A stretch of DNA of 64,000 nucleotides from Collinsella sp. (GCA_018370025.1 JAGZBF010000005.1:22198-86197); one strand, 5' to 3'. Positions 1 to 64,000 are shown, counted from the first letter of the stretch. Translations and numbers: made by a program. The notes: generated by a model from the letters alone, not told the origin.

Positions 1-1
1 G

Positions 2-1507
2 ACCTTCAACAAGGTTATGCACTTCTCGCCGGCCGAGGTGGGCAAGTTTAGCCAGGCCTCGCTCATCACCCGCTGCACCAACGACATTCAGCAGATCCAG
101 ATGGCCGCAACCCTGTTTATCCGCATGTGCCTGATGGCCCCCGTCATGGGCATCGTCGCCGTCATGCGCGTCCTGGCCAACCACACCGGCCTGGAGTGGA
201 CCATCGCCGTGGCCATCATCGCGGTTTCGGCCGTTGTCGGCGTGCTCATGGGCCTCACCATGCCCAAGTTCAAAAAGATGCAGAGCTTTGTGGACCGCGT
301 GAACCTTACCGCCCGCGAGCTGCTCGACGGCCTTATGCCCATCCGCTCGTTCAACCGTGAGGAGCATGAGCTCGAGCGTTTTGACAAGGCTTCGCTCGAC
401 CTGATGACCACGCAGCTCTACACCAACCGCGCCATGAGCTTCATGATGCCGCTCATGATGCTCGTCATGAACTGCATCACCGTGCTTATCGTCTGGTTTG
501 GCGCGCAGGGCGTGTCCGACGGCGTGATGCAGGTCGGCAACATGATGGCGTTCATCTCCTACACTATGCAGATCGTCATGGCGTTTATGATCCTCACCAT
601 GGTTTCGGTCATCCTGCCCCGTGCCGAGGTCGCAGCCGAGCGCGTAGATGAGGTCATCACCTGCCCCACGAGCATCAACGACCCTGCCTCGCCCAAACTG
701 CCCGCTGCCAGCGCGCCGCGCGGCGAGCTCACCTTCCGTGACGTGAGCTTCCAGTATCCCGATGCCCGCGCCGACGTCATTAGCGGCGTAAACTTCACCA
801 CGCACGCCGGCCAGATGCTCGGCATCATTGGTTCCACGGGCTCGGGCAAGTCCACGCTCGTGCAGCTGATTCCGCGCCTGTACGACGTCACGGGCGGCAG
901 CATTTCGCTCGACGGCATCGACGTGCGCGACATGACCCTTTCCGAGCTGCGCCGCCGCATCGGTTATATTCCGCAGCAGGGTCGTCTGTTCTCGGGTACC
1001 GTCGAGAGCAACCTCAAGTTTGCCGGCGACATGGTGAGTGACGAGGATATGCGCCAGGCAGCACGCGTCGCCCAGGCGGAAGACTTTATCGCCGAGCGCG
1101 AGGGCGGCTACGACTCCCCCATCAGCCAGGGCGGCTCCAATGTCTCGGGCGGTCAGCGCCAACGCCTGGCCATCGCCCGCGCATTGGCCAAAAAGCCCGA
1201 GGTCGTGGTGTTCGATGACTCGTTTAGCGCCCTCGACTACAAGACCGACGCGCGCCTGCGCGAGGAGCTGGCAAAAAACGTTACCGACGCCGCACTCGTG
1301 GTCGTAGCCCAGCGCATCGCGACCATCATGCACGCCGACCAGATCATCGTGCTCGACGACGGCCACGTAGTGGGCACCGGCACGCACGAGGAGCTGCTGC
1401 GCAGCTGCCCGGCGTACCTGGAGATCGCACAGTCGCAGCTTTCCGCCGAGGAGCTGGGGCTTACCCAAAAAGAAATTGCAGCCGTCATGGAAGGAGGCGA
1501 GCGCTAA
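2..1507 (+). CDS. ABC exporter, fused permease/ATPase, degenerate-site subunit of a heterodimer (5' end lies outside the window)
   Basis: Frame is open from the window edge. TM helices, Walker A GSTGSGKS, signature VSGGQRQR, non-canonical Walker B VVFDD and switch VAQR. Confidence 0.9.
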   Translation, partial: TFNKVMHFSPAEVGKFSQASLITRCTNDIQQIQMAATLFIRMCLMAPVMGIVAVMRVLANHTGLEWTIAVAIIAVSAVVGVLMGLTMPKFKKMQSFVDRVNLTARELLDGLMPIRSFNREEHELERFDKASLDLMTTQLYTNRAMSFMMPLMMLVMNCITVLIVWFGAQGVSDGVMQVGNMMAFISYTMQIVMAFMILTMVSVILPRAEVAAERVDEVITCPTSINDPASPKLPAASAPRGELTFRDVSFQYPDARADVISGVNFTTHAGQMLGIIGSTGSGKSTLVQLIPRLYDVTGGSISLDGIDVRDMTLSELRRRIGYIPQQGRLFSGTVESNLKFAGDMVSDEDMRQAARVAQAEDFIAEREGGYDSPISQGGSNVSGGQRQRLAIARALAKKPEVVVFDDSFSALDYKTDARLREELAKNVTDAALVVVAQRIATIMHADQIIVLDDGHVVGTGTHEELLRSCPAYLEIAQSQLSAEELGLTQKEIAAVMEGGER

Positions 1508-3363
1508 TGGCAGACGAGACCAAGACTCAGATTCCCAAGCCCACCCGCCAGCGTGGTCCCATGGGCCGCATGGGTGGCATGCGCCGCGGCGAAAAGGCCA
1601 AGGACTTTAAGGGCACCATGAGGCAGCTGCTCGGCTATATCGGCCAGCACAAGATTGCCGTGTTTGCCGCCGTCGCCTTTGCCGTGTGCTCGGTCATCTT
1701 TAACATTGTGGGACCCAAGGTGCTCGGCCAGGTTACGACCAAGCTGTTCGAAGGCCTGGTCGCAAAGGTCAACGGTACCGGCGACGTTGACTTTGACTGG
1801 ATCGCCAAGACGCTCGGCTTTTTGCTCTGCCTGTATCTGGCGAGCTCTGTCTGCAGCCTCATCCAGGGCTGGCTCATGACCGGCGTCACGCAAAAGATCT
1901 GCTACCGCATGCGCAAGGAAATCGCCGCCAAGATTGCCGTCGTGCCGATGAGTTACTTCAACGGCCACAGCAAGGGAGACGTACTCAGCCGCATCACCAA
2001 CGACGTCGATACGCTGGGTCAGTCGCTCAACCAGAGCGTGACGCAGCTCATCACGTCGGTGACGCAGATTATCGGCGTGCTCGTCATGATGCTTTCGATC
2101 AGCCTGCCGCTTACCGGCGTCACCGTGCTCACGCTGCCGGCCGCCGCGATTATCTTGACCGTAATGATTCACTTCTCGCAGCCGTACTTCCGCGAGCAAC
2201 AGCAGGTTCTGGGCGCCGTCAACGGCATTATCGAGGAGGACTTTGCCGGCCAGAACGTCATTCAGGTGTTCGACCGCGCCGAGGCCTCGATTGAAGAGTT
2301 CGACCGTCAAAACGACCGCCTCTTTATTAGTGGCTGGCGCTCGCAGTTCCTGTCGGGCCTGATGATGCCGCTTATGAGCTTGGTGGGCAACATGGGCTAC
2401 GTGGGCGTCGTCGTGGTGGGCGCGCAGCTCGCGCTGACCGGCAATGCCACGCCCGGCGACATCCAGAGCTTTATCCAGTACGTTCGCAACTTTACGCAAC
2501 CCGTGCAGCAGCTAGGCAACGTGAGCAACACGATGCAGTCGATGGCTGCCGCCACCGAGCGCGTCTTTGAGTTCCTGGCCGCGCCCGAGGAGGAGCAGAA
2601 GGCCGACGCGCAGATTCCCGAGAAGCGCCCCGGCCACGTGGTGTTTGACCATGTCAAGTTTGGCTACACGCCCGACAAGATCATCATCCACGACTTTAGC
2701 TGCGAGGCGCAGCCCGGCCAGACCATCGCCATCGTCGGCCCCACCGGCGCCGGCAAGACCACGCTCATTAAGCTGCTGCAGCGCTTCTACGACGTGGACG
2801 GCGGCTCGCTGCGTGTCGAGGGCGTCGATGTGCGCGACTGGGACCGCGCGGCACTGCGCGGCGAGTTTGCCATGGTGCTGCAGGACACCTGGCTGTTTAA
2901 CGGCACCATCCGCGAGAACATCCGCTACGGACGCCCCGACGCGAGCGATGCCGAGGTCGAGGCCGCTGCGCGCGCCGCACGCTGCGACCACTTTATTCAT
3001 ACGCTCGCCGGTGGCTACGACTTTATGATCAACGAGGAGGGCACCAACCTGTCGCAGGGTCAGCGCCAGCTCGTGACCATCGCCCGTGCCATTTTGGCCG
3101 ACCGCCCGGCACTGATTCTGGACGAGGCGACTTCCAACGTCGATACCCGTACCGAGGAGCTTATTCAGCGCGCCATGGATGCGCTGATGCAGGGCCGCAC
3201 CAGCTTTGTCATCGCGCACCGCCTGTCCACGATCCGCAACGCCGACGTGATCTTGGTGATTCGCGACGGCGACATCGTCGAGAAGGGCACGCACGACGAG
3301 CTGCTCGCCCAGGGCGGCTTCTACGCCGACCTGTACAACTCGCAGTTCGACGAAGCGGCGTAA
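1507..3363 (+). CDS. ABC exporter, fused permease/ATPase, consensus-site subunit
   Basis: TAATG overlap with the upstream gene. GPTGAGKT, LSQGQRQ, ILDEATS, IAHR. Confidence 0.92.
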   Translation: MADETKTQIPKPTRQRGPMGRMGGMRRGEKAKDFKGTMRQLLGYIGQHKIAVFAAVAFAVCSVIFNIVGPKVLGQVTTKLFEGLVAKVNGTGDVDFDWIAKTLGFLLCLYLASSVCSLIQGWLMTGVTQKICYRMRKEIAAKIAVVPMSYFNGHSKGDVLSRITNDVDTLGQSLNQSVTQLITSVTQIIGVLVMMLSISLPLTGVTVLTLPAAAIILTVMIHFSQPYFREQQQVLGAVNGIIEEDFAGQNVIQVFDRAEASIEEFDRQNDRLFISGWRSQFLSGLMMPLMSLVGNMGYVGVVVVGAQLALTGNATPGDIQSFIQYVRNFTQPVQQLGNVSNTMQSMAAATERVFEFLAAPEEEQKADAQIPEKRPGHVVFDHVKFGYTPDKIIIHDFSCEAQPGQTIAIVGPTGAGKTTLIKLLQRFYDVDGGSLRVEGVDVRDWDRAALRGEFAMVLQDTWLFNGTIRENIRYGRPDASDAEVEAAARAARCDHFIHTLAGGYDFMINEEGTNLSQGQRQLVTIARAILADRPALILDEATSNVDTRTEELIQRAMDALMQGRTSFVIAHRLSTIRNADVILVIRDGDIVEKGTHDELLAQGGFYADLYNSQFDEAA

Positions 3364-3392
3364 AAACCGGCGGCAAACAACCGCAATGCCAA

Positions 3393-3430
3393 GAAAACGG
3401 GGGCGCAGGACAACCTGCACCCCCGTTTTG
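3393..3430 (+). terminator. Probable intrinsic terminator
   Basis: AAAACGGGGGCGCAGG...CCTGCACCCCCGTTTT hairpin after the ABC genes. Confidence 0.6.
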
Positions 3431-3490
3431 TGTCCTTCGAGCCTCGAAACGCCTTCCCTGAGACCTCACTGACGGCGCTTTCCAGACCCC

Positions 3491-3721
3491 GTGGGCAAAA
3501 AAGGGCAAATATGAGTACTGTTACCTTTTTAGTAACAGCCAAAACCGCCTCAAATGCCGCTCCCACGGCTTACACGCGTCCCTAAATTGATCAAACAACA
3601 CCATAGCGGACTTATATGTGTTTGCGTTAATGAACATATTTTGCTGTTATGTCTATTATTTTGCGAAGGCAATATGATACTAAGATAGCAACCGTACTCA
3701 TATTTGGCATTTTTTGCCCAC
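3491..3721. repeat. About 230-bp AT-rich element bounded by a 28-bp imperfect inverted repeat (MITE-like)
   Basis: GTGGGCAAAAAAGGGCAAATATGAGTAC (3491-3518) versus GTACTCATATTTGGCATTTTTTGCCCAC (3694-3721), 2 mismatches. Confidence 0.6.
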
Positions 3722-3944
3722 AGGGTATTTCCTAGGGAACCGACAACAGCCTTAGGGTCCCGCGCGGCGCCGCTCCCTCCCGGCATCCGCCGACGTTTGC
3801 CCAGATAAAACCGACCAAAATAAACCTGTCCCTTTTTGGTCGGTTTCGGGGTGACAAGGGCTTGCACTTTAGCGTGCGACAGCGGATAATGCCGAACACT
3901 CGACAATACGCTTATTGCTCTTTCTATAGATTGAGGAGGCCCCT

Positions 3945-4976
3945 ATGGCCATGGAATTCAAACGCAGGCTGCCGATCCCCATGGAGATCCGCGAGGAAAT
4001 GCCGCTTTCTGCCGAGCTTACCGCCAAAAAGCAGGCATTTGACGCCGAGGTCGCCAAAGTCTTTACCGGCGAGGACGCACGCAAGGTGCTCATCATCGGC
4101 CCGTGCTCTGCCGACCGCGAGGATTCGGTGCTTGAGTACATGAACCGACTGGCCAAGACCGCCGAGGAGGTCAAGGACAAGCTCATCATCATTCCGCGCG
4201 TCTACACCAATAAGCCGCGCACCAAGGGCACCGGCTACAAGGGTCTTCTGCACAACCCCAACCCCGAGGCTCCCGACGACCTGCTCGAGGGCGTCAAGGC
4301 CATCCGCCACATGCACCTGCGCGTCATCGAGGAGACCGGCTTCTTTACCGCCGATGAGATGCTCTACCCGTCCAACTACCAATACCTCGTTGACCTGCTG
4401 AGCTATGTTGCCGTGGGCGCACGCTCGGTCGAGAACCAAGAGCATCGCCTGGTGTCGAGCGGCATTTCGGTACCCGTCGGCATGAAGAATCCCACTGCCG
4501 GCTCTACCACCGTTATGCTCAACTCCATTTACGCCGCCCAGGCGCACCAGAGCTTCATCTTCCGCAACTGGGAGGTCGAGTGCGACGGCAATCCGCTCGC
4601 ACACGCCGTTATGCGTGGCTACATCGGTCTCGATGGGCGCACCTACCCCAACTACCACTACGAACACCTGGAACGCTTGGCCGAACGCTATACCGAGCAT
4701 GCCGGCTATGCCAATCCGGCAGCGGTCATCGACTGCAACCATGACAACTCGGGCAAGCGTCCGCTGGAGCAGTATCGCATTTGCAAGGAGGTGCTCGACA
4801 GCTGCCGCCGCAACGAATCCATCTCCAAGCTGGTCAAGGGCTTTATGATCGAGTCCTACCTGGAGGACGGCAACCAGCCGGTCGACGGCGGCGTCTTTGG
4901 CAAGTCGATCACCGACCCGTGCCTGGGCTGGGAAAAGACCGACTACCTCATCCACGAGATCGCGGAACGTATTTAG
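3945..4976 (+). CDS. 3-deoxy-7-phosphoheptulonate (DAHP) synthase, class I (AroF/G/H family)
   Basis: IIGPCS, KPRT, VGARS, GMKN, IDCNHDNS and GKSITDPCLGW motifs; GAGGAGG RBS. Confidence 0.92.
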   Translation: MAMEFKRRLPIPMEIREEMPLSAELTAKKQAFDAEVAKVFTGEDARKVLIIGPCSADREDSVLEYMNRLAKTAEEVKDKLIIIPRVYTNKPRTKGTGYKGLLHNPNPEAPDDLLEGVKAIRHMHLRVIEETGFFTADEMLYPSNYQYLVDLLSYVAVGARSVENQEHRLVSSGISVPVGMKNPTAGSTTVMLNSIYAAQAHQSFIFRNWEVECDGNPLAHAVMRGYIGLDGRTYPNYHYEHLERLAERYTEHAGYANPAAVIDCNHDNSGKRPLEQYRICKEVLDSCRRNESISKLVKGFMIESYLEDGNQPVDGGVFGKSITDPCLGWEKTDYLIHEIAERI

Positions 4977-5123
4977 CTACGCGGTTTTACCAAACCGCGT
5001 AACGGCTCGACGCTGCAAACCCGCCAGAACGGCAATCTGCCTTTCAACTTCGGCGGCATGATCAAAAGATCAATGCCGCCTCGTTTCAAGGCACCTTGCT
5101 CGCTCTGGCGGGTTTTCGCTGAC
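4976..5123 (+). repeat. Structured ~150-bp intergenic repeat, family A, copy 1
   Basis: Begins TACGCGGTTTTACCAAACCGCGTAACGGCTCGACGCTGCAAAC; matches 8441-8587 and the reverse complement of 21187-21331. Confidence 0.85.
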
Positions 5124-5202
5124 GTTTTTCGACCTGCATTGTTGCCAGGGTTGGCACCAATGACTAATGCGATAGCTAGCTACGTCGGTCCGATTGATCG
5201 GC

Positions 5203-5305
5203 TGGGTTTCCGAGGTGCGGCAGATTCCCGCGAAAGAGGAGGGCATAGACCTTAAGGGTCATGCCCGACGATTGAAGGGCAAGGTGCCGTGCCTCGGGAA
5301 GACAG
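5203..5305 (-). repeat. Partial, divergent member of repeat family A
   Basis: Shares the core GAAAGAGGAGGGCAT..GACC..GGTCATGCCCGACGATTGAA with the 21187-21331 copy, with different but self-complementary flanks. Confidence 0.65.
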
Positions 5306-5309
5306 ACAG

Positions 5310-6515
5310 TTACGCCGAGGGCTCCTGCTGCGTAATGCAGTGGATATTTCCGCCACCGAAGACGACCTGCTCGGACTGAACGCCGACGCACTTGTAGACG
5401 CCCTCGCCCCAGACCTCGTCGTAGATCTTCTGGAGCGTGTCAACGGCAAGCTGATCGTTCTCGTCGCCGTACTGCGGGACGATAACGCCGTGGTTGGTGA
5501 CCAGGTAGTTCATGTAGGAGGCGATCAGCGGCTCGTTGGCAACGCGCGGCTCGGCGTTCTCGTCGGCGTCGATGGTGTCGCAGGAAGCCTGGTCCATGAA
5601 CAGCGGGTTCACAGGCATGCAGAGCTTGTAGACCTTCATCTTGCGGCCCTTGGCGTCAACGGCGTTGGAAAGGGTCTCGTAGACAGCATGGCATTGCTCG
5701 TAGAACGGATACTCGGGATCGTCGGTCCAGATGCAGGCCATGACGCCCGGAGCGATGAACGTAGCGACATCATCGATGTGGCCGTTGGTCTCCTCGGGGT
5801 CGATGCCCTCCTTAACCCAGATGACCTTCTCGACACCCAGGTAATCCTTGAGGTGCTCGTCCATATAGGCGCGAAGTTCCTCACTCCAGGGCTCAAACTT
5901 CTTGTGGAACTTGGGCCAGATGGACTCGGGATCCTCTTCCTCCTCCAGAACCGCAGAGCAGGTGCGGCCCGGGGAAAGCAGGCACTGGTCGGTCACGACC
6001 ACGGTGCCTTCGCCGTCGACGGTAATGGAGCCGCCCTCGAGGATCATGTCATCGGGACGATAGCGACGGCAGCCGGAAAGCTCAGCCATCTTAAGGGCAA
6101 TCTGCTCGTCCTTGTCCCACGGGAAATAGAGGCCGTCGACGAGGCCGCCGTAGGCGTTGAAGTGCCAGTGGTTGGCGCGCTTATCGCCCTTGCCATTGAT
6201 AACAAAAGTGGCAGCGGTGTCGCGGAACCAAGCGTCGTCGGTGGTCATCTCGATAACGGTGACGTTCTCGTCTTCCTCAAAGGCGGCCTTGCAGTTGGCG
6301 TAGTCGGCCTGGTTTGCGCACATGGTGACCGGGGTGAACTCGGCGATGGCGCGAGCGATGGCGGCATACTGCTTCTGAGCCGGCTTGGCGCCGTGGGCCC
6401 AGGTGTCGGTGCGGTGGGGCCAACCCATCCACACGCGATCCTGCGGAGCGAACTCAGCGGGCATAAAGAAGCCGTCGGCCTTAGGGGTGGACTCGGACTC
6501 GGTGATCGTACGCAT
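5310..6515 (-). CDS. aguA: Agmatine deiminase
   Basis: MPAEF, DDAWFRD, LEGGSI, TNGHIDD and GGGNIHCITQQ motifs. Start moved to the ATG at 6515 behind a GGAGGA RBS. Confidence 0.93.
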   Translation of the reverse strand: MRTITESESTPKADGFFMPAEFAPQDRVWMGWPHRTDTWAHGAKPAQKQYAAIARAIAEFTPVTMCANQADYANCKAAFEEDENVTVIEMTTDDAWFRDTAATFVINGKGDKRANHWHFNAYGGLVDGLYFPWDKDEQIALKMAELSGCRRYRPDDMILEGGSITVDGEGTVVVTDQCLLSPGRTCSAVLEEEEDPESIWPKFHKKFEPWSEELRAYMDEHLKDYLGVEKVIWVKEGIDPEETNGHIDDVATFIAPGVMACIWTDDPEYPFYEQCHAVYETLSNAVDAKGRKMKVYKLCMPVNPLFMDQASCDTIDADENAEPRVANEPLIASYMNYLVTNHGVIVPQYGDENDQLAVDTLQKIYDEVWGEGVYKCVGVQSEQVVFGGGNIHCITQQEPSA

Positions 6516-6883
6516 AAGATTTCCTCCAAATCGAACGATCGCTTGCTGCGGGCGGGTTACCCTCAGCCTAAAACCAAGAGATGGTAGGCGCCCATTCCCC
6601 GGCAAAGGTCGGGGCGCCTGGCACCGGTTTTCACGGATGTCGCACCGGCAAGCGACGACGTAACCCGGTGCGCGGAGACAAAACGCACGAAGGATACGGA
6701 AGAGAGATTGGGGCGGGCGGTGGTTACCGGAGCAATAGCTCACACCCACCTCAGAGAAAGGTTAGCAAACCTGTTGCTTGGGCACGCCTCCGAAGAGGCT
6801 AGAGCGTCCCGAGTCGGGAGCGACAAGCCCGACGAAGCGTACGTTGGTACGCGAGGAAGGTTGGAGCCCCGAATCCGGGTGCT

Positions 6884-8314
6884 CTAGTCCTCCTCGGACT
6901 CCTCAGCGAGGCGCTGAGCAGCCAGCTCGGGAGTGAGACCCTTGTACTCGGTCTCGCGGCCCTTAGCACTGACGACGCGGACAACCTCGCCAATAAGCAA
7001 GAGCACGATGAAGATGACGATCATCGGGACCTTATCGCCAATCTCATCGACAGAGAACGGAATCAGCGTTGCAACGATAGCCAGAATCAGCTCAATGCAG
7101 GGAATAGCCAGCATGACCTTCATCATGGCGCCCTTAAACGGGAACGTAAAGATACGCTCACGGTTGGGGTCGTTCTTACGAAGGTTGAGGAATGCCGGGA
7201 ACATCGGGATGTAGGTCAGCAGCAGGAAGACAACGGAGGTACCGAAGAGCATCCAGAAGACACCGTTGGAGATGGCGTCGATGGGAACCAGCTGCAGGCA
7301 CAGCACCAGGGAGGCAACGATGGCGTTGACCAGGTTGGCGCCGTTGGGCATGTCGTCATCCGAGATCATCGAGGCGAAGACCTTGGGCATGTTGCCATGC
7401 TCGGCAGCATAGCGAGCGACGGAGTTGACGCCGAAGGACCAGGCAGCCATGTTGGCGAACAGCGTGATCAGGAAGGCGATGCAGATGACCTTAAAGATCA
7501 TGGAATCGCCCACAATAGTCTGGACAGCGTAGATCATGCCGTAGTCGGGATCGATGGAATCGGCCGACACAGCAGCGCCGATGCCAAAGCCAGCGAACAA
7601 GTAGATCACGGCGATGGACAGGCCGCCGACGATGATAGCCTTGGGGATATCGCGAGCGGGATCGGCCATATCGTCGGTCATGGTGCAGATGACCTCGAAG
7701 CCCATGAAGTTAAAGATGATGATCGACAGGTAGCCAAGCGCGTTGGTGTTGGTGAGCTCGGGCAAGAAGGTGGCAGCGGACATATCGTTCGCAAAGCCGT
7801 TCTCCATGGCGTACCAGATGCCCAAAGCGCCGACGATAACGGCAACGGCAACCTTGATGATGGCGCCGCCGTTCAGGACCCACTCGGAGTCGGCAGCCTT
7901 GGAGCGACCCATAAGATAGACGATCCACACAAAGGCAAGGTCGATACCAATCTTGGCAATCAGATTGAACTCGACGCCAAAGACCATGCCCAAAATGTCC
8001 GGGAACATAGTGGCCAGCGAGGCAATCCACAGCGGGTAGTTAACCCAGTAGTAGTACGAAATGCGGGCGCCCCACTTGTCGCCCAGGCCATCGCGTACCC
8101 AGTCGTAAATGCCACCCTCACCGTCATAGGTAGTGCCGAGCTCGGCAACGACCATGCCATAAGGGAGCAGGAAGGTCAGAATCAGGAAGATCCACCAGAA
8201 GAACTGCTGGTTGCCAATGGCAGCAGCAGGTGCGGCGGCCTCGCAAACGAAGACGACGCAGATGATGGTCGAGATGACCGTCAAGAAGGAAAGCTTTTTC
8301 TTTCCGTCGCTCAT
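6884..8314 (-). CDS. APC-family permease, probable agmatine/putrescine antiporter (AguD-like)
   Basis: About 12 TM segments, AELG...EGGIYDWV and FNFMGFE motifs; adjacent to aguA. Confidence 0.8.
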   Translation of the reverse strand: MSDGKKKLSFLTVISTIICVVFVCEAAAPAAAIGNQQFFWWIFLILTFLLPYGMVVAELGTTYDGEGGIYDWVRDGLGDKWGARISYYYWVNYPLWIASLATMFPDILGMVFGVEFNLIAKIGIDLAFVWIVYLMGRSKAADSEWVLNGGAIIKVAVAVIVGALGIWYAMENGFANDMSAATFLPELTNTNALGYLSIIIFNFMGFEVICTMTDDMADPARDIPKAIIVGGLSIAVIYLFAGFGIGAAVSADSIDPDYGMIYAVQTIVGDSMIFKVICIAFLITLFANMAAWSFGVNSVARYAAEHGNMPKVFASMISDDDMPNGANLVNAIVASLVLCLQLVPIDAISNGVFWMLFGTSVVFLLLTYIPMFPAFLNLRKNDPNRERIFTFPFKGAMMKVMLAIPCIELILAIVATLIPFSVDEIGDKVPMIVIFIVLLLIGEVVRVVSAKGRETEYKGLTPELAAQRLAEESEED

Positions 8315-8440
8315 GATGAGCTCCTTCGCTCAGTCTTGGACAAATCGAGGTCCTTAAGATATTAAGGCAATTGCCGGGCCTCGGTGAGCGGGCGACAGGA
8401 GACGAGCATCCGCCGCCCGCAAGCGTGCTTCTACGATGAA

Positions 8441-8587
8441 GTTACGCGGTTTTACCAAACCGCGTAACGGCTCGACGCTGCAAACGCCCCTAAGCGGCAA
8501 TCTGACGTTCAATCGTCGGTCGCGTACCGAAGTACGCTTCCCTCCTCTTTCACGTCACCTTGCTCGCTTAGGGGCGTTTTCGCTGAC
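8441..8587 (+). repeat. Structured ~150-bp intergenic repeat, family A, copy 2
   Basis: Same 5' hairpin and 3' end (CACCTTGCTCGC..GTTTTCGCTGAC) as copy 1. Confidence 0.85.
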
Positions 8588-8623
8588 CTATGGTCAACCT
8601 ACGATAATTCCAAGCTGAACGAG

Positions 8624-10837
8624 TTACTCGCTGTAGCGGGTGGCGATGGCAGCTCGCACCATTCCGGTACTCATAAGGTAGGTCACCAAGAAGTAGCCAC
8701 CATAGGCTGCCAGGAAGATTGCACAGGTGAGGCCCACGGTGCCGCCGATGCTCATATTTCCGAAAATGCTCACCAGCTCGATGATCACCTTAAGTGCCAC
8801 AAAGGAGTGTGCCAGGCCCACTGCCAGCGGGAACAGGAAGAATACCGCTTGCTGCGCCATCACCGAATGGCGAATCTGGCGGTCGTCGCAGCCGATCTGT
8901 GCCAGCACACGATAGCTGCGGCTGCCGTCGGCCACGTTGGAGAGTTGCTGGATCGACAGAATCGCCGCGCATGCAACGACCAATACAAAGCCGATGTAGA
9001 TGGCTAGGTAGCTAATAAGACCGTTCATTTGCGCTGCTTGCGCGTACATCTCGGAGCGTGTGATGAAGGTTCCCCACAACCCCGGCTCCTTGCCGTCAAC
9101 GAGCAGATTGTCGAGCACAGTGTATTTAATACTCTCGTCTGCCTCGGTCGTATCCACCCCCTGTTTGTAGTTAACGAGCAGGCTACTGGAATACGGCTGC
9201 AGATTAAGTTGGGACAACAGCTCGTCGGCAACGACGACGGTACCCGGATTACTGCCCATCGCCGAATTGGCGATGGCCGCCGTATCTTCGTCCGACTTAT
9301 CGGTTGCGGGCTTGAGCTCATGCCCGCCCAAGGTAAGGGCATGGCCGCCAGCCATATACTTGGTGTACATGTCGACCAGCTCGCCGCCCATATCACACGT
9401 GAGCAGATACTGGTCGTGACCGATGTGCACCGGCTCCTCGCCCATCATCTGACGCAGTTTGTTGTACTGGCTCGCCGGCGTCACAAACAGACCCATCGTA
9501 TCGGCATTGCTACCCCCGAACGCCTTGGGAAGCTTTTCGCCCATGGCCTTGCACATTTCACTTGGAGTCACCGAAGGATCCGAACCGCCAAGCGGGTAAC
9601 TCAGATACGAATCGATTTGCACATGCTCACCGGCAACATCGGCGATATCGACCTTCTTGCCGGTCTCGTCGTTGTTGTCCGCCGACTTGCCCTTGCCGTG
9701 CCATGCGGAGTACAAATCGACCGTTGTATCGGCTAGCACCATGCGGTCGGCTTCAGACGGATTGACATATTCTTTGTAGTAGTCGAGCGTATCGGGCGTG
9801 TAATAGACATACGTCTGAGACACGTCAACAGGGTTATAGCGCTCCAGGTTTTCGTTCATCACATTGGCAATCGACATACCGCACGTCACCGAGGTGATGG
9901 CCAAAAACAGGAGCATCGCGATGACGCCCATCGAAAAGCACACCGTGTTGACCTTGGCCGCAAGCTGGCGCACGGTAAACATGTTGAGGCCGCGCCAATA
10001 CACGCTGCGCAGGCTCTGCAGCAGCTTGATGAGCATGCCCGAGAGTCCCCAGAACAGGGCAAAGGTGCCCACGGTAACCATAGCGGTCGTAATACCAAAC
10101 TGGTTCATGGCCTCTTGCAGCTTGCTGTCCGTCGCGGTTAGCGGGAACCCATCACGTAGCAGACGGTAATAGGCCACGCCCACAAGCACCACGCCCACGG
10201 CAAAGATGGCAATCGCGATCCAGGGGTTGCGTGTCTTGATGCTCTCGTTGCGACGCTCGGCACCCATAAGCTCGATGAGTTTGGTACGACGCACGGCGCG
10301 AAGGTTCAGCAGTAGCGTGAGCACAAACATTACGAGCATGCAGGCAAGGGTCAGATTGAACGCATGCACCGAGAAAAAGAAGTGGAAATTGGCAATCTGT
10401 GTCTTAAAGAGCGAGGCCGTAAAGAACGTCATGAGCTGGGAGAGTCCCATACCCAGCACAATGCCGGCGACAAAGGCCACGACCGAGACGATCACGGTCT
10501 CGAGCGCCATGATCGTGGCGACGCGCCCGCGCCCCATGCCGAGCACCTGGTACAGGCCAAACTCCTTCTTGCGGCGTTTCATGATGAAGTTATTGGCATA
10601 CACCATCAAAAAGGCCATGACACCGGCCAAAAAGTACGTCAGGTCGCCGAGCATGCTGCCCATAACCTGCGCCAAGCCCTCTTCATCGATGCCGGCGATG
10701 TCGACCTGCATCGAGATGGTGTTAAAGGCATAGAAGACCGTGACGCCCAGGGTGAGCGTCAAAAGGTAGACGAGGTAGTCGCGGCCGGCGCGGCGGACGT
10801 TGCCCCAAGCGAGTTTACAGAGCATCGGAGCCCTCAC
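8624..10837 (-). CDS. BceB-type (FtsX-like) ABC permease, antimicrobial peptide resistance family
   Basis: RRKKEFGLYQVLGM motif, TM cluster, large extracellular domain, three C-terminal TM segments. Confidence 0.85.
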   Translation of the reverse strand: MRAPMLCKLAWGNVRRAGRDYLVYLLTLTLGVTVFYAFNTISMQVDIAGIDEEGLAQVMGSMLGDLTYFLAGVMAFLMVYANNFIMKRRKKEFGLYQVLGMGRGRVATIMALETVIVSVVAFVAGIVLGMGLSQLMTFFTASLFKTQIANFHFFFSVHAFNLTLACMLVMFVLTLLLNLRAVRRTKLIELMGAERRNESIKTRNPWIAIAIFAVGVVLVGVAYYRLLRDGFPLTATDSKLQEAMNQFGITTAMVTVGTFALFWGLSGMLIKLLQSLRSVYWRGLNMFTVRQLAAKVNTVCFSMGVIAMLLFLAITSVTCGMSIANVMNENLERYNPVDVSQTYVYYTPDTLDYYKEYVNPSEADRMVLADTTVDLYSAWHGKGKSADNNDETGKKVDIADVAGEHVQIDSYLSYPLGGSDPSVTPSEMCKAMGEKLPKAFGGSNADTMGLFVTPASQYNKLRQMMGEEPVHIGHDQYLLTCDMGGELVDMYTKYMAGGHALTLGGHELKPATDKSDEDTAAIANSAMGSNPGTVVVADELLSQLNLQPYSSSLLVNYKQGVDTTEADESIKYTVLDNLLVDGKEPGLWGTFITRSEMYAQAAQMNGLISYLAIYIGFVLVVACAAILSIQQLSNVADGSRSYRVLAQIGCDDRQIRHSVMAQQAVFFLFPLAVGLAHSFVALKVIIELVSIFGNMSIGGTVGLTCAIFLAAYGGYFLVTYLMSTGMVRAAIATRYSE

Positions 10838-11600
10838 CGCCCATCATGGCAACGACCTCCATAATGCGGTCGAAGAACTCTCGGCGGTCGGTGTCGCCGC
10901 GGCGCAGCTCGGTGAAGATCTTGCCGTCGCGGATAAACAGCACACGGCTCGTGTAGCTGGCGGCAAAGCTGTCGTGCGTGACCATGAGCACGGTGGCGCG
11001 CAGGCGGCGGTTGAGGGCCTCTAGGCTCTCGAGCAACAGGCGGGCGCTTTTGGAGTCGAGGGCGCCGGTAGGCTCGTCGGCCATGATCATGGTGGGGTCG
11101 GTGACGAGCGCGCGAGCCGCGGCAACGCGCTGCTGCTGGCCGCCGGACATCTGGTAGGGATACTTGTCGAGCACCTGACTGATGGACAGGCGCGCTGCCA
11201 CATCCTGCACGCGGGTCGAGATCTCTGCCGAGTTTGTGCGGGCAATGGTGAGCGGCAGGGCGATGTTCTCGCGTGCCGTGAGCGTATCGAGCAGGTTGGA
11301 GTCCTGGAAGATAAAGCCCAGCTCCTCGCGGCGGAACTGCGAAAGCTTAGCCTGCTTCATGCGTGTTACGTTCTGCCCGTTGATGCGGATCGTGCCGCTC
11401 GTGGCGCTATCGATGGTCGACACGCAGTTGAGCAACGTCGACTTGCCCGAGCCCGAAGCGCCCATGATGCCAACAAATTCACCGCGGTTGACGGTAAAGC
11501 TGACGTCGTTGAGCGCACGGGTCACGTTGCCCAGCGCTCCATATACCTTTTCGAGATGCGCGACCTCCAGTACCGGGGTCGCCATGTGCGTGGTTTGCAT
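10815..11600 (-). CDS. BceA-type ABC ATP-binding protein
   Basis: [26 protein letters not shown] and [11 protein letters not shown]. Confidence 0.9.
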
Positions 11601-11673
11601 ACCGAGTCCTTTCTTGCGATTAGTCTACGGCATCTATAGTCGCAAGAAGACGAGTCGGCTACCATCGATATGG

Positions 11674-11701
11674 CTTACGCTTGCCTTACCGTTGTGTAAG
11701 G
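11674..11701. promoter_or_regulatory. Putative BceR-like response-regulator binding site
   Basis: Palindrome CCTTAC-N6-GTAAGG (11684-11701) plus an extra CTTAC half site, upstream of the bceA-like gene. Confidence 0.5.
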
Positions 11702-11747
11702 TAGGGCAGCCAGCCTGCCGCGTGTTGATATTGAGAGAGGACTCCTG

Positions 11748-12737
11748 TTGAAGACTGTTCATGTTGCCGCTGGGATCATTCGCAAGGATGGATCTGACGA
11801 GCTGCTTGCCGTGCAGCGCGGCTATGGCAACATGCAGGGACTTTGGGAGTTTCCCGGTGGCAAGCTCATGCGCGGCGAGTCGCCCGAGGACGCCGTACGC
11901 CGCGAGCTCATGGAAGAGCTGCAGGTAAAAGTCACCAACCTGCGCGATTTCTACACCGTTGAGTATGACTACCCCGATTTTCATCTCTCCATGGAGTGCT
12001 ACTACTGCTCGCTCGCCGATGAATCCGATGAGCCCCAGAAACACGACCGCCAGCTCGATATCCGCTGGATTCCGCGCACCTCGCTTGCCACGGTGGAATG
12101 GATGCCCGCCGACAAAGGGCTTATCGATGCTCTGATTGAGTTGAAGGAAGATCGGCTTGAGGCCAACGGCGCCGCCAACGACGCCGAGGCCGCCACGACC
12201 GACGAGCCCGCCACCAAACCCAAGCGCGCACCTAAGCGCCGCAGCAAAAAACGTCCCAAGCCCGGTCTGCTCGACGGCATCGACACCTCGGACCTCTCCG
12301 CCGACGAGCGTGAGCTCGTGCGCCGTCGCGCCGCCATCAAAAAGTCCATGAAGGGCAACAAGCGCGCCAACACCAAACCCGAGCTACTCGTACGACAGCG
12401 CCTGCGCGCAGCAGGCCTTACGGGCTATCGCTTGGAATGGAAGGTTCCCGGCAAGCCCGATATCGCCTTTCCCGGGCGCAAGATCGCCATCTTCGTCAAC
12501 GGCTGCTTTTGGCACCGCTGCCCCAAGTGCAACCCGAGCCAGCCCAAGCGCAACGTTGAGTTTTGGGAGGCAAAGTTCCGTCGCAACGTCGAGCGCGACC
12601 GCGCTGCCATCAACGCACTTACCCAAATGGGCTGGACGCGTATCACCATCTGGGAATGTGAGCTCAAAAAGGACCGCATCGACGCCACCATGGAAAAGGT
12701 CATCGAGCAGGTGCGCGCCGCAGAGCCGCAGCGCTAG
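11748..12737 (+). CDS. MutT-like NUDIX hydrolase fused to a Vsr (very short patch repair) endonuclease
   Basis: Nudix box GGKLMRGESPEDAVRRELMEE, a low-complexity linker, then the Vsr motifs NTKPELLVR, PGKPDI, FVNGCFWH and GWTRITIWECE. Confidence 0.85.
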   Translation: MKTVHVAAGIIRKDGSDELLAVQRGYGNMQGLWEFPGGKLMRGESPEDAVRRELMEELQVKVTNLRDFYTVEYDYPDFHLSMECYYCSLADESDEPQKHDRQLDIRWIPRTSLATVEWMPADKGLIDALIELKEDRLEANGAANDAEAATTDEPATKPKRAPKRRSKKRPKPGLLDGIDTSDLSADERELVRRRAAIKKSMKGNKRANTKPELLVRQRLRAAGLTGYRLEWKVPGKPDIAFPGRKIAIFVNGCFWHRCPKCNPSQPKRNVEFWEAKFRRNVERDRAAINALTQMGWTRITIWECELKKDRIDATMEKVIEQVRAAEPQR

Positions 12738-13284
12738 GAGCGAGCCGTCCACACGCCCCACACAGGCGAGCCACATCCACGTCACAAACCTTAGAAAGCC
12801 CTTAAGCTCAAAACCTTTCAAGAGTGTTACTCGATACCTCTGACCTGCAGTTTCATCGTAACATCAAACCAGGTTAAGCCTTTCTTTAGCGCTTCTTTGC
12901 AGCAGCCGCGGCATAATACTGCCAACGCACGGGACCTAGCAGCACACCCCGTGCGCAACCTTTTGGTGGACATCGAGGAGGCCGCATAAGCATGCATTCT
13001 TCCAATGACGCAGCACAGCAGCCATCCCTAAAACATGCAGACCTTTTCTCCTTCCCCCCGACACAGAGAAACGGCCTCCTCGACTCCCCCACCACAAAAG
13101 CAAAACGCTCAACCGATCAGAATCTCAACCTGCGAGCATCCTTCGAAAAGCTCCAAGCAGCCCTAAACAAGTCATTCCCCAACCAAGCCCGGGCATACTA
13201 GCCCCTCATCAACAAAGCGCCCCTCGCGCCCCACCCCTTTCCGCCCCAACGCCACAAGGGCGACGACCTCGAGTAGGTCAACCT

Positions 13285-13409
13285 GGGAGGGACGAGGGCT
13301 TAGTTCCCCAATCTTTCCGCAGGGGGCAAAAAGCCTCGCCGCACGAAGTGCGCAGCGAGGCTTTTTGCATGCCCGAGGACGATTGGGGAACTAAGCCCTC
13401 GTCCCTCCC
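13285..13409. repeat. 125-bp hairpin element with perfect 29-bp terminal inverted repeats
   Basis: GGGAGGGACGAGGGCTTAGTTCCCCAATC (13285-13313) and its exact reverse complement (13381-13409), with an inner stem GCAAAAAGCCTCGC/GCGAGGCTTTTTGC. Confidence 0.85.
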
Positions 13410-13442
13410 CGGGATATATAGCGAGTCGGAGTACCCTTGCTG

Positions 13443-14300
13443 TTACTCTGCTTTGCCCACGGAGTTGAGGTTGGTCATGCGGATCTTAACCAGCTCGGTG
13501 ATCTCACGCATGCCCTCCTTGGCCGGCTTCTTGGGATCGAAGCAGGCGGGGTTCTCAGCCATGTAGGCCATGAAGCCCTTGGTGTAGGCCTGACGCAGCT
13601 CGGTGGCGTAGTTAACCTTGCAGATGCCGTTCTTCACGGCCTCGGCGACCTGCTCATCGGGCACACCGGAGGTGCCGTGCAGAACCAGCGGCACGTCGAC
13701 GGCGTCGCGGATGGCCTTGACCACGGACTGCTCGATGTGCGGATCGCTCGTGTACACGCCGTGGCTGGTGCCAACGCCAATTGCGAGGGAGGTGCAGCCG
13801 GTACGCTCGACGAACTCCTTGGCCTCGGCCGGATCGGTGTAGGGGCTCTCGCCCTCAACCGCAGGACCGTCGTCCTCCTTGCCGCCAACCTTACCGAGCT
13901 CGGCCTCGACGGGCACGCCCATGGCGCGGCCAGCGTCGGCGACGGACTTGGTCAGGGCAATGTTATCCTCGAAGGACTCGTGCGAGCCGTCGATCATGAC
14001 GGAGGTGTAGCCGGTGCGGAAAGCCTGCATGCAGCGGTCATAGCCGTCGCCGTGATCGAGGTGCAGGGCAACGGGCACGGAAGCGCGCTCGGCGGCAGCC
14101 TTGACCATGCCGTAGAAGTAGTCCAGACCAGCGGTCTTGATGGTGCCCGGGGTGGTCTGCATGATGACGGGGGACTTGGTCTCCTCGGCAGCGGCCAGAA
14201 CGGCCATAACAAACTCGAGGTTCTCGACGTTGAACGCGCCAACGGCGTAATGACCGGCCTGAGCGTCCTTGAGCATCTTTTCGGTGGTAACAAGTGCCAT
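13443..14300 (-). CDS. Class II ketose-bisphosphate aldolase (probably tagatose-1,6-bisphosphate aldolase)
   Basis: ALHLDHG, SVMIDGS, VEAELG, GTSHG and LVLHG motifs. Start at MALVTT. The substrate is inferred from context: no lacD is present in the cluster. Confidence 0.85.
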   Translation of the reverse strand: MALVTTEKMLKDAQAGHYAVGAFNVENLEFVMAVLAAAEETKSPVIMQTTPGTIKTAGLDYFYGMVKAAAERASVPVALHLDHGDGYDRCMQAFRTGYTSVMIDGSHESFEDNIALTKSVADAGRAMGVPVEAELGKVGGKEDDGPAVEGESPYTDPAEAKEFVERTGCTSLAIGVGTSHGVYTSDPHIEQSVVKAIRDAVDVPLVLHGTSGVPDEQVAEAVKNGICKVNYATELRQAYTKGFMAYMAENPACFDPKKPAKEGMREITELVKIRMTNLNSVGKAE

Positions 14301-14521
14301 GAGCGTTTGCTCCTCTCCCTCGCCCGCATCTGGACATCGGGCGTAGTTGTTCACAAGGCGTTTTACCTTGCCTTTTTTCGCGCTCATTGTATGAAATTCA
14401 GCATCTTTGCATGTGCGAGATATTGAGCCCATGCAGGTCAATACAGTCGTTTTTGAAAAGTAAACGGAAGGAATTGGAGCCGAGTGGGCGTGTTCGATAT
14501 TGAATTTTGAGCGTTGAGCGT

Positions 14522-14590
14522 CTTTCTTTTATAGAAAAGATAAGTAATCGAAAGGTGTTTTCTTACTCAAAAAGAAAATGAACGAAAATA
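14522..14590. promoter_or_regulatory. AT-rich divergent promoter with candidate DeoR/AgaR-type boxes
   Basis: Repeated CTTTC/GAAA half sites between the aldolase and DeoR genes. Confidence 0.4.
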
Positions 14591-14634
14591 GAGTCAACAC
14601 AATTCCTGCAAATTTAGCCGAGAATGGAGCAAAC

Positions 14635-15438
14635 ATGGCCCAAGCTACCAACCGTGCCTTCGCCGATGAGCGTCGTGCCGCCATCATGGAGATGCTTGAG
14701 CATAACGCCTCGGTGCAGGTGGCAGAAATTGCCCAGACCTTTGGCGTGTCCTCTGTCACCGCTCGCGCCGACCTGGACGCACTCGCGGAGTCCGGCAAGC
14801 TGCGCCGCACGCATGGCGGCGCCGTATCGCTCCACAAGCGTCTGACTGTTTCCACGCAGGATCGCCGCATCAATGTCAACGTCGCCGCCAAGCAGGCCAT
14901 CGCGCAAAGCGCCATCGAGCTCGTCAATGACGGCGACACGCTGCTCGTTGACTCGGGCACCACGGCGCTCGAGTTCGTCCGGCTCCTCGATCAGCGCGAC
15001 GGCATCACCGTTATCACGGCCGACATTACCATCGCCGATTACATCGACGAAAGCATGCCCTCGGTCGATGTCGTCATGCTGGGCGGGGCGCTGCGCAAAG
15101 GTCATCGCTATCTGTACGGCCCGCTCACTATGCAAGCGCTCCAAATGGTCCACGCCGATCTTGCCGTCATGTGCCCTGGAGCTTTTGTTCCCGGCTGCGG
15201 CTTTACGACCGACTTTCCGCAGATGGCCGAGACCAAAGCGGCTATGGTCGGTGCCGCCCGTCAAAGCGTCGCCCTTATGGACGCCAGCAAGGTTAACGGA
15301 CGCGGCATGTACCGCTTTGCCGAGCTGACCGATGTCGACACCATCGTGATGGACCGTGATCCCGATGGCGCCGTCGCCACCTCAATCGCCGAGACCGTCG
15401 ACGACGCCCGCCCAAATCTCGTCATCGCCGGCGCTTAA
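14635..15438 (+). CDS. DeoR/GlpR-family transcriptional regulator
   Basis: ERRAAI..FGVSSVTARADL..RTHGGA and LVDSGTT. Confidence 0.9.
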   Translation: MAQATNRAFADERRAAIMEMLEHNASVQVAEIAQTFGVSSVTARADLDALAESGKLRRTHGGAVSLHKRLTVSTQDRRINVNVAAKQAIAQSAIELVNDGDTLLVDSGTTALEFVRLLDQRDGITVITADITIADYIDESMPSVDVVMLGGALRKGHRYLYGPLTMQALQMVHADLAVMCPGAFVPGCGFTTDFPQMAETKAAMVGAARQSVALMDASKVNGRGMYRFAELTDVDTIVMDRDPDGAVATSIAETVDDARPNLVIAGA

Positions 15439-15504
15439 ACAAAAACCACCACAAAGGTGCCTGTCCCCTTTGTGGTGGTTTTGCTCGTTAAAAGCGAAAT
15501 ATCG

Positions 15505-16665
15505 CTACTTGGAAAGCTCGTCGGCGAGGACCTCGATCTGAGCGCGCGAGGCGTCGTTGAGCGAGCCCAGCACGGTCACCTTGTTCTGCGCCAAGGTGAT
15601 GTCCTTCATGCCCTCGAGCTCCTTGGCCATAACCTTGGCAGCGGTGGGCGCCCAGGAGCCGGCCTCGACGAGTGCCACCGTACGGTTCTGATAGGCGTGC
15701 TCGGCAAGCGTATGGATAAAGGTGCTCATGAACGGGAAGATCTCACCCTGATAGGTGATGGAAGCGAGCACCAGACGGTCGTAGCGGAACGCATCCTCAA
15801 CGGCCTCGGCCATGTCGTCGCGAGCCAGGTCAAAGACGGAGACCTTCTGGCCGCGAGCCTCAAGCGCTGCGGCGAGCTCCTCGACGGCAGCCTTCAGATG
15901 GCCATACACACTCGCATAGGCGATCGTGATGCCCTCGTCCTCGGGCTGATAGCTCGACCAGGTGTTATAGGTGTCGAGGTAATAGCCCAGGTTCTCGGTC
16001 AGTACGGGGCCGTGGAGCGGACAGATGATCTGAATGTCCAGGTCGGCGGCCTTCTTGAGGACGGCCTGCACGAACTTGCCGAACTTACCGACGATGCCAA
16101 AGTAGTAACGGCGCGCTTCGCAAGCCCAGCCCTCGGGATCCTCGATGTCGTTGGCGCCAAACTTGCCAAAACCGTCGGCACTAAAGAGCACCTTGTCGGT
16201 GGACTCGTAGGAGAAGAGCACCTCGGGCCAGTGAACATTGGGGGCACCGACAAAGGTTAGGCTGTGGCCGCCCAGGTCGAGCACGTCGCCATCTTTGACG
16301 GCCATCTTGCGCTCGGGGAAGTCGGTGCCAAAGTAGTTGACCATCATACGGAAGGCGCCCATGCTGGCAACAATCTGCGCCTGGGGATAGCGCTCCATAA
16401 AGGCGGCGATGCCGGCGGAGTGATCGGGCTCCATGTGATGGACGATCAGGTAGTCGGGCGTGCGGCCATCGAGCACGGCCTCGAGGTTGCCGAGCCACTC
16501 GTCAACAAAACCGCCGTCGACTGAATCGGCGACAGCGATCTTTTCGCCCAAGATAACGTAGCTGTTGTATGCCATGCCGTTCTCGGACACATCGTACTGG
16601 CCCTCGAACAGGTCAATGTCGTGATCGTTAACGCCAATGTAGCGGATATCCTTGGTGATCTCCAT
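15505..16665 (-). CDS. fprA: Flavodiiron protein (FprA, A-type flavoprotein)
   Basis: YNSY, HHMEPDH, VHWPE, FSADGFG, PLHG and a C-terminal flavodoxin domain. Start at MEITKD behind an AGGAGG RBS. Confidence 0.88.
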   Translation of the reverse strand: MEITKDIRYIGVNDHDIDLFEGQYDVSENGMAYNSYVILGEKIAVADSVDGGFVDEWLGNLEAVLDGRTPDYLIVHHMEPDHSAGIAAFMERYPQAQIVASMGAFRMMVNYFGTDFPERKMAVKDGDVLDLGGHSLTFVGAPNVHWPEVLFSYESTDKVLFSADGFGKFGANDIEDPEGWACEARRYYFGIVGKFGKFVQAVLKKAADLDIQIICPLHGPVLTENLGYYLDTYNTWSSYQPEDEGITIAYASVYGHLKAAVEELAAALEARGQKVSVFDLARDDMAEAVEDAFRYDRLVLASITYQGEIFPFMSTFIHTLAEHAYQNRTVALVEAGSWAPTAAKVMAKELEGMKDITLAQNKVTVLGSLNDASRAQIEVLADELSK

Positions 16666-16794
16666 CAGGCAAAGCCTCCTAGATAGACAAAAGAGCCCGT
16701 CTATCATAGCACTCGTCTTCATAGCCACGGCTATCTGCCAGCATCCTTATCGATTGTTATTGAGGCGGAATATATCGCCATTGACCTGCAAAAA

Positions 16795-17826
16795 CTATGT
16801 GCGCGGAGCTGCCGTGGTATGTCGAACGATAAGCTGGCCGGGAATACGAATGGCAACGGTTTTGTCCGTTGCCCCCGCCTTGGGAACCGCGTGCTCGAAC
16901 ACCTCGCGTCCACGCTGATGCAAATCGAATCGAACGGTCGTGAGCTCGTTGTGTGCCACAAAATCATCGAGCGAATCGTCGACGCCCACCACGCTCACGT
17001 CCTCGGGCACGCGCAGACCGCTATCGCGCAGCGCTGCAATCGCGCCATTTGCCATCTGGTCGTTTGCCGCGTAAATCGCCGTCATGGTGCGATCGTGCTC
17101 GGCCAGGTACCTGCCGGCCTCGTAGCCGCTGTTGGCAGACCAGTCGCCCTCGAGCGGCTCTGCCGGCTCGATGTGTTTACGCTCGAGTGCATCCTGCCAA
17201 CCGGCGCGACGAAATTGCTCGTCGACCGAGAATGACGGGCCGCCAATATAGCGAATCTGCTCGTGCCCTAGCTCAAACAGGTGATCCATAAGCAATAGCG
17301 AGCAGCCGTAATGGTCGGAATCGACCGTGGTCACCCGCGGGTGCGCGTACATGGTAACGATGACCGTGCCAATGCCCGGCAGTGGATCAAACGTCTCAAA
17401 ATCGGGCGCCATGCGACTCATACCGATGATGATGCCGTCCACCGGCAATGCGGCCATACGACGCGTGGCCTCGGCAAGCGAAAACTCCTCGGTCTTGGAC
17501 ATCTCGACCAGCGTGATGGCGCAATTATGCTCGCGAGCAGCGCTGGCGATGCCGTCGATCATTGAGAGGTTGCCAAACTTGGTGACATCGTTGACGCACA
17601 GGCCGACCGAATGATAACGGCCGTCGCGCAGCGAGCGACCGGCATAACTCGGACGAAAGCCGAGCTTTTGCATAGCGGCCTGCACGCGCTGGCGCGTCTG
17701 CTCGTTAACGTTAGGCAAGCCGTTGGCGACGCGCGAAACCGTCTGCTGCGAAACGCCGGCAGCGCGGGCGACGTCGGCCATGGAGACCGGACGCGAACTG
17801 GTATCGTTGGACGGGCGCCTTGCCAC
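16795..17826 (-). CDS. LacI-family repressor, divergent from galKT
   Basis: MADVARAAGVSQQTVSRV HTH and VPEDVSVVGVDD. Confidence 0.92.
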   Translation of the reverse strand: MARRPSNDTSSRPVSMADVARAAGVSQQTVSRVANGLPNVNEQTRQRVQAAMQKLGFRPSYAGRSLRDGRYHSVGLCVNDVTKFGNLSMIDGIASAAREHNCAITLVEMSKTEEFSLAEATRRMAALPVDGIIIGMSRMAPDFETFDPLPGIGTVIVTMYAHPRVTTVDSDHYGCSLLLMDHLFELGHEQIRYIGGPSFSVDEQFRRAGWQDALERKHIEPAEPLEGDWSANSGYEAGRYLAEHDRTMTAIYAANDQMANGAIAALRDSGLRVPEDVSVVGVDDSLDDFVAHNELTTVRFDLHQRGREVFEHAVPKAGATDKTVAIRIPGQLIVRHTTAAPRT

Positions 17827-17918
17827 AGGATCACCTTCACCCTTGCGAGATCTGAATAGCGTGAATGCCGGCCCGGGCAGAAATACATCCCGCGCCGAGG
17901 CCCGCTATCGTCGGACGC

Positions 17919-18121
17919 ATGTTAACGTACTCTACTTTTTCTATCTGCATCTCTTCTGCTTTATAAGTCCATACGGCAGTACCGTTCACGGCTGAATTTC
18001 TACCGATTACCAGATTCTCAAAAAGTGACAAGCGATGTGTTATGAGTACGTTAACATAGCCCGTAACGTGCGGTATCGTGAACACTTGGTTCATGCCGCT
18101 TTAAGTTGTTAACGTACTCAT
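17919..18121. promoter_or_regulatory. Three LacI-type operators, consensus ATGTTAACGTACTCAT
   Basis: Copies at 17919-17932, 18042-18057 (inverted) and 18106-18121. Confidence 0.75.
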
Positions 18122-18164
18122 AACGACGCAAAACCCACCCGGGCGCGCCAAGGAAAGGACTCCC

Positions 18165-19370
18165 ATGACCACCCCCGACGAAAAGACATTCGCCACGCTC
18201 ACCAAGCTGTTCGAGGAGGAGTTTGGCCCCATCGGCGACCGCCAGGTGCTCTACGTGCACGCGCCCGGCCGCTCCGAGATCAGCGGCAACCACACTGACC
18301 ACGAGGGTGGCCACGTTATCGCCGGCTCGCTCGATGTCGCCGTCGACGGCATCGCCGTGGCAACCGATTCCAACAAGGTTCGCGTAGCCGACGAGGGCTA
18401 TCCCACGTTTGAGATCGCGCTCGACACGCTAGACGTTCAGGAGTCCGAGAAGGGCACGTCCGCGAGCCTCGTCCGCGGCATGGCCCACGAAATCGCAGCC
18501 CTTGGCGTTGAGCCCAAAGGCTTCGACTTTGCCTTTACCTGCTCCGTCCCCTCGGGCGGCGGCCTTTCCAGCTCTGCCGCCGTCGAAGCCGCGTACGGTC
18601 GTGCCATGGAGACGCTCTGGGGCGCGCCCGCCATTGAGCCCGTCACGCTCGCCCAGATGAGCCAGCGCACCGAGAACAACTATTACGGCAAGCCCTGCGG
18701 TCTGATGGACCAGGCCGCCGTTTGCTTGGGCGGCCTCGCCTACATGGACTTTGAGGATCAGGCTCAGCCTAAAACCCAGAAGCTCGAGCTCAACTTTGAG
18801 GATCACGGTTATGCTCTCGTGCTCGTTAAGGTCGGTGCCGACCACGTGGCCGCCACCGAAGACTACGCCGCCGTTCCGCGCGAGATGCAGGACGTCGCCG
18901 CCGAGTTTGGCAAGGCACGCCTGTGCGAGGTAAACGTGGCGGACTTTGACGCCAAGCTCCCCGAGCTGCGCGCCAAGCTGGGCGACCGCGCCTGCCTGCG
19001 CGCCGTTCACTACTGGTACGAAAACGGCCTGGTCGATAAGCGCTGGGCTGCCCTGAACGCCGGCGACATCGATCAGTTCCTGGTCCTGACGCGCGAGTCC
19101 GGCGCCAGCTCTGCCATGTACCTACAGAATGTCGTTGCCAAGCTGGGCTCCGAGCAGCCCTCGATGTATGCCCTGGCACTGGCCGAGCACGTGCTCGACG
19201 GCCGTGGCGCCGTCCGTATCCACGGTGGCGGCTTTGGTGGCACCATCCAGGCCTTCGTGCCGCTCGACCTGGTCGACACCTTTATCACCAAGATGAACGG
19301 CTGGCTGGGCGAGGGCCCTGCCCGCCACTACGCAATTTCTGACAAGGGGGCTTACGCGGCATGGCTGTAA
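18165..19370 (+). CDS. galK: Galactokinase
   Basis: APGRSEISGNHTDH, VPSGGGLSSSAA, GKPCGLMDQ and HGGGFGG. Confidence 0.92.
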   Translation: MTTPDEKTFATLTKLFEEEFGPIGDRQVLYVHAPGRSEISGNHTDHEGGHVIAGSLDVAVDGIAVATDSNKVRVADEGYPTFEIALDTLDVQESEKGTSASLVRGMAHEIAALGVEPKGFDFAFTCSVPSGGGLSSSAAVEAAYGRAMETLWGAPAIEPVTLAQMSQRTENNYYGKPCGLMDQAAVCLGGLAYMDFEDQAQPKTQKLELNFEDHGYALVLVKVGADHVAATEDYAAVPREMQDVAAEFGKARLCEVNVADFDAKLPELRAKLGDRACLRAVHYWYENGLVDKRWAALNAGDIDQFLVLTRESGASSAMYLQNVVAKLGSEQPSMYALALAEHVLDGRGAVRIHGGGFGGTIQAFVPLDLVDTFITKMNGWLGEGPARHYAISDKGAYAAWL

Positions 19371-20989
19371 TGACTGACGTGCGCGAGGCCGCGCAGAACC
19401 TGATCGAGTACGCTATCCACCGATCGATGATCGGCCAGGACGATCGCATCTGGGCGTATAACACCATTCTCGAGTGCATCGGTGCTACGGGCCCGGCGCT
19501 CGACATGGCCTGGGCGCTCCAGGCCGAAAAACTCTCGCTCTTGCACCCCGACACCCTGCCCAACTTTGACCTTGAAGGCACACTTGCCGCGCTTGCCGAG
19601 GCGGCCGTTGCCAACGGCGCCGCCGAGGACACGGCATCGGGCCGCGACCGCATCGCCATGCGCATCATGGGCGCGCTCATGCCAAGGCCTTCGGTTGTAA
19701 ACGAGGAGTTCAACGGACGCATGGGCGTCAACGAGCCCCGCGCCGCGACCGACTGGTTCTACGGCCTGTGCTGCGACGCCGGCTACGTGCGCCGTGCCGC
19801 CATCGCGCGCAACATCAAATGGAGCACCCCCACCAACTGGGGCGACCTCGAGATTACCATCAACCTGTCAAAGCCCGAAAAGGACCCGCGCGATATTGCC
19901 GCGGCCGGCGCCGCCAAAAACACGGGCGAGAAGTATCCCGCCTGCCAGCTCTGCATCGAAAACGAAGGCTATCCCGGACGCTCCGCTGCAGCCGACGGCG
20001 GCGCCCATCCCGCCCGCCAGAATCTGCGCGTTATCCCCATTAAGCTCGACGGCGAGCGCTGGGGCTTCCAATACAGCCCGTACGCGTACTTTAACGAGCA
20101 CTGCATTGCCATGAGCTCCGAGCATCGTCCGATGCACGTCGACCGCAAGGGGCTGACCTGCCTGCTCGACTTTGTCGACCTGTTCCCGCACTACTTCATT
20201 GGCTCCAACGCCGACCTGCCCATCGTGGGCGGCTCGATTCTGTCGCACGACCACTTCCAGGGCGGCGCGCACGAGTTCCCCATGATGCACGCCGCCGAGG
20301 TCTCGCAGTTTAGCGTGCCGGGCTTTGACCAGGTCATCGGTACCGTGTTACAGTGGCCGCTTTCGGTGCTGCGACTACGATCGCACGACCGCGCCCAGCT
20401 GCTCGACGCCGCCGAGAAGATTATCCTTGCCTGGCGCGAGTGGACCGATGAGTCGGTTGGCGTCATCGCACACACGGCCGACGGCGTGGCCCACAACACC
20501 GTGACGCCCGTCATCCGCCGCGTCGACTCCCGCGGCAACGCCGGCGGCGAAATCTACGAGGCCTACCTGGCGCTTCGCTGCAACATCACGACCGACGAGC
20601 ATCCGCTGGGCGTATTCCATCCGCATGCTGAGTACCACCACATCAAAAAGGAGAACATCGGCCTGATCGAGGTCATGGGCCTGGCCATTTTGCCGCCGCG
20701 CTTGGTTCCCGAGCTCGGCGCTGTCCGCGAGCACCTGCTGGCGGCCAAGGCAGATGCCAGCTACGACCTTGCCGGCGCGCTCGAGGGCGACGACCTTTGC
20801 CGCAGCCACGCCGCATGGGCTGAGGACGTCTTTGCCCGCCGCGCCGACGAGCTTACGGCCGACAACGCCATCGACATCCTGCACGAAGAGGTCGGCGTGG
20901 TGTTTGGCCACGTGCTCGACAACGCCGGCGTCTTTAAGTGGGACGAGGCAGGACGCGCCGCCCAACAGCGCTTTATCGACTCGCTATAG
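19370..20989 (+). CDS. galT: Galactose-1-phosphate uridylyltransferase, class II
   Basis: EITINLSKPEKDP, QYSPYAYFNEH, SILSHDHFQGG and HIKKENIGLIEVMG; TAATG overlap with galK. Confidence 0.93.
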   Translation: MTDVREAAQNLIEYAIHRSMIGQDDRIWAYNTILECIGATGPALDMAWALQAEKLSLLHPDTLPNFDLEGTLAALAEAAVANGAAEDTASGRDRIAMRIMGALMPRPSVVNEEFNGRMGVNEPRAATDWFYGLCCDAGYVRRAAIARNIKWSTPTNWGDLEITINLSKPEKDPRDIAAAGAAKNTGEKYPACQLCIENEGYPGRSAAADGGAHPARQNLRVIPIKLDGERWGFQYSPYAYFNEHCIAMSSEHRPMHVDRKGLTCLLDFVDLFPHYFIGSNADLPIVGGSILSHDHFQGGAHEFPMMHAAEVSQFSVPGFDQVIGTVLQWPLSVLRLRSHDRAQLLDAAEKIILAWREWTDESVGVIAHTADGVAHNTVTPVIRRVDSRGNAGGEIYEAYLALRCNITTDEHPLGVFHPHAEYHHIKKENIGLIEVMGLAILPPRLVPELGAVREHLLAAKADASYDLAGALEGDDLCRSHAAWAEDVFARRADELTADNAIDILHEEVGVVFGHVLDNAGVFKWDEAGRAAQQRFIDSL

Positions 20990-21036
20990 CATGCGAGCTC
21001 GAACGCACGCACTCAACAAATAGCGTCTACACGACA

Positions 21037-21076
21037 ACGGCGCCCGCCGGCAACATCACCGACGGGCGCCGTTTTT
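21037..21076 (+). terminator. Probable intrinsic terminator after galT
   Basis: AACGGCGCCCG...CGGGCGCCGTTTTT. Confidence 0.65.
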
Positions 21077-21186
21077 GAGTGTAGTCATTGGGGTCATTCT
21101 TAAGGGGCGTTCTTAAACGACTAGTCATTAAAGAGCGTCCCCAATGACTATTTGCGACCAAGGCAACGCCGGTGTCTTGGCAACGA

Positions 21187-21331
21187 CAGCGAAAACGCCC
21201 CTAAGCGAGCAAGGTGACGTGAAAGAGGAGGGCATTGACCTTTTGGTCATGCCCGACGATTGAACGTCAGATTGCCGCTTAGGGGCGTTTGCAGCGTCGC
21301 GCCGTTACGCGGTTTGGTAAAACCGCGTAAC
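21187..21331 (-). repeat. Structured ~150-bp intergenic repeat, family A, copy 3
   Basis: Reverse complement of copies 1 and 2, starting right after the lacC stop codon. Confidence 0.85.
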
Positions 21332-21332
21332 C

Positions 21333-22268
21333 CTACAGTTCAGTCACGACAACGCTGTTGTAGACCTCGTCCCAGCGGTCCATGACCAGGTGGCCGGTCT
21401 TGGGATCCATGGCGTTGAGCTTGCCGCAGGTATTGGCGGTCTTGAGCACCGTGACGTCGTCGGCACCAGCAGCAATGGCATGCGCAAAACCGGCAATGGT
21501 CGAGTCACCGGAACCCGTCGCGTTCACAGCCGCAATCGCGGGCGTCTTGGCGCGGAACGCGCGGCCCTCATGGAAGCCCACCGAACCGGCAGCGCCCATC
21601 GAAACGACAACCCAGGGGATACCGGCAAAACGGTCATCGGCGGCAAGCGCCTCGCGCAGGGCATCGACATCATCGGTCGTAAAGGACGTACCCAGCAGGC
21701 CGTTAATCTCGGTCAGGTTGGGCTTTACGAGCTCAGGCTTAGCGTCGGACTCCAGCGCGGCCTCCAGCGATGCACCCGAGGTGTCGAGCAGCACCTTGGC
21801 GCCCGCCTCCTCGGCAATCTTGACGAGCTCGGCATAGTAGCCGGCATCGACACCACGCGGCAGCGAGCCCGAAAGCGTCACAACGTCCGCCTTTGCTGCA
21901 AGCTCGGCGAATTTTGCCGTAAAGGCCTCGAGCTCGGCCGGGGCGATCTGCGGGCCGCTCTCCAAAAGCTCGGTCTGATTACCCTCGTGCAGAATATTCA
22001 GGCAAATGCGCGTCTCACCGGCGATGGGCACAAAGTCGTTCTTGACGCCGTCGGCATCCATAAGCTCGGCCATATAGGCACCCATGTGGCCGCCGAGCAG
22101 ACCGGTCGCGAGCACATCGTCGCCCAACTGCAGCAGCACACGGCTCACGTTAAGGCCCTTGCCGCCAGCGGTCTTTTCGGGCGTCACGCGGTTTACATCG
22201 TCGATGATCAGCTTGTCGAGCTGATAGCGCGTATCAATCGACGGGTTCATGGTAACGGTCAGAATCAT
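21333..22268 (-). CDS. lacC: Tagatose-6-phosphate kinase (PfkB family), copy 1
   Basis: MILTVTMNPSID, AGGKGLNV, VKPN and NATGSGDS; downstream of lacAB. Confidence 0.88.
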   Translation of the reverse strand: MILTVTMNPSIDTRYQLDKLIIDDVNRVTPEKTAGGKGLNVSRVLLQLGDDVLATGLLGGHMGAYMAELMDADGVKNDFVPIAGETRICLNILHEGNQTELLESGPQIAPAELEAFTAKFAELAAKADVVTLSGSLPRGVDAGYYAELVKIAEEAGAKVLLDTSGASLEAALESDAKPELVKPNLTEINGLLGTSFTTDDVDALREALAADDRFAGIPWVVVSMGAAGSVGFHEGRAFRAKTPAIAAVNATGSGDSTIAGFAHAIAAGADDVTVLKTANTCGKLNAMDPKTGHLVMDRWDEVYNSVVVTEL

Positions 22269-22324
22269 ATTGAACTCCTGTTTCCGGGGCACGACACGCG
22301 CGGCCCCAAACATACGATAGCTCG

Positions 22325-23206
22325 TTAAAGGATCTCGATCTCAAAGCCGCGGGTAACGGTCTCCCCCGGCTTGGCCACCAGGCAGCCGCGCTTGTGCTCC
22401 AGGATATCGTCCTCGTCGGAGCAGGTGGACAGGCCGCCCCACGGTTCCACGGCCACAAAGTCACCCTCGGGCTTGCTCCACACAATCAGGTACGGCATAT
22501 CGGGGAACGTCAGTCGCACGCCCTTGTCCTCGGTCTTCTTGGTCAGCGTAACCACGCGGCTCTCGAGCACGTCAAAGATGGTCTCCGCGAAGTCAAAGAG
22601 TTCGTGGGTCAGCGGCAGGTCATGGCCAACCATCGGGTTCTTGCTGCGATGCTCAACATCAATCAGGCCCGTCGAGGGAACGGCAGTACAGAGCTCGGCG
22701 GCCTCGCGCTGCTCAAAACGGAGCTCGTAGTCGTCATAGGACTCGCCCTCGTCAAGCGGGCACTTAAAGCCAGGGTGACCGCCCACAAAGAACGGCATGT
22801 CCTCGGTGCCCTCATTGGTCACCTCGTACGACACGGCCACCTTCTCCGCATCGATCGTGTAACGAGCAACGATCTTAAACGGATACGGGTACTGCTCGAG
22901 CAACTCGGCATGGTCGGCAGAGCTTAGACTCAGCGCAACCATGTTGTCGCTCTGCTCCTCGAGCTTCCACTCCTGTTTGCGCGCAAAGCCGTGGCGGGCG
23001 AACTTTACCTCGCGGCCGCCCATGGTCATTGCGTGACCATCACGAAGGCCGCCGCAGATCGGGAAGCAAATGGGTGCCTGGCCCGACCAGACCGAAGGAT
23101 CGCCCTGCCACAGGTACTCGCGACCGTTGGCTTTAATCGAAGTGAACGATCCGCCAGCCGTGCTCAGTACCACGCGAACAGAACCGTTATCAAGAACAAA
23201 CTCCAT
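22325..23206 (-). CDS. lacX: LacX-like aldose 1-epimerase family protein, copy 1
   Basis: EYLWQGDP..W..QAP, RHGFAR, GGHPGF and FVAVEPW. Confidence 0.85.
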   Translation of the reverse strand: MEFVLDNGSVRVVLSTAGGSFTSIKANGREYLWQGDPSVWSGQAPICFPICGGLRDGHAMTMGGREVKFARHGFARKQEWKLEEQSDNMVALSLSSADHAELLEQYPYPFKIVARYTIDAEKVAVSYEVTNEGTEDMPFFVGGHPGFKCPLDEGESYDDYELRFEQREAAELCTAVPSTGLIDVEHRSKNPMVGHDLPLTHELFDFAETIFDVLESRVVTLTKKTEDKGVRLTFPDMPYLIVWSKPEGDFVAVEPWGGLSTCSDEDDILEHKRGCLVAKPGETVTRGFEIEIL

Positions 23207-23325
23207 AGGAGCCTTCCCTTTCTTACGACAGCCCGCCAAGTCAATAGGGCTGATAGAAAACCGGCTCGCGCCCCCTCACAGAAACGCGAGCCGTCAACGG
23301 ACTAGTTAATTACGCCGGATACCCG

Positions 23326-23850
23326 CTAATCGTGGTATTCGCCGCGGTCCCACTTCTCGAGGAACTCGTCAAAGAAGTGCGGGTCAGCCTGAGCCTCGGC
23401 ATCGGCCTTATTGCAGGCATCGATCTTGGCGATCAGGGCATCGTGCTCGGGGGTCTTCTCGTAGGGCTCCTCCAGGAAGGCAAGCATGATATCGGCCATC
23501 AGGAACTCGCCGGTGATCTTGCCGCCAAAGCCCACGATGTTGGCGTTGAGCTCGCGACGGGCATACAGGGCAGAGGTCATATCGCGGACCAGGGCGCAGC
23601 GGGCGCCGGGAACCTTGTTGACGGCGTTGGTGATGCCGATGCCGGTGCCGCACAGGGCCACGCCAAAATCGGCCTTGCCGCTGGCGACAGCCTCGCCCAC
23701 GGCCTTACCGTAGATGGGATAGTGCGTACGGGTGTGGCTGTAGGTGCCGCAGTCGAGCACCTTGTAGCCAGCCTGCTCCAGGCGGTCGGCCAGATAGATC
23801 TTCTCGTCCGTAACGATATGGTCGCAACCGATTGCGATGGTCTTCTTCAT
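23326..23850 (-). CDS. lacB: Galactose-6-phosphate isomerase subunit B
   Basis: [23 protein letters not shown] and [12 protein letters not shown]. Confidence 0.95.
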
Positions 23851-23913
23851 CAGAACGTCCTTTCGTCTGAATTCACAAGTTGAGGTAGAAGTTCGAGTTC
23901 TCGGTGGCTCTCG

Positions 23914-24342
23914 TTAGGCCATCTTGTTGAGCATGTCGACACGGATCTGGTGACGGCCGCCGGCGTACTGGGCACGCAGGAACTCGCGGGCGATCTTCTT
24001 GGCGACCTCGGTGCCCACAACGCCCGGGCCCATGGTGACCATGCGCGAGCCGTTGTGCTCGCGGGTCATGTAAGCGGAACGCTCGTCGGAAATGTTGGCG
24101 ACGACCATGCCCTTGATCTTGACGGCGGCCATATAGGAGCCGACGCCGTACTTATCGAATGCGAAGCCTTGGGAATCCTTGTGCTCCAGCAGGTCCTTGG
24201 CAACGGCGGTCGCGGAATCGACAAAGTCCGCGGCAGGGGTCTCGGAATAGTCGACGACCTCGTGACCGTCGGCGATGAGCATCTCCTTGATGGACTCCTT
24301 CATCGACATACCGTCGGCATCGGAAGCGATTACAACCCTCAT
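23914..24342 (-). CDS. lacA: Galactose-6-phosphate isomerase subunit A
   Basis: SDERSAYMTREHN and YAGGRHQIRVDMLNKM. Confidence 0.95.
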   Translation of the reverse strand: MRVVIASDADGMSMKESIKEMLIADGHEVVDYSETPAADFVDSATAVAKDLLEHKDSQGFAFDKYGVGSYMAAVKIKGMVVANISDERSAYMTREHNGSRMVTMGPGVVGTEVAKKIAREFLRAQYAGGRHQIRVDMLNKMA

Positions 24343-24435
24343 GACATCCTCCTTGAGAGATACGCAGGTGCGTAGTTTCTGTTTGGAAGTGTTGAATCGC
24401 GTTCAGGTCCGGGCATCTGAATGTGCGGTTCTTCA

Positions 24436-24512
24436 CTGTTCATGTTTATTTGAACACATTCGAACATCAACTGCAAGAATTATTTGTTTGTCTTTGTTCT
24501 TTTTTGAACAAA
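24436..24512. promoter_or_regulatory. Candidate LacR (DeoR) operator region upstream of lacA
   Basis: Multiple TGTT/AACA half sites; similar GAACA arrays lie upstream of lacF (26345-26450). Confidence 0.45.
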
Positions 24513-24650
24513 TACCGTTCGCGGATGATTGCTGACCGTTTGGAATCGGGGAAAGCCCACCCTGCCACGTATTCAACAAACAAAAGGGCGGCCGAGAACG
24601 TGTCTCGGCCGCCCTTCGGCGGTATTCCCCGGTATATACAGCTGTTTTAG

Positions 24651-25664
24651 CTACTCGGACTGCCCGCCCTTTTTGGCGTGCTTGGACGGAGCGCTCAGAA
24701 AGCGACCCGTCAAATAGTTCGCCGGGCCGGAAATATCAATCCCCAGCAGGGTGTGCCCCAGCCACAAAAACGCCGCGAGCACCAGCAATGGAATCACGCA
24801 CGAGGTCACGATCATCACGATGACGCCTTCGATAAGGTCGGTCACCTGCTGCACGATCTCGTCGGTCATCTGCTTGGCACCACTGGTTACCGACGTGACC
24901 AGGCTTGAGGCACCGTCGGCAAGCTGCTCAAGCACGTTCTTGGACTCTGTGGACTCGGTCTTTTTCTTGCTTGCTTTGGAGCTATCACTATTTGCCGTAC
25001 CCGCAGCGTCGGCCGCCTTTTGCTCGGCCGCTTCGATGCTCACTCGATACGTTTCGTCGACCTTTTGCGACACCCATACGCTTGCAGGCACCAACGCCAT
25101 GCCGATCGTGGCGACCACCAGCACGCGAGTCGCCACGCGGCGCAGGACGGCGCTCGTGCTCCAGCGCCCGTGAATGCCGAGCGACACCGCAAGGAGCACC
25201 AGCGCAAACGGGATCAGGATGCCCAGGCCAACCGACCACAAAATGGTCAGCAGGTATTTCTCGAGGTAGAGCACGGCAAGCACGATGCCCAAGTTACCCG
25301 AAAGCTGCGCGAGCTGCTCGGCAACCGGCGTTCCCGTATCGCCCGGCAGCGCAGTGATACCCGCAGATAGGGCGACGCACGAGGTCGTGAGCGCCAAAAC
25401 ATTGCCCTTCTTTTGATCGATGACCTCGATGGTGGAGTCCCAAGTCTTGGTATCGGCGAAATGCGGACGAGCTACAAAGCCCGACAGCAGCGCCAGTACC
25501 ACGAGCGCAACGATAAAGCCAATCTGCAGCTTTTTGTTTGCGCACACGACATCGGACAGACTGGGCTGCAGCTCGGTTACCGTCGTGTGCTCGGTTATCT
25601 GGACAGGACGCCCATGAGCCATCTCGTGCGCGTCTCTTTTTTGTATTGACCCGTTATCCGGCAT
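24651..25664 (-). CDS. Hypothetical membrane protein (4-5 TM segments)
   Basis: GAGGAGG RBS, several hydrophobic helices and a polar loop; no family recognised. Confidence 0.7.
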   Translation of the reverse strand: MPDNGSIQKRDAHEMAHGRPVQITEHTTVTELQPSLSDVVCANKKLQIGFIVALVVLALLSGFVARPHFADTKTWDSTIEVIDQKKGNVLALTTSCVALSAGITALPGDTGTPVAEQLAQLSGNLGIVLAVLYLEKYLLTILWSVGLGILIPFALVLLAVSLGIHGRWSTSAVLRRVATRVLVVATIGMALVPASVWVSQKVDETYRVSIEAAEQKAADAAGTANSDSSKASKKKTESTESKNVLEQLADGASSLVTSVTSGAKQMTDEIVQQVTDLIEGVIVMIVTSCVIPLLVLAAFLWLGHTLLGIDISGPANYLTGRFLSAPSKHAKKGGQSE

Positions 25665-25922
25665 TTGGATACCTCCTCAGTCCGGGGCTTAATGCGAAAG
25701 GAAGTATACCCACCGAGCAAAAAACGAACGGGAAGACGAACAGAGCGCACCAAGACTGTCCCCAATGACTATCTCCGGATGAGTTGCGGTGGAATAGGGA
25801 TTGTTTTGCGCCCGTCGGCCCCTATTCAGTCCCTATTTCACCGCAACTTGGAGGAGGACAGAAAAAGCCCTGCCGCGGGTAGCGGCAGAGCTTTTGGAAG
25901 GGGACTTGGTTGTGAGGGCTCG

Positions 25923-26261
25923 TTAGGCGAGCTTGGCCTCGAGCTCGGCGATGCGCTTGTAGGCATCGATGGTAAAGCGGGCCTGCTTCTCCAGGATCAT
26001 AGTGGTCATGAGAGTGTCCTGAGCGTGAGCCATGATGAAGGTCATCTCCATCTCGCCACCGCCGGCCTCCTGCGAAAGCAGCTTGGTCTGCGTGTCGTGG
26101 GCGCCGATAAGTGCATCGCTGGCATCCTTGTGCAGCTGTTCGGCCTTCTCAAAATCGCCCTCGCGAGCAGCATCGAGCGCTGCAAGCAGATCGGTCTGGG
26201 CGTCACCTGCGTATGCGACAATCTCGAATCCAACCATCGAGATTTCTTCTTTGGTTGCCAT
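25923..26261 (-). CDS. lacF: PTS lactose-type EIIA
   Basis: FEIVAYAGDA, AHDTQT and MAHAQDTLMT (phospho-His). Confidence 0.92.
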   Translation of the reverse strand: MATKEEISMVGFEIVAYAGDAQTDLLAALDAAREGDFEKAEQLHKDASDALIGAHDTQTKLLSQEAGGGEMEMTFIMAHAQDTLMTTMILEKQARFTIDAYKRIAELEAKLA

Positions 26262-26476
26262 ATTGCGTTCCTTTCACATATGAACCAATGGAGAGCATCG
26301 CGTCCGGGCATACGCGCTGCGTTCTGTATGACAGAAACATTAACATTCAAACAAAAAAGAACAGCGCAAAACGTGATTTCGAGCTATGAACGGTCGCTTT
26401 TCGCCCGTGAACGGTTTTTAAACCAATCTGAACAATATCGAACACAATTAGCGGCAACCCAAACAGACCTGCGCCC

Positions 26477-27481
26477 CTAGCGTACATCGCGCACCGTATC
26501 GCCCTCGACGAGCACGCCCGGAAACAGCATGTGCTCCACACCGGGCGCAACGCCCTCGGCGCCGGCAATCTTGTCGACCGCCCACATGCCGACGCGCTTG
26601 TTGTCAAAGCGCACCGTGGTCAGGCGACGGTCGGGCACGATATCGCCCAGGCTGTCATCAACACCCACCACACTCACGTCCTCGGGCACGCGCTTTCCGC
26701 GCGACTCGAGCCCGCGAATGCAGCCGTAGGCCATGGCGTCGTTGGAAGCATAAATGGCCGTACAGGTCGGATCATCCGCCAGGGCCTGACCTGCGGCATA
26801 TCCGCTCTGCGCCGTCCAATCGCCACGGATAAGTCGCGGTGGCTCAATGCCATGCGCGCGCAATGTCTCGCGCCAGCCTTCCTCGCGCCGCATGCCCGAA
26901 AGCGAGCGCTCGGGACACGAGATAAAGTGCACGGTCTTGTGCCCCCGCTCCAGCAAGTACTCGACCACCTGGCGCGAGCAATCGAACTGGTCGTTATCGA
27001 CCGTTGAACAGAGCGGGTGCTCCAACATCGTAACGAGCACCGTCTGCATGCCGGGCAGCGGCTCAAAAGTGCCAAAGTCTGCCGGCATGCGATTCATGAT
27101 CACAACCATACCGTCCACTGGCAGTGCGCTCATGCGCGACGATGCGCTCTCGAGGGTATACGGATGCCCGTCTACTTTAGTGAGGGTGATGGCATAGCCG
27201 TGCTTATCGGCCGCGGCGGCAAAGCCCTCCATACGGTCGAGATTGCCGGTGCCGGTAATGTTGAACATGGCGACGCCGACGGTCTTAAACTTACCGCGGC
27301 GCAGCGATCGACCGGCAAAATTGGGGCGATACCCCAGCTCGCGCATGGCGGCACGCACGCGTTCCTTGGTCTCGGGGCGCACGCTGGGCGAATCGTGCAC
27401 GGTGCGCGAGACCGTCTGCTCCGAGACGCCCGCGAGACGCGCCACATCCTTAACGGATACCGATTTTTTAACAGCGGCCAT
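26477..27481 (-). CDS. LacI-family repressor, module 1
   Basis: VKDVARLAGVSEQTVSR HTH. Confidence 0.92.
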   Translation of the reverse strand: MAAVKKSVSVKDVARLAGVSEQTVSRTVHDSPSVRPETKERVRAAMRELGYRPNFAGRSLRRGKFKTVGVAMFNITGTGNLDRMEGFAAAADKHGYAITLTKVDGHPYTLESASSRMSALPVDGMVVIMNRMPADFGTFEPLPGMQTVLVTMLEHPLCSTVDNDQFDCSRQVVEYLLERGHKTVHFISCPERSLSGMRREEGWRETLRAHGIEPPRLIRGDWTAQSGYAAGQALADDPTCTAIYASNDAMAYGCIRGLESRGKRVPEDVSVVGVDDSLGDIVPDRRLTTVRFDNKRVGMWAVDKIAGAEGVAPGVEHMLFPGVLVEGDTVRDVR

Positions 27482-27495
27482 AGGTCGATCTTTCT

Positions 27496-27776
27496 ATGTC
27501 AACGATGCCATTGATGGCACCTTGCGCAGTCATTTTTACCGCCTTCAAGTATATCCAACGCCTCCCCCACCATACGCTCACCACCCAAAACCTACCGTTC
27601 ACCGACATTTTTGCTTCCCCAAACGGCTTTTGTCGACCAAATGTTAACGTTGCCATTGTGCAAACACAGAGCCACCGGGCGGCTCAAACGTTTACGCGTA
27701 AGGAATCGACGGTTCGCAGGCACAGGAACCACCGGTTCGCTTCTTTTTTTGTGTCACAAAATGGCAACGTCAACAT
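27496..27776. promoter_or_regulatory. Three LacI-type operators, consensus ATGTTAACGTTGCCAT
   Basis: Copies at 27496-27511, 27641-27656 and 27761-27776 (inverted). Confidence 0.75.
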
Positions 27777-27838
27777 TTTGGCAACCGAAAGTCAAAAGCT
27801 ACCATCGTTGCTAACCCACCGACTCTTAGGAGCATTGC

Positions 27839-29602
27839 ATGGAGCAACTCATCGCCATCATCGAAAAGGGCCAGCCCTTTTTCAACGCGATCGCCCGCAA
27901 CAAGTACCTCAAGGCGATCCGCGACGGCTTTATCTCCGTCATCCCCATCATCATCTTCTCGTCCATCTTCTGCCTGGTAGCCTCGGTCCCCAACATCTGG
28001 GGTTTCTACTGGCCCGATGACATCAACAACGCCCTGTGGAAGTGCTACAACTACTCCATGGGCATCCTGGCCATCGCCTGCGCCGCCACCACGGCCAAGC
28101 ACTTCGCCGACGCTCAGAACCGCGATCTGCCCAAGAACAACCAGATCAACTTCATCTCGTGCATGTGCGCGGCCATCATCGGCTTCTTGCTCCTTTCGAG
28201 CGACACGATCGCCACGGACGCCGCCAGCGGTTTCAACACCACCTACCTTGGTTCCAAGGGCCTGCTGACCGCTTTCATCGCTGCGTTTGTGACTGGCATC
28301 ATCTACAAGTTCTTCATTAAGCGCAACATCACCGTCAAGATGCCCGAGCAGGTTCCGCCCAACATCTCGCAGACCTTTAAGGACATCATCCCCTTCTCCG
28401 TCTGCATCACCGTCTTTTGGGTTTTTGACATCGTCTTCCGCGCTGCTTTTGGCTTCTGCTTTGCCCAGGGTGTCATCCAGGTGTTCCAGCCCCTGTTCAC
28501 CGCTGCCGATGGCTACATCGGCCTCGCTGTGATCTACGGCGCCATGAGCCTCTTCTGGTTCGTGGGCGTCCACGGCCCCTCAATCGTCGAGCCCGCCATC
28601 GCCGCCGCTCTCGTTGCCAACATGACCGACAACCTGGCTGCGTTCCAGGCCGGCCAGCACGCTTCCGCTGTCCTGACCCAGGGTGCCCAGTACTTCGTCG
28701 TCTGCATGGGCGGCACCGGCGCCACGCTCGTCCTGGTCTTTATGTTCTGCTTCCTGGCCAAGTCTCAGGAGATGCGCGCCGTCGGTAAGGCCGCCATCGT
28801 CCCCGTCTGCTTTGCCGTCAACGAGCCGCTGCTGTTCGCCGCGCCCATCGTACTCAACCCCGTCTTCTTTGTCCCGTTTGTCTTTGCCCCGATCGCCAAC
28901 ATCTGGATCCTCAAGATCTTTATCGACTTCTTGGGCATGAACGGCTTTATGTACACCCTGCCTTGGACCGTCCCCGGCCCCATCGGCACCATCATGGGCC
29001 TGGGCTTCCAGCCGCTCGCCTTTGTGATGCTCGCCCTTATCCTGGTCGTCGACTTCGTTCTGTACTATCCGTTCTTCCGTGCCTATGACGCCCAGAAGTG
29101 CGCCGAGGAGGCCGAGATTTCCCAGGAGGAGCTCGCAGCCAAGAACGCCGAGAAGGCCGCTAAGCTCAACGATGCCTTCCAGGGCAAGGCTGACGCCAAG
29201 AGCGTTGCCGCCGGCGCTGCTGCCGAGGCCGTGAAGTCCGACGTCGCTCCCGCCGCCACCGAGGCAACGACCGCCAGCGACCTCAACGGCAAGCGCGTGC
29301 TCGTGCTCTGCCAGGGCGGCGGAACCTCGGGCCAGCTCGCCAACGCGCTGGCCAAGGCCGCCAAGGAGCGCGGCATCAATCTTGAGACCGCTGCCGAGGC
29401 CTATGGCAACCACGTGGACATGCTCCCCGACTTCGATCTGGTCGTCCTGGCCCCGCAGGCCGCCAGTTACCTGGCCGACCTGCAGAAGGACTGCGAGCGC
29501 GTGGGCAACAAGTGCGTCGCCTGCCGCGGTAAGCAGTACATCGAGCTTTCCCAAAACGGCGACAAGTCTCTCGCCTTCGTAAGCGAGCAACTCTCGAAGT
29601 AA
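27839..29602 (+). CDS. lacE: PTS lactose-type EIICB, paralog 1
   Basis: YLKAIRDGF, FWFVGVHG, GGTGAT, FAVNEP and the EIIB motif LVLCQGGGTS. Confidence 0.9.
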   Translation: MEQLIAIIEKGQPFFNAIARNKYLKAIRDGFISVIPIIIFSSIFCLVASVPNIWGFYWPDDINNALWKCYNYSMGILAIACAATTAKHFADAQNRDLPKNNQINFISCMCAAIIGFLLLSSDTIATDAASGFNTTYLGSKGLLTAFIAAFVTGIIYKFFIKRNITVKMPEQVPPNISQTFKDIIPFSVCITVFWVFDIVFRAAFGFCFAQGVIQVFQPLFTAADGYIGLAVIYGAMSLFWFVGVHGPSIVEPAIAAALVANMTDNLAAFQAGQHASAVLTQGAQYFVVCMGGTGATLVLVFMFCFLAKSQEMRAVGKAAIVPVCFAVNEPLLFAAPIVLNPVFFVPFVFAPIANIWILKIFIDFLGMNGFMYTLPWTVPGPIGTIMGLGFQPLAFVMLALILVVDFVLYYPFFRAYDAQKCAEEAEISQEELAAKNAEKAAKLNDAFQGKADAKSVAAGAAAEAVKSDVAPAATEATTASDLNGKRVLVLCQGGGTSGQLANALAKAAKERGINLETAAEAYGNHVDMLPDFDLVVLAPQAASYLADLQKDCERVGNKCVACRGKQYIELSQNGDKSLAFVSEQLSK

Positions 29603-29668
29603 GTAACGCTCAGGGCCAGCCGACCATCCAAGACCGGCTGGCCCTTCGATTTAGACGATTGGATCATC

Positions 29669-31108
29669 ATGTCCGTTAACCCTGCTAGCGTCACCAACCC
29701 GCCTGCGCAGTTTCCCGAGGACTTTGTCTTTGGCGGCGCTACCGCTGCCTACCAGGTAGAGGGCGAGACCCGCACCCATGGTAAAGGCAAAGTCGCCTGG
29801 GACGACTTCCTGGAGGCCCAGGGGCGCTTCTCCCCCGATCCCGCTTCGGACTTCTACAACCAGTACCCCGTCGATTTGGAGCTGTGCGAGGAGTTCGGCA
29901 TCAACGGCATTCGCCTCTCTATCGCCTGGAGCCGCATCTTCCCCAACGGTACCGGTGAGATTAACCCCGAGGGCGTGCAGTTCTATCACGACCTCTTCGC
30001 CGAGTGCCATAAGCACCACGTTGAGCCGTTTGTCACGCTGCATCACTTTGACACGCCGCTGTCCCTCTTTGAGAAGGGCGACTTCCTCAACCGCGAGACC
30101 ATCGACGCCTTTGTGGACTTTGCTACCTTCTGCTTTAAGGAGTACGCCGACCAGGTGACCTACTGGTTCACCTTTAACGAGATCTGGGCCGACGCCTCCA
30201 ACACCTACATCGAGGGCACCTTCCCCGGTGGCGTCAAGGCGCATCTGGCCGAGGCCTTCCAGTGCGAGCACAACATGATGCTCGCCCACGCCAAGGCCGT
30301 GCTGGCCTTCCACAACGGCGGCTTTAAGGGCAAGATCGGCGTCATTCAGTCGCTGGAGTTTAAGTATCCGCTCAACGAGAACGACCCCGCCGACATCAAG
30401 GCCGCCAACAACGAGCACGTGCTGCAAAACCAGTTCTTGCTCGACGCCACCTTCCGCGGCGACTATGCGCCCGACACCCTCGAGTGCGCCAACCGCCTGG
30501 CTGCCGTCTCGGGCGGCACCATCGAGATCCTAGACGAGGATCTGGAAATCATGCGCGAGGCCGCGCTCTACAACGACTACCTGGGCGTTAACAACTACCA
30601 GTGCCGTTTCTTGAAGGCTTACGATGGCGAGAACGACCTGCACCACAACGGTACGGGCGAGAAGGGCACCGGCCGCTGGCGCGTCAAGGGCATTGGCGAG
30701 CACGTGAACAAGCCTGGCATCCCCACCACCGACTGGGACTGGATCATCTATCCCGAGGGTCTGTTCGATCTGCTCGTCTACATTAAGCAGCGCTACCCCA
30801 ACTACAAGCAGATCTTCATCACCGAGAACGGCATGGGCTACAAGGACCCCTACAAGGACGGTTTTGTGGACGACCAGCCGCGCATCGACTACATCGAGCA
30901 GCACCTGCGCTGGTTGCTCAAGGCCATGGAGGTGGGCGTCAACGTGGGCGGCTACTTCCTGTGGAGCCTGCAGGATCAGTTCTCCTGGACCAATGGCTAC
31001 AACAAGCGTTACGGCTTCTTCTACGTTGACTTTGAAACCCAGAAGCGCACACCCAAGGCAAGCGCATACTGGTATAAGCACGTGGCGCAGACCCGTCGTC
31101 TGGACTAG
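29669..31108 (+). CDS. lacG: 6-phospho-beta-galactosidase (GH1), paralog 1
   Basis: GGATAAYQVEG, TFNE, ITENG and FSWTNGYNKRYG. Confidence 0.9.
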   Translation: MSVNPASVTNPPAQFPEDFVFGGATAAYQVEGETRTHGKGKVAWDDFLEAQGRFSPDPASDFYNQYPVDLELCEEFGINGIRLSIAWSRIFPNGTGEINPEGVQFYHDLFAECHKHHVEPFVTLHHFDTPLSLFEKGDFLNRETIDAFVDFATFCFKEYADQVTYWFTFNEIWADASNTYIEGTFPGGVKAHLAEAFQCEHNMMLAHAKAVLAFHNGGFKGKIGVIQSLEFKYPLNENDPADIKAANNEHVLQNQFLLDATFRGDYAPDTLECANRLAAVSGGTIEILDEDLEIMREAALYNDYLGVNNYQCRFLKAYDGENDLHHNGTGEKGTGRWRVKGIGEHVNKPGIPTTDWDWIIYPEGLFDLLVYIKQRYPNYKQIFITENGMGYKDPYKDGFVDDQPRIDYIEQHLRWLLKAMEVGVNVGGYFLWSLQDQFSWTNGYNKRYGFFYVDFETQKRTPKASAYWYKHVAQTRRLD

Positions 31109-31215
31109 TGACTGGCGGGGTTGCCCGCTCACATAACCTGTCCCCATTTCTCAGCCGGGGGCGGCACGTCACACGGCGCGCCGCCCCCGGCCTTTTTTGG
31201 GCGGACCGTGTCGCA

Positions 31216-31363
31216 CGTTTGTCTCGATCTGTAACATCTAGCCGAGTTTTTTGGTCCTAGCTGTTACAGATTGAGACGAACAGGATTGCTCTTTCCGAAG
31301 AATCTAAATCTGTAACACGTAGCCCGCTTTTGACCGTCTACCTGTTACAAATCGAGACAAACG
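31216..31363. repeat. Repeat family B: two tandem hairpins, TCTCAATCTGTAACA-N~25-TGTTACAGATTGAGAC
   Basis: The same doublet occurs at 36227-36371 and 41032-41173. Confidence 0.85.
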
Positions 31364-31372
31364 GAGTAGGAC

Positions 31373-32401
31373 CTAACCCCGCATGTCCCTAACAGTCGAG
31401 CGTTCGACCAGCGTACTCGGCACATGAATCGCCTCGATAGACGAGCTCTCTCCAATCGCCGCCTCAAACGCAAGCTTACCGACACCGCGCAAATCAAATC
31501 GCAGCGTCGTCAGTCGATTGTGAGGAACAAGTCCCTCGAGTGCGTCGTCGATACCAACCACGCTCACGTCGTCGGGCACGGACAGGCCCGCGTTCTCGAG
31601 CGCGGCGATAACGCCCAGCGCCATCTGGTCATTTGCCGCAAGCACGGCAGTCGGCGCCTGCGACCCGCCGGCAAGCACCTCGGCCGCAATCCGCTCGCCC
31701 ATGGCGTACCCACTGTCCGCACTCCAATCGCCACGCAGCATCGGAGCGGCATCGACATGAGCACGACCCAGCGTATCGCGCCAACCGGCCTCACGAAAAC
31801 GCGAGGAAATCGAGTTTTCCGGACCCGCCACAAACCGCATATTCGAGTGACCATGTTCCAGCAGATAATTGGTCAACAGCTCGCACGAACCATACTGGTC
31901 GGAGTCGATCGTCGTGCAGCGCGGATGCGCATACATGGACAGGATGACCGTTCGCACTCCCGGCTGGGGAACAAACTCCTCAAAATCGGGAGCCATGCGG
32001 TTCATGTTGAGAATCATGCCGTCGACGGGTCGCTCGACCATGCGGCGCGAGGCATCGGCAAGTGTATAGGGCTTGTCGCCGCCCATCTCGATCATAGTGA
32101 CGGCAAAATCGTGCTCGCGCGCCGCTTGCATGATACCCTCGAGCGTCGCCAGGTTACCGACACGTGTGATGTTGTACATGCACAGGCCAATAGAACGATA
32201 CGACCCGCCGCGCAACGCCGCTCCAGCAAAATTGGGACGAAAGCCCAGCTCTTCCATGGCGGCCAGCACACGCTTGCGCGTCTTTTCCGTCACGTTGGGC
32301 ACACCGTTGACCACGCGAGACACAGTCTGGCGGCTCACGCCAGCGAGCGCCGCAACCTCTGCCGCGCTCGCCGAATGACCATTCCTTGTCTGCTGAGCCA
32401 T
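31373..32401 (-). CDS. LacI-family repressor, module 2
   Basis: AAEVAALAGVSRQTVSRV HTH; start at MAQQTR. Confidence 0.9.
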   Translation of the reverse strand: MAQQTRNGHSASAAEVAALAGVSRQTVSRVVNGVPNVTEKTRKRVLAAMEELGFRPNFAGAALRGGSYRSIGLCMYNITRVGNLATLEGIMQAAREHDFAVTMIEMGGDKPYTLADASRRMVERPVDGMILNMNRMAPDFEEFVPQPGVRTVILSMYAHPRCTTIDSDQYGSCELLTNYLLEHGHSNMRFVAGPENSISSRFREAGWRDTLGRAHVDAAPMLRGDWSADSGYAMGERIAAEVLAGGSQAPTAVLAANDQMALGVIAALENAGLSVPDDVSVVGIDDALEGLVPHNRLTTLRFDLRGVGKLAFEAAIGESSSIEAIHVPSTLVERSTVRDMRG

Positions 32402-32461
32402 GCCTTCCACGCTAACCTGCTTCCCAACTATTCCCCGCGCCCATGGCGCATCGTACATACA

Positions 32462-32631
32462 TCGATAACGTGCTCATGATACCCGAGCCATATACCACAA
32501 CATGAAAACTTCTGTCAATCAAAACCGCTTACCGAACAAATACAACCGTTCGCGGCTGTTTGAAGTTGTTTTGTTTCTATACATCCCAGCCGGATGTTAA
32601 CGTGCTCATTGTCAAATGTTCACGTGCTCAT
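32462..32631. promoter_or_regulatory. Three LacI-type operators, consensus ATGTTAACGTGCTCAT
   Basis: Copies at 32462-32477, 32594-32609 and 32616-32631. Confidence 0.75.
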
Positions 32632-32745
32632 TTTGGTTCTAATCATTTTAAGATAGTGTTTATCGGGCTTTTTCACCGCTGAACGCTAACCAGGGAGCCT
32701 CCTGAGCGCAAACGCACAATATCGAACAGCGAGACGAGAGGGTGT

Positions 32746-34194
32746 ATGCATATGTCTTTGCTAAACCGCGTACAGCAGCTGCCGAAGGGCTTTGTTTGGG
32801 GCGCCGCAACCGCCGCGTACCAAACGGAAGGTTCCACGAAGGTGGCAGGCAAGGGTAAGACCATGTGGGACGATTACCTTGTCGCCCAGGGTCGCTTTTT
32901 GCCCGACCCGGCCAGTGATTTCTACAACCGCTACGAGGAGGATATCCGCCTTTCTGCCGAGCATGGACTCAACGCCATCCGTGTGTCCATCGCCTGGACC
33001 CGCATCTTCCCCAACGGCGACGATGCCGAGCCCCTCGCCGAGGGCGTTAAGCACTACCACGAGCTGTTCGCCTGCTGCAAAAAGTATGGCGTCGAGCCCT
33101 ATGTGTCCCTGCATCACTTTGACTCCCCCGCCGCCCTGTTCAACCAGGGCGACTGGCTCAACCGCAAGACCGTCGACGCCTATGTGCGCTATGCCGAGTT
33201 CTGCTTCCGCGAGTTCCGCGAGGTCAAGAATTGGTTCACCATCAACGAGCTCATCAGCCTCTCGCACTCCCAATACATCCAAGGCAACTTCCCGCCCAAC
33301 CATCACTTTGATGTGACGAGCGGCATCCAGAGCCAGCACAACGAGCTCGTTGCCCACGCCCGCGCCGTCAACCTGTATAAGGATCTTGACGAGACCGAGC
33401 ACCTGGGCGGACGCATTGGCATGGTCAACGTCCTGACGCCGGCATATCCTGCCACAGACTCGCCCGCCGACCAGCACGCCGCCGACCTGTACAACGCCTT
33501 CTACACCGACTTCATCATGGACGGCGCCTTCCTGGGTCACTACTCCGCGCGCACCCTCTCACTCATCAACGAGATTCTGCGTGCCAACAACGCCACGCTT
33601 ACGGTTGAGGACAGCGACATGGAGGAGCTCGCCAAGGCGGCGCCCCGCAACGATATGTTCGGCCTCAACTACTATCAGTCGGCGTTTATCGCCGCCTACG
33701 ATGGCGAGTCCACCAACAGCTTTAACGGCACCGGAGACAAGGGCACCTCGTGCTTTAAGTTTAAGGGCGTCGGGCAGCAGGTCGATATGCCGGGTATCCC
33801 CACCACCGACTGGGATTGGCTCATCTACCCGCAAGGCCTCTACGACACGCTCAAGCACATCAGCGCCACCTATCCCAACCTCCCCGTCATCTATATCACC
33901 GAAAACGGCCTGGGCCACAAGGACCCCGAGCCCGGCGCAAACGGCATCGTCACCGATCCCGAGCGCATCGACTTTGTCGACCAGCACATGGAGAAGGTGC
34001 TCCGGGCGCGCGCCGAGGGCGTCGACGTCCAGGGCTACTTTATCTGGAGCCTGCAGGACCAGTTCTCGTGGGCCAACGGCTATAACAAGCGCTACGGCCT
34101 GTTCTACATCGACTTCGACACGCAAAAACGCTACATCAAGCAGTCGGCACTCTGGTACAAGGAGCTCGCCGACACTATGGCGGACGCGCAGTAG
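32746..34194 (+). CDS. lacG: 6-phospho-beta-galactosidase (GH1), paralog 2
   Basis: WGAATAAYQTEG, TINE, ITENG and FSWANGYNKRYG. Confidence 0.88.
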   Translation: MHMSLLNRVQQLPKGFVWGAATAAYQTEGSTKVAGKGKTMWDDYLVAQGRFLPDPASDFYNRYEEDIRLSAEHGLNAIRVSIAWTRIFPNGDDAEPLAEGVKHYHELFACCKKYGVEPYVSLHHFDSPAALFNQGDWLNRKTVDAYVRYAEFCFREFREVKNWFTINELISLSHSQYIQGNFPPNHHFDVTSGIQSQHNELVAHARAVNLYKDLDETEHLGGRIGMVNVLTPAYPATDSPADQHAADLYNAFYTDFIMDGAFLGHYSARTLSLINEILRANNATLTVEDSDMEELAKAAPRNDMFGLNYYQSAFIAAYDGESTNSFNGTGDKGTSCFKFKGVGQQVDMPGIPTTDWDWLIYPQGLYDTLKHISATYPNLPVIYITENGLGHKDPEPGANGIVTDPERIDFVDQHMEKVLRARAEGVDVQGYFIWSLQDQFSWANGYNKRYGLFYIDFDTQKRYIKQSALWYKELADTMADAQ

Positions 34195-34370
34195 CGCATC
34201 GCCTCGCTTTCTCCCGAGAGGGGAGCGACCCTATGCGATACAAACCCAGCCGCTCCCCTCTCTCCCCCTGGGACCGACCCCGCCTGCACCCGGGCTTTTA
34301 GCAAGCGGGAGACCATATAGGTTTTCAACGTCCATGCCATTAAGATTTCATGCAAAGAGGAGCGTGAACT

Positions 34371-36131
34371 ATGGAATCGATCGTTAAGTTCTTGGAGAAA
34401 GGTCAGCCGTACTTCGACAAGGTCTCTAAGAACATCTACCTTCAGGCCATTAAAGACGGCTTTTTGGCAGCAATGCCCATCATCCTGTCTTCTTCTGTCT
34501 TCCTGCTTATTTCGACCCTGCCGGGCGTTGTCGCCACGGTCGGCGGCTTTACGCTGCCCGACTGGTGGAACGTCGACGTCGTGAACTTCTGCAACAAGGT
34601 TTACAACTTCACGATGGGCGTCGTGGGCATCATGGTCGCCGGCACCACCGCAAGCGCGCTGACCGGCTCCAAGAACCGCCGCATGCCTGCCGGCAAGGCC
34701 ATCAACGCCACGAGCACCATGGTCGCCGCCATGTGCGCTATGCTCATCTTGGCCGTTACCCAGACGAGTGCCAAGATCGACGGCGCCGATGTCTCGGTGT
34801 TCTTTACCGACAACATGGGCACCAAGGGCCTACTGAGCTCCTTTGTCGCCGCATTTGCCACGGTCAACATCTATGCCTTCTGCATTAAGCGAGACATCAC
34901 CATCAAGCTGCCCAAAGAAGTCCCCGGCGCCATCGCCCAGAACTTCCGCGACATCTTCGCCTTCAGCTTCTCCATCCTGTTTGTCGCCGTCATCGACGTT
35001 ATCTGCCGCACCTGCTTGGCCGTCCCGTTTGCCAACGTCATCTCCACGCTGGTGAGCCCGCTGTTCGCCGCTGCCGATTCCTACGCCGGCCTCGCCCTCA
35101 TCTGGTTCATGATCCCGCTGTTCTGGTTCATGGGCATCCACGGCCCCTCGGTCGTTAAGCCTGCCCTCAACGCCGCGCTGTTTGGCAACATCACCACCAA
35201 CCTCGCCACGCTGCAGGCCGGCGGTCACCCCGCCCTCGCCCTGACCGAGAACTTCGGTAACTACATCGGCGAACTCGGCGGCACCGGCGCCACGTTCATT
35301 GTCCCGATCATCTTCCTGCTCTTTATGCGCTCCAAGCAGCTCAAGGCCGTCGGCAAAGCCTCTGTCGTACCCGTGATGTTCGCCGTCAACGAGCCGCTGC
35401 TGTTCGCCGCGCCCATCATCCTCAACCCGTACTTCCTGATCCCGTTCCTGTTTGCCCCCGTGGCCAACGTCCTCATTGGTAAGTTCTTCATCGACTTTTT
35501 GGGCATGAACGGCTTTATCTATGCCATGCCGTGGGCACTCCCCGGACCGATCGGCACCTTCATCGACACCAACTTCCAGCCGATCTCTCTGGTCCTGGTT
35601 GTCGTCCTGCTGGTCGTTGACTTCTTGATCTACTACCCGTTCTGCAAGGCCTACGACAACGTCCTGTGCAAGCAGGAGGCCGAGACCCTGGCCGAAGAAG
35701 AGGCCGAGGAGACCAAGGCCGTCAAGACCGCTGCCGCCCCCGCCGTTGAGGCTCCTGTTGTCGAGACCGCTTCTGCCACCGAGGCCTCCGCAGCTCCGTC
35801 CGCCCTTAAGGGCAAGGATCTGAGGGTTCTGGTTCTGTGCGCTGGCGCCGGCACCTCTGCACTGCTCGCCAACGCGCTTAAGGAAGGCGCCGACGAGCTG
35901 GGCATCGACATTACCGCCAACGCCGGTGCCTACGGCAGCCACTACGCCATCATGGACCAGTACAACGTCATCGTCCTGGCTCCGCAGGTTCGCACCTATT
36001 ACAACGAGATGAAGGCCGACACCGACCGCCTGGGCATCACGCTGCTGTCGCCCAAGGGCAAACAGTACATCGACCTCACTAAGGATCCCAAGGGTGCCGT
36101 CGCCTGGATCGAGGAAAACCTCAAGGCATAA
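34371..36131 (+). CDS. lacE: PTS lactose-type EIICB, paralog 2
   Basis: YLQAIKDGF, FWFMGIHG and LVLCAGAGTS. Confidence 0.88.
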   Translation: MESIVKFLEKGQPYFDKVSKNIYLQAIKDGFLAAMPIILSSSVFLLISTLPGVVATVGGFTLPDWWNVDVVNFCNKVYNFTMGVVGIMVAGTTASALTGSKNRRMPAGKAINATSTMVAAMCAMLILAVTQTSAKIDGADVSVFFTDNMGTKGLLSSFVAAFATVNIYAFCIKRDITIKLPKEVPGAIAQNFRDIFAFSFSILFVAVIDVICRTCLAVPFANVISTLVSPLFAAADSYAGLALIWFMIPLFWFMGIHGPSVVKPALNAALFGNITTNLATLQAGGHPALALTENFGNYIGELGGTGATFIVPIIFLLFMRSKQLKAVGKASVVPVMFAVNEPLLFAAPIILNPYFLIPFLFAPVANVLIGKFFIDFLGMNGFIYAMPWALPGPIGTFIDTNFQPISLVLVVVLLVVDFLIYYPFCKAYDNVLCKQEAETLAEEEAEETKAVKTAAAPAVEAPVVETASATEASAAPSALKGKDLRVLVLCAGAGTSALLANALKEGADELGIDITANAGAYGSHYAIMDQYNVIVLAPQVRTYYNEMKADTDRLGITLLSPKGKQYIDLTKDPKGAVAWIEENLKA

Positions 36132-36226
36132 GACGCTGACGCCACCTGCCGCTCGCAGACAAAAAATGGCCCGTGCATCGATGCGTGATGCGCGGGCCAT
36201 TTTGTTTAGACCGCACCCGCCCTCCT

Positions 36227-36371
36227 GTTCATCTCAATCTGTAACATCTAGCCGAGTTTTTGGATCCTAGCTGTTACAGATCGAGACAAACAGAACGCCC
36301 GAGCAGAAATATCTCAATCTGTAATATTTAGCTGAGTTTTTCGGTCCTAACTGTTACAGATTGAGACGAAC
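36227..36371. repeat. Repeat family B doublet
   Basis: ATCTCAATCTGTAACA...CTGTTACAGATCGAGAC followed 70 bp later by a second copy. Confidence 0.85.
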
Positions 36372-36384
36372 GGGCCGAAAAACC

Positions 36385-37386
36385 CTACGCCCGCAGGTCC
36401 TTTACGCTGGAACGTTCGACCAACACGCCCGAGACGAGCGTACGGCTTCTGGAGCTCGGAGCTTCTAGGCCTGCAACGACCTCGTTGAGCGCACGGACGC
36501 CCAGCTCGCGGTGGCGAAACTTCACCGACGTCAGAATCGAGTTGGGAATCGTCTTGTAAAGCTCGTCATCAAAGCCGATCACGGACACATCATCGGGCAC
36601 ACTCAGACCCTTGTCACGTAGAGCCATCATCACGCCGTTTGCCATGCAGTCGTTAGCAGCGAGGACCGCCGTGCAATCGGGTTTATCGGCAAGCACAAGG
36701 CCAGCGGCATAGCCACTATCCGCATTCCAATCGCCTTGCAGAGGCTCGGGCGGCTCAATGCCACGCGCCTCGAGCGCCGCTCGCCAGCCTTTCATTCGGC
36801 ACTGGCTCGACAGCGACTCTTTCTTACCCGAAACGAAGTACACGTTCTTGTGCCCGTGGTTCAAGAAGTACTCGCACGCCATGCGCGCGCCGCCCTCTTG
36901 ATCGTCACTGACGGTGGAGCAGGTAGGATGTTCCATTGGTGTGATAATCACCGTCTTGAGGTCTTTCGGCGCCTCAAAGGTATCAAAGTCATCGACCATC
37001 TGACGCAGGTTGAAGATCATGCCATCAACAGGCAGCTGCGACATCCTGCGCGCCGCATCGGCAAGGGTCATCTTCTCCCCAGCGCGCTTTTTGATCATCG
37101 TGAGAGCAAAGCCTCGCTCTTCGGCGGCATCGGCGATACCGTCAATCATGTCCACGGCGCCGCCCGACAAGTGAAACATCACCACGCCGATGCACCCGTA
37201 ACGGCCCAACTTGAGTGAACGCGCGGCAAAGTTGGTTCGAAACCCGAGCGCCTCCATGGCCGCATGGACCTTATCGCGCGTCGACTCTCGCACGCTATCA
37301 GGCTCGTTGATCACGCGCGACACCGTCTTGAGAGAAACACCCGCGGCAACTGCCACATCGTTCATTGAGACATTTTTCTTGTCCAT
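36385..37386 (-). CDS. LacI-family repressor, module 3
   Basis: MNDVAVAAGVSLKTVSRV HTH; probable start at MDKKNV. Confidence 0.9.
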   Translation of the reverse strand: MDKKNVSMNDVAVAAGVSLKTVSRVINEPDSVRESTRDKVHAAMEALGFRTNFAARSLKLGRYGCIGVVMFHLSGGAVDMIDGIADAAEERGFALTMIKKRAGEKMTLADAARRMSQLPVDGMIFNLRQMVDDFDTFEAPKDLKTVIITPMEHPTCSTVSDDQEGGARMACEYFLNHGHKNVYFVSGKKESLSSQCRMKGWRAALEARGIEPPEPLQGDWNADSGYAAGLVLADKPDCTAVLAANDCMANGVMMALRDKGLSVPDDVSVIGFDDELYKTIPNSILTSVKFRHRELGVRALNEVVAGLEAPSSRSRTLVSGVLVERSSVKDLRA

Positions 37387-37526
37387 CGTTGCCACTACTT
37401 CTCCAGTCGGTTTTGCATCGCTTGTTTTTTGTGTTCTAGCATACACTACCTGCCCAACTGACAAATCAGCCGTTTATCGGACAATATCGACCGTTCACCC
37501 GTAAATCCTTGTTGCTCTTCCAAAAA

Positions 37527-37567
37527 TGTCTTACGTTGTCATTAACGAAATGACAACGTTGTCATTT
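37527..37567. promoter_or_regulatory. LacI-type operator AAATGACAACGTTGTCATTT plus an adjacent degenerate copy
   Basis: Perfect 20-bp palindrome at 37548-37567; TGTCTTACGTTGTCAT at 37527-37542. Confidence 0.75.
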
Positions 37568-37670
37568 CGCAATGCCTTCCTTACCCAGGAAGGTTTCCGG
37601 GCAGTCCTGACCATCCATCGACGACCAGTTCCATCCACATGCATCGCGCATCAAGCAGCAAAGGAGCTCT

Positions 37671-39449
37671 ATGGACGCCATCGTAAAGATGCTCGAAAAG
37701 CATCAACCGTTCTTTGAGAAGATCTCGAGGAACATCTACCTCCAGGCCATCAAGGACGGATTCCTTGGGTGCATGCCCATCGTCCTTACCTCTTCGATCT
37801 TTCTGCTGATCGCCACGCTTCCCGGCGTAGTCGGCATCACGCTGCCCCAGCCGCTCATCGACTGGTGCAACAAGCTCTACAACTTCACCATGGGCGTCAT
37901 GGGCATCATGGTTGCCGGCACCACCGCCAAGAACTTCACGGCATCCATGAACCGTCGCATGCCCGCCGGCAAAGTGCTCAACGACGGTTCCACCATGGTG
38001 GCCGCCCAGTGCAGCATGCTTTTGCTCGCCGTTACGCAGTTCACCACCAAGTTCGACGGCTCCGAGCTTTCGGTCTTCGATTGCACCAGCATGGGTACGC
38101 GCGGTCTGTTCTCGGCCTATATCGCCGCGTTCATTACCGTGTGGGTTTATAAGTTCTGCGTCTCGCGCGATCTGACCATTAAGCTGCCCAAGGAGGTCCC
38201 GGGCGCCATCGCTCAGAACTTCCGCGACATCATCCCCTTTGGCGGCGCCGTCATCATCTGCGGCATCATCGATGTGGTTGTGCGCAACCTCATGGGCGTT
38301 CCGTTCTCCGAGCTGCTCATCAAGCTGCTCTCCCCGCTCTTTACCGCTGCAGAAACCTATCCTGGCCTTATCCTTATCCAGGCAGCCACCGCGTTCTTCT
38401 GGTTCATCGGCGTCCACGGCCCCTCGATCGTCCAGCCGGGCATCGACCCCATCCGTCTTGCCAACCAGGCCGAGAACCTGCAGGTTCTGCTGGCCGGTGG
38501 CCACCCCGCCCACTCCCTCACCTTTAACATGTCGCTCGTAGGTGAGTTCGGCGGCACCGGCGCCACCTTCATCGTGCCGCTTCTGCTGATTCTCTTTATG
38601 AAGTCCAAGCAGCTCAAAGCCGTCGGTAAGGCCTCGATTGTTCCTGTTGCCTTTGCCGTCAACGAACCGCTGCTCTTTGGCGCGCCGATGATCCTTAACC
38701 CCTACATGCTCATCCCCTTTGTTGCCGCCGGCTGCGTCAACGTGAGCGTTGCCAAGTTCTTTATCGATAACGTAGGCATGAACGGCTTCTCCTTCGTGGT
38801 GCCTTGGGCCACCCCCGCCCCCATCGGCATCTTCATCACCACGAACTTCCAGCTTATCGCCCTGGTATTTGTCGCGATCATCATCTTACTGGACGCCATC
38901 ATCTACCTGCCGTTCTTGAAGGCATACGATAAGCTGCTCTGCGACCAGGAGGCCGAGCGCGCCGCCGAGCTGGGTCTCGAGTCCAATGGTGCCGCTGCCA
39001 TCGCCGCCGACGCCTCTGCGCCCGCTGTCGAGCAGGCCACCGCTTCCGTCGAGACGACCGCCGCTGCCGCCGAAAGCAAGCCTGTCGCCGATCAGCCCGA
39101 GCCTGCCGCCGACGCATCCGCTAAGAAGGATGTCGACGGCCTGAAGGTCCTCGTCCTGTGCGCCGGTGCCGGCACCTCTGCCATGCTTGCCAACGCCATC
39201 AAGGAAGGTGCCGCGCAGACCGGAGAGAACATCGCTTCCTCCGCAGGCGCCTATGGTCAGCACACTGCCATCATGGATCAGTACGACGTTATCGTGCTTG
39301 CCCCGCAGGTTCGTAGCTACTACAACGACATGAAGGCCGACACCGATCGCCTGGGCATTAAACTGCTCGCCCCGCGCGGTAAGGAATATATCGACCTTAC
39401 TCGCGACCCCGCCGGCGCCATTAAGTGGCTCCGCGAGAACCTCGACTAG
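37671..39449 (+). CDS. lacE: PTS lactose-type EIICB, paralog 3
   Basis: YLQAIKDGF, FWFIGVHG and LVLCAGAGTS. Confidence 0.88.
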   Translation: MDAIVKMLEKHQPFFEKISRNIYLQAIKDGFLGCMPIVLTSSIFLLIATLPGVVGITLPQPLIDWCNKLYNFTMGVMGIMVAGTTAKNFTASMNRRMPAGKVLNDGSTMVAAQCSMLLLAVTQFTTKFDGSELSVFDCTSMGTRGLFSAYIAAFITVWVYKFCVSRDLTIKLPKEVPGAIAQNFRDIIPFGGAVIICGIIDVVVRNLMGVPFSELLIKLLSPLFTAAETYPGLILIQAATAFFWFIGVHGPSIVQPGIDPIRLANQAENLQVLLAGGHPAHSLTFNMSLVGEFGGTGATFIVPLLLILFMKSKQLKAVGKASIVPVAFAVNEPLLFGAPMILNPYMLIPFVAAGCVNVSVAKFFIDNVGMNGFSFVVPWATPAPIGIFITTNFQLIALVFVAIIILLDAIIYLPFLKAYDKLLCDQEAERAAELGLESNGAAAIAADASAPAVEQATASVETTAAAAESKPVADQPEPAADASAKKDVDGLKVLVLCAGAGTSAMLANAIKEGAAQTGENIASSAGAYGQHTAIMDQYDVIVLAPQVRSYYNDMKADTDRLGIKLLAPRGKEYIDLTRDPAGAIKWLRENLD

Positions 39450-39525
39450 TTTCCTCCCTCTGTTGGTGCCCGGATCCCCAGTTCGGGCACCTCTCCCTAT
39501 TCGTATCCCACAGAAAGGATGACTC

Positions 39526-40947
39526 ATGACCAACCCCATGCAGTTCCCCGACGGCTTTGTCTTTGGCGGCGCCACCGCTGCTTACCAGGTTGAGGGCGAG
39601 ACCCGTACGCACGGCAAGGGCAAAGTGCCCTGGGACGATTTCCTGGCAGCCCAGGGTCGCTTCTCCCCCGATCCTGCAAGCGACTTCTACAACAAATATC
39701 CGGTCGATATCGATTTGTGCCAGCGCTTTGGCATTAACGGCATTCGCGTCTCCATCGCTTGGAGCCGCATCTTCCCCAGTGGCACCGGCGAGATTAACCC
39801 CGAGGGTGTCGCTTTCTATCACGAGCTTTTCGCCACCTGCAACAAAGCTGGCGTTATCCCCTATGTCACGCTCGATCACTTCGATACGCCCGAGGCCTTT
39901 TACCAGAACGGCGGCGAGGGTTTCCTGACGCGCGCGACGATCGACGCCTTCGTCGAGTACGCCAAGTTCTGCTTTGCCGAGTTCACCGAGGTCAAGCACT
40001 GGTTCACGTTTAACGAGATTCCCGCAACCGCCGAGGGCAGCTTTATCGTCGGCAACTGGCCGCACGGCGAGAAGTACCGCCTGGACAAGGCCTTCCAGCT
40101 CATGCACAACATGATGGTGGCCCACGCCAAGGCTGTCGTCGCCTTCCATGAGGGCGGCTTTGAGGGCGAGATCGGCATTGTCCAGAACCTGGAGCCCAAG
40201 TATCCCCTCGACCCCAACAACGCCGCCGACTGCGAGGCAGCTCGCATGGCCGACGTCATCAACAACCGCTGGGTACTCGACGCCACCTTCCGCGGCCACT
40301 ATGCAGCCGACACCATGGAGGCTGCGACCAAGCTGGCCCATATCGCCGGCGGCGAGCTCGACGTCCGCGACGAGGACATCGCCGCGCTGACCGCCGCGCT
40401 CCCCTACAACGATTGCCTGGGCGTCAACACCTACAAGTGCCAGTTCCTGCGTGCCGCCGAGGGCGAAAACGACATCAACCACAATGGCACCGGCGACAAG
40501 GGCTCCTCGCGCTGGTTCCTCAAGGGCGTGGGCGAGTCATGCGTGCGCGAAGGCGTACCCACCACCGATTGGGACTGGATCATCTATCCCGAGGGCCTCT
40601 ACGACCTGCTGCTGCGCATTAAGAACGATTACCCCAACTACAAGAAGATCTACATCACCGAGAACGGCATGGGCTATAAGGACGACTTCGAGGATGGCTT
40701 TATCGACGACGCCCCTCGCATCGACTACATGCGTCAACATCTCGCATGGATCCTCAAGGCAATCGACGGCGGCGTAAACGTCGACGGCTACTTTGTGTGG
40801 TCGCTGCAGGACCAGTTCTCCTGGACCAACGGCTATAACAAACGTTACGGCCTGTTCTACATCGACTTTGAGACCCAGAAGCGCTATCCCAAGGCGAGCG
40901 CGTACTGGTACAAGAACGTCGCGGAGACCGGCCTGCTCATGGCCTAG
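39526..40947 (+). CDS. lacG: 6-phospho-beta-galactosidase (GH1), paralog 3
   Basis: GGATAAYQVEG, TFNE and ITENG. Confidence 0.88.
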   Translation: MTNPMQFPDGFVFGGATAAYQVEGETRTHGKGKVPWDDFLAAQGRFSPDPASDFYNKYPVDIDLCQRFGINGIRVSIAWSRIFPSGTGEINPEGVAFYHELFATCNKAGVIPYVTLDHFDTPEAFYQNGGEGFLTRATIDAFVEYAKFCFAEFTEVKHWFTFNEIPATAEGSFIVGNWPHGEKYRLDKAFQLMHNMMVAHAKAVVAFHEGGFEGEIGIVQNLEPKYPLDPNNAADCEAARMADVINNRWVLDATFRGHYAADTMEAATKLAHIAGGELDVRDEDIAALTAALPYNDCLGVNTYKCQFLRAAEGENDINHNGTGDKGSSRWFLKGVGESCVREGVPTTDWDWIIYPEGLYDLLLRIKNDYPNYKKIYITENGMGYKDDFEDGFIDDAPRIDYMRQHLAWILKAIDGGVNVDGYFVWSLQDQFSWTNGYNKRYGLFYIDFETQKRYPKASAYWYKNVAETGLLMA

Positions 40948-41031
40948 TTTCCGCCGCATACCCCTGTCGGCCGCATGCGAATCCCTCCACGGGTTCGCAT
41001 GCGGCCTTTTTGTTTTCGCGCGGGTCGGCAG

Positions 41032-41173
41032 CCGTTTGTCTAAATCTGTAACATCAAGTCGAGTTTTTTGCCTCTACCTGTTACAAATCAAGACAAACGG
41101 GAATCACTCTGCCGAAACGTCTCAATCTGTAACAGATATCTGCTCAAATCGAGTCTAGGTGTTACAGATTGAG
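41032..41173. repeat. Repeat family B doublet whose last arm is cut short at the island's left edge
   Basis: Ends GTTACAGATTGAG then TTTTTG, without the usual AC(A/G)AAC tail. Confidence 0.8.
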
Positions 41174-41505
41174 TTTTTGATTTGGGAGGTTGAGGATGGG
41201 GGATCGCGTGCCGAAAGCATGGTCCCCGGATAAAAAAGCTCGCCGGCCAGGCCGAAGACATGGCCCACATCAAGGCAGACCTTTGCCCCTGCTCGCCCGA
41301 GCAAAAAGTCATGCCCCTCGATGCGCTCTGCCAGTCCGGCACCGAGACCCCGCAATGGCGGTGGGATGTGCTGGTCGGAGAGGGCGACCCGCTCTACTGC
41401 AAGTCCCGAGAGATCTAAGTATCCGCTGCAAGGTATAAGAACGAATTGGAGCCCTGGTACATACCGGGGCTCCTCGTGGTAGTGGCTGTCTAATGAATCT
41501 GGTGG

Positions 41506-41850
41506 CTAGGCCTCTTCGCCGCCACTGGATTCAGTTACCGTTTCCTCCTCACTATGTTGCGTCTCTCTCGTAGCCTCATCAACTTCTGTTGACGAATGTG
41601 CCTCTTCGTATACTTCGATGTTCGCCTTGAGCATGGTTGCACTCTGTTCAGCAAGAGCGATCTTCCTCTGGTGCTTGTCGTAGGCATACAGTCCGATTCC
41701 ACCTGCGACTAGCGTGGCTACAGAACCGATTACTCCACCCTGGATTCTTCCAACGGAAATCCCGCCCGCTCTGATATTGCTGATCAGCGCCTGAGGCCCA
41801 CCGAGCTCTTTCGCCAGATGCGACAATTGCGCATAGTCCCAAGTCGTCAT
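41506..41850 (-). CDS. Hypothetical single-TM protein
   Basis: GGVIGSVATLVAGGIGLYAY helix and acidic tail; start probably MTTWDY. Confidence 0.6.
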   Translation of the reverse strand: MTTWDYAQLSHLAKELGGPQALISNIRAGGISVGRIQGGVIGSVATLVAGGIGLYAYDKHQRKIALAEQSATMLKANIEVYEEAHSSTEVDEATRETQHSEEETVTESSGGEEA

Positions 41851-41980
41851 TGCCTTTTCCTCACTTTCTTTCACTTCAGCACCGCTTCCACTGGGGTGCT
41901 CACTTTCGACAGTGCTATCATGCCATCGGTAAATAAGACGGTATATGTCCTATAATTGTCTTATCTGTTGTTAATGAGGA

Positions 41981-42892
41981 ATGATTAAGACAATGTACGT
42001 CCGCAAAGATCGCCCTAAGGACATTTTTCCAAAGAGACTCAGCGGTTTGATGGAAAGCTATGAAATAGAAAAGGGGCGCAGAGGCATTAGCAATATCGGC
42101 CTTGCGCGTCTGCTCTATCAAAAGCGTAACGGTGCCGATGATGCCTCGCTAGCCGATGACCGCTATGCAGTGGAAAGGGAGAACGGCCGCAAGGCGATTG
42201 CGAGAAAGATCAGCCGATTTCGAAAAGGAGATCAGTTTCCTCAATGGGATGACCTCGTAGATCTGGCTGACATATTCGGAAAGCCAGTAGGTTTTCTCAT
42301 CGGGGAGACCGATTGTGATACGTACGAGCTCCAAGATATTGCTGACTTCCTTGGTCTCAGCGGCGAGGCTGTTCTGTCCATCGAGCGTATGACGAGAAAA
42401 GTTAGTGCGGAGTGGCTTCCGGAACAGTCTGGCGGCAACGGCGGAGACCATGAGGAATGGGAAAAATACCTCGTGAATGATATGGTCGCGAAGGCGAATG
42501 CCGAGCCAGAAGCTTGCAGGGCAGTGCTCAATCGAATGCTGACCGCAGCAGCGTTTAAAGACCTTGTGCTCTGCCTGTCTGAGGTCGGCGATGCCCAATA
42601 CAATCTGCTTATGGAACGCATTGCAAGTGCGGAAATAGAACTGAGAGACGCAGACGTACTCAGTGACAACCACCCAGACTCCATCATGGGGCAAATGGCG
42701 GCAAAATCCCGATTCAGGGATGCTGCAACACGCCTGCAGGAAGCGGAAAATGCGGTGAGGTCCAGCAGGTATGCAGCTTATGAATGCCATGTCCGCATCG
42801 TTGATGAAATGTTCTCGGATATTACCCAGACTGACGCAAATACCGTAGCCAAAGAGCATGTCAAGCAGAGACAGTCAGGTAACCAGGCGTAG
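41981..42892 (+). CDS. XRE-like HTH protein with an uncharacterised C-terminal domain
   Basis: ISRFRKGDQFPQWDDLVDLADIFGKPVGFLIGETD resembles the end of an XRE HTH; GAGGA RBS. Confidence 0.65.
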   Translation: MIKTMYVRKDRPKDIFPKRLSGLMESYEIEKGRRGISNIGLARLLYQKRNGADDASLADDRYAVERENGRKAIARKISRFRKGDQFPQWDDLVDLADIFGKPVGFLIGETDCDTYELQDIADFLGLSGEAVLSIERMTRKVSAEWLPEQSGGNGGDHEEWEKYLVNDMVAKANAEPEACRAVLNRMLTAAAFKDLVLCLSEVGDAQYNLLMERIASAEIELRDADVLSDNHPDSIMGQMAAKSRFRDAATRLQEAENAVRSSRYAAYECHVRIVDEMFSDITQTDANTVAKEHVKQRQSGNQA

Positions 42893-43280
42893 CCGTCGTA
42901 TCGATACGGAAGTGGGTATAAACCGTCCTGCTGCTTGCATACGTGGTTCCGTTGCCGCCCGTCAGCTTGTAGCAGTTATAGAAGCACTGCGAGTCCGAAA
43001 CCCCGCTCGAAGGCAGCGCCCAGGTGGCGTCGGCGTAGATCGTCACCAGCGACGAGCACCCCGAGAAGCAGTAGGTCAGGTCGGTGAGCGCAGACGGGTC
43101 GAAGCCTCGGAAGTCCAGCTCGGCGGGCGACGAGCGCGAAGCGAACGCGAACCGCACGACTTGACACCTGCGAGGTTGCCCAAACCGGAGACCACCTCCA
43201 GCGCCGTGCATGAGTAGAAGAGGTGGGTCAGGTTCATGGTTGCGAACGTCGCCATGTCTGCCGCGAAGGCGATGCGCTCA
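42861..43280 (-). pseudogene. Frameshifted 3' fragment of a BspA-like leucine-rich-repeat protein
   Basis: FYSCTALEVVSGLGNLAGVKS in one frame and LDFRGFDPSALTDLTYCFSGCSSLVTIY...GGNGT...RIDT...PGYLT in another. Confidence 0.6.
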
Positions 43281-43527
43281 TCGGCCGCCTGGCCTTCACC
43301 TGCTGGATTTCGTCGCGCAGGGCGTCCGCCACCTCGGCGCTCTTGGCAGCCTCGGCCACTTGCCCCTCAAGCTCCTTGATGCGAGCCTCCTGCTTGGCGA
43401 GAAGCGCCTGGTAGCCCCTCTCCGAGTCCACTGCCTGCGGCTCTTCCGCCTGCGCGACCCCTTCTTGGCCGCCCGCCTGCGCTGCGACCTCTTCCTCGTC
43501 GTCGATGCTATGGTCGTCTCCGTCCAT
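43234..43527 (-). pseudogene. 5' fragment of an acidic coiled-coil protein (phage scaffold-like)
   Basis: Acidic N-terminus, then LLAKQEARIKELEGQVAEAAK; frameshifts and runs into the LRR fragment. Confidence 0.45.
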
Positions 43528-43726
43528 GTCGGCCTGCCTTTCGATTGACATAGGCCAGCACAAACGAACCGTCCCTTAACCATGCAAATAGGCTAAAGGT
43601 CGGTCACAAAGTGAGGTCATCCAGTCCGTTCGGCAGTTTGTGACCATTAGCAAGAATTAGAGGCAACGCAACGAGCGAACGCTCGATAATGGTCTAGAAT
43701 ATTGGACTTGACATTTGGGAGGCAAG

Positions 43727-43924
43727 ATGGAGACTGTGAACCTTATCCTTGGAATTATCGCGTCTATCGCATCCATCGCCGCCGCCGTCATCTCGCTCCA
43801 AAACAAGCAAGAGATCAAGTCAATCAAAAAGAGTCTAAGCGACAACTCGCAGACCGCTACAGGTAAAGTTGCCACAAACGTCGTAGGCAGCAACAACTCG
43901 GCGAACATCCATGCTTCGCGATAA
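43727..43924 (+). CDS. 65-aa membrane protein with a C-terminal N/S/T/G-rich motif; candidate effector of the downstream defence operon
   Basis: GGAGG RBS and ATG at 43727; TM helix LILGIIASIASIAAAVISL; tail SQTATGKVATNVVGSNNS; overlaps the next gene by 14 nt. Confidence 0.75.
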   Translation: METVNLILGIIASIASIAAAVISLQNKQEIKSIKKSLSDNSQTATGKVATNVVGSNNSANIHASR

Positions 43925-44516
43925 GCCAACGCAGACAAGCCAGAGCGCAATTGGAAAGGTCGCCACGAACATAACCGGCGACTCCAATAGCTATGACTCA
44001 CATGACATAAACATCTACCAGCCCGTCTCGTCTGGCCCGCACCGGCCGCTTACAAAGACGCTCATGTATAAACTCCTGCAAATCATGATTTCGTCGACTG
44101 AGCCAACGGGCGAAGATTTCCCCCTTACGCCTCCGCCTCCTATAGAGAAGAAGCTGATTTACAACCACGCACCGCGTTACCTAAACATCATCAACGAGTA
44201 TTCTGAGAACTACGCTCGTCTCGACAGCGTGATCAAGGAATTCCCCGACAGCGAAGCCATCATCCAAAGGCTGAACAAGATGTTTGTCAATGTGGCAGAC
44301 GTTCGCGATGACGGCAAGCCGTGCGTAGGAAACGGCGATGCACAGCTCAAGCTCATCGAGAACGAGATCTATAACATGATTGTGAATGACGCAAGCTTTC
44401 AGGCTGACGAGGTCCCCGAAGAAATCATCAACCAGTTCTGCGTTGCGTTGATTGCCGTTGCCGTGGCAAAATGCAGAGTCCTTCTGAGGCCAGGTGATGA
44501 CGATGCTGCTGCTTGA
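43911..44516 (+). CDS. ABC-three-component / Lamassu LmuA-like protein (C-terminal domain only, with an N-terminal shared motif)
   Basis: IEKKLIYN..YLNIINEY and the terminal LIAVAVAKCRVLLRP resemble ABC-3C effector C-terminal domains; located upstream of the middle component and ATPase. Confidence 0.7.
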   Translation: MLRDKPTQTSQSAIGKVATNITGDSNSYDSHDINIYQPVSSGPHRPLTKTLMYKLLQIMISSTEPTGEDFPLTPPPPIEKKLIYNHAPRYLNIINEYSENYARLDSVIKEFPDSEAIIQRLNKMFVNVADVRDDGKPCVGNGDAQLKLIENEIYNMIVNDASFQADEVPEEIINQFCVALIAVAVAKCRVLLRPGDDDAAA

Positions 44517-44748
44517 TCGCAATAATGAGCCGACGAGCACGGTCTATTACATCGCTGCCGCCTTGGATGGCTACATCGACCAGAACCCAGGCTTGGACGC
44601 CGGTCAACTCTATGAGGTAACGGCGAACACTCTGGTCAAGAAAGAAGTGAGCTACGACTTCTTTGTCATGGCTTTGGACTTTCTCTTCCTCCTCGGACGC
44701 GTGTCAATAGACGAGAAGGGAGGGCTACATGTTCATCAAGTCGCTTAG
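44503..44748 (+). CDS. ABC-three-component middle component (LmuC-like)
   Basis: About 80 aa with P.STVYYIAA and FVMALDFLFLLG; overlaps both neighbours. Confidence 0.72.
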   Translation: MLLLDRNNEPTSTVYYIAAALDGYIDQNPGLDAGQLYEVTANTLVKKEVSYDFFVMALDFLFLLGRVSIDEKGGLHVHQVA

Positions 44749-46453
44749 AATTCGCAAGACAACAACTGACGAAATAGTTCGCGAGGTCTTATTCCACAAG
44801 GGTGCCAACCTCATCGTCGATACCGAGGACTCCGAATCGCACAATCGCGTTGGAAAAACAACCTTCCTCAAGCTCATTGATATCGCAATGGGCGCCAAGG
44901 ACAGGAAGCTCATTTACACAGACGCCGACACGGGCACGGTGACCGAGGAGCTACGCGATTTCATCGTCACAAACAAGATCGCCGTCGACATGACACTGAC
45001 ATCGGATTTTCCCGATGGCGATGACGTGATTCTCACAATCGACCTCTTCCCGAATGGAAGGTACTACATAGACGGCGAAAAGATGGGGCAGAAAGCTTAC
45101 CAGCAACGACTCAATGTCTTGCTTTTCGGGAACGAAGCGAATGTGCCCACGTTTCGCCAATTGATCAATTCATTTGTCCGCGTGTCCGTAGGCGGGGATG
45201 ATAATTCCTTCCTCAAAACCGTTCCCAGCGGCAGCACATCCATCTACCGGAGTGTCTACAACGCTCTGTTCGGCATCTCAGATCCGGCGCTCGACAAAAA
45301 GCGTGACGACCTCAACAAGGACTTGAACAAGACGCGTGAGTCCATCAAACGCTATAAGAAAGTCCAGAACGTCGATACGGTCAGCGAGCAGCAGCAGATA
45401 CTTGCAGGGCTCGAAGCCGAGCATGAAGAAGTCCAGTGCAAGCTCAACAGCATCATCGACGCCGATGTCTACAGGGCCAACCGCGATGAAATCGCGGCTA
45501 CACGCACCCGATACGCATCTCTGACACTGCAACTCTCAGACATAGACTACAGGCTGCAACGAAATGAAGAGGCCCTGCAGACTGCTATGCAAGAGCGCGG
45601 TAGACAAGCCGACGTTAATTTGAGCAGACGGTTTTTCGAGGAAGTCTGTTCGATGATCCCGATGGTGAATGCATCTTTCGAAGAGATGGTCGCATTCAAC
45701 AACCAGCTCTGCGACAACAAGATTGCCTATTTCGCGAGTGTGGCAGAAAAACTGAAGGCCGAGCGTGCATCTGTGCAACGTGAAATCAGCCAACTGTCAT
45801 CGCAGAACAGCCAATTCATGTCATTGGTGGAGCAAGACCTCATCGATGAGTACGAGTCGCTTCAGGCACGCCTAGTTGAGCTTTCGAGCAGTATCGGCAA
45901 ATGCCGAGAAGTAATAGATACGCTCAACAGCTTTGAGGTAGAACAGACCAGCATTGAGGGAAAAATCGCATCGCTTGGCTCGTCTGATGATGGCGACGAG
46001 CCGCAATCCAACGATTTTGCTGCAATGATGCTTGCGTTTAACGCATTCTTCACTCCGCTTGCCAGGGAGTTCAACAACGAATCGCCGCTGCTCGTTTACT
46101 ATGAAGAGTCGAACAAGTTCCCCGTTGCAATACGTGATACCGCTGGCTCCAGCACGGGCACACGCAAGTCACTCATCGCCGCATTTGATTTAGCGTATCA
46201 GCAGTTTGCAGAATCAAAGGGCATCAAGACTCCGCGCTTCATAGTGCATGACGTCCTTGAAAACATCGAGGGTAAGGTGTTGCGTGACATAATCGCACGC
46301 GCCAGCACAATCAACTGCCAGTACATAGTCGCAGTCCTTAAGGAGAAGCTCGATTCGTCGCTGATACCAGCCGAGGAGCAGGGTAAACTGCAAATCCTGC
46401 AGCTTTCGATTGACGATATGCTTTTCACGCGTGGCAAAGGTGTTGCGTCGTAG
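44729..46453 (+). CDS. SMC/Rad50-like ABC ATPase, DUF2326-type (short LmuB-like)
   Basis: FHKGANLIV..HNRVGKTT Walker A, central coiled coil, GSSTGTRK signature and FIVHD Walker B. Confidence 0.82.
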   Translation: MFIKSLRIRKTTTDEIVREVLFHKGANLIVDTEDSESHNRVGKTTFLKLIDIAMGAKDRKLIYTDADTGTVTEELRDFIVTNKIAVDMTLTSDFPDGDDVILTIDLFPNGRYYIDGEKMGQKAYQQRLNVLLFGNEANVPTFRQLINSFVRVSVGGDDNSFLKTVPSGSTSIYRSVYNALFGISDPALDKKRDDLNKDLNKTRESIKRYKKVQNVDTVSEQQQILAGLEAEHEEVQCKLNSIIDADVYRANRDEIAATRTRYASLTLQLSDIDYRLQRNEEALQTAMQERGRQADVNLSRRFFEEVCSMIPMVNASFEEMVAFNNQLCDNKIAYFASVAEKLKAERASVQREISQLSSQNSQFMSLVEQDLIDEYESLQARLVELSSSIGKCREVIDTLNSFEVEQTSIEGKIASLGSSDDGDEPQSNDFAAMMLAFNAFFTPLAREFNNESPLLVYYEESNKFPVAIRDTAGSSTGTRKSLIAAFDLAYQQFAESKGIKTPRFIVHDVLENIEGKVLRDIIARASTINCQYIVAVLKEKLDSSLIPAEEQGKLQILQLSIDDMLFTRGKGVAS

Positions 46454-46470
46454 GAGTGACCTGTACTCTC

Positions 46471-46776
46471 CTACTCCCGTATCCCCACCGAGAACTCCCC
46501 GCCGAAGTTGTTCACCTCGAACCGCTCGTCAGCCACAAGTCCCTCCTTGCTCACACGGCACGCGAACGGAAACAACTCGGCCACGTCCTGCAGTTCCAGG
46601 AACGTCCGGTAACTCGACCGGTTTACCAGCATGTCGGCAAAGACCAAAAACCGCGTAAGCTCGTCATTCAGTTCGATGGGCTCTGCAATCACGTAGTGCC
46701 CCCGCCTCACGCGCCGGACAACGCCGAACTGATTGAGCGATGCCACAATCTTTTCGGAGCCCTTCAGGATGGTCAT
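46471..46776 (-). pseudogene. Hypothetical ORF, probably a 3' gene remnant
   Basis: No clear RBS; protein-like composition (KIVASLNQFGVV...GHY). Confidence 0.35.
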
Positions 46777-46814
46777 GCGCTTGCGCGCCGCCTCAACGCT
46801 CTTATTGTCCCGGC

Positions 46815-48032
46815 CTAGTCAAGTACCCGTTGCCTCTCCTCGACCATCTCGCAGAAGCCTCCCACATCCATGAGCCATTCTTGCTGTGAAGGCGTGTAGG
46901 TGGGGAAAAGCTGGGAGGGGATGACGAGCTGGAGCTTGCTGTCACGCATGGCGTTCGTGTAGTCCACGCTCACGGCGGGCTCCAGCGTGATAAGGTGCTT
47001 ACGCTCGATGCGGTTCGCCTCCTCGAGCACCTGCCTCCAGCGCTCCTTGATGGTCGTCTTCGCTCCGAGCATCGTAAGGCTCGAGGAGGGGAACCCCTCA
47101 TCCCGGTAGCACTCGATTGACGGAAAAATGAAGTCCGGCTTCGACTTTCCCTCGGTGTAGGGCTGTGCGGAGTATCGGATTCCCCTACCCTTGAACAGGA
47201 ACTCAAGCTGGTGCTCGAACGCTGTGCCCGCGCGGGACTTCCTGCGCTGGAAGGTCGACATGGTGGTCTTCAGAATGCCGTCGACGTCGAGCTGGCCGTT
47301 CAAATAGGGCGCAAGGTCTCTCTCAAGCAGATGGCGCTCAAACACCTTGAACAGCAATTCCTCGCGCTCGTAGCACGCGAGCAGGCTTCGATCGGGGTCA
47401 TCCGCCCAGTCGAGACCTTCAAGGGTTGAGATGGAGTACTCCGTAAAGTCGATGCCCTTCGGAAACGTATGTCCAAACCTCTTGACCATATCGTCCAAGT
47501 AGATATCCGCGCTCAAGGGAGCGCGCGTCTCGATACCAATCATGCCGAGGATGCGCGAGGCCACCGCACCGATACGGTTGCGCTCGCCCTTTGATACGGC
47601 ATAGCCCGAGCGGTCGGGCTCCTCGAAGCCGAACAGCCACCTCAGCTGCGACTCGATGGTCGAGCCTTTTTTAGCGAAGATGATGAGCAGCCCGAGGTCA
47701 TCGGAGTTGGCGACCACCATGAGGTCGCCAGCGGATGCCTGCCTGATGGCGGGGTTGTCCTTGTAGTAGAGACGGTACTCGGTTCTCGTGGGATGTTTGC
47801 GGCGCGCATCGTACCAAGTCACGGTCCCGTCGCACATCTCCGGCTCCGCCTCGTCGCACATGTAGGCGAACGTGGTGCGGATGTCGCGGATGTCGTCGTC
47901 ACCGAACAGCGACCTCAGCGGCAGCGTGCCGTTGAACTCGTGCTGATTACTCCTACCTGCGTCGATATCGACGTCCGCGAGGGTCTTCGAGACCGCGCCG
48001 TCGAAGTAGCTGCTAAGCGCCCCGTAATCCAT
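46815..48032 (-). CDS. Type II restriction endonuclease, EcoRII-like
   Basis: N-terminal SNQHEFNG and RTEYRLY; catalytic RKSRAG..FE, KPDFIFP and LGAKTTIKERWRQVL. Confidence 0.85.
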   Translation of the reverse strand: MDYGALSSYFDGAVSKTLADVDIDAGRSNQHEFNGTLPLRSLFGDDDIRDIRTTFAYMCDEAEPEMCDGTVTWYDARRKHPTRTEYRLYYKDNPAIRQASAGDLMVVANSDDLGLLIIFAKKGSTIESQLRWLFGFEEPDRSGYAVSKGERNRIGAVASRILGMIGIETRAPLSADIYLDDMVKRFGHTFPKGIDFTEYSISTLEGLDWADDPDRSLLACYEREELLFKVFERHLLERDLAPYLNGQLDVDGILKTTMSTFQRRKSRAGTAFEHQLEFLFKGRGIRYSAQPYTEGKSKPDFIFPSIECYRDEGFPSSSLTMLGAKTTIKERWRQVLEEANRIERKHLITLEPAVSVDYTNAMRDSKLQLVIPSQLFPTYTPSQQEWLMDVGGFCEMVEERQRVLD

Positions 48033-49185
48033 CCTGACACGCTCCCATCATGAGCTTGGCCACCGACCGTATTACAGGGACCGTCACCGAATTGCCGAAC
48101 TGGCGGTAGGCCTGTGTGTCGGAGACCGGGATTATGAACCGGTCGGGAAATCCCTGCAAGCGCGCGCACTCTCTAGGGGTCAGCTTACGGGGGTTCTCGC
48201 CCTCGCCGCGCGAGACCAAGATCTCACTACCGTCCTTATGATAGCGTGCGGAGAGCGTCCTCGTGGTGTCCGATGGAGTGATAAGACCGTAGCCGAACCC
48301 GTTGCCGGCGGCCTCGTGCTTGGCCTTGTATGCTTTCAAATATGACCACAGCTTGTCGGAGAGCACGTACCTCGCGTCCGCATCCTCCTCCAGAATCTCC
48401 GCGGCTTTCTGACCACTGTTCGGGCAGTCGAGGTCGTCCCAAGAGAACTCCACATCGTCGCGAAAGCCAACAATGTAGATGCGCTCGCGGTGCTGGCATG
48501 TCCAACCCTTGGAGTCCAGAACCTTGTAGTGAACGTGGTAACCGAGCTCGTCCTGGAGGACCTGCATGATGACGTCGAACGTTCTGCCCCTGTCGTGACT
48601 GATCAGATTCTTCACGTTCTCGAGCAGGAACGCCTTCGGGCGCTTCTCGTTCAGGATGCGTGCAACCTCGAAGAAGAGCGTGCCCTGCGTCTTGTCTTCG
48701 AAGCCCGTAGCGCGACCAAGGGAGCGCTTCTTGGACACACCCGCAAGCGAGAACGGCTGGCATGGAAAGCCAGCGAGCAGCACGTCGAAGTCGGGGATGT
48801 CTGAAGCGGCGACCTCACGGATGTCCCCCGCCGGGGTTTCGCCGTAGTTCATGCGGTAGGTCTTCTGCGCAAACTTATCCCACTCGCAGGAGAAGACGCA
48901 CCTGCCGCCCAGCTCCTGGAACGGCATGCGGATCCCGCCGATGCCCGCGAACAGGTCGATGAAGGTGAAGGCAGGCTTCCCCTCCCCTGCGGGTGCAAAG
49001 GGGGCGCGATGGCCGAGGGTGGAGATGTACTTCGACTCGGCTGCGGTGGGCCTTGTTTCGCCTGCCTCCCAGCGGCGCACCGTTCGCTCGCCGTTGGGGC
49101 CCATGCCTAGGGCAGCGGCGAATTCCTTCTGAGTCAAGCCGAGCTCCTGTCTCTTGGCCTTTACCTCATCTGCTGATAATTGCAT
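48013..49185 (-). CDS. DNA (cytosine-5) methyltransferase, Dcm/EcoRII/SsoII-like, with an N-terminal XRE HTH
   Basis: FIDLFAGIGG, AGFPCQ, LENV, QHRER, TLSARYHKDGSEIL and QFGNSV; N-terminal RQELGLTQKEFA...VRRWE. Confidence 0.92.
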   Translation of the reverse strand: MQLSADEVKAKRQELGLTQKEFAAALGMGPNGERTVRRWEAGETRPTAAESKYISTLGHRAPFAPAGEGKPAFTFIDLFAGIGGIRMPFQELGGRCVFSCEWDKFAQKTYRMNYGETPAGDIREVAASDIPDFDVLLAGFPCQPFSLAGVSKKRSLGRATGFEDKTQGTLFFEVARILNEKRPKAFLLENVKNLISHDRGRTFDVIMQVLQDELGYHVHYKVLDSKGWTCQHRERIYIVGFRDDVEFSWDDLDCPNSGQKAAEILEEDADARYVLSDKLWSYLKAYKAKHEAAGNGFGYGLITPSDTTRTLSARYHKDGSEILVSRGEGENPRKLTPRECARLQGFPDRFIIPVSDTQAYRQFGNSVTVPVIRSVAKLMMGACQDGLRGA

Positions 49186-49208
49186 GACGCACCTTCTGGA
49201 TAGATAAC

Positions 49209-49223
49209 AGGACAATATGTCCT
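49209..49223. promoter_or_regulatory. Putative methyltransferase autoregulatory operator
   Basis: AGGACA-ATA-TGTCCT palindrome about 25 bp upstream of the start codon; resembles the M.SsoII regulatory site AGGACAAATTGTCCT as I recall it. Confidence 0.7.
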
Positions 49224-49562
49224 CATTTTGCCACAGGGATGAAGAGATAAACTCGTCAGAATAGCAACCTTGCCCCAAACCATGGGTTTCTCACGTCTCC
49301 CACATCCGACAATCCATGTACCACTCAAACCGCGAAGACCCATCTAACCACCGCTGCGTTCTATACGATAGTCGTTCGCCAGGACATTTTTCTGCCGCCG
49401 CAGTCATTAGTCCAAGTGAAAAGCGGCAAGCCGAGAACCTCACGCCTCTCCATCATCAATCATTCCATTTCACAAATGACGCAGCGGCGCAATTAGCAAC
49501 GCGGAGCATGGAACCATGCTATACCCGTCCAAACGATATTGTCCGCGCCCAACAGCTATCAA

Positions 49563-49802
49563 TCAATTTACCTTGGCCTGCTGGCGCAGAGAGTGCAGCC
49601 AAGCCTCATGATCATCGTAACAATAAAGAACATGGGATCGCGAGGATTTGCCGAGGCGAATGTACTCCGGCCCCTTACTAGGACAGCGCCAATTTGCAAG
49701 GGTCTTCGCGCTTACGCCAATCAACTTTGCTGCCTCTTCACTCGAAAACGCAAGCGGGCGTACGGATTCAACAGCGCATGTCACGCCGTTTGCTCCACCC
49801 AT
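49563..49802 (-). CDS. Excisionase-like (MerR-type winged HTH) protein, possibly degenerate
   Basis: FSSEEAAKLIGVSAKTLANWR...GPEYIRLG...VLY. Confidence 0.7.
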   Translation of the reverse strand: MGGANGVTCAVESVRPLAFSSEEAAKLIGVSAKTLANWRCPSKGPEYIRLGKSSRSHVLYCYDDHEAWLHSLRQQAKVN

Positions 49803-49916
49803 AAAGACCCTCAGACTCTCCGATCACACCCACCCGTTACAGATTGAGACAATTTGACGGTACCGAATTCTTGTCAAGGCGTGGTACAATTGTGTCCCAA
49901 CGCAAAGGAGGTACCT

Positions 49917-50183
49917 ATGCCCACCTGTGTGCCCGTCCGAGACATGAAGGACACCGCTGCATTTACCGCGCTTGTTGAGTCCGAGCGCGACGTCACCGTA
50001 ACTAAGAACGGCTATGAGGCCATGCACTGCATCAGCAGCGACCAGTATCGTCTCATGCAAGACGAAATCGCCAAAGCCAAGCTGCTGTCTCGTATGATGT
50101 TGGCAGAAGACGAGATATCGCAAGGCGACTACAGCGACTACGACTCCTTCGCGACCGCGATACGAGACAAATATGGCCTATAA
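49917..50183 (+). CDS. Type II antitoxin, Phd/YefM-like
   Basis: PVRDMKD..VTVTKNG motif; AAGGAGG RBS; upstream TGGTACAAT extended -10 and TTGAC..GTCAA inverted repeat. Confidence 0.82.
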   Translation: MPTCVPVRDMKDTAAFTALVESERDVTVTKNGYEAMHCISSDQYRLMQDEIAKAKLLSRMMLAEDEISQGDYSDYDSFATAIRDKYGL

Positions 50184-50478
50184 CGTCGTAATACTCGAAA
50201 GCGCACAATATGAATACGAGGCTATTGTCAGATACCTTGCTCAAATCCTTATGAACCCACGTGCAGCAGGCAATTTTGTTGCTGAGTTTGAATATCAGCT
50301 TGATCTGCTTCGCGAGCAGCCGCTCCTACGGCCCCTCTCCCACATACGAGAGCTGGCGGCACGCAATTATCGATCGTTTACCGTCAACAAATACGTGTGT
50401 CTTTACAAGTTTGAGCGCGATACGATCTATATCGCCCATGTCTTTCATCAGTCACAGGACTACGGCCGCCTGGTCTAG
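50173..50478 (+). CDS. Type II toxin, RelE/ParE family
   Basis: YNVVILESA..I..Y, YRSFTVNKYVCLY and IYIAHVFHQSQDY; overlaps the antitoxin. Confidence 0.82.
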   Translation: MAYNVVILESAQYEYEAIVRYLAQILMNPRAAGNFVAEFEYQLDLLREQPLLRPLSHIRELAARNYRSFTVNKYVCLYKFERDTIYIAHVFHQSQDYGRLV

Positions 50479-50519
50479 CCCACAAACTGAATACTTGGTC
50501 CGATCTCCCGCAGCGATAG

Positions 50520-51284
50520 CTAGCAGATGACCTGCGTGTGTTCCTCGATGGCGGCGCGATCCTCGGCGGCAATACCCGGCTCGCACACCACGGCGTCCAA
50601 ACTGTCCAGGCGGCAGAAGGTGTAGAAGTCGCGCTTGCCGATCTTACTGGAGTCGGCGATCAGATAGCGCGAGTCGGCCTTGCTAAAGGCGAGCTGCTGG
50701 ATACGACCCTCATCCATATTAGACGTAGACACGTCGCCATCCAGAATGCCGTTGGCGCCGATAAACGCCGCGTCGATACCCAGTGCACGCAGGGTATCCT
50801 CGGCCGTTGGTCCCACAAAAGCGGCGGTACGGCGACGGTACATGCCGCCCACTAGGCACAGGTCGCAGTCCTCGCGCGCCTCGAGCAGGTTAAACACCGA
50901 AAGCGAATTGGTCACGATGCGCAGACGAAATGCCGGCAGCATCGAGGCCATCTGCTCAACCGTGGTGCCCGTACCCAAAAAGATGGTCGAGCCTTCCTCG
51001 ATAAGCTCCACGGCGCGGCGCGCGATCTGCAACTTTTCCTCGGCATGCTTGGTGCGCTTTTCGCTGTGCGAATACTCATGGCGCAACATAGCATGTGGAC
51101 GGCCCTGCGCACTGCGGGCTCCACCGTGCACGCGTTCGATCTCGCCCAGGCTCGCAAGTTCCTCAAGGTCGCGGCGGATCGTCATATCCGAGACACCTAA
51201 CGCATCAGAAATCTCTTTAACCGAGACCGTGCCCTGCTCTTCGAGCAGCTGCCGAACCTTATCCTGTCGCTCTGCCTTAATCAC
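50520..51284 (-). CDS. DeoR-family repressor, LacR-like
   Basis: GVSDMTIRRDL, RVHGGA, IFLGTGTT and ADSSKIGKRDFYTF. Confidence 0.88.
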   Translation of the reverse strand: MIKAERQDKVRQLLEEQGTVSVKEISDALGVSDMTIRRDLEELASLGEIERVHGGARSAQGRPHAMLRHEYSHSEKRTKHAEEKLQIARRAVELIEEGSTIFLGTGTTVEQMASMLPAFRLRIVTNSLSVFNLLEAREDCDLCLVGGMYRRRTAAFVGPTAEDTLRALGIDAAFIGANGILDGDVSTSNMDEGRIQQLAFSKADSRYLIADSSKIGKRDFYTFCRLDSLDAVVCEPGIAAEDRAAIEEHTQVIC

Positions 51285-51490
51285 GATGAATCCTCGCCGT
51301 TCTTTGCGCGCATATCATTCAAACAGTAACGAACAAATTGTATCAGACTCGTGCGCGTCAAAAATGAACGCCCGCACAGCTCCAATCATCACTTTTTTGA
51401 GAAAAATACCCCCTGCTTTAGTGGGATGTAGTGATAATCTCGCCTGTTCGCGCTACAGTTTGTCGGAAATACCTCGATGTTAGGAACCAA

Positions 51491-52543
51491 ATGATCACTT
51501 CCGAGCTTTTCGGCACCGCGCCGTGCGGTACCCCCGTTCATCGTTACACCCTCAACGGGCCCGAGATCTGCGTTCGCATTATGGACTACGGTGCCACCGT
51601 GTTGGGCATCGACGTGCCCGACATTCCCGGCAACGTGCGCGATGTGGTGCTGGGCTTCGATAAGCTTGAGGATTTCTTTGACAACCCCGCCTGCTTTGGC
51701 GCGACCATCGGCCCCGTGGCAAACCGCACCGCGGGCGCCACGATCGCCATCGACGGCACGGACTGGCATATGCCGGCCAACGAAGGCGTCAACAACCTGC
51801 ATAGCGATCTTGAGCACGGTCTGCACAAGCGCGTATGGGATGTTGAGCTCGACGAGGTGCACAATGCCGTGCGCATGACCACCTCGCTTGAGGATGGCGA
51901 GCTGGGCCTGCCCGGCAACCGAACCTTTACGGCTGTGTTTACCGTTACGCGCACCGGCGTCTTTCGCATCGAGTATGGCTGCGAGAGCGACCGTGCCACC
52001 TACGTGTCCATGACTAACCACACGTACTTTAACCTTGCCGGTCACAACGCCGGCATGGACTGTGAGCACTTCTTTGTTGCCAACGCCGTCCACTATCTGC
52101 CCATTGACGATCAGAACATTCCCACCGGCGAGATTGCTCCGGTCGAGGGCACGCCGTTTGACTTCCGTGAGCTGCACCCCGTCGCACCCGGCATGGAGGC
52201 CGACGACCCGCAGATTAAGCAGGCCCGTGGCTACGATCACTGCCTGTGCATCGATGGCTATCAGTACGGCCGCAACCTGCGTCGCGCCCTACATGTCGAG
52301 GAAATGTGGACTGGCCGCGAGCTGGACTACTACACCACTGCCCCGGGCGTGCAGCTCTACACCGGCAACTGGCTGGGCGACGAGCACGCCAAGGACGACG
52401 CCAACTATGGCTGGGGCGCCGGCTTTGCCCTCGAGGCCGAGATGTACCCCGACACGCCGCACCAGCCACTGTTCCCGCAGGGCATTGTGGGCCCGGGTCA
52501 CCCCTATAGCAATGTGATCGAATACCACTTTATGAGGCACTAA
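51491..52543 (+). CDS. galM: Aldose 1-epimerase (galactose mutarotase)
   Basis: FGATIGPVANR, NNLH, MTNHTYFNL, GYDH and VQLYTGN. Confidence 0.9.
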   Translation: MITSELFGTAPCGTPVHRYTLNGPEICVRIMDYGATVLGIDVPDIPGNVRDVVLGFDKLEDFFDNPACFGATIGPVANRTAGATIAIDGTDWHMPANEGVNNLHSDLEHGLHKRVWDVELDEVHNAVRMTTSLEDGELGLPGNRTFTAVFTVTRTGVFRIEYGCESDRATYVSMTNHTYFNLAGHNAGMDCEHFFVANAVHYLPIDDQNIPTGEIAPVEGTPFDFRELHPVAPGMEADDPQIKQARGYDHCLCIDGYQYGRNLRRALHVEEMWTGRELDYYTTAPGVQLYTGNWLGDEHAKDDANYGWGAGFALEAEMYPDTPHQPLFPQGIVGPGHPYSNVIEYHFMRH

Positions 52544-52657
52544 GCCCACAGCGCAACATACCGCACAGCAGCGCCCGCCGGCACCACCGCCGACGGGCGT
52601 TTTTTTCATCTTTCGGGCTCAATTTCGCTGTGACTGTATGAGTGACATATCAAAACT

Positions 52658-52797
52658 ATGCCCATTTACTACGTTTAGCCCGGGATGCTCGACCATGCAC
52701 CGGTTTTTGCTAAATTCGCGAGCCGCCTACCTGCGGTTTTGTTTTTCTCAAATTCGACATGCTCGGCGATAGCCGATCAAACGTAGTAAATGGGCAT
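52658..52797. repeat. 140-bp element with perfect 19-bp terminal inverted repeats
   Basis: ATGCCCATTTACTACGTTT (52658-52676) and AAACGTAGTAAATGGGCAT (52779-52797). Confidence 0.75.
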
Positions 52798-52870
52798 TGT
52801 TTTTGACAGGCAGCATCGCGCGCGTCCCTCGCAAGGGCAGAATGATTCGTTTTTCTCCGTCCCCAAGGGA

Positions 52871-53353
52871 TCAGTTGAACAGATTGCCGATGGGGTCGGG
52901 ATTGGAGCTGGGGAGATAGCGGATTTCTAGTTCTATGCCGAGCTTTTGCAGCTCTCTGAGAGCAGCGACGTCCGCATCGTCTGTGGCGACTGCGGGCGCT
53001 GCGGGATGCTTGCCCTCCCCTGCCTGCATATGGCCAATGCTGATCTTGGTGATCGGCACGCCACCCTTAACCAGCGCGAGTGCATCGGCGGGTGAGGCCA
53101 CCATGATCAGAATCAATTGGCGCGGCGTTGCGGTATGAATGATGTCGATGGCCCTTTGCACCGAGAAAAACCGCGTCCACACGCCCTCGGGCGCCGCGAC
53201 CCTCATGGGTGCCCATTGGCGCGAATCCGCCGCGATCTCATCGTTGACGATTAGGATAAGGTTGGAACCCACGGCTTCGTTCCACAGCTCAACGTCTTGC
53301 CCGTAAATGAAACGGTCATCGATACGCGTGAGAAGGATCCTGGGTTGAGCCAT
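52871..53353 (-). CDS. Orphan mannose-family PTS EIIB paralog lacking the phospho-His
   Basis: Colinear with 62611-63093 but reads RIDDRFIYGQ instead of RIDNRLVHGQ. Confidence 0.8.
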   Translation of the reverse strand: MAQPRILLTRIDDRFIYGQDVELWNEAVGSNLILIVNDEIAADSRQWAPMRVAAPEGVWTRFFSVQRAIDIIHTATPRQLILIMVASPADALALVKGGVPITKISIGHMQAGEGKHPAAPAVATDDADVAALRELQKLGIELEIRYLPSSNPDPIGNLFN

Positions 53354-53510
53354 CACTGCCCCATTCTGCTTGAGACCCGTAAGAGCAAGACATCACGCCT
53401 CCAATATTAGTGCATTTAAAGTGAGAAAAGCCGTCAGAACCCTTGCGCGGATTTGCGATGTCCCGTATCATAGACAGCCGTTGACGCCTCTGTTGCGTCA
53501 TCACATGGCC

Positions 53511-53586
53511 GCCAGCGTAGCTCAGTTGGTAGAGCACCGCTCTCGTAAAGCGGGGGTCACCGGTTCGAGCCCGGTCGCTGGCTCCA
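53511..53586 (+). tRNA. tRNA-Thr (anticodon CGT)
   Basis: 76 nt; acceptor GCCAGCG/CGCTGGC, anticodon arm CCGCT-CTCGTAA-AGCGG, GGTTCGAG T-loop and encoded CCA. Confidence 0.97.
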
Positions 53587-53596
53587 TTGCACAAGA

Positions 53597-53620
53597 TAGC
53601 CGCCTTCGGGCGGCTTTTTT
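53597..53620 (+). terminator. Intrinsic terminator after the tRNA
   Basis: AGCCGCC-TTCG-GGCGGCT followed by a T run. Confidence 0.8.
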
Positions 53621-53797
53621 GTTGCCGATTTTGAGTGCGCGTGCGCCAATCCACGTATCGTAACGGCCTCAACTCCCCTACTCAAAAACAGAAAGCCCCG
53701 CCAACCGCAATCCCCAAGGGAACCGCGATTAACGGGGCTCAAGCGCGCTCCTCAATGGAATCACGCCAGCATACGAACAGCTCAGCCGAGCAGCGCG

Positions 53798-54271
53798 CTA
53801 CTCTTCCCAGTAAGCATCTGCAAGCAGCTTAAAGCAGATCTTCTTGACCGGCTGCGCACCATCGCCCGGGAACTCGAGCGTGGGCATATGAGGCTCGCCG
53901 GCAACAAACAGCGCAAACTTGTCGTCAGCAAGATCGCCGGCAATCGAAGCGTCGGAATCGACCAGATCGTAGTCGTCCTTCTCGTCAAACTCCTGGACCA
54001 GCGTCAGGCTGCCCGTAGCGACCTTAAAGGCCTCACGACCCTCAACGTCGATCTGCAGGTCGTGATAGCGCTGATGCGTCTCATAGTGAGCCTCGGCCTC
54101 GGGACGCGTCGTGGGAGCCATGACGTTCGCATAGACCTTGTCGCCCAGAATCGGATGGCTGCCGACCTCGAGCTCCGCCGGGTCGTTCTCCTCGAGCCAG
54201 TCGATCAACACGTCGAGGCCCTTGAGCATTCCGCGATACTCCTCGATATCGCCCAATGCACCGTAAATCAT
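53798..54271 (-). CDS. YhcH/YjgK/YiaL (DUF386) family protein
   Basis: YETHQRYHDLQ..GRE and F..GEPHMP..VKKICFK. Confidence 0.85.
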   Translation of the reverse strand: MIYGALGDIEEYRGMLKGLDVLIDWLEENDPAELEVGSHPILGDKVYANVMAPTTRPEAEAHYETHQRYHDLQIDVEGREAFKVATGSLTLVQEFDEKDDYDLVDSDASIAGDLADDKFALFVAGEPHMPTLEFPGDGAQPVKKICFKLLADAYWEE

Positions 54272-54303
54272 CTAAATCCCCTCTCGGATCGCTTCTTTGG
54301 CGG

Positions 54304-54435
54304 CTACTCGGCAAACGCGTTACCGACGCTGTTGCCACCCACATACGCCTCGACCAGGGTAAGGTCGGGATTGAACACGACAAACTCGGCGTCGCGCCCC
54401 GGCATAATGCTACCGCACTTGTCGTCGACATGAGC
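54304..54435 (-). pseudogene. Orphan 3' remnant of a second nagA
   Basis: Translates as HVDDKCGSIMPGRDAEFVVFNPDLTLVEAYVGGNSVGNAFAE*, matching the end of 57162-58331. Confidence 0.85.
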
Positions 54436-54468
54436 TAGCAAGCGATGCCGGGGCCGTCACCCAAGCTC

Positions 54469-55404
54469 TTACAGCTCGGTCACGACAACGCCGTTGTAGA
54501 CCTCGTCCCAACGGTCCATGACCAGATGGCCGGTCATGGGATCCATGGCATTGAGCTTGCCGCAGGTGTTGGCGGTACGCAGTACCGTCTCGTCGTCTGC
54601 GCCAGCAGCGATGGCATGCGCGAAGCCTGCGATAGTGGAGTCGCCAGAGCCCGTAGCGTTAACGGCGGGGATATCGGGAGTCTTGGCGCGGAACGCACGG
54701 CCATTGTGGAAGCCCACGGAACCGGCGGCACCCATGGACACGACGACCCAGGGGATATCGGAGAAGCGGGCGTCAGAGGCAAGTGCGGCGCGGAGCTCGT
54801 CCACATCGTCGGTGGTAAAGCTCGTGCCCAGAAGGCCGTTAATCTCGGTCAGATTAGGCTTGACCAGCTCGGGCTTAATTTCGGACTTAAGGGCGGCCTC
54901 GAGCGAAGCACCCGAGGTATCGAGCAGCACCTTGGCGCCGGCGTTCTCGGCAATGCCCGTGATCTTGGCATAGTAGTCCGCCTCGACGCCGCGGGGCAGC
55001 GAACCCGAGATGGTGACGACATCGGCCTTGCCTGCAAGCTCGGCGAACTTTGCAGTAAAGGCATCGAGCTCCTCGGGGGCAATTGTCGGGCCACTCTCGA
55101 GCAGCTCAGTCTGGTTGCCGGCGTGGAGGATGTTGAGGCAAATGCGAGTCTCGCCCTTGATGGGCACAAAGTCGTTTTTAATACCGTTGGCGTCCATGAG
55201 CTCAGCCATGTAGGCGCCCATGTGGCCGCCGAGCAGACCTGTTGCCACAACGTCGTCGCCCAGCTGACCCAGCACACGGGCCACGTTGAGGCCCTTGCCG
55301 CCAGCGGTCTTTTCGGGCGTCACACGGTTGACGTCGTCGATAACGAGCTCATCGAGCTGATAGCGCGTATCGACAGACGGGTTCATCGTAACGGTGAGGA
55401 TCAT
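54469..55404 (-). CDS. lacC: Tagatose-6-phosphate kinase, copy 2
   Basis: Nearly identical protein to 21333-22268. Confidence 0.88.
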   Translation of the reverse strand: MILTVTMNPSVDTRYQLDELVIDDVNRVTPEKTAGGKGLNVARVLGQLGDDVVATGLLGGHMGAYMAELMDANGIKNDFVPIKGETRICLNILHAGNQTELLESGPTIAPEELDAFTAKFAELAGKADVVTISGSLPRGVEADYYAKITGIAENAGAKVLLDTSGASLEAALKSEIKPELVKPNLTEINGLLGTSFTTDDVDELRAALASDARFSDIPWVVVSMGAAGSVGFHNGRAFRAKTPDIPAVNATGSGDSTIAGFAHAIAAGADDETVLRTANTCGKLNAMDPMTGHLVMDRWDEVYNGVVVTEL

Positions 55405-55463
55405 TTTTAGCTCCTTATCTCGCAGGCTCCTTGTGCCTCGCGATACGAGTCGACAAAACGGAA

Positions 55464-56345
55464 TTACAGAATCTCAATCGTGAACGAGCGAACGACGGTC
55501 TCCTTGGGCTTGGCGACAAGGCAGCCGCGCTTATGCTCAAGCACGTCGTCCTCATCGGAGCAGGTCGAAAGGCCGCCCCAGGGCTCAACCGCCACAAAAT
55601 CGCCCTCGGGCTTGCTCCACACAATGAGATATGGGAAGCCCTCAAAGCTCAGGCGGACGCCCTTGTCCTCGCCCTTTTTGGAAAGCGTGACCTGACAGCT
55701 CTCGAGCACGTCAAAGATGGTCTCCGCAAAATCGAAGAGCTCATGTGACAGAGGCAGCGTCTTTCCCACCATGGGGTTCTTGGAGCGATTGGTCACGTCA
55801 ATCAAGCCAGTCGAGGGAACGGCGGTGCAGAGCTCCGCAGCCTCGTCTTTCTCAAAGCGCAACTCGTAGTCCGTATAGGCCTCGCCCTCATCGAGCGGAC
55901 ACCTAAAGCCGGGATGACCGCCGATAAAGAACGGCATGTCCTCGGTTCCCTCGTTGGTCACCTCATAGGAGACGCGAACGGCATCCCCCTCAAGCGTATA
56001 ACGAGCGACAAGCTTAAACGGATACGGATAATCGCTCAGCAGCGCGGCGTTATCCTCCGAAGCCAGGCACATCGCCAGCTCGTTCTCGCTCTGGCTCAGC
56101 AGCTTCCACTCCTGTTTGCGCGCAAACCCATGGCGAGCGAGCTTTACATGATGCCCGGCAAACGTCATGGCGTTGTTATCGCGCAAGCCTCCGCAAATCG
56201 GGAAGCAAATCGGTGCCTGGCCGGACCACACGGCGGGATCGCCCTGCCACAGATACTCGCAACCTCCGGCCTTGATCGAGGTAAACGAACCACCAGCCGT
56301 GGACACCTTAATAGAAATCGAATCGTTGGAGAGAGCGTATTCCAT
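55464..56345 (-). CDS. lacX: LacX-like aldose 1-epimerase family protein, copy 2
   Basis: Close paralog of 22325-23206; start at MEYALS. Confidence 0.85.
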   Translation of the reverse strand: MEYALSNDSISIKVSTAGGSFTSIKAGGCEYLWQGDPAVWSGQAPICFPICGGLRDNNAMTFAGHHVKLARHGFARKQEWKLLSQSENELAMCLASEDNAALLSDYPYPFKLVARYTLEGDAVRVSYEVTNEGTEDMPFFIGGHPGFRCPLDEGEAYTDYELRFEKDEAAELCTAVPSTGLIDVTNRSKNPMVGKTLPLSHELFDFAETIFDVLESCQVTLSKKGEDKGVRLSFEGFPYLIVWSKPEGDFVAVEPWGGLSTCSDEDDVLEHKRGCLVAKPKETVVRSFTIEIL

Positions 56346-56501
56346 TGCCCATCCTTTCGAACAACTGCTTTTTGCTCGCAAGTACCCGTCTCGGCCCTAA
56401 CCAAAGGACAAACCCGCACGTTCATCGATGCGTCCGGTATCCCAGCCATGTAACGGGGTACCATACAGACATTGATGCAATTACAGCTGAAAGGCCTTCT
56501 T

Positions 56502-57086
56502 ATGCGAACCATCATCCTCTACGCCTCGCGCCATCACGGCAATACGAAAAAGCTCGTGGACGCCATCGTCGAGGCACACCCCGAGATCGATACCCTCGAC
56601 GTCAAGGCACTCGGTAAAAACGAGTATCCCAACCTGCACGAATATCATCTGATCGGTGTCGCCACGGGCATCTATTACTCCGAGATCGACAAGGACATGG
56701 CACGAGTGCTCACGAACGTGCTGCAGCCGCAGGACAAGGTGTTTGGCCTTATGACCTACGGTGGCAAAAACAAGTGGTACGGCAAGGATATCGATGGCAT
56801 CTGCCGCATGAGGCAGGCCATCTTTATGGGTGTCTACGGCTGCCCCGGCTTTGATACGTGGGGGCCGTTCAAACTCGCCGGCGGTGTCCAAAAGGGACAC
56901 CCGACCGCTGAGGAAATTAAGGGCGCCGTCGACTTCTTCGACAAGATCGAAGACGAATATGGCGATATCATCGTCGAAGAGTACGCCAAGCGCGAGAAGC
57001 GTCTAGCATACGAGAAGGAGCATCCTGCAGGAGGCCTGGTGGCCGGCGTCAAGCGCACGGCAAAGAAAATCGCTAACAAGCTGTAA
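56502..57086 (+). CDS. Flavodoxin-like protein
   Basis: ILYASRHHGNTKKL, GVATGIYY and CPGFDTWGPFKL.GG..KGHP. Confidence 0.78.
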   Translation: MRTIILYASRHHGNTKKLVDAIVEAHPEIDTLDVKALGKNEYPNLHEYHLIGVATGIYYSEIDKDMARVLTNVLQPQDKVFGLMTYGGKNKWYGKDIDGICRMRQAIFMGVYGCPGFDTWGPFKLAGGVQKGHPTAEEIKGAVDFFDKIEDEYGDIIVEEYAKREKRLAYEKEHPAGGLVAGVKRTAKKIANKL

Positions 57087-57161
57087 CTGTGAAGGTGCTT
57101 TTGAGCGTTCAACCCATACGGCGGGTCCGAGCAGATTCGGGCCCGCCGTCTTTTTCTATCG

Positions 57162-58331
57162 TTACTCGGTAAAGGCGTTGCCGACGCTCTGGCCGCCAAC
57201 ATACGTCTCGACGAGGGTAAGCTCATGGTCGAACACGACAAAGTCGGCGTCGCGACCCGGCATGATGCTGCCGCACTTATCCTCGATGTGCGCGGAGCGT
57301 GCCGGCACCTCGGTTGCCATACGAATGGCGATATCGGCGCTGGCGATGCCCCAGTCAACGATGTTCTTGACGCCCTGGGCAAGCGTGAGCACCGAGCCGG
57401 CAATGCTCTTGCCGTCGGCGAGCCAGCACAGGTTGTCCTTCATGATGACGTCCATGCCACCACTGGTGTAGCTGCCCTCGGGCATGCCGCCGCAGCCCAG
57501 GCAGTCAGTGATGAGCACCGTGTGTTGCCAGCCCTTTGCCTGCAGCAGCGCCTTGATGGCGGCAGGGTTAACGTGCTTGCCGTCACAGATGATCTCGGCG
57601 TAGGTCTCGGGCGTGGACATGGCAGCGCCCACGACACCGGGCTCACGGTGATGCAGCCCGCGCTGACCGTTATAGGTATGCGTAAAGCAGCTGGCACCGG
57701 CGTTGATGGCGGCGATGCACTCATCGTAGGTGGCGTCGGAGTGACCGATGCTGGTCACCACACCCTTGGCGTTCAGAGCAGCCGCATAAGCAGCGGCACC
57801 GTCGCGCTCGGCCGCCATGGCGCTCTTAACGATGCGACCGCCCGCAGCCTCCTGCCACTGATCGAAGACCTCCTCGGAGGGATCGATAAGATAAGCGGGG
57901 TTCTGCGCGCCCACGTGCTTCATGGTAAAGAAGGGGCCCTCCAGATAGATGCCCTGAATGCGAGCACCGCAGAAGTCGGGGCCGCGACCCTCGTCCGCCT
58001 GGGCGATGGCGGCGCAGGCATCCTTGATCTGCTCGACGCCATCGGTGAACGTCGTGGGCAGCCAGCTGGTGGTACCGCGACGGGCGAGCTCGGTCGAGCT
58101 GATATCAATGCCCTCGGGATCGTTATCGGTAGTCGAGTGGTTATAGAAGCCATGGATGTGAGTATCGACCATACCCGGTGCGATCCACGATCCCGTGTAG
58201 TCCTTGATCTCGCAAGAGGGCTCGTCGGCCTGCCAGGCGCCAAAAACGCCATCCTCGACCATAAGATAGCCGCCCAGTTGCGGGCCTGCCGGCAAGAAGA
58301 ACTTGTCAGCCTTAATTGCGTACGTGCTCAT
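57162..58331 (-). CDS. nagA: N-acetylglucosamine/N-acetylgalactosamine-6-phosphate deacetylase
   Basis: PGMVDTHIHG, YLEGPF, GHS, THTYN, DGKH, ITD and IAGS. Confidence 0.92.
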   Translation of the reverse strand: MSTYAIKADKFFLPAGPQLGGYLMVEDGVFGAWQADEPSCEIKDYTGSWIAPGMVDTHIHGFYNHSTTDNDPEGIDISSTELARRGTTSWLPTTFTDGVEQIKDACAAIAQADEGRGPDFCGARIQGIYLEGPFFTMKHVGAQNPAYLIDPSEEVFDQWQEAAGGRIVKSAMAAERDGAAAYAAALNAKGVVTSIGHSDATYDECIAAINAGASCFTHTYNGQRGLHHREPGVVGAAMSTPETYAEIICDGKHVNPAAIKALLQAKGWQHTVLITDCLGCGGMPEGSYTSGGMDVIMKDNLCWLADGKSIAGSVLTLAQGVKNIVDWGIASADIAIRMATEVPARSAHIEDKCGSIMPGRDADFVVFDHELTLVETYVGGQSVGNAFTE

Positions 58332-58449
58332 ATGCACTCCTTGCTTCTAAAGCAGTTGACTGTGGTAATGCTTATACCCGGTCCATGTAAAAACAAAAAG
58401 CGCCCGCCCGCCGTTATGAGCGGACGGGCGCCCTTACAGGGGGACGCGA

Positions 58450-59616
58450 TTAAGCGGTGAAGGGGTGAATCGTCACGCCCTTAACCACGCGGTTGACCGT
58501 GCCGGTGGGGCTCGGCGTATCGGGCGTGTTGCCCACGCGCACGGAGTTGAGCAGGCTGATAGCCTGGGCAAACATCACGAACGGCAGGGCAAGGTAGCCC
58601 TCGGGAAGTGCCTCGTAGCCCTTAAAGGTGAAGGACTCACCCTCGTAGACGGTGGCACCTTCCTGCTGAACGGCGATGGTGTGCTGAGCGATCTCGTCGC
58701 CACCGATCTCGTTGAGGATGTCGATGTCGTACTGACGGGTGTAGGCGTCGTTATTGACGAACACGAAGACGAGCGTCTTATCGTCGACGAAGGACTTAGG
58801 TCCATGACGATAGCCCATGGAGGTGTCGTAGGAAGTAGCGACCAGACCGTGAGCGAGCTCGAGGATCTTGAGCTGGCTCTCCTGGGCAAGGCCACCGAAG
58901 GAGCCAGAACCCAAGTAGGTCACGCGGTTGAAGTCGCCAGCCAGGTAATCGGCGATCTCGGGCTCACGGGAGATGACCTCCTCGCCCATCTTGGCAATCG
59001 TCTCGACCCACTCGGCCTTCTGCTCATCAGAGGCAGTGTCGAAAATAAGGGTAGAGAGCAGGGTCATGCAGGAATAAGAACCGGTCATGGCGAAGCCCTT
59101 GTCGTTGGCGCGCGGAATGAGCAGCGTCAGCGCGTTGGGATCATCGGCAGACTCGACGGCGAGCTTGCCCTCGGGAGCGCAGGTGATGTTGAGGAACTTG
59201 ACGTTGTGGACGAGCTCCTTGGCAACGGCAACGGCAGCAAGGCTCTCGGGGCTGTTGCCAGAGCGGGCAAAGGAAACCACGAGCGTGGGATCCTCGGCGC
59301 GCAGGAAGTCGCGCGGGGCGCTCACGATGTCGGTCGTGGCGATGGGCTTAAAGTCGTAGAGATCAGTGTTGCCAGCGTGACGCAGGTACGGGGCGCAGGT
59401 ATCGCCAACATAGTCGGACGTACCGGCACCGGTGAAGACAACGGACAGACGGCCCTCGCCCATAGCGCGAGCCTCGGCCAGGAAGGCCTCGATGGCCTCC
59501 TTGTTCTCGCGATAGATGTTGAGCGTATCACGCCAAAGCTCGGGCTGCTGAGCAATCTCGGCCGTGGTGATCTGGGCGCCGAGCTCGGTGAGCTCCTCGA
59601 CACTCTTCTCGAACAT
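58450..59616 (-). CDS. agaS: SIS-domain galactosamine-6-phosphate isomerase/deaminase
   Basis: TGAGTS, SFARSGNSPES, FAMTGS, RHGPKS and PSPTGTVNRVVKGV. Confidence 0.88.
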   Translation of the reverse strand: MFEKSVEELTELGAQITTAEIAQQPELWRDTLNIYRENKEAIEAFLAEARAMGEGRLSVVFTGAGTSDYVGDTCAPYLRHAGNTDLYDFKPIATTDIVSAPRDFLRAEDPTLVVSFARSGNSPESLAAVAVAKELVHNVKFLNITCAPEGKLAVESADDPNALTLLIPRANDKGFAMTGSYSCMTLLSTLIFDTASDEQKAEWVETIAKMGEEVISREPEIADYLAGDFNRVTYLGSGSFGGLAQESQLKILELAHGLVATSYDTSMGYRHGPKSFVDDKTLVFVFVNNDAYTRQYDIDILNEIGGDEIAQHTIAVQQEGATVYEGESFTFKGYEALPEGYLALPFVMFAQAISLLNSVRVGNTPDTPSPTGTVNRVVKGVTIHPFTA

Positions 59617-59677
59617 TTTTAATACCTCTCTCTAGAAGTAATCCTCTGACGTGCAATTATACACTTCGGTTGGTTAT

Positions 59678-59691
59678 CTGGTAGTAACCAG
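59678..59691. promoter_or_regulatory. Putative GntR (HutC/NagR-type) operator CTGGTAGTAACCAG
   Basis: Palindromic; the same 13-mer recurs at 63971-63983. Confidence 0.65.
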
Positions 59692-59730
59692 TTAAATGCA
59701 AAGAATCATCATATGGAAACGATGCGGACA

Positions 59731-60462
59731 CTAATCGCTACGCTGGTGGTAAACCTTGTATTTAAACTGATCGGCACGAGCAACCGAGAGTGTGTACTCC
59801 ACAACCTCGTTTGACTCGTTATACGTAGTCCTGACCAAATCGAGCACAGGCGAGCCCTCGACAATTCCCAAAAGGTGGGCGTCGGTGGGACGGGCTATGC
59901 TCGCATAGAACTCCTCTTCGGCCACGCGTATCTTTTGCTGAAAGTCTTGCTCAATCACATCGTAAAGCGGCTTACGCTCCAGCAGCGGTCGCTTTAGGGA
60001 CAAAAATTGACGAACTGGTAGATAGCTGCGTTCGACCATCATGGGCATGTTGTCGGCAGAACGAAGGCGCTTAAGCTTAAAAATACGATCACCTATACGC
60101 AATCCCATATGCTCGGCCAGATTTTTATCGGCCTCCATCTCGCAAAACTCGAGAATCGTGGTCTCGGGGTCGCGACCCATCGCGCGCATCTGCTCGGTAA
60201 AGCTGTAGGACTGCATAAGATTGGTTGCCTTTGCCGAACGGTCGGTCACAAAGGTACCGCGACCGTGCTGCCGAACCACCAGTCCTAAACGCTCCAGTTC
60301 CTGCAGAGCCAGGCGTACCGTAGTACGCGAGAGACCATAGCGCTCCGAAAGTTCGCGCTCGGAAGGAATCATGTCACCGGCGCGATATTCATGGTCGATC
60401 TTTTCGGTCAGAATATCGACCAGCTGATCGTACAGCGGTTGCTTACGCGCTCCGATCGCCAT
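59731..60462 (-). CDS. GntR (HutC/UTRA) family regulator
   Basis: PLYDQ, IPSEREL..YGLSRTTVRLAL, GRGTFV and a UTRA domain. Confidence 0.92.
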   Translation of the reverse strand: MAIGARKQPLYDQLVDILTEKIDHEYRAGDMIPSERELSERYGLSRTTVRLALQELERLGLVVRQHGRGTFVTDRSAKATNLMQSYSFTEQMRAMGRDPETTILEFCEMEADKNLAEHMGLRIGDRIFKLKRLRSADNMPMMVERSYLPVRQFLSLKRPLLERKPLYDVIEQDFQQKIRVAEEEFYASIARPTDAHLLGIVEGSPVLDLVRTTYNESNEVVEYTLSVARADQFKYKVYHQRSD

Positions 60463-60647
60463 CCTATCCTCCCTTTTGCTCGAATTCGGCTAGCTACCTA
60501 GGGTGCTTAGCATTATCTGTCTGCCACACCCGAATCATCAAGAAAACAAAAGCCGCGCGCTCTTTCGAGCACGCGGCTTTTAACATACACATGGCTTAAG
60601 GGGTCGGGGTGTGAGCCGCGTAGGGACACACCCCTCAAGCTAGAGCC

Positions 60648-61730
60648 TTACCAGATGCTCGGCCAGAGACCAAGCGGGCCAGCGCCCAGGATGCCAAGGA
60701 CGAAGAGCAGGAGAATGCCCTTGGTCGGGGTCCAGCTGTGCTTAGCGAACATGTAGTAAAGCAGCAGCGTAAGCATAAGCGGGACGAGCTTCGGGACGAT
60801 GGTGTTGAGGGTGTCGGCAACAGAGAAGTTGACCGGATCCTCGGTAACGGTGCCGTAGGTCACGGACTCCATGCCGTTGCCCAGATCGGTGACGCCGCAC
60901 TCGACAGGGTTGCCGTCGGCATCGGTGGCGGTGAGGGCGTCGCCGTCCTCATTAGTCATGGCGATGGTACCGGCCTCAGCGGTCTCGGTATCGATGCCCT
61001 CCATACCGGTGAAGTTCTCGGCCTCCTTCTCGGAGACGATCACGGTAGTGGCGGAGAGGCCACGGGTGGTGCCGTTGGGGATCTCGAGGTTGATCTGGGT
61101 GCCACCCATGGTGACGACCAGGCAACCGACGACGAAGACGCCCATGATGGAAGCGGCACGCGTAAAGGCCTGCATGTTGGCGGTCAGAGCGTCAATAGCG
61201 CTGGTGCCAAGCTTGTAGGACCAGTTCATGAGCCAGAAGCGCAGAGCGAACTGGACGGCGTTGAAGATCACCAGGAAGATGATCGGCGCAGCGGCGTTGC
61301 CGTTGATGGCCATGTTGGAGGTGATGCCGGCCGTGATAGGCACGAGCGTCAGCCAGAACAGGGCGTCACCGATACCACCGAGCGGGCCCATTGCGGCGAC
61401 GCGGACGGCGCGGATCGTGGGGATGTCAACCTTGTTCTGCTCGAGCGAAAGCACGATGCCCATAACAAAGGTGACGAGGAACGGGTGGGTGTTGAAGAAC
61501 TCCAGGTTGTGGCTCATGGAAGCCGCGAGGTCGTTCTTGTTGGTGTGGATCTTCTCCAGACCGGGGATGATGGAGTAAAGCCAGCCAGCGGCCTGCATGC
61601 GCTCGTAGTTGAACGATGCCTGCAGGAAGCAGGAGCGCCAAGCCATCTTGTTGAGGGTCTTCTGGTCGAGCTGCGGAGCAGGAGTGAGATCCTCGTAGTG
61701 CTCCGGGATCACATACTCATTAGATGCCAT
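60648..61730 (-). CDS. Mannose-family PTS EIID (GalNAc-type) with a long acidic insertion
   Basis: QASFNYERMQ, FFNTHP and MGPLGGIGD. Confidence 0.9.
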   Translation of the reverse strand: MASNEYVIPEHYEDLTPAPQLDQKTLNKMAWRSCFLQASFNYERMQAAGWLYSIIPGLEKIHTNKNDLAASMSHNLEFFNTHPFLVTFVMGIVLSLEQNKVDIPTIRAVRVAAMGPLGGIGDALFWLTLVPITAGITSNMAINGNAAAPIIFLVIFNAVQFALRFWLMNWSYKLGTSAIDALTANMQAFTRAASIMGVFVVGCLVVTMGGTQINLEIPNGTTRGLSATTVIVSEKEAENFTGMEGIDTETAEAGTIAMTNEDGDALTATDADGNPVECGVTDLGNGMESVTYGTVTEDPVNFSVADTLNTIVPKLVPLMLTLLLYYMFAKHSWTPTKGILLLFVLGILGAGPLGLWPSIW

Positions 61731-62520
61731 CTTCGAAGTCACCTCCGTCAGAAACAGCTGCACCCTTCAGCTCGGTCTGCTGCTGGAAGTCCCAGAAAGC
61801 GATGCCGAAGCCGATGAGAGCGAGGATGAGCAGAGCAGGGGTTGCCAGCGAATCGTTGGCAACGGTGATGAGCGCGAGGCCAAAGCCCATGAGGAAGAAG
61901 CCCCACATATCGCGGTTCATCATAACCTTGAGCAGGACGGCGAAGCCGACGAAGCGCATCATGCCGCCTGCAGCGGACAGACCGGTCTGCAGCCAAGTCG
62001 GGATGGCAGAAGCGATGGTCTGACCGATGGTAGCGCCAGCGATGAAGAACAGGGTGACGACGACAGCGAAGATCAGGCCAAGCAGAGCCATGGCGAAGTA
62101 GTTCAGGCGCTCGATGCCCTTGGTGTCCGCGTTGTGAGCCATGTTATCGGCCGTGGACATAAGCGGGGACATAAGCGTGAAGACCAGGGTAACGCCAAGC
62201 TGGCCAAGCAGAGCGAACGGAATGGCGAGGCCGACTGCCGCGTTGGGCTCGAGGCCCGTGGCGATAGCGAGAATGGCTGCCATGATGCCGCCGATGACGG
62301 CGTTAGGCGGCTGAGCGCCTCCGATCGGCATGTTGCCGATCGTCATGAGCTGATAGGTACCACCCACGAGAAGACCGGTGTTGAGGTCGCCAAGGATAAG
62401 ACCGATGACGGCGCCGGTGACGATGGGCTGATAGAGAGACTCGAGGAAGTCAAACTGGTCGATTGCCGCGATGAACGTAACAACGAAGACCAGAGCGATC
62501 TGGATGATCGAGTATTCCAT
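61720..62520 (-). CDS. Mannose-family PTS EIIC
   Basis: QPIVTG..GL.LGD, PIGGAQPP and GGMM..VGFA. Confidence 0.9.
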   Translation of the reverse strand: MEYSIIQIALVFVVTFIAAIDQFDFLESLYQPIVTGAVIGLILGDLNTGLLVGGTYQLMTIGNMPIGGAQPPNAVIGGIMAAILAIATGLEPNAAVGLAIPFALLGQLGVTLVFTLMSPLMSTADNMAHNADTKGIERLNYFAMALLGLIFAVVVTLFFIAGATIGQTIASAIPTWLQTGLSAAGGMMRFVGFAVLLKVMMNRDMWGFFLMGFGLALITVANDSLATPALLILALIGFGIAFWDFQQQTELKGAAVSDGGDFEDGI

Positions 62521-62610
62521 CTTGCTCCTCCTTTCAAAATGTATGTACGCACTTTGGATATCACGTACAGAACGTCAGGGTTTCACTCCTGACAACGTGG
62601 ATCACGAGGA

Positions 62611-63093
62611 TTACGAGAAGAGCTTGCTCGTGTCCTCAACAGGCGTGCTCGGAACGCGCCTGATCTCCAACTCCACCCCCAATTCCTGCAGCTCTTTAAA
62701 CGCAGCGACATCCTCGTCGTTAACTGCGACGGAGGTGGCGACTTGGCGCTTTCCTTCCGACATGTGCATGTTGCCGATGTTTACCTTCTTTATAGGCACA
62801 CCGCCCTTGACGAGCGTAAGCACGTCTTCCGGTGTTTCGGCCACGATGAAGATCTTCTGGCGCGGGCTCGCCTTGCCAATGACGTCGATGGTCTTCTGCA
62901 GGGAGAAGAAACGCGTAGCGACGCCGGCGGGAGCGGCCATCTTCATGAGGTTCTGGCGCATGGTGTTGGACGCCACGTCGTCGTTGGCGACGAGGATGAG
63001 GTTGGAGCCCAGAGTGGAGTTCCACTGGGTGGCAACCTGACCATGAACCAGTCGGTTATCGATGCGGGTAAGAAGAATGTTGGGTTCTGCCAT
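62611..63093 (-). CDS. Mannose-family PTS EIIB (AgaV-like)
   Basis: RIDNRLVHGQV and VNIGNM. Confidence 0.92.
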   Translation of the reverse strand: MAEPNILLTRIDNRLVHGQVATQWNSTLGSNLILVANDDVASNTMRQNLMKMAAPAGVATRFFSLQKTIDVIGKASPRQKIFIVAETPEDVLTLVKGGVPIKKVNIGNMHMSEGKRQVATSVAVNDEDVAAFKELQELGVELEIRRVPSTPVEDTSKLFS

Positions 63094-63129
63094 GTTGATC
63101 AGCTTCCTTTCGATATTTGCTGACGACAG

Positions 63130-63411
63130 TTACTTGATCTCCTGAATCGCGTAACGCGAAACATCTACGACGGCTCCGGATCGGACTTTGATCTGGACCT
63201 TCTCGCCTTCGATGCCTTTGACGGTTCCGTAGATACCGCCGGCGAAAAGAACCTCCTGACCCGGCTTGAGCTCGGTGTGCAGCTCCTTGAAGTACTTCTG
63301 CTTCTTCTTCATGTTGATTTGCGACCAGATGGTGTAAATCAAGCCCATGATGACAAGCAGGCCTAAAAGGGCGACCGAGGAGCTCAGGACGTTGGCTCCG
63401 AAATCGGCCAT
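63130..63411 (-). CDS. YajC-like small membrane protein
   Basis: One TM segment, then LKPGQEVLFAGGIYGTV...VSRYAI. Confidence 0.8.
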   Translation of the reverse strand: MADFGANVLSSSVALLGLLVIMGLIYTIWSQINMKKKQKYFKELHTELKPGQEVLFAGGIYGTVKGIEGEKVQIKVRSGAVVDVSRYAIQEIK

Positions 63412-63854
63412 TAGATGCCGTCCTCGTCGCCGAAGATATCCTCTTCCTCGGAGCCGGCAACGGATGCGACCGTCTGGGCGGTGATGCCCGTCTGGCCAAC
63501 GGTCACGGCCTGCTCGCCAAGCTCGGCGAGCGTGGCATTGCCGCGGAGGAACAGGAGCTCAATAACCATGGGAAGGTTGGTGCCAGTCAGAACCTCGACG
63601 TTGTCGACATCCTGGGCAATCATCATCGACTGGTTGAACGGGGTACCACCGAGCAAGTCGGTAAAGACGAGCACGCCATCGCACTCCTCGCGCATGGCGG
63701 TAATAGCGGCGCGGAGATCCTCACCGTAGGATGCGGCCTGATCGCCCTCAAAAGGAACGACGGTAAAAGCAGGCTGGTCGCCGGCAACCATAGCGATAGC
63801 GCTTGCAAGGCCGGGTGCGAACTGTCCATGACCGGTAAGAATAAAGCCAACCAT
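63411..63854 (-). CDS. Mannose-family PTS EIIA
   Basis: LTGHG.FA.G, TDLLGGTPFN and GTNLPM. Confidence 0.92.
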   Translation of the reverse strand: MVGFILTGHGQFAPGLASAIAMVAGDQPAFTVVPFEGDQAASYGEDLRAAITAMREECDGVLVFTDLLGGTPFNQSMMIAQDVDNVEVLTGTNLPMVIELLFLRGNATLAELGEQAVTVGQTGITAQTVASVAGSEEEDIFGDEDGI

Positions 63855-63970
63855 TCAAATTTCCCTTCCGAAGGTGTGTACGATCTGAGTCCGATGATTT
63901 TCGGAAGCCAGCGGGCACTTGCCCTTAAAGCTTCTTAGAAAGCGTTCTTTGAAGACCAGTGGTTTCTAAA

Positions 63971-63984
63971 CTGGTAGTAACCAC
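63971..63984. promoter_or_regulatory. Putative GntR operator upstream of the PTS operon
   Basis: CTGGTAGTAACCAC, matching 59678-59691. Confidence 0.65.
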
Positions 63985-64000
63985 GTGACGTGTTGTTGTC

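What the first reader, a model, noticed from the sequence alone, without database searches (positions are those of the whole stretch)
43727..46453. Candidate amyloid-signalling Lamassu system: LmuA-like protein and a small membrane protein share a motif
Seen: four overlapping genes encoding a 65-aa single-TM protein, a 201-aa LmuA-like protein, an ~80-aa middle component and a 574-aa SMC-like ATPase. The C-terminus of gene 1 (SQTATGKVATNVVGSNNS) matches the N-terminus of gene 2 (SQSAIGKVATNITGDSNS) at 12 of 18 residues. The conserved residues mostly use different codons (ggt/gga, aaa/aag, gtt/gtc, aca/acg, tcg/agc), which points to selection on the protein. The motif is proline-free and N/S/T/G/Q-rich. 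The LmuA-like protein has no room for the nuclease, protease or hydrolase domain usual in Lamassu. Known: Lamassu LmuB senses foreign DNA and activates LmuA by oligomerisation. Fungal NWD2/HET-S and bacterial BASS pairs are adjacent genes that share a motif at the sensor N-terminus and the membrane-effector C-terminus. Inference: activated LmuA clusters its motif, templates cross-beta assembly of the TM protein and kills the infected cell by membrane damage. I do not know of this pairing having been described for Lamassu.
Basis: partly seen in the sequence, partly recalled or inferred. Interest (0 to 1): 0.92.

Follow-up and report, generated by a model that had tools for sequence, protein, structure and literature searches.

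The report
Lamassu-type defence with paired amyloid-like motif
A four-gene anti-phage module of the Lamassu/ABC-3C kind has swapped its usual enzyme "warhead" for a short sticky peptide motif that is mirrored on a tiny membrane protein encoded just upstream, which suggests that an SMC-like DNA sensor kills the infected cell through prion-like signalling to the membrane.

Summary
Window 43727-46453 holds four overlapping + strand genes. They encode a 65-aa single-pass membrane protein, a 201-aa protein, an ABC-3C middle component (Pfam MC6, E 4e-22) and a 574-aa SMC-like ATPase (DUF2326; PADLOC LmuB).

The tail of gene 1 and the head of gene 2 share 12 of 18 residues. No shuffle reached the alignment score (0 of 2000 and 0 of 5000).

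Gene 2 is a disordered 45-residue N/G/Q/T-rich tail followed by a helical domain that is a divergent ABC-3C CTD10. It has no enzymatic domain.

The pair recurs in every related locus that has enough upstream sequence. These fall into seven diverged clades in two phyla (Collinsella and relatives, a 7.9-kb Lacticaseibacillus plasmid, Clostridium plasmids). The two genes are always separate and mostly overlap by 8-14 nt. The two motifs co-vary: the true pairing is the single best of 5040 permutations.

The gene 2 family has at least 131 clusters at 50% identity, and almost all members are 170-210 aa with a similar tail.

Amyloid templating and killing through the membrane remain inference, by analogy with BASS/Bab-Agp and with LmuA liberation and oligomerisation. 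I found no paper that links Lamassu/ABC-3C with amyloid signalling. I rate it a new variant of known kinds.

The parts
43717..43722 (+). Shine-Dalgarno-like GGGAGG, 4 nt upstream of the gene 1 ATG
   Evidence: Read directly. Purine-rich SD-like sequences also precede gene 1 in 9 other loci shown.
43727..43924 (+). Gene 1: a 65-aa single-pass membrane protein. It has an N-terminal hydrophobic helix (about residues 3-24), a basic linker and a C-terminal N/S/T/G-rich motif.
   Evidence: It is conserved as a 59-86 aa family (alignment; 87 proteins at E<=0.01). Synonymous codon differences exceed non-synonymous ones (14 vs 6 against L027). Hydropathy is 1.8-2.7.
43847..43900 (+). Gene 1 C-terminal motif (residues 41-58)
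   Evidence: 12 of 18 residues are identical to the gene 2 motif. No shuffle reached the alignment score.
43911..43924 (+). 14-nt overlap of the gene 1 stop and gene 2 start (translational coupling, inferred)
   Evidence: The overlap is 8-14 nt in 8 of 8 loci and 11-14 nt in L038, L040 and L048. In L055 there is a 2-nt gap.
43911..44516 (+). Gene 2: a 201-aa effector-less LmuA-like adaptor, made of a disordered N-terminal tail (residues 1-45) and a helical CTD10-like domain (about residues 46-195)
   Evidence: AlphaFold2 gives mean pLDDT 84.7, with blocks 1-40 at 49-59 and 7 helices from residues 49-187. hhalign gives 93.8% probability (E 1.7e-7) against the CTD10 part of an SMEK_N+CTD10 protein. 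The Pfam CTD10 hit is below cut-off.
43938..43991 (+). Gene 2 N-terminal motif (residues 10-27)
   Evidence: The tail is under purifying selection: codons 6-51 show 10 synonymous vs 4 non-synonymous differences against L027. Across the family the tail is enriched in N, G, T and Q.
44497..44748 (+). Gene 3: ABC-3C middle component 6 (LmuC-equivalent). Alternative starts are 44494 and 44503.
   Evidence: Pfam MC6 E 4e-22, 78.4 bits against a cut-off of 27.2. The RefSeq annotation of the near-identical record names it the same.
44729..46453 (+). Gene 4: a 574-aa SMC/Rad50-like ABC ATPase (LmuB-equivalent) with a Walker A GKT at residues 42-44
   Evidence: DUF2326 E 4.6e-14. PADLOC PDC-M68B 1.3e-27 and LmuB 9.4e-14. 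The GKT is read from the translation.
46815..49278 (-). Neighbouring restriction-modification pair (EcoRII-C-type endonuclease 46815-48032; HTH-fused C5 cytosine methylase 48013-49278). This is defence-island context and not part of the module.
   Evidence: Pfam EcoRII-C 6.9e-54 and DNA_methylase 3.4e-91.

Best explanation
This is a self-contained, mobile four-gene abortive-infection module of the ABC-3C/Lamassu family with a split effector.

Gene 4 (SMC-like ATPase) and gene 3 (MC6) form the sensor. Gene 2 is the LmuA-equivalent, reduced to its C-terminal docking/oligomerisation domain (CTD10-like). In place of an enzymatic domain it carries a disordered N/G/Q/T-rich motif of about 25-30 residues. 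Gene 1 is translationally coupled just upstream. It encodes a 65-aa membrane protein whose cytoplasmic C-terminus bears the matching motif.

Proposed mechanism:
- (a) At rest, the gene 2 protein is held as a monomer by the ATPase-MC complex. This is inferred from the Salmonella Lamassu structure.
- (b) Foreign DNA liberates it, and its CTD oligomerises (inferred).
- (c) Oligomerisation clusters the N-terminal motifs, which nucleate a cooperative cross-beta fold. This is inferred by analogy with NLR/BASS and Agp.
- (d) That fold templates the matching motif on gene 1 (inferred).
- (e) The transmembrane helices of gene 1 are bundled into a membrane lesion that kills or arrests the cell (inferred).

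Shown here: the gene order, the domain assignments, the disordered tail, the conserved pairing and the co-variation of the two motifs.
For: System identity.
- MC6 scores 78.4 bits.
- The ATPase matches DUF2326, LmuB and PDC-M68B.
- The gene 2 domain matches CTD10 by profile-profile comparison (93.8%, E 1.7e-7, 116 columns).
- Its best Foldseek hit is YydB in a YydD-YydB model (probability 0.99, E 0.086).

No room for an enzyme.
- AlphaFold2 shows residues 1-45 unstructured (pLDDT 49-59) and residues 46-195 as one helical domain.
- Of 131 family representatives found without any length filter, all but 3 are 49-231 aa. The 3 exceptions are long proteins with repeated short matches.

Pairing.
- The script found gene 1 upstream of gene 2 in 38 of 41 loci with an intact gene 2 frame.
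- Two of the 3 misses lack upstream sequence. The third (L031) was seen by eye.
- Many of these loci are near-identical or duplicates. Independent evidence comes from 7 clades whose gene 2 domains are 24-53% identical.

Co-variation.
- Own-locus motif scores average 53.6 (range 36-77). Cross-locus scores average 28.0 (maximum 45).
- The true assignment is the single best of 5040 permutations.
- The own partner is best in 6 of 7 rows and 5 of 7 columns.

Selection acts on the protein.
- 34 of 74 identical aligned residues use different codons, and nucleotide identity is 42-70%.
- Synonymous changes exceed non-synonymous ones in gene 1 and in the gene 2 tail against L027.

Composition.
- Tails are enriched in N 2.65x, G 2.45x, T 2.2x and Q 2.0x. 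L, K and P are depleted.
- G-x7-G occurs in 73 of 111 tails, against 13 of 111 in the much longer remainders.
- BASS motifs are described as about 25 aa, with conserved G/N/Q and depleted in K, P and L (Dyrka et al. preprint, section read).

Precedents.
- Bab/Agp shows amyloid signalling in phage defence with a non-NLR sensor (sections read).
- The oligomerisation domain of Lamassu LmuA is sequestered and then liberated, and its N-domain is freely exchangeable (abstract and section read).
- The module is the only cargo besides replication genes on a 7.9-kb plasmid.
Against: - No experiment or predictor here shows amyloid formation.
- The AlphaFold2 model of gene 1 is low-confidence (mean pLDDT 64) and draws the tail as helix.
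- Gene 2 does not reach Pfam's CTD10 cut-off (14.9 vs 28.1 bits) and matches no PADLOC LmuA model.
- No Foldseek hit reaches E<=0.001, and the top hit is an integrative model, not a solved structure.
- Co-variation is imperfect. The gene 1 tail of L048 scores higher with L014's head (41) than with its own (36).
- At single-residue level, close relatives do not always change in step (W vs L028).
- V and I are not enriched in the tails, unlike BASS, though the baseline differs.
- Seven clades is a small sample, and kin share ancestry.
- Gene 1 has no globular sheath to mask its hydrophobic helix. Unlike HET-S or Bab, it is probably membrane-inserted all the time, so how toxicity is held off is unexplained.
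Confidence: 0.55

Rival explanations
1. The motifs form a non-amyloid, stoichiometric tether. They make a defined hetero-oligomeric beta structure that constitutively anchors the ABC-3C complex to the membrane through gene 1, for example to meet incoming DNA. Alternatively, gene 1 is a small membrane toxin kept inactive by binding gene 2 and released on activation.
For: Conserved pairing and co-variation fit any direct motif-motif contact equally well. Gene 1 lacks a domain that would mask its helix, so a constitutively membrane-bound partner is plausible. Translational coupling favours co-assembly of the two proteins.
Against: The tail is long, disordered and low in complexity, with an N/G/Q bias typical of amyloid signalling motifs rather than of folded interfaces. 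In the solved Lamassu complex the N-terminal part of LmuA makes no visible contacts at rest (section read).
Confidence: 0.27
2. The two motifs share a third-party partner. They resemble each other because both are recognised by the same other factor (a host protease, a chaperone, the ATPase coiled coil or a phage protein), not because they bind each other.
For: Nothing here shows direct contact between the two motifs. The family-wide generic pattern G-x2-N-x-Q-x2-G-x2-N could be a recognition signal.
Against: A common external partner predicts one conserved motif across clades. It does not predict clade-specific variants that match within each locus (1 of 5040 permutations). No extra conserved gene accompanies the four.
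Confidence: 0.08
3. Artefact. Gene 1 and gene 2 are one frameshifted gene, or gene 1 is a spurious ORF or leader and the similarity comes from a recent local duplication or gene conversion.
For: The two ORFs overlap and lie in different frames. A RefSeq record starts gene 2 at an internal Met, omitting the motif. Some metagenome copies are frameshifted (L029, L030, L035).
Against: The ORFs are separate in all 7 clades across two phyla. No fused form exists among 131 representatives. The motif segments show only 42-70% nucleotide identity and use many different codons. Both gene 1 and the gene 2 tail are under purifying selection. Gene 1 has its own SD-like sequence.
Confidence: 0.03

Closest known systems
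Lamassu / ABC-3C (ABC-three-component) defence systems (LmuA-LmuC-LmuB; DdmABC; B. subtilis Yyd)
   Same: The gene order is effector-with-CTD, small middle component, SMC/Rad50-like ABC ATPase. MC6 and DUF2326/LmuB match. Gene 2 has a CTD10-like docking domain. Sibling MC6+DUF2326 loci carry ordinary effectors: SMEK_N+CTD10 in L042 and L043, and an Mrr-like domain (weak Mrr_cat hit, E 0.0085)+CTD12 in L037. The module sits in a defence island or on plasmids.
   Different: The LmuA-equivalent has no enzymatic N-terminal domain, only a disordered motif. A fourth gene encodes a small membrane protein with the matching motif. A review's list of LmuA effector domains (passages read) names nucleases, a peptidase, hydrolases, TIR, SIR2 and a dehydrogenase, but no such split form. 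The founding ABC-3C paper (Krishnan et al. 2020) was not held, so I cannot exclude that it or its supplements mention this form.
Bab/Agp (BASS11) amyloid-signalling abortive-infection system of E. coli (Ibarlosa et al., bioRxiv 10.1101/2024.11.07.622273; sections read)
   Same: Two adjacent collinear genes. The upstream one encodes a small membrane-targeting protein with the motif at its C-terminus. The downstream sensor or adaptor has the motif at its N-terminus. The motif is about 20-25 aa with Gly breakers. It works in antiphage defence with a non-NLR sensor.
   Different: [quoted passage not shown] The executioner is only 59-86 aa: one hydrophobic helix, a linker and the motif, without the four-helix sheath of Babybell. 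No sequence relation to BASS11 could be tested because no models or sequences were at hand. That paper does not mention ABC, SMC or Lamassu (0 occurrences).
Bell-domain/NLR pairs with BASS1-10 (Dyrka et al., bioRxiv 10.1101/2020.01.06.895854; sections read) and fungal HET-S/NWD2
   Same: The motif is shared between the effector C-terminus and the receptor N-terminus. The genes are collinear and often overlap (42% of their pairs overlap). The composition has a G/N/Q bias and is depleted in K, P and L.
   Different: There is no NACHT/NB-ARC NLR and no Bell or HeLo domain. The hosts are unicellular gut and dairy Actinomycetota and Bacillota, not filamentous multicellular bacteria. The motif sits on an adaptor protein that docks to a separate sensor.
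Effector-associated domains (EADs) and other homotypic adaptor couplings in conflict systems (Kaur et al.; recalled, not read here)
   Same: The logic is the same: a sensor is coupled to a separately encoded effector through a matching module on both proteins.
   Different: EADs are folded domains (recalled). Here the shared element is a short, disordered, low-complexity motif.

Membership tests
Lamassu / ABC-3C | SMC/Rad50-like ABC ATPase (LmuB) | tested here: met
   PADLOC LmuB E 9.4e-14 and PDC-M68B 1.3e-27. Pfam DUF2326 4.6e-14 at 52.7 bits against a cut-off of 28.7. Walker A GKT at residues 42-44.
Lamassu / ABC-3C | Small middle component (LmuC/MC) between effector and ATPase | tested here: met
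   Pfam MC6 78.4 bits against a cut-off of 27.2, covering profile positions 3-75 of 76.
Lamassu / ABC-3C | First-gene product with a C-terminal docking/oligomerisation domain (CTD) | tested here: met
   The Pfam CTD10 hit is below cut-off (14.9 vs 28.1 bits). A 53-sequence family profile aligns to the CTD10 region of a bona fide SMEK_N+CTD10 protein (hhalign 93.8%, E 1.7e-7). The Foldseek top hit is YydB (probability 0.99, E 0.086). Support is moderate.
Lamassu / ABC-3C | Enzymatic N-terminal effector domain on LmuA | tested here: not met
   Residues 1-45 are disordered and nothing else precedes the CTD. There is no PADLOC LmuA hit. Family members are 170-210 aa.
BASS-type amyloid signalling pair | Short motif shared by the C-terminus of the effector and the N-terminus of the sensor-side protein, encoded by adjacent collinear genes | tested here: met
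   seven clades, and the true pairing is best of 5040 permutations.
BASS-type amyloid signalling pair | Composition and length typical of amyloid signalling motifs (about 25 aa; G/N/Q conserved; K/P/L depleted) | tested here: met
   N 2.65x, G 2.45x, Q 2.0x, L 0.51x, K 0.69x, P 0.77x. V and I are not enriched. Compared with the description read.
BASS-type amyloid signalling pair | Motif forms amyloid fibrils or prion-like foci, and the sensor-side motif converts the effector-side motif | not testable with these tools
   This needs ThT, EM, ssNMR and in-vivo foci. ArchCandy and the BASS profile HMMs are not available here.
BASS-type amyloid signalling pair | Bell/HeLo-type helical membrane-targeting domain on the effector, and an NLR (or TGP) on the sensor side | tested here: not met
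   Gene 1 is only a hydrophobic helix, a linker and the motif. It has no Pfam hit at or below E 0.01. The sensor side is ABC-3C. Whether the gene 1 helix corresponds to the conserved N-terminal 'MEPIS' pore-lining helix of Bell domains (text read) could not be tested.

The most novel reading that the evidence does not exclude
A widespread branch of Lamassu/ABC-3C immunity, with at least 100 sequence clusters in Bacillota and Actinomycetota, has replaced enzymatic effectors with prion-like amyloid signalling. An SMC-like DNA sensor liberates an adaptor whose clustered tail templates a matching tail on a 59-86-aa protein. That protein is essentially a 'naked' pore-lining helix, that is, a Bell/HeLo executioner stripped of its sheath. 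If so, this would be the smallest amyloid-controlled cell-death module known. The clade-specific motif variants would act as private signalling channels that insulate co-resident systems from one another.
Probability: 0.35. Interest if true: 0.9.

Novelty: new variant of a known kind. Interest (0 to 1): 0.8.

Why it matters
Amyloid signalling in bacterial immunity has so far been tied to NLR-like receptors and to one TPR-GreA/B-PIN sensor. Lamassu is known only with enzymatic warheads. This module joins the two kinds.

It predicts that the liberation-and-oligomerisation switch of LmuA can drive a templated fold instead of assembling an active site. It also offers a very small and genetically tractable system, a 65-aa executioner and a motif of about 25 aa. 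With it one could test how oligomerisation nucleates a signalling amyloid, how specificity is encoded (motif swaps between the seven clades) and how a bare transmembrane helix becomes lethal.

It also exposes an annotation gap. Gene 1 and the gene 2 tail are unnamed or mis-started in reference annotation, and current LmuA models miss the family.

Tried and rejected
- **Complex prediction** on the gene 2 tail (residues 1-48) with the gene 1 tail (residues 28-65). It gave no verdict (score 0.02, mark 0.32). I do not use it either way.
- **AlphaFold2 of gene 1.** The model is low-confidence and uninformative about the tail.
- **PDB searches.** The sequence search with the gene 2 family profile found nothing better than E 0.18. 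Foldseek found no hit at E<=0.001.
- **Protein Atlas for gene 1.** It returned only unnamed clusters.
- **NCBIfam.** No meaningful hit for any of the four proteins.
- **Viral contigs.** Three scans (A2, P0054, P0029) found no relatives. Two broader alignments were too diverse to scan with. tblastn of the ATPase against phage records found no match.
- **Plasmid tblastn.** Two more family members added no new loci.
- **Unlinked cross-matching.** I matched 85 gene 1 tails against 111 gene 2 heads without genomic context. Results were noisy. A few matches were strong (for example P0228 with P0029 at 69 against a shuffle maximum of 50, and a Streptococcus-type tail with P0133 at 63 against 54-58). 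The 50% representatives usually lack the true partner, so I use this only as a hint of further clades.
- **Reaching Bacillota genomes through a plasmid locus.** This is not possible because W handles have no relatives.
- **EACC1.** I considered this protease-activated pore former (passages read) and rejected it. There is no Pfam hit and no protease gene.
- **Promoter and terminator scan.** No more sites than chance.
- **Krishnan et al. 2020.** The paper was not held.
Full report
**What is there.** Window 43727-46453 carries four + strand genes that overlap head to tail.
- Gene 1 is 43727-43924 (65 aa).
- Gene 2 is 43911-44516 (201 aa).
- Gene 3 is 44494/44497-44748 (83-84 aa).
- Gene 4 is 44729-46453 (574 aa).

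Gene 3 is an ABC-3C middle component 6 (Pfam MC6, E 4e-22, 78.4 bits against a cut-off of 27.2). Gene 4 matches DUF2326 (4.6e-14) and the PADLOC models PDC-M68B (1.3e-27) and LmuB (9.4e-14). It has a Walker A GKT at residues 42-44. Gene 2 has only a sub-threshold CTD10 hit (E 0.041, 14.9 bits against 28.1) and no PADLOC hit. Gene 1 has no family hit.

The record titles of near-identical loci name the organism as Collinsella. Directly downstream lies an EcoRII-type restriction enzyme with an HTH-fused C5 methylase, so the module sits in a defence island.

**The motif match is real.** Gene 1 residues 41-58 and gene 2 residues 10-27 are identical at 12 of 18 positions. Eight of these 12 use different codons, and DNA identity is 30 of 54. 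The best local alignment (25 residues, 13 identical) scores 69. None of 2000 shuffles of gene 1 reached this, and none of 5000 shuffles of both tails did (maximum 51).

**Gene 2 is a docking domain with a disordered tail.**
- AlphaFold2 with a 53-sequence alignment gives mean pLDDT 84.7 and pTM 0.75. Residues 1-40 have block means of 49-59 and almost no secondary structure. Residues 46-195 form seven helices, mostly above pLDDT 90.
- The family profile aligns to residues 200-320 of a 326-aa protein from a sibling MC6+DUF2326 locus (hhalign 93.8%, E 1.7e-7, 116 columns). That protein carries SMEK_N (3.2e-41) and CTD10 (3.2e-32).
- Foldseek found nothing at E<=0.001. Its top row is chain B (YydB) of an integrative model of B. 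subtilis YydD-YydB (E 0.086, probability 0.99, TMq 0.48).
- A profile search of PDB sequences found nothing better than E 0.18.

So gene 2 corresponds to the C-terminal part of an LmuA-type protein, with a motif where the enzyme would be.

**The family is wide and uniformly short.** A profile search over 1.84 billion representatives, with no length filter, found 131 proteins at E<=0.001 (101 at <=1e-10, 38 at <=1e-30). All but three are 49-231 aa. The three long ones match through many short stretches.

Of these, 111 are 160-235 aa. Their first 35 residues are enriched in N (2.65x), G (2.45x), T (2.2x), Q (2.0x) and S (1.5x) relative to the rest of the same proteins. They are depleted in E, L, F, Y, K and P. 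G-x7-G occurs in 73 of 111 tails, against 13 of 111 in the much longer remainders. A loose consensus is G-x2-N-x-Q-x2-G-x2-N.

This matches the published description of BASS motifs: about 25 aa, G/N/Q conserved, K/P/L depleted (Dyrka et al. preprint, section read). V and I are not enriched here.

**Gene 1 is a conserved gene and always a separate one.** I scanned 45 fetched loci by script. Four had no intact gene 2-like frame (one partial, three frameshifted metagenome copies). Of the 41 others, 38 showed a 62-78 aa ORF (59-78 aa from the likely start) with a hydrophobic N-terminus ending at the gene 2 start. Two of the three misses have only 71 and 54 bases upstream. The third (L031) failed my window criterion, but its gene 1 was seen. 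Many of these loci are near-identical or are re-fetches of the same genome, so they are not independent.

Independent evidence comes from seven clades whose gene 2 domains are 24-53% identical:
- the window type (with L027 and L028);
- the L014 type (with L032-L034 and L054);
- L031;
- L048 and L055, from two other families of the same order;
- a 7.9-kb Lacticaseibacillus paracasei plasmid (L038);
- Clostridium plasmids (L040 and L041).

The two ORFs overlap by 8-14 nt in all but L055, where 2 nt separate them. SD-like sequences precede gene 1. Against L027, gene 1 shows 14 synonymous and 6 non-synonymous codon differences, and the gene 2 tail (codons 6-51) shows 10 and 4. Against L028 the figures are 11/9 and 11/14.

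A profile of gene 1 finds 87 proteins at E<=0.01 among 831 candidates. Source names include Collinsella, Clostridium, Lacticaseibacillus, Streptococcus pneumoniae, S. suis, Bacillus cereus and B. multifaciens.

**The motifs co-vary.** I took one locus per clade and scored each gene 1 tail (last 34 aa) against each gene 2 head (first 40 aa).
- Own-locus scores range from 36 to 77 (mean 53.6). Cross-locus scores average 28.0 (maximum 45).
- The true assignment has the highest summed score of all 5040 permutations.
- The own partner is best in 6 of 7 rows and 5 of 7 columns.
- The exceptions involve L048 and L031, which carry the most generic forms of the motif.
- Across the seven loci, 74 aligned residues are identical. 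Of these, 40 share the codon and 34 do not. Nucleotide identity of the aligned segments is 42-70%.

This argues against recent duplication or gene conversion and for selection on the peptides.

**Mechanism.** Shown: the architecture, the domain identities, the disordered tail, the conserved pairing and the co-variation. Everything else is inferred.

In the Salmonella Lamassu structure, the C-terminal oligomerisation domain of LmuA is sequestered by two LmuB and LmuC. The N-terminal domain makes no visible contacts. Liberated LmuA then tetramerises, and the authors note that this explains why effector domains can be freely exchanged (abstract and section read).

In fungal NLR systems and in E. 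coli Bab/Agp, oligomerisation of the sensor is thought to nucleate an amyloid fold in its N-terminal motif. That fold templates the same motif at the C-terminus of a membrane-targeting protein encoded next door (sections read).

Putting the two together gives the model. Foreign DNA liberates the gene 2 protein. Its CTD oligomerises and the clustered tails nucleate a cross-beta fold. The fold recruits and converts the tails of gene 1, and the bundled transmembrane helices damage the membrane.

The basic residues just after the gene 1 helix suggest an N-out, C-in topology that places the motif in the cytoplasm. This is inference from the positive-inside rule.

I put 0.55 on this reading, 0.27 on a non-amyloid stoichiometric tether or anchor, 0.08 on a shared third-party partner and 0.03 on artefact.

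**Against, and open.**
- Nothing here demonstrates amyloid.
- The gene 1 model is poor (mean pLDDT 64).
- Gene 2 fails the curated CTD10 threshold.
- The Foldseek support rests on an integrative model.
- Co-variation is imperfect.
- Seven clades are few.
- A bare hydrophobic helix should be in the membrane constitutively, so what keeps it harmless before activation is unexplained.
- The Bab/Agp paper stresses a conserved N-terminal 'MEPIS' pore-lining helix in Bell-type domains (passages read). Gene 1 also begins Met-Glu/Asp-Thr followed by a long hydrophobic helix, but I could not test any relationship.

**Distribution.**
- The gene 2 family was found in 2 of 60 relatives.
- It was found in 9 of 396 genomes of the class, in 3 of 124 genera.
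- MC6 was found in 2 of 401 genomes of the phylum.

This sporadic pattern is usual for mobile defence genes. On the Lacticaseibacillus plasmid the four genes are the only cargo apart from the replication genes and two hypothetical ORFs. The middle component there is not in the plasmid's gene table but reads open.

**Novelty.** Five searches of the held library addressed this.
- 'Lamassu' with 'amyloid signaling': 0 papers.
- 'ABC-3C': 12 papers, none on amyloid judging by title or abstract.
- 'amyloid' with 'Lamassu': 3 papers, unrelated by title.
- 'amyloid signaling', 'antiphage' and 'BASS' from 2024: only the Bab/Agp preprint.
- 'LmuA' with 'transmembrane': 15 papers, none describing this form in the listing. 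In one of them I read the ABC-3C and Lamassu passages.

The Bab/Agp preprint has no occurrence of ABC, SMC or Lamassu, and a 2026 review of signalling amyloids has none either. The founding ABC-3C paper (Krishnan et al. 2020) and its supplements were not held, and I did not read Kaur et al. Either might mention such a form. I rate this a new variant of known kinds (Lamassu/ABC-3C combined with BASS-type pairing), with high interest.

Noticed in passing
L039 4016-4468 (RefSeq NZ_OY725717.1; equivalent to window 44064-44516): The reference annotation of a near-identical Collinsella aerofaciens record starts gene 2 at an internal Met (150 aa), which cuts off the whole N-terminal motif. Family-wide conservation of the tail and its excess of synonymous changes argue for the upstream ATG at window 43911.
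   Followed up: partly
window 46815-49278 (- strand): An EcoRII-C-type restriction endonuclease (405 aa) and an HTH-fused C5 cytosine methylase (421 aa) overlap each other and lie directly downstream of the module, convergent to it. This is defence-island context.
   Followed up: partly
window 41506-43563: Four ORFs upstream have no Pfam family above threshold: 122 aa on the - strand with a hydrophobic stretch, 303 aa on +, 116 aa on - and 109 aa on - (coiled-coil-like). The same neighbours recur in the RefSeq Collinsella record as hypothetical proteins.
   Followed up: no
L029, L030, L035: Metagenome copies of the module have frameshifts in gene 2, and in L035 throughout. They are probably low-coverage assembly errors or decaying copies. 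Gene 1 is intact in L029 and L030.
   Followed up: no
L038 about 3549-3790: On the 7.9-kb Lacticaseibacillus paracasei plasmid the MC6-like middle component reads open between gene 2 and the ATPase, but it is absent from the plasmid's gene table.
   Followed up: partly
L042 1319-2299; L043 1310-2296; L037 1688-2635 (- strand): Sibling MC6+DUF2326 systems carry conventional first-gene products: SMEK_N+CTD10 on Clostridium and Priestia plasmids, and an Mrr-like domain (weak Mrr_cat hit, E 0.0085)+CTD12 in an actinobacterial genome. The same sensor chassis therefore takes both fused and split effectors.
   Followed up: partly
L040 1383-4210: In one Clostridium botulinum plasmid the four-gene module lies about 2 kb from the annotated neurotoxin gene. 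I noted it only as context.
   Followed up: no
NZ_OY725717.1: The record is labelled 'plasmid 6' but is 899,693 bp in a genus whose genomes are about 2.2 Mb. It looks more like a chromosome piece than a plasmid.
   Followed up: no
P0033, P0094, P0218: Some tails look like two pseudo-repeats of the motif, on either the gene 2 or the gene 1 side. This recalls the two-repeat arrangement described for HET-s and some BASS effectors.
   Followed up: no
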